IMG/VR virus record: IMGVR_UViG_3300046786_000128 | Location: 12,368-76,367 of that record | From: a virus | Taxonomy: Duplodnaviria > Caudoviricetes | Length of the DNA: 64,000 nt | Reading direction: 5' to 3' (one strand) | In this document: positions 1-64,000 of the stretch, piece by piece | How the letters are laid out: every line of letters begins with the position of its first letter | How positions within the stretch are numbered: position 1 is the first letter of the stretch | Translations under genes and position numbers: made by a program | Notes under the pieces: model-generated | What the model saw: only the letters and a program-made list of their open reading frames with translations | The model's database searches: none | Told to the model about the DNA's origin: nothing

Positions 1-1
1 C

Positions 2-238
2 TTTGGCACAGTTATTTGGGATCTACTATTTGAACCCTTTACAGAAGAAGTAAAAAAATTAATTACAGACGACGTTGAAGCAATTATTAACTACGACCCA
101 CGTATTGCAATCAACGCAGTATCTATCGATAGCACTGACATGGGTATTAGAATACAAGCAGATATAACGTATTTGCCTTTTAATATCAATGAAAGAATGA
201 TGTTTGACTTCGATAAAGAAAATAACATCATTAAGTGA
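2..238 (+). CDS. gp25: Baseplate wedge protein gp25-like, 5'-truncated
   Basis: Manual translation of frame 2 gives FGTVIWDLLFEPFTEEVKKLITDDVEAIINYDPRIAINAV...; the FG..IWDLLFEP and YDPR motifs are typical of gp25/GPW. It lies directly upstream of the gp6-like gene. Confidence 0.85.
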   Translation, partial: FGTVIWDLLFEPFTEEVKKLITDDVEAIINYDPRIAINAVSIDSTDMGIRIQADITYLPFNINERMMFDFDKENNIIK

Positions 239-255
239 GTGGTTAATTTTCTTGG

Positions 256-262
256 GTAAATA
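256..262 (+). promoter_or_regulatory. T4-like late promoter (GTAAATA)
   Basis: RTAAATA in a short intergenic gap before a structural gene; the same motif recurs before other late genes. T4 late consensus is TATAAATA. Confidence 0.55.
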
Positions 263-279
263 CAAGATAGGATTGAAAA

Positions 280-3200
280 ATGACAACTAGTTCCAGACAA
301 AATAACTTAATTTTAAACGAAGATTGGACAAGAATCTATCAGACATTTAAAAATGCTGACTTCAAAAGCTACGACTTTGAGAATCTTCGTAGAGTTATCA
401 TTTCCTATTTCCGTGAAAATTACCCAGAAGATTTTAACGATTATATCGAGTCTAGCGAATATCTAGCGTTGATTGACGCCATTGCTTTCCTTGGACAAAG
501 TCTTGCTTTCCGTATCGATCTAGCCAGCCGTGAAAACTTCATCGAACTAGCAGAGCGTAAAGAAAGCGTATTGCGTTTAGCACGTATGTTGAGCTATAAC
601 GCCAAGCGAAATATTGCTTCGAAAGGACTATTAAAATTTGATACTGTAACTACTACAGAAAGCGTACTAGATAGTAACGGTAAAAATCTTTCTCAACAGA
701 CTATTGTTTGGAACGACCCAACCAATCAAAACTGGGCAGAACAATTTACAACAGTTCTAAATGCTGCTATGGCAGATAACACAGAATTTGGACGTAGTCA
801 AGGATCTGCAACAATTGAAGGCATTCAAACAGAACAATATAGATTTAGAACAGCATCCACTGATGTTCCAATTTTTACGTTTAGTAAAGTTGTTGCAGGG
901 CGACAAATGACATTTGAACTTGTAAGCACTAGCTTCAAGGGCAAAGAAGAAATCTACGAAGAAGCTCCTACACCAGGAAATCAAATTGGTTTTGTTTATA
1001 AAAATGACGGCCGTGGTGGTACAAGTGCTAACACTGGTTTCTTCCTAATGTTCAAACAAGGAAGTTTAGAACTTGCTGATTTTTCAATCGCAATTCCTAC
1101 TACCAACGAAACAATTGCCATTGATAGTAACAACATCAATAATGACGATGTTTGGTTATTTGCTTTAAGTTCTGCAGGAGTTCAATTAAACGAGTGGACA
1201 CAAGTTTCTAGTTTAACAGGCAGTAACATTGCATATAACAGCATTAGTTCAAATGTAAGAAACATTTATTCTGTAATTACAAAAGAAAGTGATAGAGTCG
1301 ATTTAGCATTTGCTGACGGAGTCTACGGCAATTTACCACAAGGTGCTTTCCGTGTCTATTACAGAATCAGCAATGGATTAGTTTATCAAATCGCACCAAA
1401 CGAGATGCGAGGAATTAACATTGCTATTCCATACGTTAACAAACAAGGTGTAAGTCATACTCTTAATATTACAATGAGTTTGAAATATACTGTAAGCAGT
1501 TCAGCAGCATCTGAAAGTCTAGCGTCGATTAGGACAAATGCTCCTGCTCAGTATTATACACAAAACAGAATGATTACCGGTGAAGATTATAATCTAGCAC
1601 CGTTAACTACATCTCAAGACATTTTAAAAATCAATGCCATTAACAGAACATCAAGCGGCATTAGCAGAAATTTTGAAATTATTGACGCCACTGGAAAGTA
1701 CAGTAGTGTTAATGTTTTTGCAGACGATGGATTGATGTACAAAGAAGAAACAGAACGCTCTATTGCTTTTAAGTACGCTAACAGAATTGAGATTTTAAAT
1801 TTTATTAGAAACACCGTTGAACCTATTATTAACGACACAGATGTTTACAACTATTATCTTACTAAGTTTGATAAGATTAATTTTACGGATCAAAATACAC
1901 TTTGGAAACAAGTTACATCAGATGTAAATCTATGTACTGGTTATTTTAATAGCGCCATCGACAGCAACTTAATTCTTAAAGTGGGTACCTACACCACCAG
2001 CACCTTAAAATATGTTGCTCCTGGAGCTTTAATCAAGTTTGTACCTCCAGCTGGACAGAGCTTTAGACGCGGAAAACTAGTTACAACAGATGCAACTGAT
2101 CCAGAACAAAGAGATAGACTATGGACTCGTATTATAAAAGTTACAGGCGATGGTACCAATGCAGGCAAAGGTGTTCTAACATCTGGGCTAGGTGCTGTTC
2201 AATTTAGTGATATTATTCCAACAGGAGCAATTGCAACTAGAATTGTTCCAACGTTTTCTACAAATCTTCCTGTAGCACTAGAAACAGAAATGACTAATCA
2301 AATGTTTAGTAATCTAAACTTTGGATTAAGATATAGTGCTATTGATTCTTCATGGAAATTAATTACAAGTGCAAACTTAAATTTATTGAGCAATTTTAGT
2401 TTAGGTAAATCGGGAGATGTATCAAACAGCAGTTTAGATGCTTCTTGGTTATTTGCTTTTGTTAAGGAAGCTGACGAGTATGTTGTTCGTATTAGAGGAT
2501 TAGATTACATCTTTGGCAGCATTGAACAAAATCGTTTCTATTTTGATTCTAAAGCTAAAACTTATGACAGTAAAACAGGTAAGGTAGTTAAGGACCATAT
2601 TAAGATTCTAGGAGTTAACCCAGACAGTAATTTGCTTACTCCGTTAAAACAAGATATTAAATTTGAAATCAGTGATACTATTAGATTCGATGACGGATAT
2701 CAAAGTGTTGACAAAATTAAAATTGCCTTTAGCGATTCAGATGATGACGGAGTAGTTGATAATCCAGAAGCCTTTGAGCAAATTGTTGGTCTAGATTTAG
2801 ATCTAAATTATCTGTTTTTCCAAGAAGTTAATGATGACTTAGGAAACAAAATTAAACAATATATCGATAATACCGACGATCATATTGCAATTGTACAGAA
2901 AGAAAGTCTTGTTAATGTTAACGATTATGCAGACGGTGATTTAATCTATTTTTACAATAGCGATGAAGATCAGGTTAAAAAAGTTAATAGAACAACTAAT
3001 ACATTAGAATTGCAGAGCGATTACACTGCTAACGTTGGCCGTGCAGGATTAAAATTCCAGTATGTTCATAACGCTAACGTTGATCGTAGAATTGATCCTA
3101 GTGCAAGTAACATCATGGATGTTTACATTTTAACAAGAAGTTATGATACTAGTTTTAGAAATTTCTTAGCAGGCGCTACAACTAAAGAGCCAGACGCTCC

Positions 3201-3687
3201 TAATAGCGATAGTTTAAGAATTAGCTTTGGTACAAAGTTAGGACAAATTAAAGCAGTTAGTGATGAAATTATCTATCACCCAGTGCAATATAAAGTATTA
3301 TTCGGACCAACAGCAGATGCTAAGTTGCAGGCTAAATTTAAAATTGTTAAGAATCCAAACAAGTTAATTAATGATAATGATTTGAAAGTTAGAGTAATTA
3401 ATGCAATCAACGAATTCTTCGATGTAAACAATTGGGATTTTGGAGATAGGTTCTATGTTAGTGAACTAATTACCTATGTCATCAATACAGTTGCCCCGGA
3501 CATATCAAACATGGTATTAGTTCCGAGACAACCAACACAGAGCTTTGGTAGCTTATTTGAGATCCAGAGCAATGTAGACGAAATATTTGTCAGCGGTGCA
3601 AGAGTAGACGATATTGAAATAGTGACTGCAATTTCTGCTACAGAAATTAGAGCAGTAAGCAGCACAATAATTACAAGTACAAATTAA
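280..3687 (+). CDS. gp6: Baseplate wedge subunit (T4 gp6-like), 1135 aa
   Basis: N-terminal DFKSYDFENLR...DFNDYIESS...LARMLSYN and the SIRTNAP..YYTQNRMITGEDY segment are typical of gp6; follows gp25. Confidence 0.85.
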   Translation: MTTSSRQNNLILNEDWTRIYQTFKNADFKSYDFENLRRVIISYFRENYPEDFNDYIESSEYLALIDAIAFLGQSLAFRIDLASRENFIELAERKESVLRLARMLSYNAKRNIASKGLLKFDTVTTTESVLDSNGKNLSQQTIVWNDPTNQNWAEQFTTVLNAAMADNTEFGRSQGSATIEGIQTEQYRFRTASTDVPIFTFSKVVAGRQMTFELVSTSFKGKEEIYEEAPTPGNQIGFVYKNDGRGGTSANTGFFLMFKQGSLELADFSIAIPTTNETIAIDSNNINNDDVWLFALSSAGVQLNEWTQVSSLTGSNIAYNSISSNVRNIYSVITKESDRVDLAFADGVYGNLPQGAFRVYYRISNGLVYQIAPNEMRGINIAIPYVNKQGVSHTLNITMSLKYTVSSSAASESLASIRTNAPAQYYTQNRMITGEDYNLAPLTTSQDILKINAINRTSSGISRNFEIIDATGKYSSVNVFADDGLMYKEETERSIAFKYANRIEILNFIRNTVEPIINDTDVYNYYLTKFDKINFTDQNTLWKQVTSDVNLCTGYFNSAIDSNLILKVGTYTTSTLKYVAPGALIKFVPPAGQSFRRGKLVTTDATDPEQRDRLWTRIIKVTGDGTNAGKGVLTSGLGAVQFSDIIPTGAIATRIVPTFSTNLPVALETEMTNQMFSNLNFGLRYSAIDSSWKLITSANLNLLSNFSLGKSGDVSNSSLDASWLFAFVKEADEYVVRIRGLDYIFGSIEQNRFYFDSKAKTYDSKTGKVVKDHIKILGVNPDSNLLTPLKQDIKFEISDTIRFDDGYQSVDKIKIAFSDSDDDGVVDNPEAFEQIVGLDLDLNYLFFQEVNDDLGNKIKQYIDNTDDHIAIVQKESLVNVNDYADGDLIYFYNSDEDQVKKVNRTTNTLELQSDYTANVGRAGLKFQYVHNANVDRRIDPSASNIMDVYILTRSYDTSFRNFLAGATTKEPDAPNSDSLRISFGTKLGQIKAVSDEIIYHPVQYKVLFGPTADAKLQAKFKIVKNPNKLINDNDLKVRVINAINEFFDVNNWDFGDRFYVSELITYVINTVAPDISNMVLVPRQPTQSFGSLFEIQSNVDEIFVSGARVDDIEIVTAISATEIRAVSSTIITSTN

Positions 3688-3688
3688 T

Positions 3689-6600
3689 ATGGCACAAGAA
3701 ATCTTTCCAGATAGTCAACTACCGATCAGAAGAACAGTAGACTTATTACCTCAGGTTTTTCAAACTGAGGCAAATAATAAGTTTATGTCGGCAGTAGTTG
3801 ATCCTTTAGTACAGCCAGGTGTTCTACAAAAAACTGTAGGATACGTTGGGCGCCGCTACGGAAAAACATATAATGCTAATGATGTATATCTTGATACTGA
3901 CGAAACATTAAGAAGCCGTTATCAATTAGAACCGGGTGTTGTTATCAAGCAAGACGAAAAAGTTACAAACTTTTACGATTATCTTGATTTTAAAAATCAA
4001 ATTAAATTCTTTGGAAACAAAGAAGAAGTTGATGCAGTTATTACAGCACAAGAACACTATACCTGGAATCCTCCAATTGATTGGGATAAGTTTGTTAACT
4101 ATCGCGAGTACTACTGGGTACCGGATGGTCCACCGCCTGTTAAAATTCTAGGCCAGGCACAAAATATTATTAGTACATATCGTGTAACACTGGGTGTTGG
4201 CAGTGTGTTTATTTTCACCCCTGATGGATTAACAAATAATCCTACATTGACATTGTACAGAGGACAAACTTATAAGTTCAATATCAATGCACCAGACAAC
4301 GGCCTAACAATTAAAACAGCTATTGACACAGGATCTTTATTATACAATCCGTTGCTGTCTTATTCAAAAGGACAGATTGTTGTATTTGATGAAAAACTAT
4401 GGAAAGCTAAAGATAATATTCCTGCAGGTGATGGCAGTACTATAGATGCTGATACACAAGATTGGGAATTTATCGATGATGCTCAATTCACAACTTCTTT
4501 AGATTACACTAAAGGAATCACCAACAACGGAGCAGAAACAGGTGTAATCACATTTGAAGTTCCGTTCGATGCACCCGATGTTTTATTCTATCAGAGTGCA
4601 ACTGATCCTAATCGCTTTGGTAGATTCTTAATTTCTAACATTGAATCAAATACAAAAATTAATGTAGAAAAAGAAATCATCGGTAAGACAACATATACTA
4701 GCAGCAATGGTGTTGAGCTAACCAACGGCATGATTATCTATTTTATAGGTTTAGTAAGTCCTGCAAAATATGCTGATGACGGTATAAAATGGTTAGTTGA
4801 AGGTGTTGGTTCAAAAATTACATTAACAAGATTTACAGACTTAATTGTTTCTGAAAATTTAAATGCAAATGCCCCTGAGGTATTATTTGATAACGGTGGT
4901 TTCGACAGCCAGCCTTACGATGATGCAAGTGCATATCCGTCGTCAAAAGACTATATTACAATTAACAAATCTAGTATTGATTCAAATCCGTGGAGTCGTT
5001 ACAATCGTTGGTTCCACAGAGCAACGCTAGATTATTCTCACTCATTTAATAATTCAAATTTTGAAGCCGCTGAGACACTGAGAGCAAAGCGTCCTATTAT
5101 TGAATTTAAACCTAATCTGCAATTGTTCAATCACGGTTCGATTGCAAAACAGGTAGTTGATTATGTTGACGATTTCACAACTGATGTATTTTCTGTTATC
5201 GAAGGTAGCAAAGGATACATTGTTGATGGTGAAGCATTATTTGATGGTGCAAGAGTTCTAGTTACTGCCGACACTGATTCGTTAGCCAACAATCAAATTT
5301 ACGTAGTAAAATTTATTAAACATAATAATGTTACACAAATTAATCTGCAGAAAGCATCGGATGGCGAATCGTTACTTGGCGAAGGAGTTTTAGTTCGTCG
5401 AGGTAATAACAACAAAGGTTTGATGTACCATTACAATGGTACAAACTGGATTAAAAGTCAATTAAAAACAAAAATTAATCAAGCACCGTTGTTTGATATT
5501 TTTGATGAAAATTTAGTCAGTTTATCTGATGCTGAAACCTACCCTGTAAGTTCTTTTGTAGGAACAGAAATCGTAAGTTATAAAATTGGCAATAGTGTTG
5601 TTGATAAAGAATTAGGATTTAGCGTATCTTATCTAAACATTAATAATGTTGGAGATATACAATTTGAATTTGATCTTGATACTGATACATTTACATATAA
5701 TGTAGGACAGGATGTCTTTACTAAAAACATCTTAACAGGATTTTATAAATTTAACGGAATTGAATCTTACGATAACGGATGGAAAGTAATTGATAAAAAC
5801 TTTACACAGCCAATTATTGATTCTGTTCCTGTAACTACAGCGACTAATGTAATCACGTCAACTGCGGTAGATTGGAAATCAGTCTCTGATAGTCAAATTA
5901 GAAAAATTGTATTTTATGTTAACGGAGTTATTACAAGAAAGACTTGGACACGTTCAGTTGATACATTTACATTTAGCAGCAATTTTGCAGCCGGTGATGT
6001 AGTAACTATTAAGTTATTTGCAGATTTAGATCCTAACACAGGATACTATGAAATTCCTTTAGGTCTAGAAAAGAATCCTTTAAACGATACTATCAAGACA
6101 TTTACTCTAGGACAAGCCGCTGATCACATTTTAACAGGTATTGAACTAGTTGATAATTTCTCTGGAATATATCCTGGTTCAAGTAATCTAAGAAATATTT
6201 CAGGTTACGAAAATAAAACAAAGCGTTTCTTGAAGCACAGTAATGTAGCACCGATTGCTACAGTATTATTATGCGATAAAGAAATTAATATTGTAAAATC
6301 AATTCAATATGCTAAAAAATCTTATACAGATTTTAAGAATACATTTATTGACATTGCTTATAACTTGTATTTCGATCAAGAAAACATCGACTACGTTGAT
6401 ACTATCTTAGAAGAAATTAGTAAAACACAAAATACATCAAGACCATTTTCTGGATCAGATATGATCGGCAGTGGTGCATATTCTGAATTAGTTTATACTG
6501 TAGAAGACGAAGGCATTAAAACTTTTGCCCTATCACAAAAATTTGATTTAGAAACATTGAGCTCTAGAGCTGTATATGTTTATTATAATAATGAACAATT

Positions 6601-9600
6601 ATTAAATGGTACTGATTACGAGTTTAATTCTAACTTTGGTTTTGTTAGATTGAAAATTTCGTTAGCGGAAGGCGATGTTATTCGTATTAGAGAATATGTT
6701 TCAACATCTACAAACTTTATTCCTCCTACACCTACAAAATTAGGATTGTATAGAAAATATACACCTATGAAATTTTTAGATACTACCTATACTGTACCTA
6801 AAGAAGTTATTCAAGGACACGATGGTAGCATCACTGTTGCTTATGGAGATTTTAGAGATGACGTATTGCTTGAGCTAGAGAAACGTATCTACAATAACAT
6901 CAAGCAACAATACAACGAATCTATTTTTAACAATGATAATATTCTTGGCGGATATTACGGAAATTCAGAATTTGGAAAAGCAGAATTAGATGCAATCGTA
7001 ACTCCTGAATTCTTAAAATGGATTGCTGACACAAATTTAGATTATGTAAACAACATTTACTTTGACAGTGAAAATAGTTTTACATTTACATATTCAAACA
7101 TGGTGGACCCAACTGGGAATAAAAATCTGCCAGGTTACTGGAGAGGTGTTTATAAGTGGTTCTATGATACAGATCGTCCACACATTTGTCCTTGGGAAAT
7201 GTTAGGCTTTAGTGAAAAGCCAACATGGTGGGAAGCAGAGTACGGTCCGTTGCCTTACACAAGTAATAACTTAATTCTATGGGAAGATTTAAGAGACGGT
7301 ATTATTCGTCAAGGCGAAAGAGCTGGAACCCGAGATAGATATAAGCGTCCATCATTGATGCGACATATTCCAGTAGATGGAGACGGAAATCTAATCAGTC
7401 CATTAGATTCCGGACTTGCTGGTAATTTCACAATGGCTAATAACAAGGGCCCGTTTGTTCTTGGAGATCAAGGACCGGTTGAAGCTGCTTGGAGATCAAG
7501 TAGTGAATGGCCATTTGCTGTTACATTAGCATTATGTCTATTAAAGCCTTTTGAATTCATCACTGACAATTTTAATAAGTCTGAAACTACATTAAACATT
7601 TTAGGGCAGACTATTAATAAACATTCAAAAACATTCTTTAATATTTCTGACCTAGTTTATGAAAATACCGATACAGTTTCTGTATCTGGATTAGTAACCT
7701 ATGTTGTAAATTATTTGAAGAGTAAAACTATTCCTGTTTCTAATTTAGAAAAGAAATTATCAGGAATTGACGTTAATCTTTCAAATCGTTTAGCTGGATT
7801 TGTTGATAAAGAACAACAAAAATATGTGTTAGATAGTAAAAATCCTAAGTCTACAACTAGCAGCATTTTTATTCCTAACGAAAACTATAACATCATCTTT
7901 AACGTAAGTTCTCCGATTTATTCTTTAGCATACAGCGGAGTTATTATTGAGAAGACTAGCCAAGGCTGGAAGATTACAGGCTATGATAGCAAAGACCCAT
8001 ATTTTACATATTACAAACCTGTAATTAGTCAAACTGATCCTTTAATTTCTGTAGGCGGAGTTAGTGAAAACTTCTTAACTTGGACAGCAGAAAAATTCTA
8101 CGGTAACGGAGTTGTTGTAAAATACGGACAGAGTTATTACAGAAGTTTGAAGAGTCATACAAGCACTGATACATTTGATACAACAGTGTGGAAGCAATTA
8201 CCTGCTCTGCCTGTTACAAATGCAATTCAAGCATTTAGAAGAAAAAATTACAACAAACTAAAAACACATAGATTGAACTACGGTACTCTAATGTCGTCAA
8301 TCCAGGAAGTGGTTGACTTTATGTTAGGATACCAGGAGTATCTAATTAGTATTGGTTTTGTATTTGACGGCTATGATACAACTACACAAACGGCATATGA
8401 CTGGTTCACCTCTGTAAAAGAGTTTATGTTCTGGACCAAGCACAACTGGAGTGAAGGTTCGTTATTAACATTGAGTCCTAATTCACAAAAAGTTGACATT
8501 AAGATTGCTTTGGGTGTTGCAGACAGTTTCTTAGATAGTTTTTATGACTATCAAATTTTAAAAGACGACGGGACTCCGTTAGCTCCTGCATACATTGAAG
8601 TTGCAAGAGATTACCAAACCCTATCGTTATCTACCATCAACACAAACAGCGGCATTTATTTTATGAGAGCAAATTTTGTTCTCAAAGAGCATGTTGTTAT
8701 TTTCGATGACAGAACAGTGTTCAACGATGTTATCTACGATAAGCCAACTGGGTATCGTCAAGAACGTATTAAGAGTCGCGGCTTCCGCACAGTTGATTGG
8801 GACGGTGATTACACTAGCCCTGGCTTCTTATTTGATAACGTTAATATTGCTGCATGGCAACCATTTACAGATTACAAACTAGGCGACATTGTTGCCTACA
8901 AGAGCTATTATTGGACAAGTAAGGGTTCTCAATTAGGCACTGAATCATTTGTAGACTCTCAATGGACAAAATTAGATTCTACTCCTACTCAAGGCCTAGT
9001 AGCTAACTTTGATTACAGAATTAATCAATTTGAAGATTACTACGAAGTTGAGTCAGACGGAGTTGGATCAAGTCAACGTGACCTAGCAAGACATGCTATT
9101 GGATATCAACCAAGAGAATACCTGCAAGGATTAGCAGAGGATGAAATCAGTCAATTTAGATTGTATCAAGGTTTCATTAAAGAAAAAGGTTCGTCAAATG
9201 CAATTACTAAGGTATTTGATAAACTAAGTAGAACCACCGATGATGCTGTTACGCTTAACGAGGAATGGGCATTTAAGGTAGGTGAACTTGGCGGAGTTGC
9301 ACAGATAAGAGAAATTGAATTTGAAATTTCTAAAGATTCAATTCAAATTAATCCACAACCTACACTAATTGTTGAATCAAAGAGCAGCATTGTTTCTGAT
9401 CAAAATTTAAGAATTTCGCCTAGCGATTTTACAATTCAACCTACAGTATTCACAACTAAAATAAATGATGTTGCAATATTTGACGGTGCGTCAAGAGCTG
9501 CGGGCTATGTTCACTTAGATGATGTAGATTTTATTGTTAAAACTAGAGATGATATTTTAAACATTAATATTAATACAGTTAATGAAAATGATCACTTCTG

Positions 9601-12600
9601 GGTAACATTTGATTCTGCTGCATGGACAGTTTTAAGATACAACGAAACATTATCTCTTAGAATTGTAAGAGTAATAAAAGACGGCGACAATGTAACGTTA
9701 ACTCTAAACAGAATTCATAATCTTGCTGTGGGTGATATTATTGGTATTACCCTGGTATTGAATTTAACTGGATTCTATAAAATTACTGCGGTTGATAAAA
9801 CAACAGTAACAGTAGTTTCTACAGGAAATGATCCAGCAATTGAAGATAGTACCTCTGCGGTTATCGGTACTTTTACAACAGCTAAGTTTGACACATATCA
9901 AGATCTAGATTATAAGACAACTGCTTTATTGGCAAACGGTTCTAAACTTTGGATTGATTCAAACGAATCAGGAAACTGGGAAGTTGTTGAAAAAATTAGA
10001 CAATATCAAACATATGATTTGGTTGACTATGGTATCACCGCTCCGTTGCATACAGGAACATCGGTTGCATATATTGATAATTTAAAACAAATTGCAACTT
10101 CGTTGCCTGCTTCTAACTATGTAATGATTTACACAGATAGAACAAATGTTAATCAGGCATTAGGATTAAAACAAATTATTCCAGCACCAAACGGTATTGA
10201 AGATACAGTCGACGGTGTATTTGGACAAGTTCTTGCAGTAAGCCCTGATTACAAGTGGTTGGCAGTTTCTACGCCACTAGCAAGCGGAGTTACAAATCCC
10301 TACATGGGCGAATTAACTACTAGAAGTTATCTAGCAGGTGAAATAGTTCTGTATAACGGCAAGTTATGGAAAGCATTGGTTAATACAGTTCCAGCAGACG
10401 GCAGTTCTATTAATTTTAATTCTCAAGATTGGGAACCGGCAACACTAGTTGAAGCAAACACAACAAGCAGAGGTGTTGGTGCAGTTAATCAAGGTATGGT
10501 GTCATTGTACACTTATCAAAACGATCAATGGGAAAACGTTTATAACATTCTAAGCCCAAGGCAAGCGGCAGATGAGCGTTTTGGTAGTGCTGTAACATTT
10601 GGTGTAAGTGGTAACAAATACTACATGGCAGTTTCTGCTATTGGATCTCTATGTGATCCTCAAATAGGATACAGTACAGGAGTAGGCAGAGTATATCTAT
10701 ACTACTACAATGGCACTACCTGGACTCATCACGAGAATCCAAATTATGCAGGAGTTTATGATAGTTCTCCTACAGCAACCTATTCAGCAGGAACAATTGT
10801 TTGGGCTGACGGAAGCCTATGGCAAGCCTTATCAGATACACAGGGTGATGGTAGTACATTAACTGTTGATTCAAACGAATGGTTAAAACTAGATCCTGTT
10901 ACAACTAATAATTCCTTACCAACTAATGTAGCAGTAGACGATGATGGTTCTACACTAGCTATGGGCTTGTTAGATACTACACAACTTGCAGAATTAGTCA
11001 AGCAGGGTGACAGTTTTGGTACTAGCCTTTCTATGTCTAGAGATGGAAGCATCTTAGTTGTAGGAGCTCCTAGCAGTGACGGACAATACCTTGCCAATTA
11101 CAGAGGCGTTTGGAATCCATACCAAGAATATCTCACAGGTGATGTTGTTAAGTATCAAGACAGCTATCATGTCTTAGCAGTTGCTGTATCAAGTAAGAAT
11201 GAAATGCCGGATGACGGAGCGCCTTGGCAAAATACAGGCGATAGCACATTTACTACTACCGGCAAGATTTTTATCTACAATAGAAACAGTAATGGTGTTT
11301 ACAATCTAGTACAGACAATTACTAATCAATCTCTTGAGCTAATTAACGACATTGGATCTTTAGGATCAATTGCATCTGGCGATAATTTTGGAACCTCAAT
11401 AGATATTGATTCATCGGGAACAACATTAGTAGTCAGTAGCCCAACCGCAGACATTTTAAGACAGAATCAGGGAGCTGTGTACGTTTTCAAACGTAGTACT
11501 GGATCATCTGAATTTAGATTAAAACAAAAATTACAGAGTTACGAAAACTACACAAACGAATATTTTGGTACAAGTGTTTCTATTAGTCCAGCTACAGAAC
11601 GAATTGTTATTGGTGCAAAAAATGCTAGTTATAATGTAATAACTACATTTGATTCTGTTGGAACAACTTTCGATAGAAGAAGAACAACATGGTCCTCTCC
11701 AGCAGGTTTTCCTGGACAAGTATATGTCTACGAAAGAAAAGATCAAGGTTATTTCTTAGCAGAAAAATTACAGGCTAATTTTGAAAACTATGAATCGTTT
11801 GGTGCATCAATTGATTGCACAAATTCTGTAGTAGTTGTTGGCTCTCCTAACTACGTAGAAAACGGCGAAGCAAAGGGTAGAGTACGATTATTCAAGAAAA
11901 CATCTAATAAAGATAGTATTAATATTATTAGAAGCCAGCCCGAACAAGTTAATTTAGATGCTATCAAGAATATTGAATTGTATGATAACGAAAACAATAT
12001 TAAGATTGCAGACGTTGATATCATTGATCATTTTAAATTAAAGATTCTAAATGTTGCAGAACAAGACATTAAGTTTAAAACAGTCTATGATCCGGCAATG
12101 TATATTCTAGCCACAGACAACGAAACTGTTGATGAAAATCAAGCATGGTTTGAAGACCATGTAGGTGAAGTTTGGTGGGATTTAAGCACAGTTAAATTTG
12201 TAAATGCTGAGCAAGATGACATTTCTTATAGAGTAGGAAACTGGAGTACTCAGGTACAAGGTTCATCAGTTGATGTTTATGAATGGGTTGAAACACCTTT
12301 ATTGCCATCCGAATGGAGTATACTTGCAGATACAGTAGGCGGATTGGCTGAAGGTATCAGTGGCCAGCCAAAACATGCAGACGATACTGTCTATAACACA
12401 AAAGTATTATACAATCCTAACACTGGTAGAGCAACAAGTACTCTTTATTATTTCTGGGTTAAGAATAAAACAGTTCTTCCTAGCGATAAACGTAGAACAG
12501 TATCTGTTTCTACAATTGCATCTTACATTTCTAATCCAGTTGGAACAGGAATTCCTTTTGTTGCATTAGTTGATGCAGACAAATTAGCATTTTATAATTT

Positions 12601-15600
12601 CTCTTCAGTAGTTAGTGGTAACTCTGTTTTAGTTAATATTGAATACAATAAAGATGCTAAAGAAGAAAATCCTATACACAGAGAATATCAATTATTAACA
12701 GAAGGTGTAGCAGACAATATTCCTTCGGAGTTCTTAGAAAAGAAATGGATTGACAGTTTGGTTGGCTTCGACGAAGCAGGTAACACTGTTCCTGACTTTA
12801 ATCTTTCGTTAAAGCAACGTTATGGATTAGGATTTAGACCAAGACAAACAATGTTTGTTAATAGAGCCAAGGCCCTAAAAATAGCAATTGATAATATTAA
12901 TTCTATTTTAGAAACAAGACCGTTTGTAGATACAATCGATTTTGAAAATCTATCGTTGAAAGATGCTGTACCTAGCGCATTATTAAATGAGTACGATTTA
13001 GAAGTTGACAATTACATTGACTTAGAACAAGTTGGTACTGTAAAAGTTCGCCAAGCAGTATTTTCTACAAATATTATTAATGGTGAAATTGATACAATTG
13101 ATATTGTAGATCCTGGATTTGGTTATAGAACAGCACCATATGTTTCTATCCAAGGAACTGGCAAAGGTGCTAAAGCAACTATTACATTAGATACTCAAGG
13201 CAGAGTTAACTCTATTACTGTTACAAATAGAGGAAAGAAATATACTTCTGCTCTAGTAAAAATTAGACCATTCTCAGTATTGGTTAAGAATGATGCCAGC
13301 GACAAGGGTTTCTGGAGCATCTATTCATGGGATCAACAACGTAGAATTTTCTATCGTAGTAAAGCTCAAGGTTTTGATACTACAATATATTGGGAATACA
13401 CAGACTGGTGGGCATCTGGATTCAGCAGCCTATCTAGGATTACCAAAGAGATCACAAACTTCTATGAAGAGCCTTCGGTTACATTAGAAGTGGGAACCTT
13501 ATTACGAGTTAAAGAATATTCGAACGGTGGTTGGGCAGTTTTAGAAAGGACTGAAGCCGGCGCCGGAAATTTAATTAACAATTATAATCTAGTTGGTAGA
13601 GAAAACGGCACAATCAGAATTAAAGATTCATTGTACAACGCATTAACTACTGCGCTAGGATATGATAATGTTGGATCTTATGATGCAGCATTATATGATC
13701 TACAACCAATTAAAGAATTAAGAAACATTCTTAAAGCTGCAAAAGACGATATTTTTGTAGATGATTTAAGAGTTGAATGGAATAAACTATTCTTTAGTTC
13801 TGTAAGATATGCGTTCTCTGAACAGCAATATGTAGACTGGGCTTTCAAAACTAGTTTCTTAAATGCAATTCACAATGTGGGTGATTTGGACCAACGTCCA
13901 AACTATAAGAACGACAACTTAGAAAGTTTTAGAAAGTACATCGAAGAAGTTAAACCTTATAGAACAACTATTAGAGAATATACAAGTAGATATACCGAAA
14001 ACGAAAACTTCTATGGTGGAACAATTGACTTTGATTTACCTCCAGCATATTCTGCCAGAGACGGAAAGATTTTACCAGTAAGTCAATATTATAACAGATT
14101 GAATGAATATCCATGGAAGTGGTGGACAACTAATAACGGTTATTCCATTACAGAGATTACAGTATCTAATACTGGCGGCGATTATAAAACACCTCCAACA
14201 GTATTAATCGAAGGCAATGGCACAGGAGCATCTGCTACAGCATTTATTGCCAGCGGTAAGGTATCTGGAATTCGTGTTGATAATCCAGGATCTGGTTATA
14301 CTAAAATCCCAACAGTTACATTAGTTGGCGGTAATGGTACAAGCCAGAATATTGCTAAAGCCGCAGCGGTAATGGGTGATACTGTTGTTAGAACTTTTGA
14401 TTTAACAATGAAGTTTGATAGAATCAGCAAGACTGGTTTGTATCAAAATTTCACACAAAGTCAAACATTTACAGCAACTGGTTATAGTGCGGTCTTTAAT
14501 TTAAATTATGCACCGTCTAGAGACAAGACTAAAATTCGTGTTATTAAGAATGGAGAAATTATCCTAAGCAATGAATACGAAATTGATTTATATTATGATC
14601 AATTAGATGGATATACTCTATTAAAAGGCAAGTTACGATTTATAGTTGCTCCTTTAAAGAATGATATTATTGTTGTTACCTATGACAAGAATGATGAATA
14701 TCTCGACGCTGTTAACAGAATTGATAAAAATTATGCGCCAACTTCAGGAATGAAGGGCAAAGAAGTTAATCAATTAATGACTGGTATTGACTTTGGCGGT
14801 GTACAAATCCAAGGTACTACATTTGATGTTACTGGCGGCTGGGATGCTCTTCCATGGTTTACTGATAACTGGGATAGCGTTGAAACTAACAGCGATTACT
14901 ATTATATTGCTGATGGTAGTACAACCTATGTAGTATTGCCTAATACCCCTTTAGAAGGACAGTTGATTTCGATCTACTTAAAGCGTGTAGGAGAATCAAG
15001 AGCAACAAGGATTGATGATCCAAAGTTTGGAACAATAGAACAAACAAATAACAATGCTCTAATGCCAACATTTGTTGGTGACGGGTCTACAAATATTGTA
15101 CAACTTCACAATCCATCTACTGATGCTGTCTATGTACACATCAATGCAGATGATACATTGATTTTCCGTAATGTTGAAAGTGATGGTTCTGTAACTATCA
15201 CAGACATTAACTTGTTAGATACAAGAATTAGTGGAGGTACGTTAGCAAGCAACGGCAGCGCATATGTAACTGCAACAGGCCTAACACCGGAAGAAATTGT
15301 TATTGACGGTGATAAGTTTGTAACACCGGATCAAGTTCCTGCACCAGAAGAAAACTTACCGGGACAGGTGTTAGACAGTCTAAGTATCAAAGTTTATACA
15401 TCTACCAATCCTGGATCTGCACCGTTACAATCAAAAGTCTCCATCGGCGACGGAGTTACTGCTGTCTTTGCTATTGGTTTAACAGTTGTTGAATCTAAAT
15501 CTGTAATGGTTTATGTAGATAAAGTTAAACAAGAAATTGGTACAGATTATAACATTAATTTTAATGATAACACTGTAGAATTTGACATTGCTCCGATCCT

Positions 15601-17374
15601 AGGATCAATTGTTGAAATTATCTCTATTGGTATTGGCGGCATTGCGTTAATTGATTACCAAGAGTTTGTTGCAGACGGATCAACAAGTTTGTTCTTAACA
15701 AAGGCTGTTTATCAACAAACTGCTAATGTATTAGTAACAGTTGATGGTATTGCTATTGAAACTGGTTTTGTAAACAGTGGAGATTTTATCGATACTGCTG
15801 ATAGAACAATGGTTCAGTTTGGTGCAGCACCAGCTTATAGACAAGTAGTTAAAATTATTTGTTTTGGACCTAGCACAGAAACTGATTCTACAGGATTTCC
15901 GTTTGTTAGAATCAATCAACAAGAAATTATATATGACGGCGCAACTCGAAATATCGACCTAGACAAATTTGTCTCTCTTGATAGATCTTCAGTGTTGTCG
16001 TCGGTATTAGTTGAAGTTAATGGTAATCAATTAAAAGGCGTTGATACAACATACGTAATCTATGATGGTACAAACAATGCTATCGAAGTTGGAGTAGATC
16101 CAGCAGAAGCTATTGGTACAATTACATCTGGAGCTATCAAGGTTTATATTAATCAGGTGTTACAACGTTTTGTTATTGATTACACATATAACGGTAACTT
16201 AAACCTAATTGAAATTCCAGCAGCAAATCTAACAATTGAAGATGTTATTAGAATTGAAACAGATACTAGAACTGATTATTCGATTGTAAGCGGAAACATT
16301 GTGTTCAGCGATAGTTTGCCGTTAGTCGCCGGTGATGTAATTAATGTTACATGGTTCAGCGAATACCCAACAATGGATATTATTTCTGATCAGTTCGCTG
16401 GCGGAAAAGTTCAGTATCAATTGCCAAGAAACCCACTAGATGTTAATTACATTTGGGTTTATAAAAACGGAAGTAGATTAACTAGAGATAGAGATTATTA
16501 TATTTCGTTACCGCGTGGAGTTGTTTATCTAACTGATATAACAACAATTGAGGACGAGATTAAGATTGTTCAATTTGGTAATATCATTTATGAACCACCA
16601 AAAGCCTTTGAAATCTACAAAGACATGTTGAACAATTATCACTATAAGCGTCATTCTAGAAAGAATGCTGTTAAGTTATCAAAGGATCTTTACTATTACG
16701 ACACAACTGTTGAATTAACAGATGCAAGTTTATTGTCAGATCCGTTGCCAACAAGAAATATTCCTGGAGTTGTTATTATTAATAATGAAAGAATTGAATA
16801 TTTCTCTAAGGTAGGAAATGTACTTTCTCAGTTAAGAAGAGGATCGTTAGGAACAGCAATTGCTACAGTTCATAGTATGGACAGTTTTGTAGTAGATGCA
16901 GGATACACCGAAACTCTACCTTACTTAGAAACACAGGAAAAAACTGATTTTACCAGCGATGGTAGCAGTTTACTCATTGGACCATTAGATTTTGTACCTG
17001 CACAAGGCACAAGAACAGAATGGTACAAAGATACAATTCCTGCAGAGTATGGCCCATGCGATACGATTGAAGTATTTGTTGGTGGTAAACGCCTAAACAA
17101 AAATCCAATTTCTGTGTATGACGAAACTCTCGGAGTAAGCAGTCCTGCTTCTGATATAACTAAAGAAGCAGACTTTTCTGTAGACGGAGCTACTGCATAT
17201 TTACGATTAACTAACCCTGCACCTGCAGGTACACGTATTACTGTGATTAGAAAACAAGGAAGAATTTGGTACGAGCGTGGGCAAGTAACAGCAAGCAAGG
17301 GTGTAACGCTGTTATCTAATACTACTCCTGTTGCTGATTTCATCGCAAATATGAGCACAGAATTGCCCGAATAA
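3689..17374 (+). CDS. Giant baseplate/virion structural protein (gp7-position), 4561 aa, with CBM5/12-like modules, an FG-GAP-like propeller and Ig-like repeats
   Basis: Uninterrupted ORF right after gp6. Six Y..G.(I/V)V.Y....W modules, six FG.S(L/V/I).....V(V/I)G(A/S)P-type blades, G.GY..P.V.I.G.G.GA.A repeats, and C-terminal (G/A)DG.T..F repeats. Confidence 0.8.
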   Translation: MAQEIFPDSQLPIRRTVDLLPQVFQTEANNKFMSAVVDPLVQPGVLQKTVGYVGRRYGKTYNANDVYLDTDETLRSRYQLEPGVVIKQDEKVTNFYDYLDFKNQIKFFGNKEEVDAVITAQEHYTWNPPIDWDKFVNYREYYWVPDGPPPVKILGQAQNIISTYRVTLGVGSVFIFTPDGLTNNPTLTLYRGQTYKFNINAPDNGLTIKTAIDTGSLLYNPLLSYSKGQIVVFDEKLWKAKDNIPAGDGSTIDADTQDWEFIDDAQFTTSLDYTKGITNNGAETGVITFEVPFDAPDVLFYQSATDPNRFGRFLISNIESNTKINVEKEIIGKTTYTSSNGVELTNGMIIYFIGLVSPAKYADDGIKWLVEGVGSKITLTRFTDLIVSENLNANAPEVLFDNGGFDSQPYDDASAYPSSKDYITINKSSIDSNPWSRYNRWFHRATLDYSHSFNNSNFEAAETLRAKRPIIEFKPNLQLFNHGSIAKQVVDYVDDFTTDVFSVIEGSKGYIVDGEALFDGARVLVTADTDSLANNQIYVVKFIKHNNVTQINLQKASDGESLLGEGVLVRRGNNNKGLMYHYNGTNWIKSQLKTKINQAPLFDIFDENLVSLSDAETYPVSSFVGTEIVSYKIGNSVVDKELGFSVSYLNINNVGDIQFEFDLDTDTFTYNVGQDVFTKNILTGFYKFNGIESYDNGWKVIDKNFTQPIIDSVPVTTATNVITSTAVDWKSVSDSQIRKIVFYVNGVITRKTWTRSVDTFTFSSNFAAGDVVTIKLFADLDPNTGYYEIPLGLEKNPLNDTIKTFTLGQAADHILTGIELVDNFSGIYPGSSNLRNISGYENKTKRFLKHSNVAPIATVLLCDKEINIVKSIQYAKKSYTDFKNTFIDIAYNLYFDQENIDYVDTILEEISKTQNTSRPFSGSDMIGSGAYSELVYTVEDEGIKTFALSQKFDLETLSSRAVYVYYNNEQLLNGTDYEFNSNFGFVRLKISLAEGDVIRIREYVSTSTNFIPPTPTKLGLYRKYTPMKFLDTTYTVPKEVIQGHDGSITVAYGDFRDDVLLELEKRIYNNIKQQYNESIFNNDNILGGYYGNSEFGKAELDAIVTPEFLKWIADTNLDYVNNIYFDSENSFTFTYSNMVDPTGNKNLPGYWRGVYKWFYDTDRPHICPWEMLGFSEKPTWWEAEYGPLPYTSNNLILWEDLRDGIIRQGERAGTRDRYKRPSLMRHIPVDGDGNLISPLDSGLAGNFTMANNKGPFVLGDQGPVEAAWRSSSEWPFAVTLALCLLKPFEFITDNFNKSETTLNILGQTINKHSKTFFNISDLVYENTDTVSVSGLVTYVVNYLKSKTIPVSNLEKKLSGIDVNLSNRLAGFVDKEQQKYVLDSKNPKSTTSSIFIPNENYNIIFNVSSPIYSLAYSGVIIEKTSQGWKITGYDSKDPYFTYYKPVISQTDPLISVGGVSENFLTWTAEKFYGNGVVVKYGQSYYRSLKSHTSTDTFDTTVWKQLPALPVTNAIQAFRRKNYNKLKTHRLNYGTLMSSIQEVVDFMLGYQEYLISIGFVFDGYDTTTQTAYDWFTSVKEFMFWTKHNWSEGSLLTLSPNSQKVDIKIALGVADSFLDSFYDYQILKDDGTPLAPAYIEVARDYQTLSLSTINTNSGIYFMRANFVLKEHVVIFDDRTVFNDVIYDKPTGYRQERIKSRGFRTVDWDGDYTSPGFLFDNVNIAAWQPFTDYKLGDIVAYKSYYWTSKGSQLGTESFVDSQWTKLDSTPTQGLVANFDYRINQFEDYYEVESDGVGSSQRDLARHAIGYQPREYLQGLAEDEISQFRLYQGFIKEKGSSNAITKVFDKLSRTTDDAVTLNEEWAFKVGELGGVAQIREIEFEISKDSIQINPQPTLIVESKSSIVSDQNLRISPSDFTIQPTVFTTKINDVAIFDGASRAAGYVHLDDVDFIVKTRDDILNININTVNENDHFWVTFDSAAWTVLRYNETLSLRIVRVIKDGDNVTLTLNRIHNLAVGDIIGITLVLNLTGFYKITAVDKTTVTVVSTGNDPAIEDSTSAVIGTFTTAKFDTYQDLDYKTTALLANGSKLWIDSNESGNWEVVEKIRQYQTYDLVDYGITAPLHTGTSVAYIDNLKQIATSLPASNYVMIYTDRTNVNQALGLKQIIPAPNGIEDTVDGVFGQVLAVSPDYKWLAVSTPLASGVTNPYMGELTTRSYLAGEIVLYNGKLWKALVNTVPADGSSINFNSQDWEPATLVEANTTSRGVGAVNQGMVSLYTYQNDQWENVYNILSPRQAADERFGSAVTFGVSGNKYYMAVSAIGSLCDPQIGYSTGVGRVYLYYYNGTTWTHHENPNYAGVYDSSPTATYSAGTIVWADGSLWQALSDTQGDGSTLTVDSNEWLKLDPVTTNNSLPTNVAVDDDGSTLAMGLLDTTQLAELVKQGDSFGTSLSMSRDGSILVVGAPSSDGQYLANYRGVWNPYQEYLTGDVVKYQDSYHVLAVAVSSKNEMPDDGAPWQNTGDSTFTTTGKIFIYNRNSNGVYNLVQTITNQSLELINDIGSLGSIASGDNFGTSIDIDSSGTTLVVSSPTADILRQNQGAVYVFKRSTGSSEFRLKQKLQSYENYTNEYFGTSVSISPATERIVIGAKNASYNVITTFDSVGTTFDRRRTTWSSPAGFPGQVYVYERKDQGYFLAEKLQANFENYESFGASIDCTNSVVVVGSPNYVENGEAKGRVRLFKKTSNKDSINIIRSQPEQVNLDAIKNIELYDNENNIKIADVDIIDHFKLKILNVAEQDIKFKTVYDPAMYILATDNETVDENQAWFEDHVGEVWWDLSTVKFVNAEQDDISYRVGNWSTQVQGSSVDVYEWVETPLLPSEWSILADTVGGLAEGISGQPKHADDTVYNTKVLYNPNTGRATSTLYYFWVKNKTVLPSDKRRTVSVSTIASYISNPVGTGIPFVALVDADKLAFYNFSSVVSGNSVLVNIEYNKDAKEENPIHREYQLLTEGVADNIPSEFLEKKWIDSLVGFDEAGNTVPDFNLSLKQRYGLGFRPRQTMFVNRAKALKIAIDNINSILETRPFVDTIDFENLSLKDAVPSALLNEYDLEVDNYIDLEQVGTVKVRQAVFSTNIINGEIDTIDIVDPGFGYRTAPYVSIQGTGKGAKATITLDTQGRVNSITVTNRGKKYTSALVKIRPFSVLVKNDASDKGFWSIYSWDQQRRIFYRSKAQGFDTTIYWEYTDWWASGFSSLSRITKEITNFYEEPSVTLEVGTLLRVKEYSNGGWAVLERTEAGAGNLINNYNLVGRENGTIRIKDSLYNALTTALGYDNVGSYDAALYDLQPIKELRNILKAAKDDIFVDDLRVEWNKLFFSSVRYAFSEQQYVDWAFKTSFLNAIHNVGDLDQRPNYKNDNLESFRKYIEEVKPYRTTIREYTSRYTENENFYGGTIDFDLPPAYSARDGKILPVSQYYNRLNEYPWKWWTTNNGYSITEITVSNTGGDYKTPPTVLIEGNGTGASATAFIASGKVSGIRVDNPGSGYTKIPTVTLVGGNGTSQNIAKAAAVMGDTVVRTFDLTMKFDRISKTGLYQNFTQSQTFTATGYSAVFNLNYAPSRDKTKIRVIKNGEIILSNEYEIDLYYDQLDGYTLLKGKLRFIVAPLKNDIIVVTYDKNDEYLDAVNRIDKNYAPTSGMKGKEVNQLMTGIDFGGVQIQGTTFDVTGGWDALPWFTDNWDSVETNSDYYYIADGSTTYVVLPNTPLEGQLISIYLKRVGESRATRIDDPKFGTIEQTNNNALMPTFVGDGSTNIVQLHNPSTDAVYVHINADDTLIFRNVESDGSVTITDINLLDTRISGGTLASNGSAYVTATGLTPEEIVIDGDKFVTPDQVPAPEENLPGQVLDSLSIKVYTSTNPGSAPLQSKVSIGDGVTAVFAIGLTVVESKSVMVYVDKVKQEIGTDYNINFNDNTVEFDIAPILGSIVEIISIGIGGIALIDYQEFVADGSTSLFLTKAVYQQTANVLVTVDGIAIETGFVNSGDFIDTADRTMVQFGAAPAYRQVVKIICFGPSTETDSTGFPFVRINQQEIIYDGATRNIDLDKFVSLDRSSVLSSVLVEVNGNQLKGVDTTYVIYDGTNNAIEVGVDPAEAIGTITSGAIKVYINQVLQRFVIDYTYNGNLNLIEIPAANLTIEDVIRIETDTRTDYSIVSGNIVFSDSLPLVAGDVINVTWFSEYPTMDIISDQFAGGKVQYQLPRNPLDVNYIWVYKNGSRLTRDRDYYISLPRGVVYLTDITTIEDEIKIVQFGNIIYEPPKAFEIYKDMLNNYHYKRHSRKNAVKLSKDLYYYDTTVELTDASLLSDPLPTRNIPGVVIINNERIEYFSKVGNVLSQLRRGSLGTAIATVHSMDSFVVDAGYTETLPYLETQEKTDFTSDGSSLLIGPLDFVPAQGTRTEWYKDTIPAEYGPCDTIEVFVGGKRLNKNPISVYDETLGVSSPASDITKEADFSVDGATAYLRLTNPAPAGTRITVIRKQGRIWYERGQVTASKGVTLLSNTTPVADFIANMSTELPE

Positions 17375-17377
17375 ATA
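17371..17377 (+). promoter_or_regulatory. T4-like late promoter (ATAAATA)
   Basis: Overlaps the stop codon of the giant gene, 25 nt before the next ATG. Confidence 0.6.
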
Positions 17378-17402
17378 TAATATTAACAAATTAGAGACTA
17401 AA

Positions 17403-18044
17403 ATGCCAGTAACTCAAAACACTAACATTCCTGAAAAAAGACCCAACGAAGTAGGCGGGTTTAGCTTTGAAGGCCATATTAAAATATGGGAACCAGAGAC
17501 AGGAATTGTCCATCAAGATAAACGCAACGCTATTCATTATGAAAATATGAGTGTTGCAATGGTTAACGCCTTGTCAAATCAAGGACTAGGAACTGTATAC
17601 GAAATGGTTTTTGGTAATGGTGGAACAACTGTAGATCCAACAGGGCTTATTACATACCTAACACCGAATACTGTTGGTACAAATACTAGCCTTTACAATC
17701 AAACTTATAAAAAGATTGTAGATCAAAACGCATCAGAAAACGTAGATCCTGTTAGAAATAAAATGGAAATTCGTCATGTTAGCGGTGCTACTTATAGTGA
17801 CATTATTATTAGCTGCATTTTAGATTACGGCGAGCCAGACGGGCAAGAGGCATATGATAACAGTCAAGATTTAAATGGCGATTTTGTTTTTGATGAACTA
17901 GGATTACGATCTTATAACCCGCTAGGCGATGGCAAGTTATTAACACATGTTGTATTTCATCCTGTGCAGAAATCTTTAAACAGACTACTACAGATTGATT
18001 ACACAATCCGTATCCAGAGCTTAACAAGCTTCACAGAGGTATAA
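17403..18044 (+). CDS. Baseplate/tail-fibre attachment structural protein
   Basis: Sits between the baseplate and fibre genes; FGNGG...FDELGL...LLTHVVF pattern resembles tail-collar/fibre N-terminal adaptor proteins. Confidence 0.55.
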   Translation: MPVTQNTNIPEKRPNEVGGFSFEGHIKIWEPETGIVHQDKRNAIHYENMSVAMVNALSNQGLGTVYEMVFGNGGTTVDPTGLITYLTPNTVGTNTSLYNQTYKKIVDQNASENVDPVRNKMEIRHVSGATYSDIIISCILDYGEPDGQEAYDNSQDLNGDFVFDELGLRSYNPLGDGKLLTHVVFHPVQKSLNRLLQIDYTIRIQSLTSFTEV

Positions 18045-18047
18045 TAG

Positions 18048-20123
18048 ATGCCATATATTGTTAATTTTACAGATAAAGAAAATAAACTGCCAATTACAGT
18101 TTATGATAATACATCCAGCACAGATACTAGTTTAGTTTTTCCAGGACGAAATGTTACCGGTTATGGACAAACTATTGCTGAAAACTTTCTAGCATTGTTA
18201 GAAAATTTTGCTAAAGATACTGCTCCGGTTAACCCAGTAGAAGGACAATTATGGTTTAATACCTTAGACGGTGTTCTACAAATTTGGGATAGTACAACCT
18301 GGAAGGCAGCATCTAACATTCAAAAGGGCGGTGTTGAACCCCCTACAGCATCTTCAGCAGTTGGTGAATTATGGGTTGATACAACTAATCAACAGTTGTA
18401 TGTCTATTCAGGAACACGTTGGATTTTAGTTGGTCCTACATTTTCAACAGGATTACGAAGTGGTCCACTTGTTGAAGAAGTTATCGACTCCGATAACATT
18501 GCAAGAGTAGTTTTAATATTCTACGTTGAAGACATACCTGTAATTATTTTTAGTAAAGATGCATTTACTCCAAAAATTTCCATTACTGGATTTGTAACAA
18601 TTAAATCTGGTTTAAACATTACAGCTAACGAAATTGCGGATAACGGAGCAATAACAAAAATTTGGGGAACAAACACTTCAACTGAATCATTAACTGTTGC
18701 AGGCGTTGAAATCCCAGCTAGTAAGTTTTTAAGATCTGATGCAGCTAATCAAACATTAGAATATGGTATCAACGTAAGAAACAACCAAGGTATTACAATT
18801 GGTGTTGACGGAACATTTAGTATTACAAATAGCGATACTGCTGCAAAGATTTATAATTCTAATCCAGGTAGTAGTATTGACTTACAACTTAACAAGGATG
18901 GTATTCCGTCTACAGTTTTACGAGTCATCAACAACACAGTTGGTATCAATGTAGCAAGTCCAGACGAAGCACTCCATGTAGATGGTAATATTAAGACAAA
19001 TGGATCTTTAATATTAACAGATACAACTATGAGTACTAATTTTAACAATGGTACTTTTAGAACAGCAGGCGGTGCAGCCATTACAAAGAATCTCTTAGTA
19101 GGCGATGGTTTAAAAGCATCGGGTATTAGTGAGTTTGATACAGTACAACCTTCAGTTACTGATGCATTTGATTTAGGTACAGTTCTTAAGCGTTGGAACG
19201 TTGTTAGAACAAAAACTTTGGTTGCAGAAACAATCGAAGGTGTGTTAACAGGTAATATTGTTGGTAATGCTTCAACTGCAACTAACTTAAAATTTGTTAC
19301 AACTTTTAAGATGGAAGGTGATGTAACATCGCCAAGTATACAGTTTGACGGACAGGTAGGTGGATTATCAAAGACATTCACTACATCACTAACATCCGGA
19401 CTTATTAGCAGTAAGAGTGAACCGTCTCCTAACGTATCGAAACCAACTGATTATGTACTTGTTTATAGAGGAACAGAAGGTCTACTCAAAGAATCTAGGA
19501 ACGTATTTGTTGGAGACTTAGGAGTTCCAATGGGAGGAATTCTACCATTTGCTGGTAGCGAAGCACCATACGGATATTTGCTATGTGACGGTAGTGAAGT
19601 TGAAAGAACAAAGTACAGCGATTTATTTGATGTTATTGGAACAACATACAATGGTTCGATACCTTTAGTAGGTGTTAATACATTTAGACTTCCAGACTTG
19701 CGTGGTAGATTCCCATTAGGTCGAGATAACATGGATAATGGTGTAACAGTTCCTAACTCTACAGGTGGTTATGTTGATGCAGGCGGCGGCAACGTTGACA
19801 GAGTAGCAGGTACTGCACCTGACAACTTAGGCGAAGGTGGTGGACAAAGTTCTAACGCTTTAACAGTTTCTAACTTGCCAGAACATGAACACAGCATGAA
19901 AGGTTCAACAGGACAGCAATATTATGCAACTAGGGTTGATAGTGCTATTCCTATTGATACTGGTTCTTTATCTGATAAAGGTCCAACAACAGTTGGACAA
20001 AGTCAATACATTCCTAGTTCTGGTGGTATTAAAACAGCAGGTACATTAGGACAACAGTTCTCTGTTATGAATCCGTTCTTAACATTGAATTACATTATTC
20101 GTTCTGGTCCAGCAGCATTCTAA
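18048..20123 (+). CDS. Tail fibre protein with phage tail-collar domain (short-fibre-like)
   Basis: GGILPFAGSEAPYGYLLCDG...YSDLFDVIGTTY...FRLPDLRGRFPLG is a classic tail-collar motif; N-terminal ENFL.LLENFA...GQLW module is shared with three paralogs. Confidence 0.85.
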   Translation: MPYIVNFTDKENKLPITVYDNTSSTDTSLVFPGRNVTGYGQTIAENFLALLENFAKDTAPVNPVEGQLWFNTLDGVLQIWDSTTWKAASNIQKGGVEPPTASSAVGELWVDTTNQQLYVYSGTRWILVGPTFSTGLRSGPLVEEVIDSDNIARVVLIFYVEDIPVIIFSKDAFTPKISITGFVTIKSGLNITANEIADNGAITKIWGTNTSTESLTVAGVEIPASKFLRSDAANQTLEYGINVRNNQGITIGVDGTFSITNSDTAAKIYNSNPGSSIDLQLNKDGIPSTVLRVINNTVGINVASPDEALHVDGNIKTNGSLILTDTTMSTNFNNGTFRTAGGAAITKNLLVGDGLKASGISEFDTVQPSVTDAFDLGTVLKRWNVVRTKTLVAETIEGVLTGNIVGNASTATNLKFVTTFKMEGDVTSPSIQFDGQVGGLSKTFTTSLTSGLISSKSEPSPNVSKPTDYVLVYRGTEGLLKESRNVFVGDLGVPMGGILPFAGSEAPYGYLLCDGSEVERTKYSDLFDVIGTTYNGSIPLVGVNTFRLPDLRGRFPLGRDNMDNGVTVPNSTGGYVDAGGGNVDRVAGTAPDNLGEGGGQSSNALTVSNLPEHEHSMKGSTGQQYYATRVDSAIPIDTGSLSDKGPTTVGQSQYIPSSGGIKTAGTLGQQFSVMNPFLTLNYIIRSGPAAF

Positions 20124-20134
20124 GGTAAAAACAC

Positions 20135-21973
20135 ATGGCATATACAATTAATAAAACTGACGGAACAATCTTAGCTACAGTTGCTGATGGACAAGTTGAT
20201 ACATTATCATCTGACTTAACATTAATCGGTAAGAACTATAGCGGTTTTGGTGAAGCGTTAAACGAAAATTTAATTAAATTGCTAGAAAATTTTTCTAGCT
20301 CTTCAGCACCTGTACATCCAGTAAGAGGACAAATTTGGTTCGATGTTACCGAATTAAAATTAAAAGTTTATAACGGCAACGGATTTGTACCAGTTAGTTC
20401 GGCTACTATTGCAGGAACTAGGCCATCTACATTAGGTGTTGGTGACCTTTGGTTTAATGAAATTGACAAGCAATTATATTTTTACGATGGTACTAACACT
20501 ATTTTGTTAGGACCGGATTATTCTGTAAGTCAGGGTTTGAGCGGATTAAAAGTTACAAACATTCTAGATACATTAAATCAAAATCGTGTTGTAACTTATC
20601 TATATACTAACGGAATCTTGTTGGGCATATTTGCTAAAGATAGTTTTACACCAAAATTAGCAATTGATGGATTTAGCGGAAGTATCGAACCTGGATTTAA
20701 TGCAGGAACATTGCCTGGAATTAAATTTAATGTTACAGCAACTAATGCAGACAAATTAGGAAATCAATCAGCAAGCTCGTATGTACGTAATGATACTTCA
20801 AACATTGTTAACGGACAAATTATTATCTCCTCTAACTTGGGTTTAATTATCGGTGATGCTAACCAAGGACAATTTCAAGTACAAGACGGTAACCTAATTA
20901 TTGCGAACATTGCTTCTAACAAGAATATGGTTCTTAACGTTAGACGTGACGTTATTGCTGAACCAGCAATAGAAATTGAGTCAGCTTCTAGAACAATTAA
21001 TTTGTATAGTGATTATCCTACTAGTCAAGTAAACATCGGCGGCAATCTTACAATTGAAGGCAACTTAACAGTAAATGGTGATGTAGTAACTGTAAATACC
21101 AGTGTTATGACTATTGAAGATAAGAACGTTGTTCTTGCTAGACAAACAGGAGTAACTCCGACAGATTCGGCTGCTGCCGGCGGCGGCATAATTTTACAAG
21201 GAGCATCTAGTCACGTATTCCTATGGCATGATGTTGGACAGGCTGCTCAGGCAGCTTCAGCTGGAGCATTATCAGATGGTTATAACGATGCACTACCTCC
21301 GTTAGCAAGTCAAGCATGGACAAGCACTGAGCATATCAATCTTGTATCTGGTAAAGAATTTAAAATTGACGGAGTTACAGTTCTTAGTGCAACTGCACTA
21401 GGAGCAAGTATCACAAGTATTCCGGGTGTAACATCATTCGGTGCTCAGACACAATTAACTGTGGATGATTTGTTTTTCAACGATGCAGCTATTGAAGTTA
21501 CTGCGGCAAATACAGATTTAACTTTAACAATTAACGGAACCGGAACACTAAACTTAGGTGGTGCAAGAATCTCCAATGTTGACACTCCGGTAGCCGGAAC
21601 AGATGCAGCAAATAAGGAATATGTTGATAGCACAATTGAAACTCGAAGCCTTGCATTTAGCATGGATATTTCGGACGGTATTGCTAACTCCGGTATTGCA
21701 GCATTGCTAGAGCAAATAGCTCCAGTTGCTGAATATAGAAACGGTACAATTGCACGTATTTTATGTTCTTTTGCTGTTAACAGTACAACAAACCTAGACA
21801 TTAATCCGTTGCTAACAACAAGTTCTGTAGAATTTGTAACCCCAACAGGTACAGCGTTCGGTTTAAACAACGTAAGTTTTTCGACAGCTACAGTCGCAGC
21901 GCCAAACTTAGCTATTTCTAGAACCGTTAAGACGTTCCAGATTATTAGCAACGCATGGACATTTGTAAGCTAA
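20135..21973 (+). CDS. Tail fibre/baseplate protein paralog 2
   Basis: Shared N-terminus (GKNYSGFGEALNENLIKLLENFS...GQIWFD); beta-rich Thr/Gly/Ser composition. Confidence 0.7.
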   Translation: MAYTINKTDGTILATVADGQVDTLSSDLTLIGKNYSGFGEALNENLIKLLENFSSSSAPVHPVRGQIWFDVTELKLKVYNGNGFVPVSSATIAGTRPSTLGVGDLWFNEIDKQLYFYDGTNTILLGPDYSVSQGLSGLKVTNILDTLNQNRVVTYLYTNGILLGIFAKDSFTPKLAIDGFSGSIEPGFNAGTLPGIKFNVTATNADKLGNQSASSYVRNDTSNIVNGQIIISSNLGLIIGDANQGQFQVQDGNLIIANIASNKNMVLNVRRDVIAEPAIEIESASRTINLYSDYPTSQVNIGGNLTIEGNLTVNGDVVTVNTSVMTIEDKNVVLARQTGVTPTDSAAAGGGIILQGASSHVFLWHDVGQAAQAASAGALSDGYNDALPPLASQAWTSTEHINLVSGKEFKIDGVTVLSATALGASITSIPGVTSFGAQTQLTVDDLFFNDAAIEVTAANTDLTLTINGTGTLNLGGARISNVDTPVAGTDAANKEYVDSTIETRSLAFSMDISDGIANSGIAALLEQIAPVAEYRNGTIARILCSFAVNSTTNLDINPLLTTSSVEFVTPTGTAFGLNNVSFSTATVAAPNLAISRTVKTFQIISNAWTFVS

Positions 21974-21976
21974 TGA

Positions 21977-21983
21977 GTAAATA
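21977..21983 (+). promoter_or_regulatory. T4-like late promoter (GTAAATA)
   Basis: In the intergenic gap, followed by a GGGAG SD and the ATG at 21999. Confidence 0.55.
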
Positions 21984-21998
21984 TGTAGGGAGCGAAGA

Positions 21999-23813
21999 AT
22001 GGCATATATAATTAACAGGTTTAGCGGTCAACAACTAGTGGTACTAGATGACGGTACCTTAGATACTTCTACCAGCATAGGCCTGTTAGGACGTAACTAT
22101 ACTGGATACGGTGAAGTACAAAACGAAAACTTTCTATACTTACTAGAAAATTTTGCAAACGATGCACCTCCATCGAGGCCCGTATCAGGACAAACCTGGT
22201 ATGATACAGTTACTAATTCTTTAAATGTATATAGTGGAACAGATTGGTCTCCAGTTGGATCAGCAATTGTTGCAAATTCTGAACCTGCTGGGTTTAATGG
22301 AAGTTTATGGTATAAACCAACAACTGATCAATTATATGTATTTGAAGACGGCATTTGGAAATTAATAGGACCGGAAGCTGTTGAAGGTTTTGGGACAACA
22401 AAATTAAGAGCAAGAAGTGTATTTGATACATCAAACGTAAAGCATGCAATTTTAGAATTATTAGTTAATGGATCGCCATTAGCGGTATGTGCAAGTTCTG
22501 AATTTGTATTGAATGATTCAAATCCTATTGACGGTTTTACAGAACTATCATCGGGAATCAATATTAGTTCTTCTAAAAACTTTGTTGGAAGTCTAACAGG
22601 TAATGCATCGTCTGCAAGTAGATTATCTTCAAATAAAACAATTAATGGTGTAGTATTTGATGGATCTACAAACGTAACTATTAAAGCAAGTACAACTAAT
22701 CCATTAATTCGTGGTGCATATATATCCGGAACAAATTTTGACGGATCAGCACCGAATACTTGGTCCGTGGATGCTAGTTCGTCTAACATAATTGGTAAAG
22801 TAGTAGCTAGAGATAGTTCCGGAGATTTTGCAGCAGGTACTATTACTGCTAATCTAATTGGTGATGTTCAAGGAAATGTTACAACAACAACTGGTACTAG
22901 TAGATTTAATATTGTTGAAGCAGATCAATTTATCGGTGCAACCTTATCAGGTAATGCAGATACAGCTAACAGATTTGCAACGCCAAGAACAATTAATGGC
23001 GTAGAATTTGACGGATCTATTAATGTAACAGTTCCAGTTTCTGGGTTAGATGTTACTGGTACACGACTAGCATATAATGTTCTAGAATCGAGATTAACTA
23101 CACTTGGTACCTTAAACAGCTTAGATGTAAGCACAACAGGTTTTATTACCATAGGTGGACCTAGCCCTAGTACAGCGGCATTAGCTGTTTCTGTAGACGG
23201 CGTTACACCGATTTTTACAGGTAATACAGGATCTATCCAAATTAATATGGTAGATTCTACACAGCCTGGTAATGTTTCAACATTTGCATTTGTTAATTCT
23301 ACAGTTTCTTTAACTTCGGGCGGTCAAGCAGCGCCTGCTTTTATTCCTGATACAGAAAATAATACCAATTTAGGTATTACTACAAATAGGTGGAATAATG
23401 TTTATGCTAATTATTTCCATGGTATTGCTACAGCAGCACAATATGCTGACTTGGCTGAAAACTACCTAGCCGATGCAGAGTATGAACCAGGTACAGTATT
23501 AGAATTTGGCGGCAAATTTGAAGTAACTATTGCAGAAGATTCCACAAATAGACTAGCAGGTGTTGTTACAACAAATCCTGCGTATCTAATGAATAGTGAA
23601 TGCAGTGGTGAATTTGTTGCAGGGATTGCTTTGCAGGGCAGAGTTCCGTGCAAAGTTAGAGGTAAAATACGTAAAGGTGATATGCTAGTAAGCGGCGGTA
23701 GCGGATTTGCTAGACCCTGCCAAAATCCAACAATTGGTACAGTAATTGGCAAAGCACTAGAAGATTTTGACGGTATTTCGGGTGTAATCGAAGTGGCCGT
23801 GGGCAGAATTTAA
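21999..23813 (+). CDS. Tail fibre paralog 3 with C-terminal Peptidase_G2-like intramolecular chaperone
   Basis: Shared N-terminal module; C-terminus AQYADLAENY...GRVPCKV.G.I.KGD.LV. Confidence 0.7.
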   Translation: MAYIINRFSGQQLVVLDDGTLDTSTSIGLLGRNYTGYGEVQNENFLYLLENFANDAPPSRPVSGQTWYDTVTNSLNVYSGTDWSPVGSAIVANSEPAGFNGSLWYKPTTDQLYVFEDGIWKLIGPEAVEGFGTTKLRARSVFDTSNVKHAILELLVNGSPLAVCASSEFVLNDSNPIDGFTELSSGINISSSKNFVGSLTGNASSASRLSSNKTINGVVFDGSTNVTIKASTTNPLIRGAYISGTNFDGSAPNTWSVDASSSNIIGKVVARDSSGDFAAGTITANLIGDVQGNVTTTTGTSRFNIVEADQFIGATLSGNADTANRFATPRTINGVEFDGSINVTVPVSGLDVTGTRLAYNVLESRLTTLGTLNSLDVSTTGFITIGGPSPSTAALAVSVDGVTPIFTGNTGSIQINMVDSTQPGNVSTFAFVNSTVSLTSGGQAAPAFIPDTENNTNLGITTNRWNNVYANYFHGIATAAQYADLAENYLADAEYEPGTVLEFGGKFEVTIAEDSTNRLAGVVTTNPAYLMNSECSGEFVAGIALQGRVPCKVRGKIRKGDMLVSGGSGFARPCQNPTIGTVIGKALEDFDGISGVIEVAVGRI

Positions 23814-23828
23814 TTCATGCTATTTACG

Positions 23829-23835
23829 ATAAATA
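23829..23835 (+). promoter_or_regulatory. T4-like late promoter (ATAAATA)
   Basis: Intergenic, upstream of a GGAG SD and the ATG at 23858. Confidence 0.6.
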
Positions 23836-23857
23836 ACAGTTATAACGGAGTTGATCA

Positions 23858-25612
23858 ATGGCATATCAAGTAGACAAATTTAATGGAACATTCTTAGTCT
23901 CTGTCGACGACGGAACCATTGATACTACCACCGATTTGCGTTTTGTAGGTAAGAATTATGCTGGTTACGGCGAAGTACAAAACGAAAACTTTTTACACTT
24001 ATTAGAGAGCTTTGCAAATACCTCAGAGCCACCTAAGGCTATTACTGGACAGGTATGGTATGATAGCGGTAATAAGAAACTAAAATTTTATGACGGTGCT
24101 AAATTTAGAACTGCTAGTGGTGCAGAAGTAGGTCCTACAGAACCCTCTGGTTTACAGTCTGGAGATTTTTGGTTTGATACTTCTACTGATCAATTAAAAG
24201 CATGGAATGGAACTGAATTTGTTCTTATTGGACCTGAAACTGCACCGGATTTAGGTGCAAGTGCAGTAGTTTCACAGGTTGTAAAAGATACAAACGGCAA
24301 CAATCACACCATTGTTAAGTTTCAATCAGGCGGCGATGTTGTTTCTATTGTTAGTAAAGACGCATTTACACTAAACAGTGTTATTAATCCTATTACAGGT
24401 TTCACTGTTATTAAGAAAGGTATTACTTTAGTTAATACAAACGGAACAACTGGAGTTACAAGCACTGATCATTATTACTGGGGCACAGCAAGTAATGCTG
24501 CCAGACTAGGTGGTTATGAAGCTAGTTCTTATATCAGAACTGGTGAAATTGCTTTTGAACAAGAAATTAGCTTTAGCGATGCAGGTTTCACATTAGGTGA
24601 TCAAAACGATATTCGTTTTAGAGTTGAAAACGGCGACGAACCTGTAATTGAAAACAGATTAGGTAACACCATCACAATGCGTGTTCGTGTTACAGATAGT
24701 GATTTAAGAAACGTTGCAATTTTTACTTCGTCTGCAATACTTCCAGGAAGTAATAACTTCTTTAATATCGGTAGTTCTTCTAGCAAATATGCAAATATTC
24801 ATGCAACTACTTTTTTAGGAAATCTAACAGGCGATGTAACAGGAAGCACAACTGGTATTCATAAAGGTAATGTAATTGCCGATGACTTAACAGTGTCTTT
24901 CAATGCTACAACAAAAACATTTACTGGTGCATTTTCTGGAACATTAACAGGAAACGTTATTGGATCAGTTACTGGTACAGCAACAAATGCCACTACACTT
25001 AATAGTCTAGTTGGAGAATTAGGCGCAGTAGCAAATTCTATCACATTAAGAGATAGTTCTGCAAATATTACTGCTACTAGATTTATCGGTATTGCTGATA
25101 AAGCAAACAGACTTAAGATTGATAACACAGCAGTTGATACAGATCCAGATTATAAATCAGCAAAAACAACAGCAACATCAAATACTATTGCAGCAAGAGA
25201 TGGTTCTGGAAACTTAACGGCTAACCTATTCCAAGGTACTGCTACTGCCGCTCAATATGCTGACTTGGCAGAAAAGTATCTTGCAGATGCAGAATACGAG
25301 CCGGGTACAGTTGTTTGTATTGGCGGTGAAAAAGAAGTTACCGCTAGTTCGTGGGGTAAACGGGCAATCGGCGTAGTAAGTACAGACCCAGCGTTTATGA
25401 TGAATAAAAATTTAGAAGGCGGCACTTACATTGCTCTAAAAGGTCGTGTACCGGTTAAAGTTATTGGTCGTATTAAGAAAGGCGACGATTTAATTGCAGC
25501 AAACGATGGTTGTGCAATGATGGCTGTGCCACATGCAAGCGGTGTCTTTGCTGTTGCTTTAGAAACAAGCGATGACGAAGGCGTAAAAACAATCGAAGCA
25601 TTGGTATTATAA
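23858..25612 (+). CDS. Tail fibre paralog 4 with C-terminal Peptidase_G2-like intramolecular chaperone
   Basis: Shared N-terminal module; C-terminus AQYADLAEKY...GRVPVKV.G.IKKGD.LI. Confidence 0.7.
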   Translation: MAYQVDKFNGTFLVSVDDGTIDTTTDLRFVGKNYAGYGEVQNENFLHLLESFANTSEPPKAITGQVWYDSGNKKLKFYDGAKFRTASGAEVGPTEPSGLQSGDFWFDTSTDQLKAWNGTEFVLIGPETAPDLGASAVVSQVVKDTNGNNHTIVKFQSGGDVVSIVSKDAFTLNSVINPITGFTVIKKGITLVNTNGTTGVTSTDHYYWGTASNAARLGGYEASSYIRTGEIAFEQEISFSDAGFTLGDQNDIRFRVENGDEPVIENRLGNTITMRVRVTDSDLRNVAIFTSSAILPGSNNFFNIGSSSSKYANIHATTFLGNLTGDVTGSTTGIHKGNVIADDLTVSFNATTKTFTGAFSGTLTGNVIGSVTGTATNATTLNSLVGELGAVANSITLRDSSANITATRFIGIADKANRLKIDNTAVDTDPDYKSAKTTATSNTIAARDGSGNLTANLFQGTATAAQYADLAEKYLADAEYEPGTVVCIGGEKEVTASSWGKRAIGVVSTDPAFMMNKNLEGGTYIALKGRVPVKVIGRIKKGDDLIAANDGCAMMAVPHASGVFAVALETSDDEGVKTIEALVL

Positions 25613-25621
25613 GGATAGGAC

Positions 25622-26533
25622 ATGGCAATCGGTGATTTAATTTCAAATACAGACTATAACACAATCCGTAATAAGATTATTAATGTTATGTCCACAGGAT
25701 CTGGAAACAGCGGGTATGGACAGAATACATTCAGTCTAGCTGTTGCTGAAGGAAACACTATAACTAAGGCACAATGGGACGCACTAAGATACGATATCTA
25801 CAATGCCTTGATACACCAAACAGGTTCTGCTCCTAGTATTACACAAGTTGCAGCAGGTGATGTTATCCGTTATGGTGCCAGTAATCCAAACACACAATAT
25901 TCTACATTGTCTGATACCGCAACAACAAACAGATTTGACTTGGGAACAGGACAATTTGTTACAGATGCACTAGGATCTCAATCGACTTCAACATCTTGGT
26001 ATCAGTCTAGAAGTGTTACAGCTACAGTTACATTCAATACCGCAGAACAGGCTAGATTTTTCTTTAACGCTGGCGGTAAAATTAGATTTACTTCTACTAG
26101 AACAGGTGGTTCGAGTGTTCAACAAAACACAGATTGGAGTAATTTATTGGCTTCAATTGGCACACAATCATTCGGCGGTGGAACTCCTGCTGTTAATTTC
26201 TTTAATTTAACTAGCAGCTATCAACAATTTTTTACACAAGCATCAAGCAGTCCTTATGCAGCTAACAATTATAAGTTAGAAGCATTATGCAACGTTGCTA
26301 ACAATTCTGCTGGAACAGCTAACGTTCTTACATTTAGAATTACTTGGACTGATGGCTACTATGATCCAGGTCCAGAACCAAGTCCAGCACCTGATGATTT
26401 AGTTGATGGTACATTAACATTGACTATGGATGCTGTTAGGGCATACGGTGTTTTGCAGCCAACAGGAACTGCTGGTAGTTTTGTTACAATTGGTCCTGCA
26501 ACAACAGTTATTAATCCTTTTACTGGTAGTTAA
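25622..26533 (+). CDS. Putative virion structural protein (tail-associated)
   Basis: Last gene of the tail module; Thr/Ser/Gly-rich and beta-rich; AGGA SD. Confidence 0.55.
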   Translation: MAIGDLISNTDYNTIRNKIINVMSTGSGNSGYGQNTFSLAVAEGNTITKAQWDALRYDIYNALIHQTGSAPSITQVAAGDVIRYGASNPNTQYSTLSDTATTNRFDLGTGQFVTDALGSQSTSTSWYQSRSVTATVTFNTAEQARFFFNAGGKIRFTSTRTGGSSVQQNTDWSNLLASIGTQSFGGGTPAVNFFNLTSSYQQFFTQASSSPYAANNYKLEALCNVANNSAGTANVLTFRITWTDGYYDPGPEPSPAPDDLVDGTLTLTMDAVRAYGVLQPTGTAGSFVTIGPATTVINPFTGS

Positions 26534-26539
26534 TTTTTA

Positions 26540-26583
26540 CTCCTATTAAGTACCACATAAATAATGTGCGTATTTAATAGGAG
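26540..26583 (+). promoter_or_regulatory. SD-sequestering hairpin with the late promoter ATAAATA (26557-26563) at its apex
   Basis: CTCCTATTAAGTACCACAT / ATGTG(C)GTATTTAATAGGAG gives 19 pairs with one bulge and one G-U; the 3' arm contains the AGGAG SD of 26589. Confidence 0.8.
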
Positions 26584-26588
26584 ATCCC

Positions 26589-26939
26589 ATGGACGAACGT
26601 CTACAAAAAGCCTTAGATTTTTCCAACTACAGGCAAACTCTATCCATCCAACGTAAGACTCTTAAAGAGAAAATCAATGCCAAACTTACCTATGGGTGTA
26701 ACGGTGGACTATTTAAAATTGATCGTTCTTTAATTACTTTTGTTCAAATGTTAATTGATCAAGGCAGAACAGAAAATGTCCCGTTGATTGATGTAAACGA
26801 AAATCCAATTCTCATTGTTAATTTGAATGAATTTAGAGATGAAATTTTGGACAGATATTTTACAGCTACGTATGAATATCACGAAGAGTATCAAAAAATT
26901 AAATCTAGAAGAAGTGTTGAAAAATTATTAGATCTATGA
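26589..26939 (+). CDS. Hypothetical protein, first gene of the late glycosyltransferase operon
   Basis: Strong SD; ATGA overlap with the next gene. Confidence 0.7.
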   Translation: MDERLQKALDFSNYRQTLSIQRKTLKEKINAKLTYGCNGGLFKIDRSLITFVQMLIDQGRTENVPLIDVNENPILIVNLNEFRDEILDRYFTATYEYHEEYQKIKSRRSVEKLLDL

Positions 26940-27796
26940 CTAAAGGTATCTTAATATTTGCTCATAACAATCCTCAGATTGATTATGGATTAATGGCAAT
27001 CATCTCTGGTGGCCTAGCAAAGAAAAAATTAAATGTTCCTGTTAGTCTAGTTACGGATAAATGGACCATTGCTTGGTTAAAAGAATCAGATATGTTTTCT
27101 AAGGCTGAAACTATATTTGATAAAATTATTGAAGTTGAAAAGCCAGTTACAAAAAATTCTAGAAAACTACACGACGGATTTAACAGTCAAACTATTCCTT
27201 TTGAAAATTCTAATCGATACAGCGTTTGGGATTTAAGTCCCTACGATAAAACTTTAATGATAGACAGTGATTATCTAGTATTTTCAGATGCATTAAATGA
27301 ATACTGGGATGTTGATGCTCCGGTAATGATGGGTCATTCTTTAAATGATATCACCGGAGAACGTGCAGGCATTCTTGATAATAGAGTTAGCGAAACCGGC
27401 ATTCATATGTTTTGGGCAACAACAGTAATGTTCGATAAGAGCCCCGAAAGCCAATTCTTTTTTAAATTAGTTGATTTTATTAAAGACAATTATAGATATT
27501 ATGCAGACTTGTTTAGATTTAGTCCTAAGCAATTTAGAAATGATATTGCATTTAGTATTGCTAAACATATCATGAATGGTTTTGAAACAGAGTTTGTTTA
27601 TACATTGCCACCAGTTTTTTCTATCTTCGATAAAGATATAATGTTAAATGTAGATGCAGAAAAATTAACATTCTTAATAGACAAACCTTTAGACTGCGGA
27701 AGTTTCTGGGCAGCAACTACTACCGGAGTTGACGTTCACGTTATGAATAAACAAAGTATTATTAGGAATAAAGATAAGCTATTGGAGTTAATATGA
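26936..27796 (+). CDS. Putative GT-A nucleotide-diphospho-sugar glycosyltransferase
   Basis: KGILIFA start, LSPYDKTLMIDSDYL (DxD) motif; paralog of the next gene. Confidence 0.65.
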   Translation: MTKGILIFAHNNPQIDYGLMAIISGGLAKKKLNVPVSLVTDKWTIAWLKESDMFSKAETIFDKIIEVEKPVTKNSRKLHDGFNSQTIPFENSNRYSVWDLSPYDKTLMIDSDYLVFSDALNEYWDVDAPVMMGHSLNDITGERAGILDNRVSETGIHMFWATTVMFDKSPESQFFFKLVDFIKDNYRYYADLFRFSPKQFRNDIAFSIAKHIMNGFETEFVYTLPPVFSIFDKDIMLNVDAEKLTFLIDKPLDCGSFWAATTTGVDVHVMNKQSIIRNKDKLLELI

Positions 27797-28635
27797 AATT
27801 TGGTTACCTAATAGTTGTATCAAAAAATGCAGATGTTGATTATTTAAAATGTGCATATGCTGCTGCCTTGAGTATTAAAAATACACAGAAGCCTGGTTAT
27901 GATCAAGTAGCACTTGTTATTGATGATCCATTTTCAGTTAAAGCACTAAAGAGTCCTTGGGTGTTTGATTATGTTATTGAATGGAAACAAGAGACACACT
28001 GGGATGGTCGTAGTTGGATGGACAAATTAAGTCCGTTTTCTGAAACTGTTTGCATTGATGCGGATATGTTATTCTTGAGAGATTACAGCCATTGGATTGA
28101 TTATCTAGTAGAAAATAAAGATTTGTTTGTTGCTAACAAGGCACTTACATTTAGAGGTGAAGAAATCACTAGTGATTTTTATAGAAAGGCATTTACAAAA
28201 AATGCTATTCCTAACTTGTATTCGATGTTTACTTTCTTTAAAAAGAATACAGATATTGCAGATGAGTTTTTTACACTAGGCAGATATATTTTAAAAAATC
28301 CTACAGAATTTAAAAATTTATACATGACTGAACACAAGCCTAAAGTTGTAGGCACAGATGAAGCGTTTGGACTTGCTGCAAAAATTTTAGACATTCAAGA
28401 TGAGATTGCGCATGAATTAGATTTTCCTAAGGTTGTTCATTTAAAACCAATGGTACAAAACTGGCCGTGGACTGCGGAAAAAGTAACAGAGCACGCCGGC
28501 TTCTATCTTAACAGAGATGGAAAACTAAAAATAGGAAATTATCAACAACATGATATTGTTCATTATGTTGAAAAAGATTTAATAACAGATGAAGTTGTCA
28601 GTCTATTAGAGGAGGTTGCATGGAACAAGAACTAA
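27793..28635 (+). CDS. Putative GT-A (GT8-like) glycosyltransferase
   Basis: YLKCAYAAALSIK, LSPFSETVCIDADMLF (DxD) and TDEAF motifs. Confidence 0.7.
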   Translation: MKFGYLIVVSKNADVDYLKCAYAAALSIKNTQKPGYDQVALVIDDPFSVKALKSPWVFDYVIEWKQETHWDGRSWMDKLSPFSETVCIDADMLFLRDYSHWIDYLVENKDLFVANKALTFRGEEITSDFYRKAFTKNAIPNLYSMFTFFKKNTDIADEFFTLGRYILKNPTEFKNLYMTEHKPKVVGTDEAFGLAAKILDIQDEIAHELDFPKVVHLKPMVQNWPWTAEKVTEHAGFYLNRDGKLKIGNYQQHDIVHYVEKDLITDEVVSLLEEVAWNKN

Positions 28636-29207
28636 TGGATTTTGATAAATGGTTGGAATTACAACATTCAACCGAGGTAGAATATTTTGCAGTATATAAC
28701 TCAGATGGCGTAATCACAAGCGTTGGACCGGGACATGCTATACTTTCCGAAACTAAAATAAAAATCGACGATGATATTGCGTTGAATATTTTAGAAGGTA
28801 GAGAAAATGTATTTTCTTATCGTGTAGATATTCCTACTAAAACTTTGGTAAAACTGAATAGTTTTTCTATGCACACGTTAACTAAGATTGACGATGTGTT
28901 GCATAGAGTTGTAGACAGAAAATGGTCAAAAATAACTGATCCTGATATTTCAATAACACACGATAGTAATAAATCTCAGTTAAAATTTTCAATGAATGAA
29001 AAATATAAAAAGTTAATTTGGGAAGGTGAAACCGAAATGAACTTTTTAATAACTGACTATAACGATCCTAATATTCTTTTGCAGATGATTACTTTTAAAG
29101 TTGGTGACATTGCTGGCGGAGATAAAATTTTTACTGTAGATATCCGCAGTAAATTCAGTGTATATACAAGAAGAATTTTTGATCAATACGTAATTAATAC
29201 TTTATGA
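28635..29207 (+). CDS. Hypothetical protein (glycosylation operon)
   Basis: TAATG overlap supports a start at 28635; ATGA overlap downstream. Confidence 0.6.
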   Translation: MDFDKWLELQHSTEVEYFAVYNSDGVITSVGPGHAILSETKIKIDDDIALNILEGRENVFSYRVDIPTKTLVKLNSFSMHTLTKIDDVLHRVVDRKWSKITDPDISITHDSNKSQLKFSMNEKYKKLIWEGETEMNFLITDYNDPNILLQMITFKVGDIAGGDKIFTVDIRSKFSVYTRRIFDQYVINTL

Positions 29208-30082
29208 AAACAGTAGAATTTGATGTTGTCTTTTTAAGCTACGATGAGCCTAATGCAGATTTGCATTATGCAGATTTGTGTAATAAAGTGCCTTGGGCTA
29301 AACGTGTTCACGGAGTTAAAGGTAGCGATGCTGCACACAAAGCCGCCGCAGAATTAAGTGAAACTGAATGGTTAGTTACTGTAGATGCAGACAACATTGT
29401 TGATCCGAGATTCTTTAATTTAGATATTGATACTACTGATCCTAAAATACAAGTCTATAGTTGGTTAGGAAGAAACAAACTTAATGGATTAATGTACGGC
29501 AATGGCGGATTAAAAATCTGGAAGAAAGACTTTATCCTTAATATGAAAAGCCACGAAGCTAGTGATAGCGAACGTGCGCAGGTTGATTTCTGCTGGGAAG
29601 ACGGATACGTGCAGTTCAAAGATTGTTACAGTGAAACAGTTATAACAGGTAGTCCTTTCCAGGCATGGCGAGCAGGATTTCGTGAAGGTGTTAAGATGAC
29701 CTTAGACGATGGGGTAAAAGTTCCTGCACAAGATCTCAAAGAACGTATCTGGTGGCATAATTTACATAGATTGCGCATGTGGAGTACTGTTGGCGCCCAT
29801 GAAGACAACGGAATATATGCAGTACTTGGTGCCCGAATGGGAACCTGGATGACTAACTGTACAGATTGGAATTATGTAGACGTTAGAGATTTTGAAGTGT
29901 TAAAAACCATCTACGAAGAAAAAGTCAACCATACATTTATAAACGAAGATATACAAGACTTAGGTACAAAATTAAATCAGCAGTTGGGGTTAAATTGGCC
30001 TTATTTTGATAATAAGCAAAGCAAATATATTTTAGATTTATATAACGAAACAATTAAACTTACAAATACCTATTTAAAATGA
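29204..30082 (+). CDS. Putative GT-A (GT2-like) glycosyltransferase
   Basis: FDVVFLSYDEP...VHGVKG...AHKAAA...VTVDADN (DxD) and GNGGLK motifs. Confidence 0.7.
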   Translation: MKTVEFDVVFLSYDEPNADLHYADLCNKVPWAKRVHGVKGSDAAHKAAAELSETEWLVTVDADNIVDPRFFNLDIDTTDPKIQVYSWLGRNKLNGLMYGNGGLKIWKKDFILNMKSHEASDSERAQVDFCWEDGYVQFKDCYSETVITGSPFQAWRAGFREGVKMTLDDGVKVPAQDLKERIWWHNLHRLRMWSTVGAHEDNGIYAVLGARMGTWMTNCTDWNYVDVRDFEVLKTIYEEKVNHTFINEDIQDLGTKLNQQLGLNWPYFDNKQSKYILDLYNETIKLTNTYLK

Positions 30083-31179
30083 TATACGATATTTTTTATA
30101 TTAGCGACGGTAGTATTGATAACGAAAAATGGAATACGTTTCGTAGCAGATTTCCTTTAGCAAGAAAGCTAGAAAACGTAACTTCCTACGCTGCTGTTAA
30201 ATCAAAAGCATTTACTAAATTTTTCTGGGTCGTTTGGGATGATTTAGAAATTGCAGATGATTTTAAATTTGAATATCGTATTCCCGAATGGGATGAACAA
30301 TACATTCATGTTTTTAAAAATGGATCTCATCATAACGGTGTTTGTTTGTTTTCTAAAGATGCAAATGTTTCTGATAGAGAATTTAAAAATAGATTCTTTG
30401 TTAATAAAAAAGAAATGGATGTCGTTGCCAGTAACTATACTACAACGGAATATGATATTATTTTTATATCGTATCAAGAACCTAACGCTGACGAATTATA
30501 CAAAAATTTAAAAGAAAGATTTCCTAGAGCAAAGCGTGTACACGGAGTTAAAGGAATTCATCAAGCTCACATCGAAGCAGCAAAATTATCAACAACTGAT
30601 ATGTTTTGGGTAGTAGACGGTGATGCTATAATTGAACCAACATTTAATTTTGAATTTAACGATGCTGAAAAGTTTACAGTATATATTTGGTCCAGTAAAA
30701 ATCCAATTAATCTATTAAAATACGGTTATGGTGGAGTAAAATTATTGCCAAAGAAATTAACACTTTCTATGGATACAACTACCGCAGATATGACTACTTC
30801 GATTAGTACAAAACTACGAGTAATGAAACAAGTTAGTAACATTACGGCTTTTAATGTAGATGAGTTTAGTACATGGCGAAGTGCATTTAGAGAGTGTGTA
30901 AAATTATCGAGTAAAGTTATTGATAGAAATTATGATCAAGAAACTGAAACTAGATTAAAGATTTGGTGTGCAGTCGGAAAAGAGAAACCATTTGGTGAAT
31001 ATTCGATCGGCGGAGCATTAGCAGGTTATAGATACGGTACATCTAACGTTGATAATAATGAAGCACTGGCAAAAATTAATGACTTTGATTGGTTGAAAAC
31101 AGAATACGAAGCATGGCTACCTTTATTAGATGCCTATAGAAAGGCAAATGACCGATACAAAAAAGATGACAGCAAATAA
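30079..31179 (+). CDS. Putative GT2-like glycosyltransferase with a duplicated N-terminal module
   Basis: YDIIFISYQEP...VHGVKGIHQAHIEAA...FWVVDGD and GYGGVK; a degenerate copy (YDIFYIS...FWVVWDD) lies at the N-terminus. Confidence 0.7.
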   Translation: MIYDIFYISDGSIDNEKWNTFRSRFPLARKLENVTSYAAVKSKAFTKFFWVVWDDLEIADDFKFEYRIPEWDEQYIHVFKNGSHHNGVCLFSKDANVSDREFKNRFFVNKKEMDVVASNYTTTEYDIIFISYQEPNADELYKNLKERFPRAKRVHGVKGIHQAHIEAAKLSTTDMFWVVDGDAIIEPTFNFEFNDAEKFTVYIWSSKNPINLLKYGYGGVKLLPKKLTLSMDTTTADMTTSISTKLRVMKQVSNITAFNVDEFSTWRSAFRECVKLSSKVIDRNYDQETETRLKIWCAVGKEKPFGEYSIGGALAGYRYGTSNVDNNEALAKINDFDWLKTEYEAWLPLLDAYRKANDRYKKDDSK

Positions 31180-32587
31180 TCAAAAAGGCGATGAGATAAA
31201 AGTTGTTGATGGTAAAATTCAATCAGTTTATCTGGATAGTGCTGAGCGTGTCCTAAAAGAGTTAAATGCTGTTAGTCCGAGTTTTTGTTTAGCAAAATGG
31301 TTTAATGTAAGCATTCATATCCCTACAGGGCAGACACATAGTTGCTATCATCCAAGGAGTCATCATATTCCAATGGAGGAAGTGGTTATCGATGTTAGTG
31401 CATTGCATAATACCAAATACAAGAAAGAACAACGCAAACTAATGTTAGAAGGACAGCGTCCGGAGGAATGTAGTTTTTGTTGGGAAATAGAAGACAGCGG
31501 AAATAACATCAGCGATCGAGCATATAGAAGTCAAGACGTTTATAATCCGTGGTTAATTGCAGAAGCAAAGCGATTAGGACATACAGGCAATGCTCGTCCT
31601 AGATATTTAGAAGTTAATTTTAATCAAGCCTGCAATTTTAAATGTACCTATTGTAGTCCGCATCTAAGCACAGCATGGCAACAAGATATTGAAAGAAACG
31701 GGCCTTTTAAATTAAGTACCAAGGAACATAACAACATCACTTGGATGAAAAATTCAAACATGATGCCTAATAATAGTCCAGACAATCCGTATCTAATTGC
31801 GTTTTGGAAATGGTTCCCAACAGTGTATCATGCACTAGAAACATTTCGAATGACTGGCGGTGAACCTCTAATGGATAAAAATACCTTTAAGGTATTTGAT
31901 TATGTAAAAGAAAATCCTAAAGAAGATTTACATTTAAGCATTACCAGCAACTGTTGTCCTCCTGGGGATCAATGGGCAAAATTTTTATCTAGTCTAAAAG
32001 AAATTACTGATGCAGATGCAATCGAACACTTCATGTTATTTTGTAGTTTAGACAGTTGGGGCAAACATGCAGAATATATTCGTCCGGGGTTAGACTTTGA
32101 CATTTTGTATAAGAATGTAACTGAATATCTAGCCACTAGCAGTAAACATAGTTTAACTTTTATTATTACATTTAACGCATTGAGCTATTCTAGATTTTTA
32201 GAGTACCTGCAAAATATTTTATTGTTAAGACAAACTTATAATACTGACAGACAATTAATATGGTTTGATGTTCCTCAGCTAACAAGTCCTGCCTGGATGG
32301 ATCCTAGATTAGCAATGCATCTAACTTATATTTTAGAAGATGCAATTAAATTCATGACTGAAAATCACGAAACAGCAGAAACTAGATTCAAAGGATTTAA
32401 AGACTTTGAAATCAGTAAAGTTCAACGATTGCTAGATTGGATTAAATCGACTCCTTTCAATAAAGAAATAGCCATGAAAGATTTTTATCTTTATTGGAAA
32501 GAACACGATAATCGCAGAGAAACAAATTTTGTAAATATGTTTCCGGAACTAGAAAATTTATATAACGAGAGTAAAAATGGATCATAG
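31148..32587 (+). CDS. Radical SAM protein with N-terminal auxiliary Cys cluster (start uncertain, 31130-31166)
   Basis: CNFKCTYC (CxxxCxxC), TGGEPL, and N-terminal C..KW...SCYHP...CSFCW. Confidence 0.9.
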   Translation: MTDTKKMTANNQKGDEIKVVDGKIQSVYLDSAERVLKELNAVSPSFCLAKWFNVSIHIPTGQTHSCYHPRSHHIPMEEVVIDVSALHNTKYKKEQRKLMLEGQRPEECSFCWEIEDSGNNISDRAYRSQDVYNPWLIAEAKRLGHTGNARPRYLEVNFNQACNFKCTYCSPHLSTAWQQDIERNGPFKLSTKEHNNITWMKNSNMMPNNSPDNPYLIAFWKWFPTVYHALETFRMTGGEPLMDKNTFKVFDYVKENPKEDLHLSITSNCCPPGDQWAKFLSSLKEITDADAIEHFMLFCSLDSWGKHAEYIRPGLDFDILYKNVTEYLATSSKHSLTFIITFNALSYSRFLEYLQNILLLRQTYNTDRQLIWFDVPQLTSPAWMDPRLAMHLTYILEDAIKFMTENHETAETRFKGFKDFEISKVQRLLDWIKSTPFNKEIAMKDFYLYWKEHDNRRETNFVNMFPELENLYNESKNGS

Positions 32588-33932
32588 AGTACAATTTGTT
32601 AAGAGTGTTAGAGATAGACTAAATGCAGTAAGCCCTAGTTACTGCACAATGAAATGGCTACATCAGACACTGTATTTGCATACAGGCGACAATCATAGTT
32701 GTTACCATCCACGTCCACATCACATTGGATTAGATGAAATTGCAGCAGATCCTAGTGCATTACATAACACAAAGTGGAAGAAAGAGCAACGCAAAAAAAT
32801 GCTTGAAGGCGAACGTCCTCAAGAATGTTACTATTGCTGGAACATTGAAGACTTGCCAGGGGATCATATTAGTGATAGAATGATTCATAGCTCTAGTAAT
32901 TTTTCAACTCCTCTAATTGAAAAGCTAGCAGAATTACCTTGGGATGCTCCGATCAATCCAAAGTATTTAGAAGTTAGTTTTGGAAATGCTTGTAATTATA
33001 GATGTGGATACTGTTGCCCGCAAGCAAGTACTATGTGGACTGAAGAAATCAAAAAACACGGTAATTATGATTTAACTTACAATCAGTATGGCATTGAGTT
33101 TATGAGCAATGGTACATACTATGGACCTAAGGATGAGAATCCATACATTGAGGCATTTTGGAAATGGTGGCCTAGTTTAAAGAATGACTTAGATACCTTG
33201 CGTATAACTGGCGGCGAGCCCCTAATGAATCCAGGCGCTATGCAGTTTTTTGACTTGTTGGAGTCCGAGCCCAGCCCACATCTAGAAATCACATTAAATA
33301 GCAATCTAGGAGTTACGTTTGATCGTGTAGATAGAATGCTTGCTCGCATTCAAAGTTTATTAGATCAAAAGAAGATTCGTAAGTTTAGTTTTTTCACTAG
33401 CATTGATAGCTGGGGAGAACAAGCAGAATATATGCGTACCGGATTAAAGTGCGACCATTGGGAACGTAATGTTAAGGCAGTTATTGCTACAGGTGCTACT
33501 GTAAATTTAATGTGTACGTTCAATGTTCTTTGTGTAACAAACTTCCAAAGTTTACTTCATAAAGTAATTGAATGGAGAAAAGAATTCGGTATGACTGCGG
33601 TATCGTTTGATACTCCGTACTTAAAAGAACCACCGCATTGGATGATTAATATTCTAACAGATGATTTTATTCCTTACATGGATGACACATTGAAATTTAT
33701 TCAAGATAATAAAGAATGGTTTACTGGTGTAGAATATGAAAAGTTTTTACGTGTAACTAATTACATGAAAGAACATACTATTGATGAAAAGAAAATTCAA
33801 CAAGGGCGCAGAGATTTCTACAGTTTCTTCACAGAAAATGATAAACGCCTCGGAACAGATTTATTAAAAACATTTCCGGAATACACTGACTTTTATAATC
33901 TGTGTAAAGAAGTATATGACAACTACAAATAA
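32577..33932 (+). CDS. Radical SAM protein, paralog of the upstream gene
   Basis: CNYRCGYC, TGGEPL, and N-terminal C..KW...SCYHP...CYYCW. Confidence 0.9.
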   Translation: MDHRVQFVKSVRDRLNAVSPSYCTMKWLHQTLYLHTGDNHSCYHPRPHHIGLDEIAADPSALHNTKWKKEQRKKMLEGERPQECYYCWNIEDLPGDHISDRMIHSSSNFSTPLIEKLAELPWDAPINPKYLEVSFGNACNYRCGYCCPQASTMWTEEIKKHGNYDLTYNQYGIEFMSNGTYYGPKDENPYIEAFWKWWPSLKNDLDTLRITGGEPLMNPGAMQFFDLLESEPSPHLEITLNSNLGVTFDRVDRMLARIQSLLDQKKIRKFSFFTSIDSWGEQAEYMRTGLKCDHWERNVKAVIATGATVNLMCTFNVLCVTNFQSLLHKVIEWRKEFGMTAVSFDTPYLKEPPHWMINILTDDFIPYMDDTLKFIQDNKEWFTGVEYEKFLRVTNYMKEHTIDEKKIQQGRRDFYSFFTENDKRLGTDLLKTFPEYTDFYNLCKEVYDNYK

Positions 33933-34764
33933 GATAATAATTTGCAGCGGAGACAGCTATACAGCCGGTGACGAATTGCACGGCGATTCTATCGTACCTG
34001 GGTATACCTCTAATTTATTTCCGTTAAAGCACGATGATCAAGAGCTAAGGAGACAAGCACAAGTTCTTCGAGATAAAATTAAAAAAGCAGAATCGGAATT
34101 AGAAAAAAACGATTTTAATGAATATTGGACTCGAAGTAAAGAAAGAGCTTGGCCTGCCTATTTAGAAAAATTAACAGGAATCGAAGTTAGGAATGTTTCT
34201 TGGAGAGGAATTAGTAATCAAGAGATTGTACATAGGGCAATAGAACAAGTCCATCGTCTTAAAGAAAAAGGTATTTCTCCTAGCAATATGACGGTGTTTA
34301 TGATGCTTACATCTCCTAACAGATTCGGTGCTCCTCAGCACGACCCTAATTACGGTGGAGAATTTGAATTTCAATCCTTTATGCCAGGATTTGATTTTAA
34401 GCCTCCTAAAATAAAAGAGTTTTGTGAAAGAATAGTTAAAGATTATGACGATTATGATTTGCTATGGTTTAGTTATTCAAATATAGTTGCAGCAAAACAT
34501 TACTTAGAATTTTTAGGAGCCAAGGTATACATTTTAGATTGTTGCCTATGGGGATGGTTTTTAAGACAATATGCCAATGAGTCTAAACCAATTAGACATA
34601 TTTCCTTATCTAAATCATTAAAGATAGATTGGGAAATGTCAGCAACTGCATTTAAATTTGAAAAGCAAGGAGCAGCAAATCTACCAGGTGGACATTATAA
34701 TGAAGTTGTTCATCAGTATCTTGCAAACGAAATTTATGAAGCCCTCTATAGAATACCTACTTAA
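33916..34764 (+). CDS. SGNH/GDSL-like hydrolase or acyltransferase
   Basis: CSGDSYTAG nucleophile block, GISN block and a C-terminal GGHY. Confidence 0.6.
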   Translation: MTTTNKIIICSGDSYTAGDELHGDSIVPGYTSNLFPLKHDDQELRRQAQVLRDKIKKAESELEKNDFNEYWTRSKERAWPAYLEKLTGIEVRNVSWRGISNQEIVHRAIEQVHRLKEKGISPSNMTVFMMLTSPNRFGAPQHDPNYGGEFEFQSFMPGFDFKPPKIKEFCERIVKDYDDYDLLWFSYSNIVAAKHYLEFLGAKVYILDCCLWGWFLRQYANESKPIRHISLSKSLKIDWEMSATAFKFEKQGAANLPGGHYNEVVHQYLANEIYEALYRIPT

Positions 34765-35506
34765 CAGTCTAAATGGCACACAGAAGGATTTAGTTTCTCT
34801 ATTCACCAAATTTAAATCTTCTGATGAAAATTTATATCTAGGATTAGTAGATCCTGTTCATTTACATTTTACTAGAATAGAAAAATTATCTAAAGATATA
34901 GAAAATTATTTCAGTAAAGAATTTGATGTAGAAAACCATACAAAGCCGTATTCTTTTGATTTTAGAAACTTTGTTAAGCTATGTTGGTTAACGGATGTTT
35001 ATCTAACTGAAGGAATAAGAAATCCTTTAGGTGTGCATTATAATCCTAGGATCGATAAAAATGTAATACATCCAGGAAGTATACGGGAATCGGTGTATAA
35101 TCTTTTTCATACAGGACCGATTAATGTAATTTATTTTAATACCAATGGAGTACAATTTCCTTGGATGGAAGAAATGCAGATAGTAGAGTTGTCAGAGATA
35201 GATTGTTATGTTTCTATTGTTCCGGATCACGGAAGTTTAATACCACATTTAAATTATGAGCCTCACTTAATAGAAGACAACGTTCCTGTATATCATAATC
35301 GTATTAGACAACGATTTTCAAAAGACTTTACAATAAGATCAAATGTTAGTATTAACGCATTGCAGAGGTGGGAAACGTCTTTAACACCAACTGTTGAACT
35401 TACTTTTAAAGACAACTATGATATTAAAGACGTTGTGCGGGCTGTGATTTTAGTATCTCTAGGATATGAATATTCTTCGGATAACTTTAAAATTAAACAC
35501 TTATAA
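34736..35506 (+). CDS. Hypothetical protein (probable start 34736)
   Basis: Last plus-strand ORF; its stop abuts the stop of the convergent gene (TTATAA at 35501-35506). Confidence 0.55.
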   Translation: MKPSIEYLLNSLNGTQKDLVSLFTKFKSSDENLYLGLVDPVHLHFTRIEKLSKDIENYFSKEFDVENHTKPYSFDFRNFVKLCWLTDVYLTEGIRNPLGVHYNPRIDKNVIHPGSIRESVYNLFHTGPINVIYFNTNGVQFPWMEEMQIVELSEIDCYVSIVPDHGSLIPHLNYEPHLIEDNVPVYHNRIRQRFSKDFTIRSNVSINALQRWETSLTPTVELTFKDNYDIKDVVRAVILVSLGYEYSSDNFKIKHL

Positions 35507-35806
35507 GAGATTTTTTGTCTCGTTGCCTATGTCGCCTTTTAAGCGATCTACGTCAATTTTAAAATCTATCTTTTTAATTTCTTCTTTATATTCTTGAAAT
35601 GTTTCGATTAGTTTATTTGCAACTATATCACTATGACTGTGTGCTAGTTGCTCTTTAACATCGATTTCCCAAATCCTACCATTGCCAAATTCTAACCTAA
35701 TCATTTCTAGGTAATGAACTGGCATGGTATTCATATAAAGATCCTCAAAGACTTCAGGCCATTCTTGCACAAGGTGTTTAGGTGGTCTGAATAAAGGTTT
35801 AGGCAT
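35501..35806 (-). CDS. Hypothetical phage protein
   Basis: Part of the contiguous minus-strand gene train; overlaps its neighbour. Confidence 0.65.
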   Translation of the reverse strand: MPKPLFRPPKHLVQEWPEVFEDLYMNTMPVHYLEMIRLEFGNGRIWEIDVKEQLAHSHSDIVANKLIETFQEYKEEIKKIDFKIDVDRLKGDIGNETKNLL

Positions 35807-36449
35807 CTGATGTTTCTTCAGCCTTCTTTGTGGTTTTCTTTGTAGGAGGATCTAGTGCATCTGCTTCTTTACGTAATCTAGCTGCTTCTTTATACATTGA
35901 ATCAGCTTGACTTCGATAGGATTTAGCAATGTCTTTATCCGACAATACTTCATTTGCTCCTGCCTTTAGTGGAGGTTCTTGTCTGCGAGGTTCGCCTACA
36001 TCTCTACCTAAATCTTTTACTTCAACAACTTCTTGAATTGTTGCTTTCTTTGGAGCACCTGCTACAAATGTATACAAGTCATCAATTGCACAATTTTTTT
36101 GTTCTGCAATCAAAACATTTAATTGATGTAGATCAATTTCAGTGCCTGGAGCAGGAGTCATAACAACTGCGTCAGTTGGTAATTTTAATAATGAGTTATC
36201 AGCAGTCAACGCCTGTAGCATAGGACGGCCATCCGGGAAAGTACGAGTAAACATAATTTCACCAAACTCGAAAGAATCTTGCGCTTGATCAATCTCGACT
36301 AACTTCATAATACTATCGTGATACGAGTCAGATAATTGCGTAACTGGCAATACAAGACTCATATGTGATTCGCCTGGTAGTGTTCTAAAGACAACAAGAA
36401 CCTTTGCTCCTGATGCTTTAATCTTACCGATGTGTTTAATAGATCGCAT
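35799..36449 (-). CDS. Hypothetical phage protein
   Basis: AGGAGG SD upstream; contiguous with its neighbours. Confidence 0.7.
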   Translation of the reverse strand: MRSIKHIGKIKASGAKVLVVFRTLPGESHMSLVLPVTQLSDSYHDSIMKLVEIDQAQDSFEFGEIMFTRTFPDGRPMLQALTADNSLLKLPTDAVVMTPAPGTEIDLHQLNVLIAEQKNCAIDDLYTFVAGAPKKATIQEVVEVKDLGRDVGEPRRQEPPLKAGANEVLSDKDIAKSYRSQADSMYKEAARLRKEADALDPPTKKTTKKAEETSDA

Positions 36450-36451
36450 AA

Positions 36452-36670
36452 TTATGCCTCCTTTTTAGATACAGAATCTAGAAAGTTACTTAACTTGTTA
36501 AACACCTTTCCGACAGATTCTAATTCTGCTGCTTTAAATGCACCACGTTGAGTTGCTACTTCAATAATACTTTTTAGTGCTGCTAAATCTGTAAGGTTCA
36601 AATCTGGACCTTGTGGCTGTGCTGCCTGCGGTTGCTCAGTCGGTGCTTCTGTTTTGACTTCGTCTGTCAT
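36452..36670 (-). CDS. Small hypothetical protein
   Basis: AAGGAGA SD; TAATG overlap. Confidence 0.65.
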   Translation of the reverse strand: MTDEVKTEAPTEQPQAAQPQGPDLNLTDLAALKSIIEVATQRGAFKAAELESVGKVFNKLSNFLDSVSKKEA

Positions 36671-36942
36671 TATTTTCTCCTTAAATGTGGACAGGCTAAC
36701 ATAAAATATGTCAGCTCTTTATGATCTTCGAATCCAACATACGACGATGATTTTACACGACCATCGGTACCAATGCTTGGAATTTTTTGGTAGTAAAATC
36801 TACCCTTGAGTTTGTTTCTAATCCAGTCCTCAATAGAACTGTCTTGCCATTCATTGTCCGAGACTTTCATCTTAGAGAATTGAGGTGGCATAAAATCAAC
36901 TTTACGTTGATTCAAAACGTCCAGAGCGTTAAGTTCTATCAT
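36670..36942 (-). CDS. Hypothetical phage protein
   Basis: Preceded by a late-like TTAAATA at 36950-36956. Confidence 0.65.
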   Translation of the reverse strand: MIELNALDVLNQRKVDFMPPQFSKMKVSDNEWQDSSIEDWIRNKLKGRFYYQKIPSIGTDGRVKSSSYVGFEDHKELTYFMLACPHLRRK

Positions 36943-36977
36943 AGTATGATATTTAATATAGAGAGTTAAAGAAAATG

Positions 36978-37361
36978 TTAATCCTGGCTAAGACGTTTGT
37001 TCATAGCTTTAGCCATGCCCATCTTTCGAATGTCGCCTGAGAAAAGATACAGTTCAAATGCTGATTTTTCTGACATTACTTTGATGTAATTCTTTCCAAG
37101 ATAAAATGGTGAGTTGATGAAGTGATCTAACCAAACTAAAATTTGTGGAGTTATTTTAGTTTCTTTTGGAAGATCGATTTTATATGTTTTAATATCAGCA
37201 TGTTTTTCAACGAATTCAATTCCTTGATCTGTTAAACGCAAACCACTAATATTACTTTCTCTTAGATTATACCACCAAACCGATTTATATTTTTCAAAAT
37301 CGCTTTCTGGTAATCCTGCTGCTTTGAGGAATACCTCTGAATAGGTATTCTTGATATTCAT
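36978..37361 (-). CDS. Hypothetical phage protein
   Basis: Contiguous ORF in the gene train. Confidence 0.65.
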   Translation of the reverse strand: MNIKNTYSEVFLKAAGLPESDFEKYKSVWWYNLRESNISGLRLTDQGIEFVEKHADIKTYKIDLPKETKITPQILVWLDHFINSPFYLGKNYIKVMSEKSAFELYLFSGDIRKMGMAKAMNKRLSQD

Positions 37362-37362
37362 G

Positions 37363-37647
37363 TTAACTTATTTGTTCGCCTTGTGTCAATTTAAATACAG
37401 CGAAATCGGTTGTCTTGAATAATTTGTTTAGTTTTTTAGCAAGATTATGTGCATGTCCTGGATTTGAAAAACTTACTTTTTTATACTTAGGACCTGGATA
37501 ACTAGCCAATAGACTACCGCTTTTTAAATTGAAAGGTTGACCTTTATAGAACACCGCCCAGATGGCTTCGCTTTCTAAGATTTGTTCAATCTTATACGAA
37601 TCTTTATTGGCATGTTCTAATATCACTTTGGGTTTTGGTCTACTCAT
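37363..37647 (-). CDS. Hypothetical phage protein
   Basis: Preceded by a late promoter and a 10-bp hairpin. Confidence 0.7.
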   Translation of the reverse strand: MSRPKPKVILEHANKDSYKIEQILESEAIWAVFYKGQPFNLKSGSLLASYPGPKYKKVSFSNPGHAHNLAKKLNKLFKTTDFAVFKLTQGEQIS

Positions 37648-37648
37648 T

Positions 37649-37684
37649 TATATACGTGTCCTAATTAACCACGTATATATTTAT
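37649..37684 (-). promoter_or_regulatory. Late promoter ATAAATA (37678-37684) with a 10-bp perfect leader hairpin
   Basis: Minus strand reads ATAAA[TATATACGTG]gttaattagga[CACGTATATA]aATG. Confidence 0.65.
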
Positions 37685-37689
37685 CTCTA

Positions 37690-37935
37690 TTAGAACGTTC
37701 CGCCGTCGAACTTAACATCGATTTTGTTAGATGATTCGCGTATTTCGGATAACATTGTATGTATTTCTTGTACAGTTCTACCCAATTTACTTGTTAAAAC
37801 ACTCAATTCAGCAGTTAAATCTCGAGCTTCTTGAATGGTAATCCTAATCTCTTTTTGTTGGCTACGTTCAGCCACTGCAACTCTGTTAATTAGTTTTTCA
37901 ACGCTTGGTAATGTTGTTATATCATTTGCTGACAT
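37690..37935 (-). CDS. Hypothetical coiled-coil protein
   Basis: Contiguous ORF with heptad pattern. Confidence 0.6.
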   Translation of the reverse strand: MSANDITTLPSVEKLINRVAVAERSQQKEIRITIQEARDLTAELSVLTSKLGRTVQEIHTMLSEIRESSNKIDVKFDGGTF

Positions 37936-38398
37936 TTGATAGCACCTGTTTCATTTCAAGTTCCGTTTTAAACGGACCTTTGTATTCGTATCGCTGTAGT
38001 GTTATTAGTTTAGGACAATGCGATTTAACCCAACCTTTGTCGAATTTAATAACATAGTAACCAGCACAATATAAACTTTTACTGTCACTGCTTTTAGTAA
38101 AAAGAGGAAGTTTGCGTTTGATATCAAACATTGCATTAAATGGAACAGTGGAAGTTGTGTATCCATGTACTTCGTTTGGTAATGAGTCTGTTGCCTCTTT
38201 AATAATTTTAGCAACAAAGAAGTCTTTACCGAATTGTTTAGTTAGACTTTCTTTATTGTCATAAATTTTAATACCCAATTCATTACTCATAACAAAACGA
38301 TTGTCTTCGTTCTTTCTTAGAGTAGCAAATTTTTCTCCATCCTTCTCAACAATCCAGAATTTATCTTTGATGATTGGTTTAGCATGAATCTCAGTCAT
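37922..38398 (-). CDS. Hypothetical phage protein
   Basis: TAATG overlap with the RNase H gene. Confidence 0.7.
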   Translation of the reverse strand: MTEIHAKPIIKDKFWIVEKDGEKFATLRKNEDNRFVMSNELGIKIYDNKESLTKQFGKDFFVAKIIKEATDSLPNEVHGYTTSTVPFNAMFDIKRKLPLFTKSSDSKSLYCAGYYVIKFDKGWVKSHCPKLITLQRYEYKGPFKTELEMKQVLSNVSK

Positions 38399-39381
38399 TA
38401 TATGTACCTCGCATTAAGTGGCTCTGCATAGGCCTGTGCCTGCTCTGCAATCTTTTTAAGATCATACAATCCGCAGAATTTCATCAGTCTAAGTCCTACC
38501 TGACTAATGTTTTTATTTGCACCTGTTGCTTCTGCAATAGTTGTAGCAATAATTTCTTTAATGTCATCCGGTTGATGTGCTAGATCGATTAGTCTTCGAT
38601 TGCGTTCGTAATCTTCCATCACGCGATGTTCGATACCGTTATGGTCCGTCCAACGTTGCAACATCAAATTATTCCAGTTGAAGCCTTTTGTTTTACGATC
38701 TTCGTAGGCTTCAGTTAATCCAACTTTTTTACTTGTACCTTTAGTACGTACACCAGGATAAGCACTGAAGACATTATCGCTAGTATCACCGCGCATACAT
38801 TTTTCAAACAATAGCCATTCTGGATCAGGTGGTATCTTAGGCAACTGTGTTTTCTTATCGATTACATATTTGCCTTTAACATCAAAATAACCTTCGTGTG
38901 TAATTGTTGTTTCACTAACACCGTTGTACTGTTTAACATTAGGAGCAATCAATTGTACAAAATCTGTATCTGTACTAATAATAACGTGGTGATCGTTAGG
39001 ATGGCTCTGAATAAATCCTGCAATTAAATCGTCTGCTTCTAGTTGCGGATGCTGTAATACTGTACAGTTAGTTTTTTCAGTAATGAAGTCTTTAAAGGTA
39101 TCAAATGCTTCCCAAAAGACTTTTTCTTCTTCTGCTTCTTTTTCTGTGTGAGCAGCACGGGCTTCTGCTCGTTGAGCTTTATAAGGCTTGTAATAGTCTT
39201 TGCGCCAGCTACGACCTTCTAGGCAAAATACAACGTGTGTACCTCCAAAGTCTTGCCATGCCTTTTTAATACTGTTTAAAGTAATATGGAATGCCATGCC
39301 AAGTTTAATGTCGGCATCACCGTTGATGACGTGTCTAGCACGAAAGAATGTATTTGCTGTATCTACTAAAATATATGTCAT
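38398..39381 (-). CDS. rnh: 5'-3' exonuclease / T4 RNase H-like (FEN family)
   Basis: ILVDTAN, EADDLIA, ISTDTDFVQL and GDTSDNV acidic motifs. Confidence 0.9.
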   Translation of the reverse strand: MTYILVDTANTFFRARHVINGDADIKLGMAFHITLNSIKKAWQDFGGTHVVFCLEGRSWRKDYYKPYKAQRAEARAAHTEKEAEEEKVFWEAFDTFKDFITEKTNCTVLQHPQLEADDLIAGFIQSHPNDHHVIISTDTDFVQLIAPNVKQYNGVSETTITHEGYFDVKGKYVIDKKTQLPKIPPDPEWLLFEKCMRGDTSDNVFSAYPGVRTKGTSKKVGLTEAYEDRKTKGFNWNNLMLQRWTDHNGIEHRVMEDYERNRRLIDLAHQPDDIKEIIATTIAEATGANKNISQVGLRLMKFCGLYDLKKIAEQAQAYAEPLNARYI

Positions 39382-39854
39382 TTATTGTTCTTCACTACGG
39401 ATTGAATATCTAGAGATCCTGTTTCTACAGGACCACCGTAATCACCGTCAACTACTACGTTAGCACATAGTTCTCGAAACCAACGATCAACAATTTCTTC
39501 GTCCTTGTCACCGTCAACTCCGTAACCTTCTTGTTTCAATTTTAACACAAAATGGTCGTTCCAGTCAAGTTCGAAAAATCCGTTGCGAACATTTTCTTTG
39601 TTTACATGAGTATTAAGAACTCCTACCCAAGGTTCCTTTTTGCGTGTTGCACGATCCTTGGGACTTAGTTTTGAAAGTTCTTCGGCTTCTTTTGCTTTTT
39701 CGGCTTCTTGTCTAGCACGTTCTGCTTCTCGTTGATGAGCTGCTGTCTCTTCTACAGCCTGCATTAACTTAGACTCGGCATCGGCAATTGTTGCTTCTAG
39801 CTTATCTACACCAGTAATCTTTTTAAAGAATTTTCCTAACATTAGGTACCCCAC
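39378..39854 (-). CDS. Hypothetical phage protein with coiled coil
   Basis: ATGA overlap with rnh; start uncertain (39854 or 39842). Confidence 0.65.
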   Translation of the reverse strand: MGYLMLGKFFKKITGVDKLEATIADAESKLMQAVEETAAHQREAERARQEAEKAKEAEELSKLSPKDRATRKKEPWVGVLNTHVNKENVRNGFFELDWNDHFVLKLKQEGYGVDGDKDEEIVDRWFRELCANVVVDGDYGGPVETGSLDIQSVVKNNK

Positions 39855-40693
39855 TCGTTTTTAAACAACGGAACTTGTAATCTATCACTGTATCTTAGTC
39901 CGTGTTTCATAGCAAACTCTGCTACTTTTCTATTATTCATGCTGTAAACACTTTCAACACCCCCTACTGGCATTAGATAGCAAGGACCTTGAAATCCTTC
40001 TGCACGATAAATGTCTAATGTTTCTAATGCTTCTTCGGCATCTTCTTCTGTAGAGATAACAAACTTAAGATATGTATAACCTACTTCTTCATATTCGCAA
40101 ACAACGTCTGGACGAATTGCTTCGTCTCTAGCTTCACCTGAACAACTTAGTTTAGCACTAACACTAAATGTTAGATTGTGACGTGTACGATCCATGTTTA
40201 GCTTACCCCATTTAAGAAGCTCTAATTTAAAATCGTCGGAAAGTTTCTGAGTACCATTTGTTTCAAATGTAATCTCTTTCAAACCTAACATCTTAGGATG
40301 ATTGAGCAAGTCTGGATAAGCACGTTGCCAACCTAGCAAAGGTTCGCCACCTGTGATTACAAGATGTTCGTCGCGCCATTCTTTGTACGGTAACGTATCC
40401 ACAATAGCATCGGCAACCGCACTAGTATCCATAAGGGGAGATAGATGCTTAAAGCGAGGATCCCAACTAGCGTAACTATCACAACCTGTACTAACCAAAG
40501 GAAGTAATTTGTACTCGGAGTACTTAGACGGGTCAACATTGTCTGCTTCATTACTTAATTCTCCTTTAGGCATGCCAAATCCTGCACATTTAAAATTACA
40601 TCCAAATGTACGTAAGAAAACAGAAGGAACACCCATGTAGCGTCCTTCACCCTGAATGCTGTAAAACAGCTCTGCAATTTTTAATTTACTCAT
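39842..40693 (-). CDS. queE: 7-carboxy-7-deazaguanine synthase QueE (radical SAM)
   Basis: IAELFYSIQGEG...VFLRTFGCNFKC...CDS (Cx3C with long insert before the third Cys), ITGGEPL, ETNGT, RLQV. Confidence 0.9.
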   Translation of the reverse strand: MSKLKIAELFYSIQGEGRYMGVPSVFLRTFGCNFKCAGFGMPKGELSNEADNVDPSKYSEYKLLPLVSTGCDSYASWDPRFKHLSPLMDTSAVADAIVDTLPYKEWRDEHLVITGGEPLLGWQRAYPDLLNHPKMLGLKEITFETNGTQKLSDDFKLELLKWGKLNMDRTRHNLTFSVSAKLSCSGEARDEAIRPDVVCEYEEVGYTYLKFVISTEEDAEEALETLDIYRAEGFQGPCYLMPVGGVESVYSMNNRKVAEFAMKHGLRYSDRLQVPLFKNEWGT

Positions 40694-40699
40694 ATTAAT

Positions 40700-40729
40700 A
40701 TTATACACTTTTATTATTAGTTAAGTCAA
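40700..40729 (-). promoter_or_regulatory. Sigma70-type promoter for queE (probably leaderless)
   Basis: TTGACT-N18-TATAAT-N6-ATG on the minus strand. Confidence 0.65.
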
Positions 40730-41165
40730 CCTGTTCTACTTGTATCCCCGACGCCTTAAGGAAATCCACCCCGGCACTATCCCGATAAGCAGTACCAAAG
40801 AATACTCGTCTAATACCTGTTTGGTAGATAAGTTTGGCACAGTCCAAGCAAGGAGCATGAGTAACAAATAAATCCCCATCGAGACCAGACTCGTTACTTC
40901 TAGCAAGTTTTGCAATGGCGTTAGTTTCTGCATGTAATACCTCTGGTCTAGTTTTTAAAATAACTTCGGGTTCATCTTCCCCGTTGTCTTCATAAATTTC
41001 ATACTCACAGTTGTTATCCCAACCTGCCGGCATACCATTATAGCCGATAGAAATAATTCTATCATCTTTGACTACAATAGCGCCAACGTGTAAACGGCGA
41101 GCATGACTAAGCTCTGCGAATGTCTCCGCAGTTTTCATATATGCTTCTTTAAGTCGTAATTTCAT
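40701..41165 (-). CDS. cd: dCMP deaminase
   Basis: VGAIVV...IGYNG...HAETNAI...PCLDCAK zinc motif. Confidence 0.92.
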   Translation of the reverse strand: MKLRLKEAYMKTAETFAELSHARRLHVGAIVVKDDRIISIGYNGMPAGWDNNCEYEIYEDNGEDEPEVILKTRPEVLHAETNAIAKLARSNESGLDGDLFVTHAPCLDCAKLIYQTGIRRVFFGTAYRDSAGVDFLKASGIQVEQVDLTNNKSV

Positions 41166-41331
41166 TTTTTAATCGTCTTTTGCGACATTCTTTTTTAACT
41201 TCGGCAGGAATGTCTGGATGCCATTCTGCCATTCCGCAGTCATAGACACGATACTCTGGTGCATCGATATTTGATAGCAATAGAACCCAAAATACACAGG
41301 CTACTAAAAACCCTATAACGTACTTGATCAT
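41149..41331 (-). CDS. Small membrane-anchored hypothetical protein
   Basis: MIKYVIGFLVACVFWVLLL hydrophobic N-terminus; ATGA overlap supports a start at 41331. Confidence 0.55.
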   Translation of the reverse strand: MIKYVIGFLVACVFWVLLLSNIDAPEYRVYDCGMAEWHPDIPAEVKKECRKRRLKNEITT

Positions 41332-41525
41332 AATTCTTCGCTTATAAGTAGTTTGCACATAAATGCATCGTGTTCTTGATTAAATTTAAAGGTTAGACAG
41401 TCTTCACTAGCTTGGCTAATATATTTTCCGCCCGGCAAACCGAAATGCTCTATTACAGTAGCACAAGTTTCATTCCACTCGGTATTTGATTGTGACTTCC
41501 ATTTTATCGATACATCAAACATCAA
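41328..41525 (-). CDS. Small hypothetical protein
   Basis: Overlapping neighbours. Confidence 0.55.
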   Translation of the reverse strand: MMFDVSIKWKSQSNTEWNETCATVIEHFGLPGGKYISQASEDCLTFKFNQEHDAFMCKLLISEEL

Positions 41526-42105
41526 GCATGTCCTTTATTTTATGATACACAATATTATTTCCGTGTTCGGTATAATGATTTACATTTCCTCGTTCGGTAG
41601 TCCATAAGTTACTAAAATCTATATGACAATTTTCTATTCTGAGATCGTTTGCAATTGGAATATGCGATACGCTAATATAAGGAATATTAATTGTGTTATT
41701 AATTTTTTCTCTTAACAATTTATAGATATCGATCTGATATTCTTCGTCATAATGAAATTCAAAAAACTTCTTAGATGCTTGTAAATTACTATTGAATGGA
41801 TCAAAGTGTCCTACAAGATCTGTAATTATTAAATCGCAATTTTTATGAAAACCTGTTGTATGAAGCGGATGATTTCTAGTATGTATCCTACTTGGACTAG
41901 TGTGACTTACGATAACACAATCAAACTGTGACAAGTCAACATTTTTAATTTGCTTGTAAATTTTATATTCGCCTATACCTGGTTCAGCCAAATTTGTAAC
42001 ATCGAATTTTTTAGCAAGAAGATTGACCCAACCATTTACAGCGTTGGGCCATTCGGCAGCAAAACTATCTCCAGTTATGAGTAATTTTTTTGTTGTTTCA
42101 ACCAT
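41515..42105 (-). CDS. SGNH-like protein
   Basis: LLITGDSFA, GIG block and C-terminal NHY. Confidence 0.55.
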   Translation of the reverse strand: MVETTKKLLITGDSFAAEWPNAVNGWVNLLAKKFDVTNLAEPGIGEYKIYKQIKNVDLSQFDCVIVSHTSPSRIHTRNHPLHTTGFHKNCDLIITDLVGHFDPFNSNLQASKKFFEFHYDEEYQIDIYKLLREKINNTINIPYISVSHIPIANDLRIENCHIDFSNLWTTERGNVNHYTEHGNNIVYHKIKDMLDV

Positions 42106-42905
42106 GGAATATAATGTTTAGCTACTAGATCGTGATAATCTTTATTGTAGTGTTCGTTATCTTCGATAAAGAAATTTTTATGATCAATGCCTGTCTGCCT
42201 CAAATAACTTTCTACTGTTTTTCCTGCAACTTTAGTATTTTTTAATTTACCGTAGTAGTCAAACTTTGTAGGAAACTTCAAACGATCTGTAAAGTTAAAC
42301 AAATGCAACTTTGCATTATTATCGGCACAGATGTTATCCCAAGCATATACTGATTGTAAAAATTCTCTTTTTTCTAAGAATGTATTTAATTCAAAGAATA
42401 GTTTCACTTGCATATAACTGTGTTTGCGAATGTCTGGTTTAATTAGACCATCTTCACTACTAAATTCAATACCGGGAAATTTGTCATAATCACTATAGAT
42501 TGATTTGTTTAATAATTGTAAAGTATTATCTTTGACAACTCCGTCCATGTATCTATGAATCATATCTGTTGAATTGTCAAGTTTATATTGAAACCAATCT
42601 ACAGGAATAGCTTCTTCGTTTGACAAGTCATCGGCAGCGATTACAAATCTATTAAATGCAGCCATACAAATAAAAACTTCGTCAATGTCGTTGTAAGTTT
42701 CAAACATAGACTTTAACCAGTCAGTATAAAGTCTGTTTGTTGCACCAGATAGTGCATATACAACAACGGGTTTATTATTCAGTTCGCTGTAAATCTCTGC
42801 GTAATTATTATCATTCCATTGACTAAAACTACCAAGTCCTTTGCTATTAGGAACAGACTGATAGCCCATAGTATGGCTATCGCCGATAAACAAAGTTCTT
42901 GACAT
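42075..42905 (-). CDS. SGNH-like protein
   Basis: TLFIGDSHTMG, GATN block and C-terminal EHY; TAATG overlap supports a start at 42905. Confidence 0.55.
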   Translation of the reverse strand: MSRTLFIGDSHTMGYQSVPNSKGLGSFSQWNDNNYAEIYSELNNKPVVVYALSGATNRLYTDWLKSMFETYNDIDEVFICMAAFNRFVIAADDLSNEEAIPVDWFQYKLDNSTDMIHRYMDGVVKDNTLQLLNKSIYSDYDKFPGIEFSSEDGLIKPDIRKHSYMQVKLFFELNTFLEKREFLQSVYAWDNICADNNAKLHLFNFTDRLKFPTKFDYYGKLKNTKVAGKTVESYLRQTGIDHKNFFIEDNEHYNKDYHDLVAKHYIPWLKQQKNYS

Positions 42906-43417
42906 TATTTGGTCCACCATTCTTCGTAGGGGAATTCAACCCATACATCTTCTTCTGCTTTGTTAATTTCTAATCCACAATAATCAACTTCGCGAACACA
43001 TTTACTAGATAAGTTATCCACTAGTACTGCAAATCTAACATTATTGCCCCAGACAGAATTCCATCTTTCACCGTTAGGGAAGCAACCACTAGGCCAATCT
43101 TTCATGATCCAATTAAGAGTTGATCCTTGATCGTTAATATCATCAACAATTAAAATTTTCATTGGTGCTTTATCGTAACCAAAGGCATCCTCGGCCATCC
43201 AGAGATTACTTTCTGGCTCCATAGTGCCATCTCGCAAACTAACGTTTAATGTGTGCATAGGCACATCTAAATAATGGCTCAGCATTACAGCGGCCTGTAA
43301 TCCACCTCTAGTCAATCCTACAATATAATCAGGGCGCCAATTATCTTTTGCCATTTGTCTAGCAATGCTAATAAGCATGCCTTTAAACTCTGTGTTATTA
43401 ATTATGAGCTTGTTCAT
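42905..43417 (-). CDS. Type I phosphoribosyltransferase (xanthine/guanine PRT-like)
   Basis: YIVGLTRGGL and ILIVDDINDQGST (PRPP-binding loop), WVEFPYE. Confidence 0.85.
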   Translation of the reverse strand: MNKLIINNTEFKGMLISIARQMAKDNWRPDYIVGLTRGGLQAAVMLSHYLDVPMHTLNVSLRDGTMEPESNLWMAEDAFGYDKAPMKILIVDDINDQGSTLNWIMKDWPSGCFPNGERWNSVWGNNVRFAVLVDNLSSKCVREVDYCGLEINKAEEDVWVEFPYEEWWTK

Positions 43418-43865
43418 ATCTTTCCTGTAGGTATTGCTCGTGTTGTACCCATTTGTTATTAACTAAGAATCCCCACTCGCGTTTTTGCGGGCCTGGCATA
43501 AACAGTGTCCATGCAGTTACGCCAGGCTCAAGCTCAATACGATGATAAGAACCAGCCCCACATATACGAAAATGGCCGGGTCCTCGCCATTTACGTATTT
43601 CACCAATTTTGATACCTTGTTGGTTAAACTCAGGAATCCATTCATAGTAACCACCTTTTAATATTAGCGTAGCATAGGACCAAGGATGATCATGAACATC
43701 ATCCGGGTCGCCTTTTAAAAATTTATGCAAGAATACATTAAATGGAAACTTGTTTCTTTCTTTTAAGAACAAATAGTATCGTTCTAAATACGGTTCGTTA
43801 TTTACACGATCCATAACAATACGCTTACGACCTAGACGTTCTAAAAAATTAAGAAACCATTTCAT
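43398..43865 (-). CDS. Cupin-like protein
   Basis: VHDHPW...KGGYYE...HRIEL metal-binding cupin pattern. Confidence 0.65.
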   Translation of the reverse strand: MKWFLNFLERLGRKRIVMDRVNNEPYLERYYLFLKERNKFPFNVFLHKFLKGDPDDVHDHPWSYATLILKGGYYEWIPEFNQQGIKIGEIRKWRGPGHFRICGAGSYHRIELEPGVTAWTLFMPGPQKREWGFLVNNKWVQHEQYLQERYEQAHN

Positions 43866-44077
43866 TTACATGTCTCCAGAAATTCGTCAAATCTTTTAAC
43901 TGCTTCGTTAAAATCTACTGCCCAAACCTTAGCTTCGATTTCATTGCCGTTGATTTTTATATCAAACGGTATAAATCCGTTAAATCTAAATTCGCTGGGA
44001 ACTGTAGTTGTAACTGTAAATTCTACAAGATTTTTAGCCCTGTAGATTAAATTATGCATCATGTCTACTGAATTCAT
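43862..44077 (-). CDS. Small hypothetical protein
   Basis: ATGA overlaps on both sides. Confidence 0.6.
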   Translation of the reverse strand: MNSVDMMHNLIYRAKNLVEFTVTTTVPSEFRFNGFIPFDIKINGNEIEAKVWAVDFNEAVKRFDEFLETCK

Positions 44078-44775
44078 CTTGGGGCAAACTCCTGTTGCAT
44101 TTTAATGTTATCAAAGAACTCTTTCTTTGTACCAGGATCATCTTTAAATGCACCTTTAAGTACAGTAGTCTGAGTTAACGAGCTATGCGCCATAATACCA
44201 CGATTCTCACAGCAACCGTGTGTTGCTTGAATGTAAACTGCTACATTTTCTGAATCAGTTGCTTTGCTAATCTCACGGGCAATGTCGTTACAAAGTTCCT
44301 CCTGGAGAGTACCTCGTCTTGCACACCACTGTGCGATACGTGTGTACTTTGAGAGTCCGATGAGTTTCTGGGCAGCAATAATACCAATATAAGCAACGCC
44401 AGAAACAGGTTGGTGATGATGACTGCACATACTACGCAACTCACTGCGAACAACCAGCATACCTTCGTAACGGTCTTCCGAGTCATTTGGAAATGCTGTT
44501 GCGTCTGGTGCTTGTTCATATCTACCTGCCATTATTTCTTTGTAGTACATTTTAGCAAGGCGTCTTGCTGTACCTTTGCTATTAGGATCTGTTTCACGAT
44601 CGATTAGTAGTGCATCTAGCACACCTTCAAATGCTACAGTTGCTTCGTTAATAAGTTCTTCTTGAGCAGCTTCTGAAATGTAACTTGAAATATTATCTCC
44701 GGCCCAGAAGCGTTTGTTATCTGCTTTCATTTTATCGCGAATAACTTGCGATAGATTTTTACTTGTATCTGTCAA
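44074..44775 (-). CDS. folE: GTP cyclohydrolase I FolE (TTG start)
   Basis: TARRLAKMY, SMCSHHHQP, GLSKYTRI, QEEL and HGCCENRG motifs; GGAG SD. Confidence 0.95.
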   Translation of the reverse strand: MTDTSKNLSQVIRDKMKADNKRFWAGDNISSYISEAAQEELINEATVAFEGVLDALLIDRETDPNSKGTARRLAKMYYKEIMAGRYEQAPDATAFPNDSEDRYEGMLVVRSELRSMCSHHHQPVSGVAYIGIIAAQKLIGLSKYTRIAQWCARRGTLQEELCNDIAREISKATDSENVAVYIQATHGCCENRGIMAHSSLTQTTVLKGAFKDDPGTKKEFFDNIKMQQEFAPR

Positions 44776-44814
44776 TTATAATTTCTCCGAGTTTATGTCG
44801 TGGATGACATTAAC

Positions 44815-45885
44815 TTATTTTAACATCTCTAGTAGTGCATTGCAACTAAAGTAATGTTCTCTAAGTTCATCTACCTGCTTATTTAGACGAGGTAGGAATT
44901 TTTCATAATTATTCATGTATTGAATAATCTTTCCACATACTTCAGGCCGATGTGCAGTATATTCTTCGTACGATTCGGTCCATTCGCTAGGATACTTAAA
45001 CGTATCAAATGCCATCTCGCTGTAGCTTAGTCTATCTGGAACCATAGGGATAGCATCTACAATAGCACCTTCGTACCAACTAATACCAAGTGTTTCTTGT
45101 AAGTTAGCACTAAACACTAATTTAGCTTCGCCTAACAAATTGTGATATTCGTTCTTTGTTAGTTGTTGATCCTGACATACAACGAATTCGTATTGCGGAA
45201 GATGTTCTTTTAAATCGCGAAAGATTTCAACTTGTTTCTCAGGAGCGATGCGATGAGGGAACAAAATTAAATCACGTTTGGGCATATTCTTGTACATTAC
45301 AAGAGTATCTTCCATATACTCCATAGGCCAGCCTGTACGCACAATTTTATTATTGTCGTGATTTTCACGTAAGCCAACAATGCAACCTAAAAGCTCTTCA
45401 CAAAATAGTTCAATGTGAAAATCAGTGGCAAAGTAGTTATGATCAATAGCGTGAAAGAAACTCTTTTCAGCATGTCTAACCCAAGGAGCATCACCAATAA
45501 GACGTCCTAAGAAATCTTGTGGATCATAGCTGCCAGCATGCCATAGTGCGTGAATTGTTACAGGAATATGTAACAACTCGCTCATGTATTTTAAGTTGAT
45601 GATGCCAGGGTGCCAAGCATCAGTAAAAATAAAGTGATCGCCGGGATGAACGGATCCGTCACAAAATAAACGGCCCATCTGCTCAACCTGTGAAGCTTTG
45701 TATATATTGGTACCACCAAAATTAAGAAAAGCGCCTGGAGTGGTAGCACTAGGAATATCTTCAGGGCCACAGATAACTTGAACATTATGACCTGCCTTTT
45801 TAAGTAGTTTAGGTACATGGGACTTCCATTGTCCCGTGTACCTTGTTTCTACCGCTTCGAGATCAACGAGAAAAACGTTGCTCAT
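44815..45885 (-). CDS. GT-B retaining glycosyltransferase (GT4-like)
   Basis: FPHRIAPEK and ETLGISWYE (E-x7-E) motifs; probable start MSNVFLVDLE at 45885. Confidence 0.75.
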   Translation of the reverse strand: MSNVFLVDLEAVETRYTGQWKSHVPKLLKKAGHNVQVICGPEDIPSATTPGAFLNFGGTNIYKASQVEQMGRLFCDGSVHPGDHFIFTDAWHPGIINLKYMSELLHIPVTIHALWHAGSYDPQDFLGRLIGDAPWVRHAEKSFFHAIDHNYFATDFHIELFCEELLGCIVGLRENHDNNKIVRTGWPMEYMEDTLVMYKNMPKRDLILFPHRIAPEKQVEIFRDLKEHLPQYEFVVCQDQQLTKNEYHNLLGEAKLVFSANLQETLGISWYEGAIVDAIPMVPDRLSYSEMAFDTFKYPSEWTESYEEYTAHRPEVCGKIIQYMNNYEKFLPRLNKQVDELREHYFSCNALLEMLK

Positions 45886-46117
45886 TACGGCGACCGTTGT
45901 TATCCCAGCGTGGCTTGTTACCCTGATATGGGCGACGTGGACGCTTGCTTGCAAGGTATGCTTGATAGTTAGCACTGTCCTTGCGATACAATTCCGCTGG
46001 GTTGAAGTCGCACATTTCTAAGCGACAATAATCGTGATATGCTTCGATGTCATCGAAGATTTTTACCACATCGGGACGATTTTCAAAATAAGCGTAATCG
46101 TTGTAATTCTTAGCCAT
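45863..46117 (-). CDS. Small hypothetical protein
   Basis: AAGGA SD; lies between the QueD-like gene and the GT. Confidence 0.65.
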   Translation of the reverse strand: MAKNYNDYAYFENRPDVVKIFDDIEAYHDYCRLEMCDFNPAELYRKDSANYQAYLASKRPRRPYQGNKPRWDNNGRRNEQRFSR

Positions 46118-46128
46118 TATAGCTTTCC

Positions 46129-46518
46129 TTAATATTTAATAAATGAACCATTTTCTCCGTCTTCGGAGACCTCAATCCAAACCTCACGGTCGGGATACTT
46201 TTGTGAAATAATGCCATGTAAATCATCTGACATCATCTCGCAACTCTTAAAATCTAAACTTAGTGTAGCATCTTTGTATAAGTTTTCCAACCATCGTTTA
46301 AATTGAATAAACTCAATATCTCTATCATTATGTGTTACAGAAATCCAAACACGGAAATGAAAGATGTGTCGATGTGGATGTCCTAAGAAACTAACATCAT
46401 ATTCGTCACCTGTAGCTAGTGAAGGGTCTGTTAATGCCGCTGGATATTTGTGCATACCCTCCTTACGAAATGTAACCCAAATCATTTTGTTAGGGCGGAT
46501 GTCTTGCTTAATAATCAT
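46129..46518 (-). CDS. QueD-like T-fold protein with atypical LxxxHRHxF motif (QueD-like or DpdL-like)
   Basis: FLGHPHRHIFHF, SCE and VSEDGEN motifs; no CxxxHGH; ATGA overlap supports a start at 46518. Confidence 0.7.
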   Translation of the reverse strand: MIIKQDIRPNKMIWVTFRKEGMHKYPAALTDPSLATGDEYDVSFLGHPHRHIFHFRVWISVTHNDRDIEFIQFKRWLENLYKDATLSLDFKSCEMMSDDLHGIISQKYPDREVWIEVSEDGENGSFIKY

Positions 46519-46742
46519 ACTGATAGTAATCCTTTGCACAATTCGCCAATCTCTTCTTTAGTGAGATGGAAATTGTATGTACTGGTAAAGTCTACTTCAC
46601 CGTCTTTATTTAGGCATTCTTGTATAAAGTCTACATTATGTAGGCCCTTAGGACTTGTTACTTCCCAAGAACGTACTCTCATTCTAAATGCTTTGTCTTC
46701 TTTAACGACAAACTCGTTAACTGTTAAACTGTCGTGCATCAT
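46515..46742 (-). CDS. Hypothetical protein
   Basis: ATGA overlaps. Confidence 0.6.
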   Translation of the reverse strand: MMHDSLTVNEFVVKEDKAFRMRVRSWEVTSPKGLHNVDFIQECLNKDGEVDFTSTYNFHLTKEEIGELCKGLLSV

Positions 46743-47014
46743 GTTTTTAAATTCTCCATGGTAATAATTTTACCAATCTCTGCACCGAGATCTTTGTCGT
46801 CGGTAATAACATACAAACCAGTTTGATGACGATCGGATCGTCTATCGTATGCAGAAGTCTCAATAACAGTTCCGCCACTTGCTTTATATACTTTTAAATT
46901 AAATCCATATGATTCAATTGATGTATCTCTTGTTGCCTTCAATGAGGGCATTTCTAGCTTATGGTGATCATCATTCATTGCCCATCGAACAATTATTTTC
47001 TTTAACCAATTCAT
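46739..47014 (-). CDS. Hypothetical protein
   Basis: ATGA overlaps. Confidence 0.6.
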   Translation of the reverse strand: MNWLKKIIVRWAMNDDHHKLEMPSLKATRDTSIESYGFNLKVYKASGGTVIETSAYDRRSDRHQTGLYVITDDKDLGAEIGKIITMENLKT

Positions 47015-47526
47015 TTTAGTATCTCATCATTTTTATACTTTGCCCAGTCTGTGAACTTACTACGATCCATAAGTGAGTGGAGACTGTGGGACCACACACC
47101 TGGATTTGTTGCATTAAAATCTTTATCATCGATTTTAATCATTGTATTATAATTCCATAACTTTGTATATGGAATAGGCACTCGAATCTGTGGAATAAAA
47201 TTATTGTATTCGTTTAACGGACCTTCGTTAAATTCTTCAACGCATTGAATTGGAATATCTAGCGAACATAGATAATCCATCTTTAAATAATGCTCAATCA
47301 TATTCTCCCACGCTTTCCACTCGTCAGCAGCTTTTGGATCAAAGCTATGATTAGCACCAAAGAAAATATGCTGTCCCACATGTTTCAAACGCATGGTAAT
47401 TTGATCAGTTGGTTGTACACCTGTAACAAACAATGTGTGCATACCAAATGCAGGAGTATGTTCTACCTCAATACCTTCAAAGAATACAGCATCATCGGCC
47501 GAGCCGGAATTATAATCACGTTTCAT
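47011..47526 (-). CDS. Hypothetical protein within the deazaguanine cluster
   Basis: FFEGIEVEHT...HIFFGANHSF; coupled by ATGA overlaps. Confidence 0.65.
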   Translation of the reverse strand: MKRDYNSGSADDAVFFEGIEVEHTPAFGMHTLFVTGVQPTDQITMRLKHVGQHIFFGANHSFDPKAADEWKAWENMIEHYLKMDYLCSLDIPIQCVEEFNEGPLNEYNNFIPQIRVPIPYTKLWNYNTMIKIDDKDFNATNPGVWSHSLHSLMDRSKFTDWAKYKNDEILK

Positions 47527-47681
47527 TTAAACCAACTTTTAATAGACTGCATTAAATTATAAAATCTAGTTTTGTAAGAGTCATCCATGATTTCGTCAAA
47601 TAACGATTTGTGATTAGGACAACGACCTTGCCTATAATCGCAATCTGGCGAGTACTCTTTACCGCAGGTTTTACAATTCAT
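47523..47681 (-). CDS. Small Cys-rich (zinc-finger-like) protein, not in the ORF track
   Basis: Manual translation gives MNCKTCGKEYSPDCDYRQGRCPNHKSLF... (52 aa); ATGA overlaps at both ends. Confidence 0.65.
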   Translation of the reverse strand: MNCKTCGKEYSPDCDYRQGRCPNHKSLFDEIMDDSYKTRFYNLMQSIKSWFK

Positions 47682-48130
47682 AGTTCTAATCCGTTTTGTT
47701 TAGCATACTGTGCATTGACTGCTTCTCGTTCTACAAGATGGAAATCACATAATGACTTAACCCATCCACCGCTAGTTCTTTTTCCAACATTACCACACTC
47801 TTCGCAACTATGATTAGCCCAAGATTCAGCAACACGAACCATACCGTAGATTGTATCGTCACCACCTTGATAATAAAATCGAAGTCCGCCGAACTTTTCT
47901 TTAATCTGTTCTACAACAACCTGTGGAACGGGCTTATGTTGATCGGGATATTGTTTTGCAAGTCCATTTCGATGATTGAGATGAGACTGAATGTTATCGC
48001 ACAGGCTTTCGATGATTGGCCACCAACCAACACCAACACATACTCCGCCATATTGTCCAGAAAACATTTCTGGATATTTCTGATGAAGTTTATTTACAAA
48101 AACATCGTAGTCGTGTTCAGTTGTTACCAT
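47678..48130 (-). CDS. Hypothetical phage protein (QIKEKFGGLRFY motif, CxxC)
   Basis: A motif I recognise from phage hypothetical proteins; contiguous with neighbours. Confidence 0.7.
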   Translation of the reverse strand: MVTTEHDYDVFVNKLHQKYPEMFSGQYGGVCVGVGWWPIIESLCDNIQSHLNHRNGLAKQYPDQHKPVPQVVVEQIKEKFGGLRFYYQGGDDTIYGMVRVAESWANHSCEECGNVGKRTSGGWVKSLCDFHLVEREAVNAQYAKQNGLEL

Positions 48131-48312
48131 GAGCTTGTATCCGTGTTATCAACTTCAACATCTTTACCAAAAATTTGAAACTTGACTGTGTAAGTAGGAC
48201 CAATACCGGATTTATCATCGACATGAATATTAAATTCCGGTACGTCCTTAAATCTCTCAGCAAATTCGTATAATGTTCTAATCTGTGTTTGTGTAAGTGT
48301 AAATTGTGACAT
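48124..48312 (-). CDS. Small hypothetical protein
   Basis: Contiguous ORF. Confidence 0.55.
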   Translation of the reverse strand: MSQFTLTQTQIRTLYEFAERFKDVPEFNIHVDDKSGIGPTYTVKFQIFGKDVEVDNTDTSSW

Positions 48313-48313
48313 T

Positions 48314-48493
48314 TTATTTTAGTTCTGCTTGCTTGTGTTTAAGTTTAACAATTTCGTCCTTTAAATGCAACCTTTGTTTCTTCAAATCTTCAAGTTTTAG
48401 ATCTTCAAAAAGTCCATTCTTTTCTAAATTATCAATTTGCTTGTCCAAAACACGATGTGCTTCTTCTAAATGCTTGATTCGATTTTCGTACAT
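48314..48493 (-). CDS. DUF465/YdcH-like coiled-coil protein, not in the ORF track
   Basis: MYENRIKHLEEAHRVLDKQID...LKKQRLHLKDEI (59 aa); AGGAG SD. Confidence 0.7.
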   Translation of the reverse strand: MYENRIKHLEEAHRVLDKQIDNLEKNGLFEDLKLEDLKKQRLHLKDEIVKLKHKQAELK

Positions 48494-48495
48494 AC

Positions 48496-50130
48496 TTACT
48501 CCTGTCCAATATTTTCTTCTAATGAACGCAAGTCGTCATCGTCTTGTTGATCGAACAATGGTACACCGTCAGGACCGTATACAATCGGTTTTGTGTCTTC
48601 GATAGTAAACAAGTTGTTAAACTCGTTGTCAGCAGGACCGCCTTGTAGTCGAGCACCTTCTAAACTCTTCAGAAAACCTTTTGCACTATCAATCATTGCA
48701 AATGCTTCTTCTTTAGTTTTAGTTTCAAACAATTCTTCGATAAATTGACCAAAGTAAAGAATCTTGTTAGGAACCCAATCGCTATATTCTTTTTCTTTCT
48801 TACCTTCGATACCGATTAATCTCCAGTCAGGCTTAAATCTAGCACATTCGACATCCATCAATTGCTGAGCACGTTGAACAGCTTTAATATGACATTCGAC
48901 ATTATGACCCATCATCAAAGCATAAGCAAAACTATCCCAACTTGTTCTGTTTGGAATTTTATCTAGTTTGTTTTTCTTAGGAACAACATGATAATGTGCT
49001 GGATTCAAATGGTCAAACTTAGCACCATTTAATTCTTCGTCAGTCTTACGTTTGCCTAAATCATAATAAGCAATATCACCCATTGTTAGTCTACTAGCAA
49101 ACTCGGATTCAAACGGATATGGAATATCGCTGCCTGCAAGTGCTTTGTTATCAGGAGCCTTGTCCATAATAACACTCCAACGCTTGTTGGTATGTTGTGC
49201 ATTTGTATAGACAAGTCCGTGAGCAGTAGCAATGAACGGTGACGCACAATCAAAGCTAATTGTAAGATTAGGATTAATATGTTTACGTAGTTGACGTTGG
49301 ATTTGTGTTAGATAACAACTCCAGTCAAGTTGTGCAGTACCCAAGAAGTGAATCCAATCTTTGCCTTTAAGCATACCATCTTCACGCATAGTCATTAATC
49401 TCTTTAGCGTGATAGGCATCTTGCACATATTTGCGCCACCAAAGGCCCAACCTTCTGCGGCATTATCGCCCCATATTTCTGTATCGCTAAATTCTTTAAC
49501 ACCGTTGTACCACTTCTCAGCAGTATCCCAGTTACTACCTTGTAGAACATTTAAGAACTTTGTAGCTTTGCCATCACGATTCTCTAAGAAGAACTTGTTA
49601 TTAAACTTAGTCTTATCTAAACAATCGTCAAAGTCTTTCAATCCAGTCTTAGGTGCATGAATATGATCACAAGCCCATGTTGGAACGTCAAGCATCATTG
49701 ACCAATCTGCTGTAAGTTCAAGCCAACGCAGAATATCCAAGCGTGTTTTATTTGCACTAGGACCATCGAAGTTTAACCAATCAAACTTAAGAACACCTTT
49801 ACCAATCTGATATCCACCGGAGTCGCCAACAATAACAGTATTGTCTCTGTCACGTTGTTGAATCATTGATTCTTGAATAACACTCTTTTCAAGATTAAGT
49901 TGTGCGTGTCCTGCTGAGTACAAACCATACTTGTAAGTGAAGTATCCGGCTTCTGGATTCAGGAAGTTCATGCCTTCAATACCGCGATCGAATCCTGCAG
50001 GAATACGTTCGTTAGGAACAAATTCTTCTAGTCGTTGTTTTGCTATGTATGTGCTATAAAAAGAACTGATAGCAGGCAAATATACTGCATAGTCCTTTTG
50101 TAATGGGGTTAAGTTAACTTGTCGTGTCAT
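48496..50130 (-). CDS. dpdA: TGT-superfamily transglycosylase, probable DNA 7-deazaguanine insertase DpdA
   Basis: GDSGGYQIG (catalytic Asp), MLDVP, LNVLQG, HFLG and SFDCAS motifs; co-located with folE, queE and the queD-like gene. Confidence 0.8.
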   Translation of the reverse strand: MTRQVNLTPLQKDYAVYLPAISSFYSTYIAKQRLEEFVPNERIPAGFDRGIEGMNFLNPEAGYFTYKYGLYSAGHAQLNLEKSVIQESMIQQRDRDNTVIVGDSGGYQIGKGVLKFDWLNFDGPSANKTRLDILRWLELTADWSMMLDVPTWACDHIHAPKTGLKDFDDCLDKTKFNNKFFLENRDGKATKFLNVLQGSNWDTAEKWYNGVKEFSDTEIWGDNAAEGWAFGGANMCKMPITLKRLMTMREDGMLKGKDWIHFLGTAQLDWSCYLTQIQRQLRKHINPNLTISFDCASPFIATAHGLVYTNAQHTNKRWSVIMDKAPDNKALAGSDIPYPFESEFASRLTMGDIAYYDLGKRKTDEELNGAKFDHLNPAHYHVVPKKNKLDKIPNRTSWDSFAYALMMGHNVECHIKAVQRAQQLMDVECARFKPDWRLIGIEGKKEKEYSDWVPNKILYFGQFIEELFETKTKEEAFAMIDSAKGFLKSLEGARLQGGPADNEFNNLFTIEDTKPIVYGPDGVPLFDQQDDDDLRSLEENIGQE

Positions 50131-50485
50131 ATTCTCTCGCTAGTTTTGCTGTAATGTCCAGCTGACGTTTTGCCTTTTCTAAATTTTCTAGTGCTATTTT
50201 AACTGCTTCGTTTTCTTGTGCTAAAGATGCCCAAGCTAATTCTTCATCACGCTTCTTACGTGCCCAATCGAGCAAGGACTCTGCTTCACTATTTAGGCCT
50301 ACTGACGCAGAGCCTAAATTAAGTTGAACCCAGCCGGAGCCGTCAAACACTTCCATACGTTGATTGGTAGTGTTGTATCGCATATTGCCAACACCCTGTG
50401 ATCCAGAATAACCGTTCACATAAGTGCTGGCTGTGCCTCCCGAAACCTGGACATAACGTCCTGCAGGATATACGCTACCGATCAT
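50114..50485 (-). CDS. Hypothetical protein
   Basis: Contiguous between the clamp and dpdA genes. Confidence 0.6.
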   Translation of the reverse strand: MIGSVYPAGRYVQVSGGTASTYVNGYSGSQGVGNMRYNTTNQRMEVFDGSGWVQLNLGSASVGLNSEAESLLDWARKKRDEELAWASLAQENEAVKIALENLEKAKRQLDITAKLAREYDTTS

Positions 50486-50487
50486 TA

Positions 50488-51222
50488 TTAAGCCTGTGCT
50501 GGAATGATGTACTTGTAAGTTGCCAATCCGCTATCAATAGTAATTTGAATAGCACCTTCGTTTGACAAGCTCATTTTAACAGTGCCAACATCTGCAATTT
50601 TAAGAATACTTAAAATTTGCAATACAGGCCATGTCCATCCGCGATCTAACTTACCAACAACATCAGTTGCAAAAATAAACTCGCCGCCGTGTGTATTAGC
50701 ATCACCGAAGATAAACTTTAAGTTAGTACCATCAGTCTTTGCTAAGAAAGTTGGATGTTCATTATTAGCACCTGCCTGGAAAGCAAAGCGTTGAACAGCA
50801 GCAACAGTTGGGGAAATTTCTACGTCCCACTTTACTCCGCGGAATTTAACAGTTTTCATCTTTTCATTGATGATATCAGAATTCATAAATCCATAGTCGT
50901 TCTTGAAGTCACCTGCGGTGTTTTCAAAGTGTAGACCTGTTGGAATAGTTTCTCCGTTACGTTCTGCAAACTTAACATTAATCTTAGCGTCAGTTTGATA
51001 TTCGCTACCATCTAACAAATATTTCAATTTGTTTAATTGTGGCATGCCGAATGTTCCAATCATGTCTGGATATGGAGCAGCAGTTTCTGCTTCCATAATA
51101 ACACTACGATCATCTGCCATAGAATTGATTGTAGTTTTTTCTTCTGTGCCTGTAACTTTAACTGTAGTTAGGAAGCCTAGGTTTTGTGTGTGACTTACGA
51201 TATCTTGTAAGATGTCTTTCAT
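50488..51222 (-). CDS. gp45: Sliding clamp (T4 gp45-like)
   Basis: 244 aa, adjacent to PolB, alternating beta/alpha pattern, C-terminal KYIIPAQ. Confidence 0.65.
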   Translation of the reverse strand: MKDILQDIVSHTQNLGFLTTVKVTGTEEKTTINSMADDRSVIMEAETAAPYPDMIGTFGMPQLNKLKYLLDGSEYQTDAKINVKFAERNGETIPTGLHFENTAGDFKNDYGFMNSDIINEKMKTVKFRGVKWDVEISPTVAAVQRFAFQAGANNEHPTFLAKTDGTNLKFIFGDANTHGGEFIFATDVVGKLDRGWTWPVLQILSILKIADVGTVKMSLSNEGAIQITIDSGLATYKYIIPAQA

Positions 51223-51247
51223 TTAGAGTTTCTCCATGTATGTTAAT

Positions 51248-51276
51248 ATTATATTTAGATCGTGGTTAAATTGCAA
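51248..51276 (-). promoter_or_regulatory. Sigma70-type promoter
   Basis: TTGCAA-N17-TATAAT upstream of the clamp gene and the downstream modification genes. Confidence 0.7.
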
Positions 51277-51283
51277 CAACAAT

Positions 51284-53953
51284 TTATTCAAAATCAAATA
51301 ATTTTCCGAATGTATTATCATTCCTTGTTGAACTGATATCCCAGTCCAACACTCCGATTAAGTTTTCGAGTTTTTCGTCGATAACTGTAGTTTCCATTAG
51401 CGCATGATCGAATGGTAAATCTTTAAACCATTGCGGTAAACGCAACTCGTCTACAGGATATGCCACTGACGTATATGCCATTGGGTTATCTTTGAGTTTA
51501 CAAACAATAACTTTTGCACCGTCTGTAATACTCATTGAATATTTGTCATCCATCATACGCTTCAAAGTATTCCAGTTTAGCGATGCACGAACGTGTCCGG
51601 GCATATTTGCTTTACCAGCTTTCTTTTCTTTACTTGCATACTCTGTAATGTTATTTGCTCTCTTAGGAGAACCTTTCTCCCAACCGGGTCTAGTCTTAAA
51701 TTCTGTACGGAAATTAGTAATGTACTCTAATACATCATCTTTCTCTCCGCTATTTAGGACCATTGTTAGAACTTCACTTAAAAAGTCTTGGATAACAACC
51801 GGGGTATCCGAGCGTTTGAGATCAAGCCCCATCGCCTTAATTTTTCCAGGTTTGCCGTCGACATCTGCTCGCTTTCCTTCTTTGTCGTAGTAAAGAACTG
51901 CGTATCGCTTCTTAGTAATGAACAAACCTTTGCTTGCGACAATTTCTCGTCCTGCTTTGATAACTTCTCCCCTGGTCTTTGGGCAGTGAAAAGCATCTTG
52001 CATGAATTTTGGGAAAGTTCCATTTACTTCTTCTCCTATGGTATCGTATAACTGAATAACGCTTTCTTTACTCCAAGGAACTAATCCTTTATCGATATCT
52101 TTCTTTAGAGTAGAATAAGCTGAGAAATAACACGAATCAGTGTCACCGTAGATAATGGATTTACCAACGTGATCGTTCGTTCCTGTAATAATTTCGTTTA
52201 CTTTACCAGCCATGTGTTTTGCAATGGCTCGGCCTGTTAGTGTAGTTGATTGTCCAATACGGTTATCAAAGAATCTACAGCCTGGATTAAGAATAGCACC
52301 GTACAAGCTGTTCAAATTAATTTTCTTAACTAACTGTCGCTTGTCCCAGTATTCTTCTTCAATTTTGTTACCAGCGGCAATAGCAGCTTTAAGTTTAGCC
52401 TGCATCTCTTTACGTTCGGCATACCAACGTTTTAACAATCCAGGAATAATACCTTCTTTCTCGTAAGTAAAGATAGTACCATTAGCACTGATCATCCAAG
52501 GTTGATTGCTATTAAAAATCAAATCGTATGCTTGTGCGCCACTTAGCGTATCATTGCCGCCGTCTTCCCAGTCGATGGTAATTTCACGTCCTACTTCTTT
52601 GTTCATTACAGAAGTGTATTCTAAACTGCCAAACACACCTTCCCATGCTGATGCAAAAGACTTACCCTTGCCCATTTCAGCCGCAATGAAGTCTTTAGTG
52701 CCATCTTGACGTAGCTGTCCAACAATTGTTTCTGGACCCATGTTAAGCGCACGAATCGCAGATGGATACAATGAGTTAATATCTAAAGAACCAATCCAGT
52801 CATGAATGCCTTTCTTTGGATAGGCAACATACGCACCAGCAGCCTGGGTATCGCCTTGTTCTTCCATCTTACGACGATTAGGTACAATGAAACCACGCTT
52901 ATGGGCTTCGTTAATAATAGCTTGTTCAGTAACAGCCACAGCACCCATTGTAGTCTGTAGCAATACAGTACATTCGTGTGCTAGTGTGTTAGCAAGATCT
53001 AAGAACTTTAATTTCTTATCTAGTTTATCAAGTAGAGCGCAGTCTTGTCTGTTGTATTCAATAAACTTACGGAAGTCATTGTTATACAATTGATCCAGCG
53101 AACCTTCGTAGACTGTTTTGTTCTCACCTATCTCCATTTCTCCGATAGCGTCTAGACGATACGTATGGCGTTCTTCGTAGGTGTATTTGCGATATAACTC
53201 AAGACTGTCTAGATGAACACGGCCAATCAAGTCGTATGTAACAGCAGCCTTGCCGTACTTTTCATACTCACGCTTCTTGGGAAATTGATTCCACAAGCAG
53301 AATCTGCGTGTGTCTTCTTTGCTTAGAACTTTAGTGACACGGTTAACGGTATACGGAATATCGAAACCTTCACTGTTCCAACCACTTAATACATCTGCAT
53401 CTTGAATTAAATCTAAGAATGTATCCAACATGTCTGCTTCATTGTCAAACAGCATGGTGTTGGGAAATTCTTCAACTTGTTTCTTAGCTTCTTCCATAGA
53501 TAACGTCTTTGGAGGAATAGCCAAACATACCATTGTATCTAACCATTGCAGATGAACAGCAATCGCAGTAATTGGCATAAAGGGATCATCTGGACTTGCG
53601 TAACCACGTTCTGGGTCGAAGTCCACTTCAATATCGAACCAAGCTACATTTAACTTAGGTGCATCTTGATTTAGATAGTTGTCTTCAAGGCAGCGATAAA
53701 TCGGATTGATATCACTTTCAAATAATTTTTTGTTTGAATGGATTGCAAGTTCTTTTCTGTGTTCTTTAACATTCTTTGAACTTACTCTGGACAATGGCTG
53801 TCCATAAATGCTTAAAAATTTACCCTTAGGATCAGGGTGATAAAAGATATGACGGGCAGGGTATTCTTTATATTGTCGTTGACCTTTTTCATCTCGTTCA
53901 ACAACATGAATAGTATCCTGCTCTCTATCATAGAAAGCGTCTACATAACTCAT
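51284..53953 (-). CDS. gp43: Family B DNA polymerase (gp43-like)
   Basis: Exo FDIEVD, DINSLYPS, KINLNSLYG and YGDTDS motifs; AGGAGA SD before MSYVDAF at 53953. Confidence 0.97.
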   Translation of the reverse strand: MSYVDAFYDREQDTIHVVERDEKGQRQYKEYPARHIFYHPDPKGKFLSIYGQPLSRVSSKNVKEHRKELAIHSNKKLFESDINPIYRCLEDNYLNQDAPKLNVAWFDIEVDFDPERGYASPDDPFMPITAIAVHLQWLDTMVCLAIPPKTLSMEEAKKQVEEFPNTMLFDNEADMLDTFLDLIQDADVLSGWNSEGFDIPYTVNRVTKVLSKEDTRRFCLWNQFPKKREYEKYGKAAVTYDLIGRVHLDSLELYRKYTYEERHTYRLDAIGEMEIGENKTVYEGSLDQLYNNDFRKFIEYNRQDCALLDKLDKKLKFLDLANTLAHECTVLLQTTMGAVAVTEQAIINEAHKRGFIVPNRRKMEEQGDTQAAGAYVAYPKKGIHDWIGSLDINSLYPSAIRALNMGPETIVGQLRQDGTKDFIAAEMGKGKSFASAWEGVFGSLEYTSVMNKEVGREITIDWEDGGNDTLSGAQAYDLIFNSNQPWMISANGTIFTYEKEGIIPGLLKRWYAERKEMQAKLKAAIAAGNKIEEEYWDKRQLVKKINLNSLYGAILNPGCRFFDNRIGQSTTLTGRAIAKHMAGKVNEIITGTNDHVGKSIIYGDTDSCYFSAYSTLKKDIDKGLVPWSKESVIQLYDTIGEEVNGTFPKFMQDAFHCPKTRGEVIKAGREIVASKGLFITKKRYAVLYYDKEGKRADVDGKPGKIKAMGLDLKRSDTPVVIQDFLSEVLTMVLNSGEKDDVLEYITNFRTEFKTRPGWEKGSPKRANNITEYASKEKKAGKANMPGHVRASLNWNTLKRMMDDKYSMSITDGAKVIVCKLKDNPMAYTSVAYPVDELRLPQWFKDLPFDHALMETTVIDEKLENLIGVLDWDISSTRNDNTFGKLFDFE

Positions 53954-54020
53954 ATTTTCTCCTATGTCATTTTTAGGCTGACAAACACCTGCTTGTGGTT
54001 TATGGCCCACCGACCTTCTC

Positions 54021-54311
54021 TTACATATTTAGTAACCGCACGTACCCAACTAGATCAATAGTGACTAGCAGTAAGTAATTAGCCACCATGCCTGTACTTT
54101 TACGTGTCCAAGCAGCCCAACCAAAAATAGCACATTGGGTAATAAAAATTGGGTACAGCCATATAAACAACGGATCTGTAGCACCGGCTGCTAATACGAG
54201 AGAACAGGTTAGACTCATGAACCAAGCAGCAATTTCGAGAACGAACCTTAACGGCCATTCTCTGAAATCGTGCCTAGCCCAATTAAACACGCCCTTGAAA
54301 AAATTAATCAT
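54021..54311 (-). CDS. Small membrane protein
   Basis: About three hydrophobic segments. Confidence 0.6.
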   Translation of the reverse strand: MINFFKGVFNWARHDFREWPLRFVLEIAAWFMSLTCSLVLAAGATDPLFIWLYPIFITQCAIFGWAAWTRKSTGMVANYLLLVTIDLVGYVRLLNM

Positions 54312-54571
54312 TCAGGCAAACGCTTAGTAACGCCAAGAATCATTTCAATATCATTCCATTCTTGCTCGTGGTCTTTCCAATTATCCTTGTGTGCAATCTT
54401 AATTGCTTTATTGATAATGCTTGGTTTAATTTGAAGTTCTTCAGCAACTGCTTTTACAGTTTCTTTAAGTCCTTCTTGCAAGTCCTCAACTTCACGTAGC
54501 ACATTAGAACCTTCATTAATAAGACGCTCTAATTTTGCCTTCTCTTCGGCTCCGTACATTCTTGTAGACAT
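54308..54571 (-). CDS. dsbA: T4 DsbA-like dsDNA-binding protein
   Basis: LINEG....EVEDLQEGLKE.VKAVAEEL.IKP..INKAIK.AHK.N pattern and size resemble T4 DsbA. Confidence 0.65.
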   Translation of the reverse strand: MSTRMYGAEEKAKLERLINEGSNVLREVEDLQEGLKETVKAVAEELQIKPSIINKAIKIAHKDNWKDHEQEWNDIEMILGVTKRLPE

Positions 54572-54592
54572 AATGTTCTCCTATAAGTATAT

Positions 54593-54621
54593 ATTATACA
54601 GAGATAAAAAAAGCCAGTCAA
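54593..54621 (-). promoter_or_regulatory. Sigma70-type promoter for the dsbA/pol operon
   Basis: TTGACT-N17-TATAAT, followed by an AGGAGA SD. Confidence 0.8.
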
Positions 54622-54637
54622 CTTAATGACTGGCTTT
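54606..54637 (-). terminator. Rho-independent terminator
   Basis: AAAGCCAGTCA-ttaagt-TGACTGGC followed by T7 on the minus strand, just after the 54656 stop. Confidence 0.85.
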
Positions 54638-54655
54638 GTGCAGCAATTGGTAAAA

Positions 54656-55570
54656 TTACTTTTGATCTTCGCTTAGAACATCGTACATTTCAAATACACC
54701 GCCCATACGCTCGTATACCATACCAGCATAAACTTCAGCTTTTGTGCCTTCACCTAGTTTCTGTTTTGCAACACGACTAGCCCATGCAAATAATTCTGTA
54801 TCAACTGGATCAATTTGTTGTTGTCCACCGCTTTCTTGAACCATTAAAATCATTTCTTTAAATGATAGTTTTTGTTCTACGCTTTCAGCAACGACTTTCT
54901 TAGAACGTGTAACTGATTCGTCTTTCTTTGCTTTTTTCTTTTCTTCGGCTTCTGCCTCTTTACCTTGGTACTTATCACCCTTTACAGATGTAGCAGGATG
55001 CTTCTTACCTGACTTATCAGTCCAAGTTGTAGCAGTTTTTTCTGCTGCTTCTTTGACTTTTTCATCTTTCTTAGCAAACGGATTCTTCTTCTTGTCGGAA
55101 ACTGCCTTCTTCAAAGGCTCTTTCTTGTCGCCGTCTTTGTCCATGTCTAGGAAGTCTGGCTTAGCAGCTTCTTCCATTTTTTCTTTCTTAGCTTTCTTTT
55201 CAGCTTTCTTAGCTTCAACCATCTTCATGAATTTGGACTTAAATTCTGGCTCAATACTTTCGTCTGTCTTCTTAGCTTTCTTTTCTTCAGCTTCGGCTTC
55301 TTTGCCCTGATACTTGTCACCTTTTACGGATGTAGCAGGGTGCTTCTTGCCACTCTTGTCAGTCCAAGTAGTTGCTGTTTTTTCAGCAGCTTCTTTAACA
55401 TCTTCTTCAGCTTTTTTCTTAGCTTCAGCAACATATGTGCTACGTCCGCTTAGAACACGCAATTGAGCATCTTCGTTAAGTTGCATAGCTTGTGGCAAAG
55501 ATGGTGCAGCTGGAGTTTTTGCAGGTGCATCCATGCTGTCTAGTTTACTGATGATTGATTTGAAGTCCAT
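54656..55570 (-). CDS. Lys/Glu-rich putative prohead core or internal head protein with a 41-aa duplication
   Basis: Late promoter at 55604-55610; DFLDMDKDGDKKEP EF-hand-like motif; charged low-complexity sequence. Confidence 0.6.
   Translation of the reverse strand: MDFKSIISKLDSMDAPAKTPAAPSLPQAMQLNEDAQLRVLSGRSTYVAEAKKKAEEDVKEAAEKTATTWTDKSGKKHPATSVKGDKYQGKEAEAEEKKAKKTDESIEPEFKSKFMKMVEAKKAEKKAKKEKMEEAAKPDFLDMDKDGDKKEPLKKAVSDKKKNPFAKKDEKVKEAAEKTATTWTDKSGKKHPATSVKGDKYQGKEAEAEEKKKAKKDESVTRSKKVVAESVEQKLSFKEMILMVQESGGQQQIDPVDTELFAWASRVAKQKLGEGTKAEVYAGMVYERMGGVFEMYDVLSEDQK
54935..55399 (-). repeat. Intragenic direct repeat (copies 55277-55399 and 54935-55057)
   Basis: 41 identical amino acids (VKEAAEKTATTWTDKSGKKHPATSVKGDKYQGKEAEAEEKK); 19 of 41 codons differ, all synonymously, by manual comparison. 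Confidence 0.95.
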
Positions 55571-55603
55571 TTTTAAATTCCTTGATCCTAAAGGTTCATA
55601 ATG

Positions 55604-55610
55604 TATTTAT
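55604..55610 (-). promoter_or_regulatory. T4-like late promoter (ATAAATA)
   Basis: Upstream of an AAGGA SD and the ATG at 55570. Confidence 0.65.
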
Positions 55611-55795
55611 CTTTTTACTAAAGAGCCGCCGGTTAGCAGATTAGCACCCTTTAGATCTAACGCATTTGGCACTGTGCCATTTTTATTCTTTTTGAGCTGT
55701 TTGCCTGGTTTATTTGGATAAACAACACCAACAGTAACGTTAGCGGCACTTGTAGCCCCTGCTGTTGCTGTTTCGAACAATTCTTTAATTTTCAT
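55607..55795 (-). CDS. Small putative internal head protein (CTS-like MKIKELFE)
   Basis: Late promoter at 55801-55807, 5 nt before the ATG; CTS-like N-terminus. Confidence 0.65.
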   Translation of the reverse strand: MKIKELFETATAGATSAANVTVGVVYPNKPGKQLKKNKNGTVPNALDLKGANLLTGGSLVKR

Positions 55796-55800
55796 AGTAG

Positions 55801-55807
55801 TATTTAT
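55801..55807 (-). promoter_or_regulatory. T4-like late promoter (ATAAATA), near-leaderless
   Basis: Reads ATAAATA-ctact-ATG. Confidence 0.65.
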
Positions 55808-55810
55808 TGA

Positions 55811-56581
55811 TTATCTAGATAGATATCCGTAGAGTTCTTTTTTAACTTGTTGCCAAGTTCCTGCAGAACCCTGTTTTAGATAACCGCCGTAGTACTTTGT
55901 AGCTAGGTACAAATGATGCAGCGTAGGTAGCTGAATTATCTTTGGACCTATTACGGCATACTCTTGGGTTTTAACTTGCTGCAAGACACCATTTAACACT
56001 TTTAAAGCACGGTCTCCTACAGCATTTCGAATATCGTTAGCTACTTCAGAAACCCATGCATCACGTTCTAGGTTGTTTAAAAGATATTGGAAGTGCTCTT
56101 CGTTGGCATTTTTTGGATCCGGAGGTTGTTTAGAAAATGGGCTGTTTGCTAAATCTAATGCAGCACCTACTTCGTTTTTGCCTATTTGCTGGCTAACTTG
56201 ATGCGCATGATTAAGTTCGTGAATTAATCTAGAACCTAGTTTGTCTAAAAATTGCTGGAATTTCTTATCGCTTAAATCTGCGCCAATATTGATTGTAGAA
56301 ATAATTTCGTGCTTTAACGGATCTTCGTGTACAAGGTGTTCTGCATCTAAGATTGCATAGGGACTAGTTTCGTCATCTACAATTCTTGGTTTAATTGTAA
56401 TTGGACCTTTAACATTTTGTTTTGCCCAATCTTTAAACGCTTTACCTTTGTTTAAGTTTTTAAACAATGCTCCGACCCAATCTACAGTTATTCCAGCAGG
56501 AGGAATTGCAGGAGCCGAAGTTTCGACCCAGGATTTAACCCATGAAGTGCTAATTCGTTCTGTTAATTCGAAAGCTCTCAT
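55811..56581 (-). CDS. Putative zincin-like metallopeptidase with CTS-like N-terminus
   Basis: MRAFELTE start; IHELNHAHQ (HExxH) with a downstream ERDA Glu. Confidence 0.6.
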   Translation of the reverse strand: MRAFELTERISTSWVKSWVETSAPAIPPAGITVDWVGALFKNLNKGKAFKDWAKQNVKGPITIKPRIVDDETSPYAILDAEHLVHEDPLKHEIISTINIGADLSDKKFQQFLDKLGSRLIHELNHAHQVSQQIGKNEVGAALDLANSPFSKQPPDPKNANEEHFQYLLNNLERDAWVSEVANDIRNAVGDRALKVLNGVLQQVKTQEYAVIGPKIIQLPTLHHLYLATKYYGGYLKQGSAGTWQQVKKELYGYLSR

Positions 56582-57399
56582 CTCATTGCCAACTTAAAAT
56601 CTTGAAACTTATCTTTACGTTGATCTAGATGTTTCATTCCAGGATTAATTCCTTTTGTAACATCTTTAACATTGTCAAAGTTTTTAACTTTGCTACTAAC
56701 TCTATTCTGCCAAAACCAAACAGACGTCTTAGCAGCAACTTCCGGCTTTTCTACAAGCTCTGGATTTTTAACTAATCTATCATCACCGTAGATTGCTTTA
56801 GAGGCTTCGGCATAATTGTATTTGCCTGTTAATTGAATATAACCTCTGCCGGAATACTTAGCACCATCTCCAGGTTTAGTATTACCTAATCGTTTAGCTT
56901 TGTTAGGAGCAAATCTAATATCGTATTTTTTAAAGTCTAACTTCCCACCGATTTCTTTCATGTGTTTGAAATCCATTGTTTCGTGAGCACATTGACTCAG
57001 AAACGCTGCAAGTTCTTGACCTTGTATTCCTGCTTTCTCTGCTGCTTTTTTTAAAAGCACTTCGTGTGGATTACCTGTTACAGAGTTTGCTATTTCTTTT
57101 TTGCTAACTGCTTTTAGCGGATCGACTTTCTTAACGTCTTGTTTAACTTGTTGAACAACTGCTGGTTTTTCTGTAGGTTTCTTTTTGGCAGCTTCTGCAT
57201 CTCCTGAACCTCCTAGTGCCGCAGCACCAATAGCAGCCCCTGCTACCCAGTCTTTCCACCCTTCGTCAGTTTGTTCTTCTTTGACCTTGACGCAAGAGTC
57301 CTTGCTGTTCTTAGTACCATTATAACGATAGCCATCCCAGCAGGCTTTGCCGTCGGCGCCTTTTTTCTTACCTTCGATAATAAATTCATGCGCTCTCAT
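56578..57399 (-). CDS. GH19 chitinase/lysozyme-like protein with CTS-like N-terminus
   Basis: MRAHEFIIE start; AAFLSQCAHET and DGAKYSGRGYIQLTGKYNY GH19 motifs. Confidence 0.88.
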   Translation of the reverse strand: MRAHEFIIEGKKKGADGKACWDGYRYNGTKNSKDSCVKVKEEQTDEGWKDWVAGAAIGAAALGGSGDAEAAKKKPTEKPAVVQQVKQDVKKVDPLKAVSKKEIANSVTGNPHEVLLKKAAEKAGIQGQELAAFLSQCAHETMDFKHMKEIGGKLDFKKYDIRFAPNKAKRLGNTKPGDGAKYSGRGYIQLTGKYNYAEASKAIYGDDRLVKNPELVEKPEVAAKTSVWFWQNRVSSKVKNFDNVKDVTKGINPGMKHLDQRKDKFQDFKLAMR

Positions 57400-57683
57400 A
57401 TTTTTTTCTCGCCTGTTAGGTATGGCTTGCTGAACCATAACTTAAACCATTCGGGTGTACCGGGCCTAATATTGTGTTCTTTTTCTATGTCTTGATTTTC
57501 CATTCCGGTAACACTAATGTTGCTACCTTGATTTACACGGTACTCGTGCAATCTTGCTTCATGGCCTAACCCTGCCAAATACTTTATTGATTTTAATTCG
57601 TAGATGGGATCACTAGGATCAAGTATGCAGTCGTCTGGACTATCTTGATTTAAATTTTCAGTAGTGATTTTGTATTGCTTCAT
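57396..57683 (-). CDS. Hypothetical protein (CTS-like MKQYKITTE)
   Basis: ATGA/TAATG overlaps within the late cassette. Confidence 0.65.
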   Translation of the reverse strand: MKQYKITTENLNQDSPDDCILDPSDPIYELKSIKYLAGLGHEARLHEYRVNQGSNISVTGMENQDIEKEHNIRPGTPEWFKLWFSKPYLTGEKKI

Positions 57684-58306
57684 TACCCACCAACTAGTTT
57701 ATTTTTAGGATAACCTTTAGGGTCTTTTCCTTTAAGTTGCCCAGCTGGTCCTTCTTTCTGCCCTACTTTTTTGCCTGCAAATGGCATGTCAGATTCTTCG
57801 AGATTAGGACCATCGCCGAATCTAGATTCATATTCTGCTTCATCTCTTGCATCGTCTAGTGAATAATTTGCAGATTTGATTAGATACTTTAGAGCTTTTT
57901 CAATTTCATAAACTGCGGCATTTGCACTACGTATAGACTCAACAGCTTTCTCCATAGCATCTTTCATATCAACTCTTGCTGAACTATCGCTTAGTTGGCT
58001 AACTGGATCTGTAAGACCTATAATTTCGTCTTCAATTGCTTCGAACTCGTAATGATTTTTTTGTAGTTGCATTACAGCAGGCATCAATTGTTCTAATTGA
58101 GAAATCATTGCTTCAATTTGCTGAATCTTGTTACCGTCTGCTTCGGCAAGTTCTTTTTGCTTATGCTTAACGTCACCTTGCTTTTGAGCTTTCTTTTTAT
58201 CTTTGTGTGCGCCAGCACCGCCCATCTTGGCGTTCTTGGCTACAAAGTTACGTGGCTTTTCTGTTTTTATTTCTTTTGCTTCTGCAATAAAATCTTTAGC
58301 TTTCAT
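57683..58306 (-). CDS. Putative internal head protein (CTS-like MKAKDFIAE)
   Basis: FIAE end matches the T4 IPII/IPIII CTS (MKTYQEFIAE); Lys-rich segment plus coiled coil. Confidence 0.65.
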   Translation of the reverse strand: MKAKDFIAEAKEIKTEKPRNFVAKNAKMGGAGAHKDKKKAQKQGDVKHKQKELAEADGNKIQQIEAMISQLEQLMPAVMQLQKNHYEFEAIEDEIIGLTDPVSQLSDSSARVDMKDAMEKAVESIRSANAAVYEIEKALKYLIKSANYSLDDARDEAEYESRFGDGPNLEESDMPFAGKKVGQKEGPAGQLKGKDPKGYPKNKLVGG

Positions 58307-58913
58307 GTTTAATTCCTAATCCTTTTCGAACAGCATTGAGCATTTCTTCAGCATGCTCTCCTGATCCTGTTATTTTTCTAAATTCTTCGATATCGCCCTT
58401 TTCAGCAGCTTCTCTAGCCTTGGTTCCACTAATACTTGCAACACCTTCACCGTCTGGATCTCTAGATCCGCTTGACTTTTTATCAACAGTTTCGAATTTA
58501 TAATAGCCATGAGCCTTTCCTTCTACACCATTGTATTGTTTACACAATCCAACTAATTCATCTAACTTATCATTACCTGCAACAATAGTTACATGATTGT
58601 ATCCTCGAGAATACAAGTAACTGCATACACTAAGGAATGTAGTTAAATTTGGTTCATCGATAATATGTCTCGAATGTTCCGGATTAATTAATTGTAAAAA
58701 TTTTATTTTATCTTCGTTTGATAAAGGATTTGCTAATTTCTGTGCTTTAGACTTTGGAGTTGGACGACTAGGGAAAATAAAATAGTCACCCCCTTGATTA
58801 GAAACTGTATCTAATAACTGTTTGTGTCCAATCGTTGGAGGATTCATTCTTCCAAAACAGAAGGTTGCATTTTTATCTCCTTTGACGGATTCAAACAGCT
58901 CCAAAAGTCTCAT
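58296..58913 (-). CDS. HIGH-motif cytidyl/nucleotidyltransferase-like protein with CTS-like N-terminus
   Basis: MRLLELFE start; FGRMNPPTIGH, VAGNDK and ISGTKAR motifs. Confidence 0.8.
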   Translation of the reverse strand: MRLLELFESVKGDKNATFCFGRMNPPTIGHKQLLDTVSNQGGDYFIFPSRPTPKSKAQKLANPLSNEDKIKFLQLINPEHSRHIIDEPNLTTFLSVCSYLYSRGYNHVTIVAGNDKLDELVGLCKQYNGVEGKAHGYYKFETVDKKSSGSRDPDGEGVASISGTKAREAAEKGDIEEFRKITGSGEHAEEMLNAVRKGLGIKHES

Positions 58914-59248
58914 TTTTTGTAATCACCACGTTCCATAAATCGTTCTTGTTGCATAGCAAATTTTCTTGCTAATTCGATTAGTTTTTCTTTAGGAAATTTG
59001 TTACCAGGATCTTCAACTTCAAATTTATTACAATATGTTTCTAGACAAGTGTGAAGTGGTTTTAGATAAATTTTGTAAGCATCGGGATGACCCTGATACT
59101 GTTCGTGTTTTTTGATAGCAGGAAAGAAGTGTTGATTTAATATAGCATCATCGTTGTCGATGAAAAACTTTAAATCGCCAATCCAATCGATATCAGTTTG
59201 ATCTTCTTTTGGAGCTCCAAGTGGGGAAAACATTTCTTTTAAAAGCAT
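58910..59248 (-). CDS. Hypothetical protein (late cassette)
   Basis: MLLKEMF start; overlapping neighbours. Confidence 0.65.
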   Translation of the reverse strand: MLLKEMFSPLGAPKEDQTDIDWIGDLKFFIDNDDAILNQHFFPAIKKHEQYQGHPDAYKIYLKPLHTCLETYCNKFEVEDPGNKFPKEKLIELARKFAMQQERFMERGDYKK

Positions 59249-59469
59249 TATTCTTCTCCGCCTACATTTAGACCTAGTGATTTTGCTTCTTTATCAAGAT
59301 CTGCTCTACGTTGCATAATAGCACGTTTAATTTCTGGATCGTTAGACTCTGGATCCATTTGTATATCTTGTAATGCTTTGCGTTTTGCCTTGTAATCGCC
59401 AAGAGGGTCTGCAGAATTTAGTGCAGTTTCAAACATTGCAAGTTCAATTTTAGTGATAAGATCTCTCAT
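59248..59469 (-). CDS. Small hypothetical protein (CTS-like MRDLITKIE)
   Basis: First gene after the late promoter at 59494-59500. Confidence 0.65.
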   Translation of the reverse strand: MRDLITKIELAMFETALNSADPLGDYKAKRKALQDIQMDPESNDPEIKRAIMQRRADLDKEAKSLGLNVGGEE

Positions 59470-59500
59470 AGTATGTTCCGTAAGGTCATACTATATTTAT
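59468..59500 (-). promoter_or_regulatory. Late promoter ATAAATA (59494-59500) with an 8-bp leader hairpin over the start codon
   Basis: Minus strand reads ATAAAT[ATAGTATG]accttacggaa[CATACTAT]G. Confidence 0.65.
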
Positions 59501-59513
59501 CGTTCAAACAAGG

Positions 59514-59882
59514 TTAATAATTATAACGGATTGAGGCGATAGTCCCGTCTTGTAGATTGTATGCGGCACGAATCCAGACAAAATTTCCGGTAAAATTTCG
59601 ACTAAACGATACTGGTTCTACAGTTTCGTTGCCCATAATAGTACTATCATCGCCTATAGTAGTACCATCGATGTCAAACCAGTCAGCTTCGCTAGGGTAC
59701 AATGCTAGCGTACCTTGAATTTTCACTGTACCACTAAAGGCATTGAATGTATATACCGCAGTATGTAACGGGCTATTTAGGCGATAATAGCCTGCTCCCG
59801 GCTGTTTTTCACCGTAGGAAAACGATGCATCTACAGCTTCTGCGGAGATATTTTCTAATAATAAGTGGCTTTCTTTTGACAT
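59514..59882 (-). CDS. Putative small beta-sandwich virion protein
   Basis: Late promoter at 59887-59893, 4 nt before the ATG; beta-rich sequence. Confidence 0.55.
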   Translation of the reverse strand: MSKESHLLLENISAEAVDASFSYGEKQPGAGYYRLNSPLHTAVYTFNAFSGTVKIQGTLALYPSEADWFDIDGTTIGDDSTIMGNETVEPVSFSRNFTGNFVWIRAAYNLQDGTIASIRYNY

Positions 59883-59885
59883 CTA

Positions 59886-60563
59886 TTATTTATCGACAAT
59901 TTTGTATTCGTAGACTTTGCCCACAGCCCCTGCACCTCGCAATTTAAGCATAAGCAAAGTTTGTTCAGAGTCAACTAACACATAACGTCTGTCCCAGTTC
60001 CAATCTGTTTTAATAAACCACTCTTTAACAACTGGACTTATTAAAACTCGTTCGCCTTGTTCATCCATCCAATTTGCTAACTGCTTTTTTGCATCTTTGT
60101 CTTTTGCAAGCACATGAGGTTTAAGAAACACTTTGTATTTGTAAAGATTGTGCGGTAATTTTTTAGCAACAATTGTGTATTGATCAGAATCTATTAGACT
60201 TGGATCTAACGGTTCATGATGATTTAAAACTAGTAAGTTGAATTGACTACACAAATCGTTGTACATTTCAACGTTGTTAGTATAGATGTCAATACAATCT
60301 CTTTCTATACGTTTGGACCAAGTAGTTTCGTCGACAGTTTTTAGATATTCGCAAACAACTCTTATATTTGAAGCATTAGATTTAACTTTATAATACACAC
60401 TATACTTGGGATGTTCGCCTGCGGGAATCTTATAATCAATAAAATCGATGACTTCTTCGAATGTTTTAATTTGACGAAGAACAGCTATACCAGGAACCTT
60501 TAAGGTAACCTTGTACAGCCATTTTCCGTAAAACTTGCGATTAGTTGTTTTCTTCTTGGACAT
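59886..60563 (-). CDS. Hypothetical phage protein
   Basis: Overlaps the clpA 3' end; long ORF in the gene train. Confidence 0.7.
   Translation of the reverse strand: MSKKKTTNRKFYGKWLYKVTLKVPGIAVLRQIKTFEEVIDFIDYKIPAGEHPKYSVYYKVKSNASNIRVVCEYLKTVDETTWSKRIERDCIDIYTNNVEMYNDLCSQFNLLVLNHHEPLDPSLIDSDQYTIVAKKLPHNLYKYKVFLKPHVLAKDKDAKKQLANWMDEQGERVLISPVVKEWFIKTDWNWDRRYVLVDSEQTLLMLKLRGAGAVGKVYEYKIVDK
59887..59893 (-). promoter_or_regulatory. T4-like late promoter (ATAAATA), near-leaderless
   Basis: Reads ATAAATA-atag-ATG. Confidence 0.6.
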
Positions 60564-62871
60564 CTTCCGCTTCTTTAGCAGGAGCTTTCTTTAGAGCACG
60601 TTTTTCTTCTTTAGTTAGCGGCTTTGGCATTTCAGTAACATTGAAAGATAGATCATCATTTTCAATAGTTACTTCAACACGACCACCATCGACCAAATCA
60701 CCAAACAATACTCTACGGCTCAATGGGCTCTTAATCTTGGTATCGATAAGTCGAGCCAATGGACGAGCACCCATCTTTTTATCGTAACCTTTTTCAGCTA
60801 ACCACTTTGATGCTTCTGCTGTAAGATTGATTTCGATATTTTTATCTTTTAATTGATCATTCAATTCGCTGACAAACTTTTTAACAATCTGTACAACAAC
60901 TTCATCACCAAGACTACGGAATTTAACAATAGCATCTAAGCGATTGCGGAATTCAGGAGCAAAGAACTTTTTAACAGCCTTGTCGTCTTCGCCATCTTTA
61001 CCTAGTTCACCAAACCCAATAGTGTTGCGTTCGTTGTCAGCAGCACCTAAGTTAGAAGTCATAATCAAAATAGTGTTACGTCCGTCAGCTTGCTTCCCAT
61101 TAGACCCTGTAACAAATCCGTTATCCATGAAAGCTAACAAAATGTTAGTAACATCCGGATGTGCTTTTTCGATTTCATCAAGCAATAGAATTGCATTGGG
61201 ATGCTCTTGCAACTTAGTAATTAACTGCCCAGCATTATCTTCGTAGCCAACATAGCCCGGAGGAGCACCAATCAAACGTGCAACACTGTGCTTCTCTTGA
61301 TACTCGCCCATGTCAAAGCGGATCAGTTCCATGCCCATCTTGGAAGCCAATGCTTTAGCTGTTTCTGTTTTACCTGTACCAGTTGGGCCCAAGAATAAGA
61401 AACTACCAATCGGCTTGTTAGGAGCCTTCATGCCTGCTTGACTTACAAAGATCTTATCCAGAAGATTTGTAATCGCTGTATCCTGTCCGTAGACAGCAGC
61501 TTTCATACCTTTTTCTAAGTCTGCAAGATTCTTGCTTTCTTTTTGTGCAACAGTTTCCAAAGGCATATTAATCATCTTGCTGAGTTCGTAGACAATTTGT
61601 TCTACGTCAACAATTTGTTCAACACCTTCCATAGTCTCGTCATCTTTGATTTTGTAACGAGCTGCGGCACAGTCGAGAATATCAATTGCCTTGTCAGGCA
61701 GCTTTTTATCTGCCATGTACTTGACACTTAGCTTAACTGCCTGTTCGATAGCTGCATCAGTAATTTTTACATTATGATGTTTCTCGTAGTATTTCTTAAT
61801 ACCTTTGACAATCTTAATAGCCAATTCTGGTGTTGGCTCGTCAACTGTAACACGTTGGAATCGACGCATTAATGCACGATCCTTTTCAAAGTGCTTGCGA
61901 TATTCTTCCCAGGTTGTGCTAGCAATAAGTTTGATAGTGCCTTTTGTAAGAATAGGCTTTAACATATTTGCCATATCGTTGCTACTATTATTAGCAGCAC
62001 CAGCACCTTGCATCATATGTGCTTCATCAATGAACAAGATAATGTTGCCTTTCTTTTCGAGAGCAGCTAACACAGCCTTAACACGTTCTTCAAAATCACC
62101 GCGATATTTACTACCAGCAAGCAACGCACTAATGTCTAGTGTATAAACTTGATGGTCCTGAATAAACTTAGGAACTTTCTTCTCAAAGATTTTACGTGCA
62201 AGTCCTTCGGCAATAGCAGTCTTACCAACACCTGGCTCACCTACCATCAACACATTAGACTTACTACGGCGAGCAAGAATCAATTGAATCTTTTCTAGCT
62301 CTTCGTCACGTCCGATTACTGGATCAATTTTACGTTGTTTAGCAGCAAGGCTAAGATTAGTACAGAATGTATTGATAACACGCTCAGCTTGTGTATTGTT
62401 AGCAACTTGCATTGGTGGTTCTTCGCCGTCCTCAGTTTCGATATTTTCTTGGAAGTATTTGATAAATTTTTCTTTTGTAAGTCCGCCCTTGCTCAAGAAG
62501 TAAAAGCCAAAGCTATTCTTCTCGCTCAATACGCTGATAATAATATCAGCTACTTCCATCTTCTGGCGTCCACTAAACAATACCTGAGTAAAGCAACGAT
62601 TAAGTACACGCTCTACGGATGTTGTCTTTTTAGGCTTGTGATCCTCATCATCTATTTTAATATCATTGAGATTATTTTTTAGATAGTGATCTAAATTAGC
62701 TTTGATGAATTTAGCATCTGCGCCGTATTTTTCAATGATGTCATATGATTCTTGATCACACATGATAGCATAGATCAAATGCTCTATGGTAATGTATTCG
62801 TGCTGTAATGCCTTGGCATTTTTAACAGCATCATCAAAAATGTGTTGAAGATTATTGCTTGGTTCTATCAT
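60541..62871 (-). CDS. clpA: ClpA-type AAA+ unfoldase
   Basis: Clp N-domain (EHL), GEPGVGKT, FIDEAH, GPTGTGKT, PPGYVGY, LLDEIEKAH and IGFG ClpP-docking loop; no ClpB middle domain. Confidence 0.95.
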   Translation of the reverse strand: MIEPSNNLQHIFDDAVKNAKALQHEYITIEHLIYAIMCDQESYDIIEKYGADAKFIKANLDHYLKNNLNDIKIDDEDHKPKKTTSVERVLNRCFTQVLFSGRQKMEVADIIISVLSEKNSFGFYFLSKGGLTKEKFIKYFQENIETEDGEEPPMQVANNTQAERVINTFCTNLSLAAKQRKIDPVIGRDEELEKIQLILARRSKSNVLMVGEPGVGKTAIAEGLARKIFEKKVPKFIQDHQVYTLDISALLAGSKYRGDFEERVKAVLAALEKKGNIILFIDEAHMMQGAGAANNSSNDMANMLKPILTKGTIKLIASTTWEEYRKHFEKDRALMRRFQRVTVDEPTPELAIKIVKGIKKYYEKHHNVKITDAAIEQAVKLSVKYMADKKLPDKAIDILDCAAARYKIKDDETMEGVEQIVDVEQIVYELSKMINMPLETVAQKESKNLADLEKGMKAAVYGQDTAITNLLDKIFVSQAGMKAPNKPIGSFLFLGPTGTGKTETAKALASKMGMELIRFDMGEYQEKHSVARLIGAPPGYVGYEDNAGQLITKLQEHPNAILLLDEIEKAHPDVTNILLAFMDNGFVTGSNGKQADGRNTILIMTSNLGAADNERNTIGFGELGKDGEDDKAVKKFFAPEFRNRLDAIVKFRSLGDEVVVQIVKKFVSELNDQLKDKNIEINLTAEASKWLAEKGYDKKMGARPLARLIDTKIKSPLSRRVLFGDLVDGGRVEVTIENDDLSFNVTEMPKPLTKEEKRALKKAPAKEAEDVQEENN

Positions 62872-62872
62872 G

Positions 62873-63367
62873 TTATTTCTGTTTCCTGAGTTTCTTCATA
62901 GCTAATTGTAACTTCATTTGAGACACTCTGTCAACAAAGCAGGTGCCCATCAAATGATCGTACTCGTGTTGAAAACATCTAGAGATTAGTCCAGACATTT
63001 CTGAAGTGATTAAGTCCCCATCACTGTTTTGATATTCTGCAATAATAGAAGAAGGGCGTTTTATGTTTAACCATAAATCCGGATAGCTAAGACATCCTTC
63101 TTTGTCGAGTTCAGTTGCTTCGCTGTAATGTGTAATCTTAGGATTGAACACAGCAAACGGAGCAGGGAATCCATCAATAAGATTACTGCCAATAACAAAT
63201 ACTTGTTTAGCTAATCCTACTTGATTTGCGGCAAGCCCTATGCCCTTGTGTTGAATCATGAAATCAATCATAGATTTCTCTAACTCTTTAGCATCACCGT
63301 CTGCTGTAAAATCCCAGGGAGTACTAACCTGTGTTAGTGTTTCTTGAGGTCCTAGTTTAAAACTCAT
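62873..63367 (-). CDS. def: Peptide deformylase
   Basis: GIGLAANQ, EGCLS and QHEYDH motifs. Confidence 0.97.
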   Translation of the reverse strand: MSFKLGPQETLTQVSTPWDFTADGDAKELEKSMIDFMIQHKGIGLAANQVGLAKQVFVIGSNLIDGFPAPFAVFNPKITHYSEATELDKEGCLSYPDLWLNIKRPSSIIAEYQNSDGDLITSEMSGLISRCFQHEYDHLMGTCFVDRVSQMKLQLAMKKLRKQK

Positions 63368-64000
63368 TTTTTAATTTTTCTATCTTATCTCGTTGCTCGG
63401 CTGTTAAGTGTCGAGGAATCATAACTCTAATTTTAATTAACATATTTCCCCTATGACGTGTACGCATATTGGGAAATCCTTCATTACGACAACTTAGTAT
63501 TGTTTCGCTCTGTGTTCCTGCCGGAACAGTAATTTCTAAAGTTTTATCTTCTAGAGTTTCGATTTGTAATTTGCACCCTAGCATAGCATCCCAGATTGAA
63601 ATATGCTTTTCTAGGACTAACGAATCACCTTCTTTTCTAAATTGTGTATCGTTGATTAATCGAATGTTAACAATTAGATCTCCAGGCGGCACAGTTTTAA
63701 TGCTGTCATCGCCCATGCCTTGATAACGAATTTGTTGTCCTTCGTTAATTCCTGGCGGAATATCAATATTAATAATTTTGCTCTTACCGCCTGGCATGGA
63801 AATTTCAGCATCTAATTTCTTTCCAAAAAGAACTTCTTTAAATGTAACGTCTACGGTGATATTAAGAGTTTTGTTCCTTTGCATTTGGCGCTGCCCGAAT
63901 CCAAAGCCGCCTCCAAAAATATCATTCCAATTTCCGCTACCAAAATGAAATTCAAACGGACCTTGATTAAATCCGCCGTGGTGTTGATGGTGATGTTGAT
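63357..64000 (-). CDS. dnaJ: DnaJ/CbpA-like co-chaperone, 5'-truncated (G/F linker and C-terminal domain)
   Basis: The frame stays open to the window end (QHHHQHHGGFNQGPFEFHFG...FGGGFGFG); IPPG...GQQIRYQGMG...PGDLIV and G.P..R...RGNMLI motifs; no zinc finger. Confidence 0.88.
   Translation of the reverse strand, partial: QHHHQHHGGFNQGPFEFHFGSGNWNDIFGGGFGFGQRQMQRNKTLNITVDVTFKEVLFGKKLDAEISMPGGKSKIINIDIPPGINEGQQIRYQGMGDDSIKTVPPGDLIVNIRLINDTQFRKEGDSLVLEKHISIWDAMLGCKLQIETLEDKTLEITVPAGTQSETILSCRNEGFPNMRTRHRGNMLIKIRVMIPRHLTAEQRDKIEKLKNEF

What the first reader, a model, noticed from the sequence alone, without database searches (positions are those of the whole stretch)
54656..59882. Late-expressed cassette of proteins with T4-style capsid-targeting N-termini: a packaged cargo system
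Seen: consecutive unrelated proteins begin MRDLITKIE, MLLKEMF, MRLLELFE, MKAKDFIAE, MKQYKITTE, MRAHEFIIE, MRAFELTE and MKIKELFE. Four ATAAATA late promoters serve the block (59887, 59494, 55801, 55604), and it ends at a terminator. Established: T4 internal proteins carry an about 10-aa CTS (MKTYQEFIAE) cleaved after Glu by gp21 and are injected with the DNA; IPI blocks a restriction enzyme. Inference: these proteins, including three enzymes, are tagged for head packaging and delivered at time zero, a modular injected toolkit of likely anti-defence or host-takeover factors.
Basis: partly seen in the sequence, partly recalled or inferred. Interest (0 to 1): 0.8.

Follow-up and report, generated by a model that had tools for sequence, protein, structure and literature searches.

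The report
T4-style capsid-cargo leader gene cassette
An uncultured giant T4-like freshwater phage puts a short leader, very like the tag T4 uses to load proteins into its head, on a swappable late-expressed set of proteins including enzymes, so they are probably packed into the virion and delivered with the DNA, though nobody has measured this.

Summary
Five adjacent minus-strand genes start with one 8-9-residue leader (Met, Lys/Arg, x, x, Glu, Phe/Ile/Leu, Ile/Val/Leu/Phe, x, Glu). They encode an NTase, a DUF7230 protein, a GH19 hydrolase, an HExxH protein and a 62-aa peptide. No other ATG frame of the 76-kb contig has this leader. In 27 related contigs it heads 96 of 258 cassette genes and 3 of 445 flanking genes, on about 40 different protein bodies. 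Synonymous codons vary freely, so selection acts on the peptide.

The four ATAAATA sites are real late promoters: the contig has only 10 against about 48 expected, and 9 sit just before a start codon. The terminator is real. Close relatives encode a T4 gp21-type head protease. Their capsid protein carries a matching Leu-x-Glu site, which the 62-aa peptide copies.

The NTase belongs to cyanophage family T4-GC190, found by mass spectrometry in S-SM1 and S-CREM2 virions. In S-CREM2 a T4-type leader pattern hits exactly three genes, all virion-detected.

Three of the eight listed N-termini (o73, o112, o95) are doubtful. Packaging, cleavage, injection and anti-defence roles are untested. This is a new member of the known T4 internal-protein system. 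The scan has noted similar leaders on other uncultured T4-like phages.

The parts
59887..59893 (-). Late promoter ATAAATA, 4 nt before the ATG of o122; the mRNA is probably leaderless
   Evidence: Kept in 22/23 relatives.
59514..59882 (-). o122, 122 aa, a late gene without the leader. Possibly a virion protein
   Evidence: Weak PHROG hits: phrog_13657 at 1e-9 and 'virion structural protein' at 1.5e-3.
59494..59500 (-). Late promoter ATAAATA serving the translationally coupled operon o73 to o256
   Evidence: Present in 12/12 relatives that have o73.
59248..59469 (-). o73, 73 aa, with a different N-terminal type (MRDLITKIE...) that loosely resembles the start of T4 Alt. Cargo status uncertain
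58910..59248 (-). o112, 112 aa, starts MLLKEMF. Present in nearly all relatives. Its start resembles T4 gp68 and the relative's gene in the gp67 position. Function unknown
   Evidence: The atlas search gave only noise.
58296..58913 (-). o205, leader plus an HxGH-type nucleotidyltransferase (cyanophage family T4-GC190, NMNAT/PPAT-like fold)
   Evidence: PF01467 scores 26.9 bits against a cut-off of 21. The model has pLDDT 90; its best PDB matches are PPAT and NMNAT at E about 1e-4. It is 37-38% identical to the cyanophage cytidyltransferase.
57683..58306 (-). o207, leader (MKAKDFIAE) plus a basic DUF7230 module and a coiled-coil tail
   Evidence: The leader is kept in relatives.
57396..57683 (-). 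o95, 95 aa. Its leader-like start is not conserved in homologues, so it is probably not tagged
56578..57399 (-). o273, leader (MRAHEFIIE) plus a basic Cys motif, a Gly/Ala-rich segment and a GH19 muramidase/chitinase domain. It is an accessory gene, found in 23 of 80 related loci
   Evidence: PF00182 at 1.6e-13; phrog_181 at 2.6e-38.
55811..56581 (-). o256, leader plus a putative zincin-like metallopeptidase with an invariant HELNH motif
   Evidence: In alignment A1 (17 homologues down to 40% identity) the leader's Met and terminal Glu-Arg are invariant and its first Glu is kept in over 90%, comparable to the metal motif. The model has pLDDT 82 with residues 1-8 disordered. Fold matches to mini-zincins are weak, Z 4.5-5.6.
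55801..55807 (-). Late promoter ATAAATA, 5 nt before the ATG of o62
   Evidence: Present in 11/11 relatives.
55607..55795 (-). o62, leader plus a copy of the capsid protein's predicted maturation site and mature N-terminus, then a basic tail
   Evidence: 13/17 residues identical to residues 37-53 of the relative's capsid protein. The feature is kept across the family.
55604..55610 (-). Late promoter ATAAATA, 33 nt before o304
54656..55570 (-). o304, a Lys/Glu-rich repeat protein with a second conserved N-terminal type (MDFKSIISKLD...). Cargo status unknown
   Evidence: A similar start occurs in a late structural block of relative G001.
54610..54637 (-). Intrinsic terminator (11-bp stem plus a T run) that closes the late unit
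54593..54621 (-). Sigma-70-type promoter (11/12 match) for the downstream o87 to DNA-polymerase genes. It marks the switch to early or middle genes

Best explanation
The block is a hyperplastic late-gene cassette for internal head ('cargo') proteins of a giant T4-like phage.

Proposed mechanism:
- Each tagged protein carries an 8-9-residue N-terminal propeptide equivalent to the T4 capsid-targeting sequence.
- The propeptide docks the protein onto the scaffolding core of the prohead.
- The gp21-type head protease then cuts after the invariant Glu, which has Ile/Leu/Val three residues before it.
- The mature protein stays inside the filled head and leaves with the DNA at infection.

Cargo in this phage: an NMNAT/PPAT-like nucleotidyltransferase, a GH19 wall hydrolase, a putative zinc protease, a basic DUF7230 protein, and a small peptide that mimics the capsid protein's matured N-terminus.

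Shown here: the leader, its specificity and its peptide-level conservation; the late promoters and the terminator; the protease and a matching capsid cut site in close relatives; and published virion detection of the homologous enzyme in cyanophages.

Inferred: docking, cutting, packaging, ejection, and what the cargo does in the host.
For: Leader and T4 comparison:
- Translated from NC_000866, T4 ipII and ipIII start MKTYQEFIAE, and gp22, gp24 and Alt have similar starts. Here FIAE, FIIE and LFE end the leader.
- A review (PMC9026906) places T4 targeting at residues 4 and 7 and processing at residues 8 and 10. Those positions correspond to the best-kept leader positions here: Phe/Ile at 6, Ile/Val/Leu at 7, and Glu at 9 in 61/61.
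- Codons vary freely (Ala3 uses four codons, Glu5 is GAA or GAG, position 2 is Lys or Arg), so selection acts on the peptide.

Specificity and variability:
- Searches show the leader is specific to the cassette. In the 187-kb relative G001, 5 of 205 genes match: four in the cassette and one beside the portal gene.
- A further late gene in G001 starts MKTFKEYLAE.
- About 40 body clusters carry the leader.
- Cassette proteins are 35-92% identical between relatives whose polymerases are 86-93% identical.

Promoters:
- ATAAATA is depleted genome-wide and sits at gene starts.
- Its density is 0.62/kb in the cassette against 0.04/kb in the flanks.

Head machinery in relatives:
- Peptidase_S77 is present at E 1e-25, with a T4-like head module.
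- The capsid protein has a Leu-Ala-Glu/Ser site that o62 copies.

Structure:
- The leader is disordered or detached in both models.

Experimental support in relatives:
- T4-GC190 was detected in S-SM1 virions (PMC3037559) and in S-CREM2 virions (PMC10665884).
- S-CREM2's virion-detected enzymes start with T4-like 10-mers.
- A DNA pattern for that 10-mer hits only gp6, gp13 and gp154 in S-CREM2, with 0 control hits. All three were detected by mass spectrometry; the chance of that is about 0.013.
Against: - There are no proteomic or N-terminal data for this phage.
- The contig lacks the head module, so the protease is shown only in relatives (polymerase 89-90% identical).
- Short amphipathic acidic N-termini can arise without packaging. 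T4 gp61.1, an early-region gene not known as an internal protein, starts with a near-perfect look-alike.
- The NTase family carries its 'LFE' start in almost all of 120 environmental homologues. For that protein the leader could be read as a family feature.
- The S-CREM2 authors themselves caution that abundant proteins may co-purify with virions.
- Cultured jumbo relatives Phosso and Atu_ph07 show only 1-2 pattern hits.
Confidence: 0.75

Rival explanations
1. The tagged proteins are targeted to the prohead core but act only as assembly or scaffold components. They are degraded or expelled at maturation and are not delivered effectors.
For: T4 gp22, gp67 and gp68 have similar starts and are largely destroyed. 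In the relative, the scaffold protein and the gene in the gp67 position also have leader-like starts. o62 copies the capsid protein's maturation site, which fits an assembly role.
Against: The bodies are folded enzymes (NTase, GH19) and vary between close relatives, which is unlike scaffolds. The homologous NTase persists in mature cyanophage virions.
Confidence: 0.1
2. The leader is a recognition tag for another partner, for example the ClpA-type unfoldase encoded just upstream. It would serve regulated unfolding or turnover rather than head packaging.
For: A ClpA homologue (904.8 bits to the ClpA model TIGR02639), a peptide deformylase and a probable DnaJ-like gene (the last judged only from its translated sequence) lie directly upstream, and ClpA-o225-o122 keep their place next to the cassette in relatives.
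Against: The synteny comes from very close relatives and carries little weight. Lys/Arg at position 2 should keep the initiator Met, so no N-end-rule residue is exposed (inference). The leader matches T4's tested targeting and processing positions and also occurs in the head module. The same kind of leader marks virion proteins in S-CREM2.
Confidence: 0.06
3. The shared start is a by-product of recombination or common descent. It would be a short homology patch used for gene shuffling, or simply a common amphipathic helix, with no sorting role.
For: The locus is a shuffling hot spot, and modules are exchanged right at the leader's end. Look-alike starts exist in unrelated genes: the MKWF family here and T4 gp61.1.
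Against: There are 56 different 27-nt versions among 77 leaders, with free synonymous change but fixed Glu and hydrophobic positions. In the o256 family the leader is about as conserved as the metal-binding motif at 40% overall identity. Enrichment is 37% inside the cassette against 0.7% outside.
Confidence: 0.06

Closest known systems
Phage T4 internal proteins IPI, IPII and IPIII (and Alt), with the capsid-targeting sequence and gp21 processing (Mullaney & Black 1996; reviews PMC3012670, PMC9026906)
   Same: - A short N-terminal propeptide with the same key residues, ending hydrophobic-x-Glu.
- Late expression.
- Unrelated, fast-changing mature parts behind a constant tag.
- An enzyme among the cargo (Alt in T4).
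- A gp21-family protease in the lineage.
   Different: - The leader is one residue shorter (9 against 10).
- There are five to six tagged genes in one coupled late operon beside the DNA polymerase, rather than three scattered ip genes.
- The cargo includes an NTase, a GH19 hydrolase and a putative zincin.
- The host phage is a ~370-kb uncultured freshwater relative whose polymerase is only 44-51% identical to those of its nearest cultured jumbo-phage relatives.
- Nothing has been shown biochemically.
Polymorphic internal-protein loci of T-even phages (Repoila et al. 1994, as cited in PMC3012670 and PMC9026906)
   Same: A hyperplastic locus in which only the targeting sequence is conserved and the bodies are swapped between related phages.
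   Different: Here the swapping also involves multi-module proteins, and some module joints follow a Glu. This suggests protease-cut polyproteins, which are not described for T-evens.
Virion-associated non-structural proteins of T4-like cyanophages: T4-GC190 cytidyltransferase in S-SM1 (PMC3037559); the SAM hydrolase, kinase and cytidylyltransferase of S-CREM2 (PMC10665884)
   Same: o205 is a homologue of T4-GC190 (37-38% identity). The cyanophage proteins begin with T4-like 10-mers and sit behind TATAAATA.
   Different: Neither paper, as far as I read them (text searches and selected sections, not in full), links these proteins to a targeting leader. The cyanophage genes are scattered rather than grouped in one cassette, and their NTase has a long linker between the leader and the domain.

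Membership tests
T4-type capsid-targeted internal proteins (CTS/IP system) | An N-terminal propeptide of about 10 residues, with an aromatic or hydrophobic targeting residue and a hydrophobic-x-Glu processing site | tested here: met
   Met for o205, o207, o273, o256 and o62. Uncertain for o73 and o112. Not met for o95, o122 and o304.
T4-type capsid-targeted internal proteins (CTS/IP system) | A gp21-type (Peptidase_S77) prohead protease and a T4-like scaffold and capsid in the same phage | tested here: inconclusive
   The window's 76-kb contig has no head module. Two relatives with 89-90% identical polymerases have PF03420 at E 1e-25, above the cut-off, plus portal, scaffold and a gp23-like capsid gene.
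T4-type capsid-targeted internal proteins (CTS/IP system) | A constant tag on unrelated, rapidly exchanged mature parts | tested here: met
   About 40 body clusters carry the leader in 81 loci. The cassette holds 8-11 genes, of which 1-6 are tagged.
T4-type capsid-targeted internal proteins (CTS/IP system) | Late transcription | tested here: met
   Sequence level only. ATAAATA is purged elsewhere and sits at gene starts; 4 of the contig's 10 copies serve this block, and the positions are kept in relatives.
T4-type capsid-targeted internal proteins (CTS/IP system) | Physical presence in the virion, removal of the propeptide, and ejection with the DNA | not testable with these tools
   Indirect only: the homologous NTase family was detected in S-SM1 and S-CREM2 virions.
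HxGH nucleotidyltransferases (PF01467; NMNAT/PPAT-like) | Pfam match above the cut-off, the (T/H)xGH and ISxTxxR motifs, and a Rossmann-like fold | tested here: met
   26.9 bits against a cut-off of 21. TIGH and ISGTKAR are visible in the translation. Foldseek matches PPAT and NMNAT at E about 1e-4 with TM 0.5-0.65. The substrate is not resolved.
Glycoside hydrolase family 19 | Pfam match above the cut-off over the catalytic region | tested here: met
   PF00182 scores 51.4 bits against a cut-off of 25.5. Some relatives add a LysM domain.
Zincin metallopeptidases | An HExxH motif plus a downstream ligand, within a zincin fold | tested here: inconclusive
   HELNH and a downstream Glu/Asp are invariant in 17 homologues. 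Foldseek found no match. VIA-align gave only Z 4.5-5.6 to mini-zincins and Wss1.

The most novel reading that the evidence does not exclude
Across aquatic T4-like phages, from cyanophages to this freshwater jumbo clade, a readable N-terminal code marks the whole injected protein set. In this clade the code drives a plug-in late cassette whose modules are exchanged at the protease cut site, partly as polyproteins that are cut apart in the head. It includes a peptide that mimics the matured capsid N-terminus and, in relatives, an NTase fused to a sigma-70 region-4 domain. This would be a time-zero host-takeover or anti-defence kit that can be predicted from sequence alone.
Probability: 0.3. Interest if true: 0.75.

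Novelty: new member of a known kind. Interest (0 to 1): 0.55.

Why it matters
If the leader works as in T4, the proteins a phage delivers together with its DNA could be read directly from metagenomic sequence for a large, uncultured and abundant group of phages. It would also explain why enzymes such as the cyanophage 'cytidyltransferase' keep turning up in virion proteomes. The tagged set gives a short list of candidate first-minute host-takeover or counter-defence factors to test. The mechanism itself is not new: it extends a well-studied T4 system.

Tried and rejected
Searches that found nothing or little:
- Megablast of the block against cultured phages: no match.
- o256 in cultured phages, IMG/VR and the metagenome contigs: no locus.
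- tblastn with the leader plus DUF7230 part: no match.
- Leader DNA patterns in Phosso, Atu_ph07, a Vibrio jumbo phage and an Asteriusvirus: only 0-2 hits each, in unannotated genes. Cultured jumbo relatives gave no help.
The 369,613-bp contig that carries proteins 98-100% identical to o256 and o205 could not be read.
- PDB sequence searches for o205 and o256: nothing.
- Foldseek for o256: nothing.
- Atlas search for o112: noise.

Ideas rejected:
- Conservation at the RNA level: rejected by the codon analysis.
- A signal peptide: the leader is acidic and short.
- GH19 as the phage's essential endolysin: it is present in only 23 of 80 related loci, and the hydrophobicity of its Gly/Ala-rich segment is low.
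- A ClpS/ClpA N-degron: Lys/Arg at position 2 keeps the Met.

Open point: S-CREM2 gp12 has a leader-like stretch at residues 17-25, but the codon before it is CTG, so its true start is undecided.
Full report
**What the DNA is**

The window covers most of a 76,367-base virus contig. Its DNA polymerase is 51% identical to that of Sinorhizobium phage Phosso, 46% to Agrobacterium phage Atu_ph07, and about 43% to Asteriusvirus coliphages. IMG/VR holds hundreds of close relatives with polymerases 86-93% identical. CheckV completeness values put the genome near 370 kb. The phage is therefore an uncultured giant T4-like phage.

**Anatomy of the block**

All genes are on the minus strand:
- o122 lies behind an ATAAATA 4 nt from its ATG.
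- A second ATAAATA (59494-59500) heads seven genes joined by ATGA, TAATG or short overlaps: o73, o112, o205, o207, o95, o273 and o256.
- o62 and o304 each have their own ATAAATA.
- An 11-bp-stem terminator at 54610-54637 closes the unit. It overlaps an 11/12 sigma-70-type promoter for the following o87 to polymerase genes.
- The GH19 gene starts at 57399, not at the longer ORF's ATG. That start shares an ATGA with the upstream stop, and relatives start at the same point.

**The leader is real and specific**

- A strict pattern (Met, Lys/Arg, 2-3 residues, Asp/Glu, Phe/Leu/Met/Ile, Phe/Ile/Thr/Leu, optional residue, Glu) hits 5 of 728 ATG-started frames of the contig. The five are o205, o207, o273, o256 and o62.
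- The pattern was drawn from these genes, so the informative result is its absence elsewhere and its behaviour in other genomes.
- In 27 related loci with a complete cassette it heads 96 of 258 cassette genes against 3 of 445 flanking genes. Those three are one early family starting MKWF that matches by chance.
- In the 187-kb relative G001 it hits 5 of 205 genes: four in the cassette and one beside the portal gene.
- The leader sits on about 40 different body clusters. These include GH19 with or without LysM, NTases with various tails (one with a sigma-70 region-4 domain), DUF7230, DUF6321 and many unknowns.
- Cassette proteins are only 35-92% identical between phages whose polymerases are about 90% identical, and genes come and go.
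- Among 61 distinct leaders, Glu9 is invariant and Glu5 is present in 59. Position 6 is Phe or Ile and position 7 is Ile, Val or Leu. Codons vary freely at all of these, so the peptide is under selection, not the RNA.
- In the o256 family the leader's first Met and its terminal Glu-Arg are invariant, like the HELNH motif, at 40% overall identity.
- Both structure models leave the leader disordered or detached from the fold.

**Late promoters**

- The contig has 10 copies of ATAAATA against about 48 expected from base composition. Nine lie 4-33 nt upstream of an ATG on the same strand.
- Four of the ten serve this block. The others serve baseplate and fibre genes.
- G001 shows the same pattern: 34 copies in all, and 29 genes with one upstream.
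- Over 23 relatives the density is 0.62 per kb in the cassette against 0.04 per kb in the flanks, and the positions before o122, o73, o62 and o304 are kept.

**Link to the head machinery**

- The contig lacks head genes. Relatives G001 and G002 encode Peptidase_S77, the family of T4 gp21, at E 1e-25 and above the curated cut-off.
- That gene sits in a T4-like order: portal, a small gene, an acidic protein, protease, scaffold, capsid protein. The protease is 33% identical to gp21 and the capsid protein 35% to gp23.
- T4's own leaders, read from NC_000866, are MKTYQEFIAE (ipII, ipIII), MKTFKEFTS (ipI), MELITELFDE (Alt), and similar starts on gp22, gp24, gp67 and gp68.
- A review reports that in IPIII residues 4 and 7 matter for targeting and residues 8 and 10 for processing (PMC9026906). 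With one residue fewer, the leader here keeps exactly Phe, Ile and Glu at those places.
- The relative's scaffold protein, the gene in the gp67 position and a 302-aa neighbour of the portal gene also begin with leader-like peptides.
- The capsid protein has Leu-Ala-Glu followed by Ser-Ala-Thr-Ala-Gly-Ala-Thr-Ser, in the region that aligns just after T4 gp23's cut site.
- o62 repeats this site and the following residues, 13 of 17 identical, directly behind its leader. The copy is kept across about 37 family members. This is the best internal sign that the leader's final Glu is a protease site.

**Experimental support from relatives**

- o205 is 37-38% identical to the cyanophage 'cytitidyltransferase', gene cluster T4-GC190.
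- Sullivan et al. 2010 found T4-GC190 in purified S-SM1 virions (PMC3037559).
- The S-CREM2 study found the cytidylyltransferase, a SAM hydrolase, a kinase and others in virions. The authors noted that such enzymes are detected frequently, and cautioned about co-purification (PMC10665884).
- I read the S-CREM2 genes. gp154, gp6, gp13 and gp14 start with T4-like 10-mers (Lys, x, Phe/Leu, x, Ser/Ala, Phe, Leu, Thr/Glu, Glu). gp154, gp6 and gp13 lie behind TATAAATA or GATAAATA; none was seen in the 40 nt read upstream of gp14. gp15, also virion-detected and behind TATAAATA, starts MNFSEF, which is not this 10-mer. Their undetected neighbours lack such starts.
- A DNA pattern for that 10-mer finds exactly gp154, gp6 and gp13 in the whole genome, with no hit to the reversed control. 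All three are on the published virion list. With 52 of 221 proteins detected, the chance of this is about 0.013.
- In T4 the stricter 10-mer pattern, which also requires Glu at position 6, finds ipII, ipIII and gp61.1. The pattern used for S-CREM2 adds two further hits in T4, at 29.3 kb and 91.6 kb, which I did not examine.
- I did not see a targeting leader mentioned in either cyanophage paper, which I read by text search and selected sections, not in full. A library search for 'capsid targeting' with 'cyanophage' returned only the T4 review.

**Cargo**

- o205 has the TxGH and ISxTxxR motifs and a confident model (pLDDT 90). The model matches PPAT and NMNAT structures about equally.
- o273 is a GH19 domain behind a basic Cys motif and a weakly hydrophobic Gly/Ala stretch. 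It is present in only 23 of 80 loci, so it is an accessory gene and not the phage's sole lysin.
- o256 is a putative zincin, with invariant HELNH but only weak fold matches.
- o207 carries DUF7230.
- What any of these does in the host is unknown. 'Anti-defence' remains a guess, although T4's IPI provides a precedent (PMC3012670).

**Limits**

- No protein data exist for this phage.
- The protease is shown only in relatives.
- T4 gp61.1 shows that look-alike starts occur in genes not known to encode internal proteins.
- Nearly all of 120 environmental homologues of the NTase carry its 'LFE' start. For that protein the leader is an old family feature; this is consistent with an old tag but does not prove one.
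- o95's start is not conserved. o73, o112 and o304 have other conserved starts of unknown meaning.

**Verdict**

The block is a new member of the T4 internal-protein kind, with an unusually large, modular and enzyme-rich cassette. This scan has made similar readings on other uncultured T4-like phages.

Noticed in passing
window 55607-55795 (-); L083:11836-13011: The 62-aa protein o62 carries, right after its leader, a near copy of the capsid protein's predicted cut site and mature N-terminus (13/17 identical). The copy is kept across about 37 family members. It could be a decoy or competing substrate for the head protease, or a small internal protein that uses the capsid protein's N-arm contacts.
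   Followed up: partly
window 59887-59893 and 55801-55807 (-); G001: About a third of the late promoters lie only 4-7 nt before the ATG (o122 and o62 here; 14 of 29 in G001). If transcription starts as at T4 late promoters, this implies leaderless late mRNAs.
   Followed up: partly
L001-L080 cassettes: A basic module that begins Asn-Phe-Ala-Asp-Gly is always preceded by Glu, usually as hydrophobic-x-Glu. This holds both directly behind the leader and inside longer proteins, which hints at cargo polyproteins cut apart by the head protease. The module is not present in the window's own cassette.
   Followed up: partly
L071:4397-5935: In one relative the tagged NTase is fused to a sigma-70 region-4 domain (PF04545, E 2e-14). 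In others it is fused to DUF7230 or, in environmental homologues, to a pterin dehydratase domain.
   Followed up: no
window 54656-55570 (-); G001:141897-142841: A second conserved N-terminal type (Met-Asp-Phe-Lys-Ser-Ile-Ile-Ser-Lys-Leu-Asp ... Asp-Ala-Pro) heads o304 in 71 loci. It recurs on a late gene next to a T4-like 10-mer gene in a structural block of relative G001. Its meaning is unknown.
   Followed up: no
window 60541-63884 (-): A proteostasis set sits directly upstream of the cassette: a ClpA-type ATPase (904.8 bits to the ClpA model TIGR02639, just under its 993-bit cut-off), a peptide deformylase and a probable DnaJ-like gene. The synteny is kept in relatives.
   Followed up: partly
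NC_000866 18966-19130 (T4 gene 61.1): T4 gp61.1, a 54-aa hypothetical protein in the primase region, starts with a near-perfect capsid-targeting look-alike (MKTFKEFIKE).
   Followed up: no
OR473000 (S-CREM2) genes 6, 13, 14, 154; NC_006883 PSSM2_194: Mass-spectrometry-detected 'non-structural' virion proteins of the cyanophage S-CREM2 share a T4-like N-terminal 10-mer behind late promoters. I did not see this link in the parts of the two cyanophage papers I read (text searches and selected sections).
   Followed up: partly
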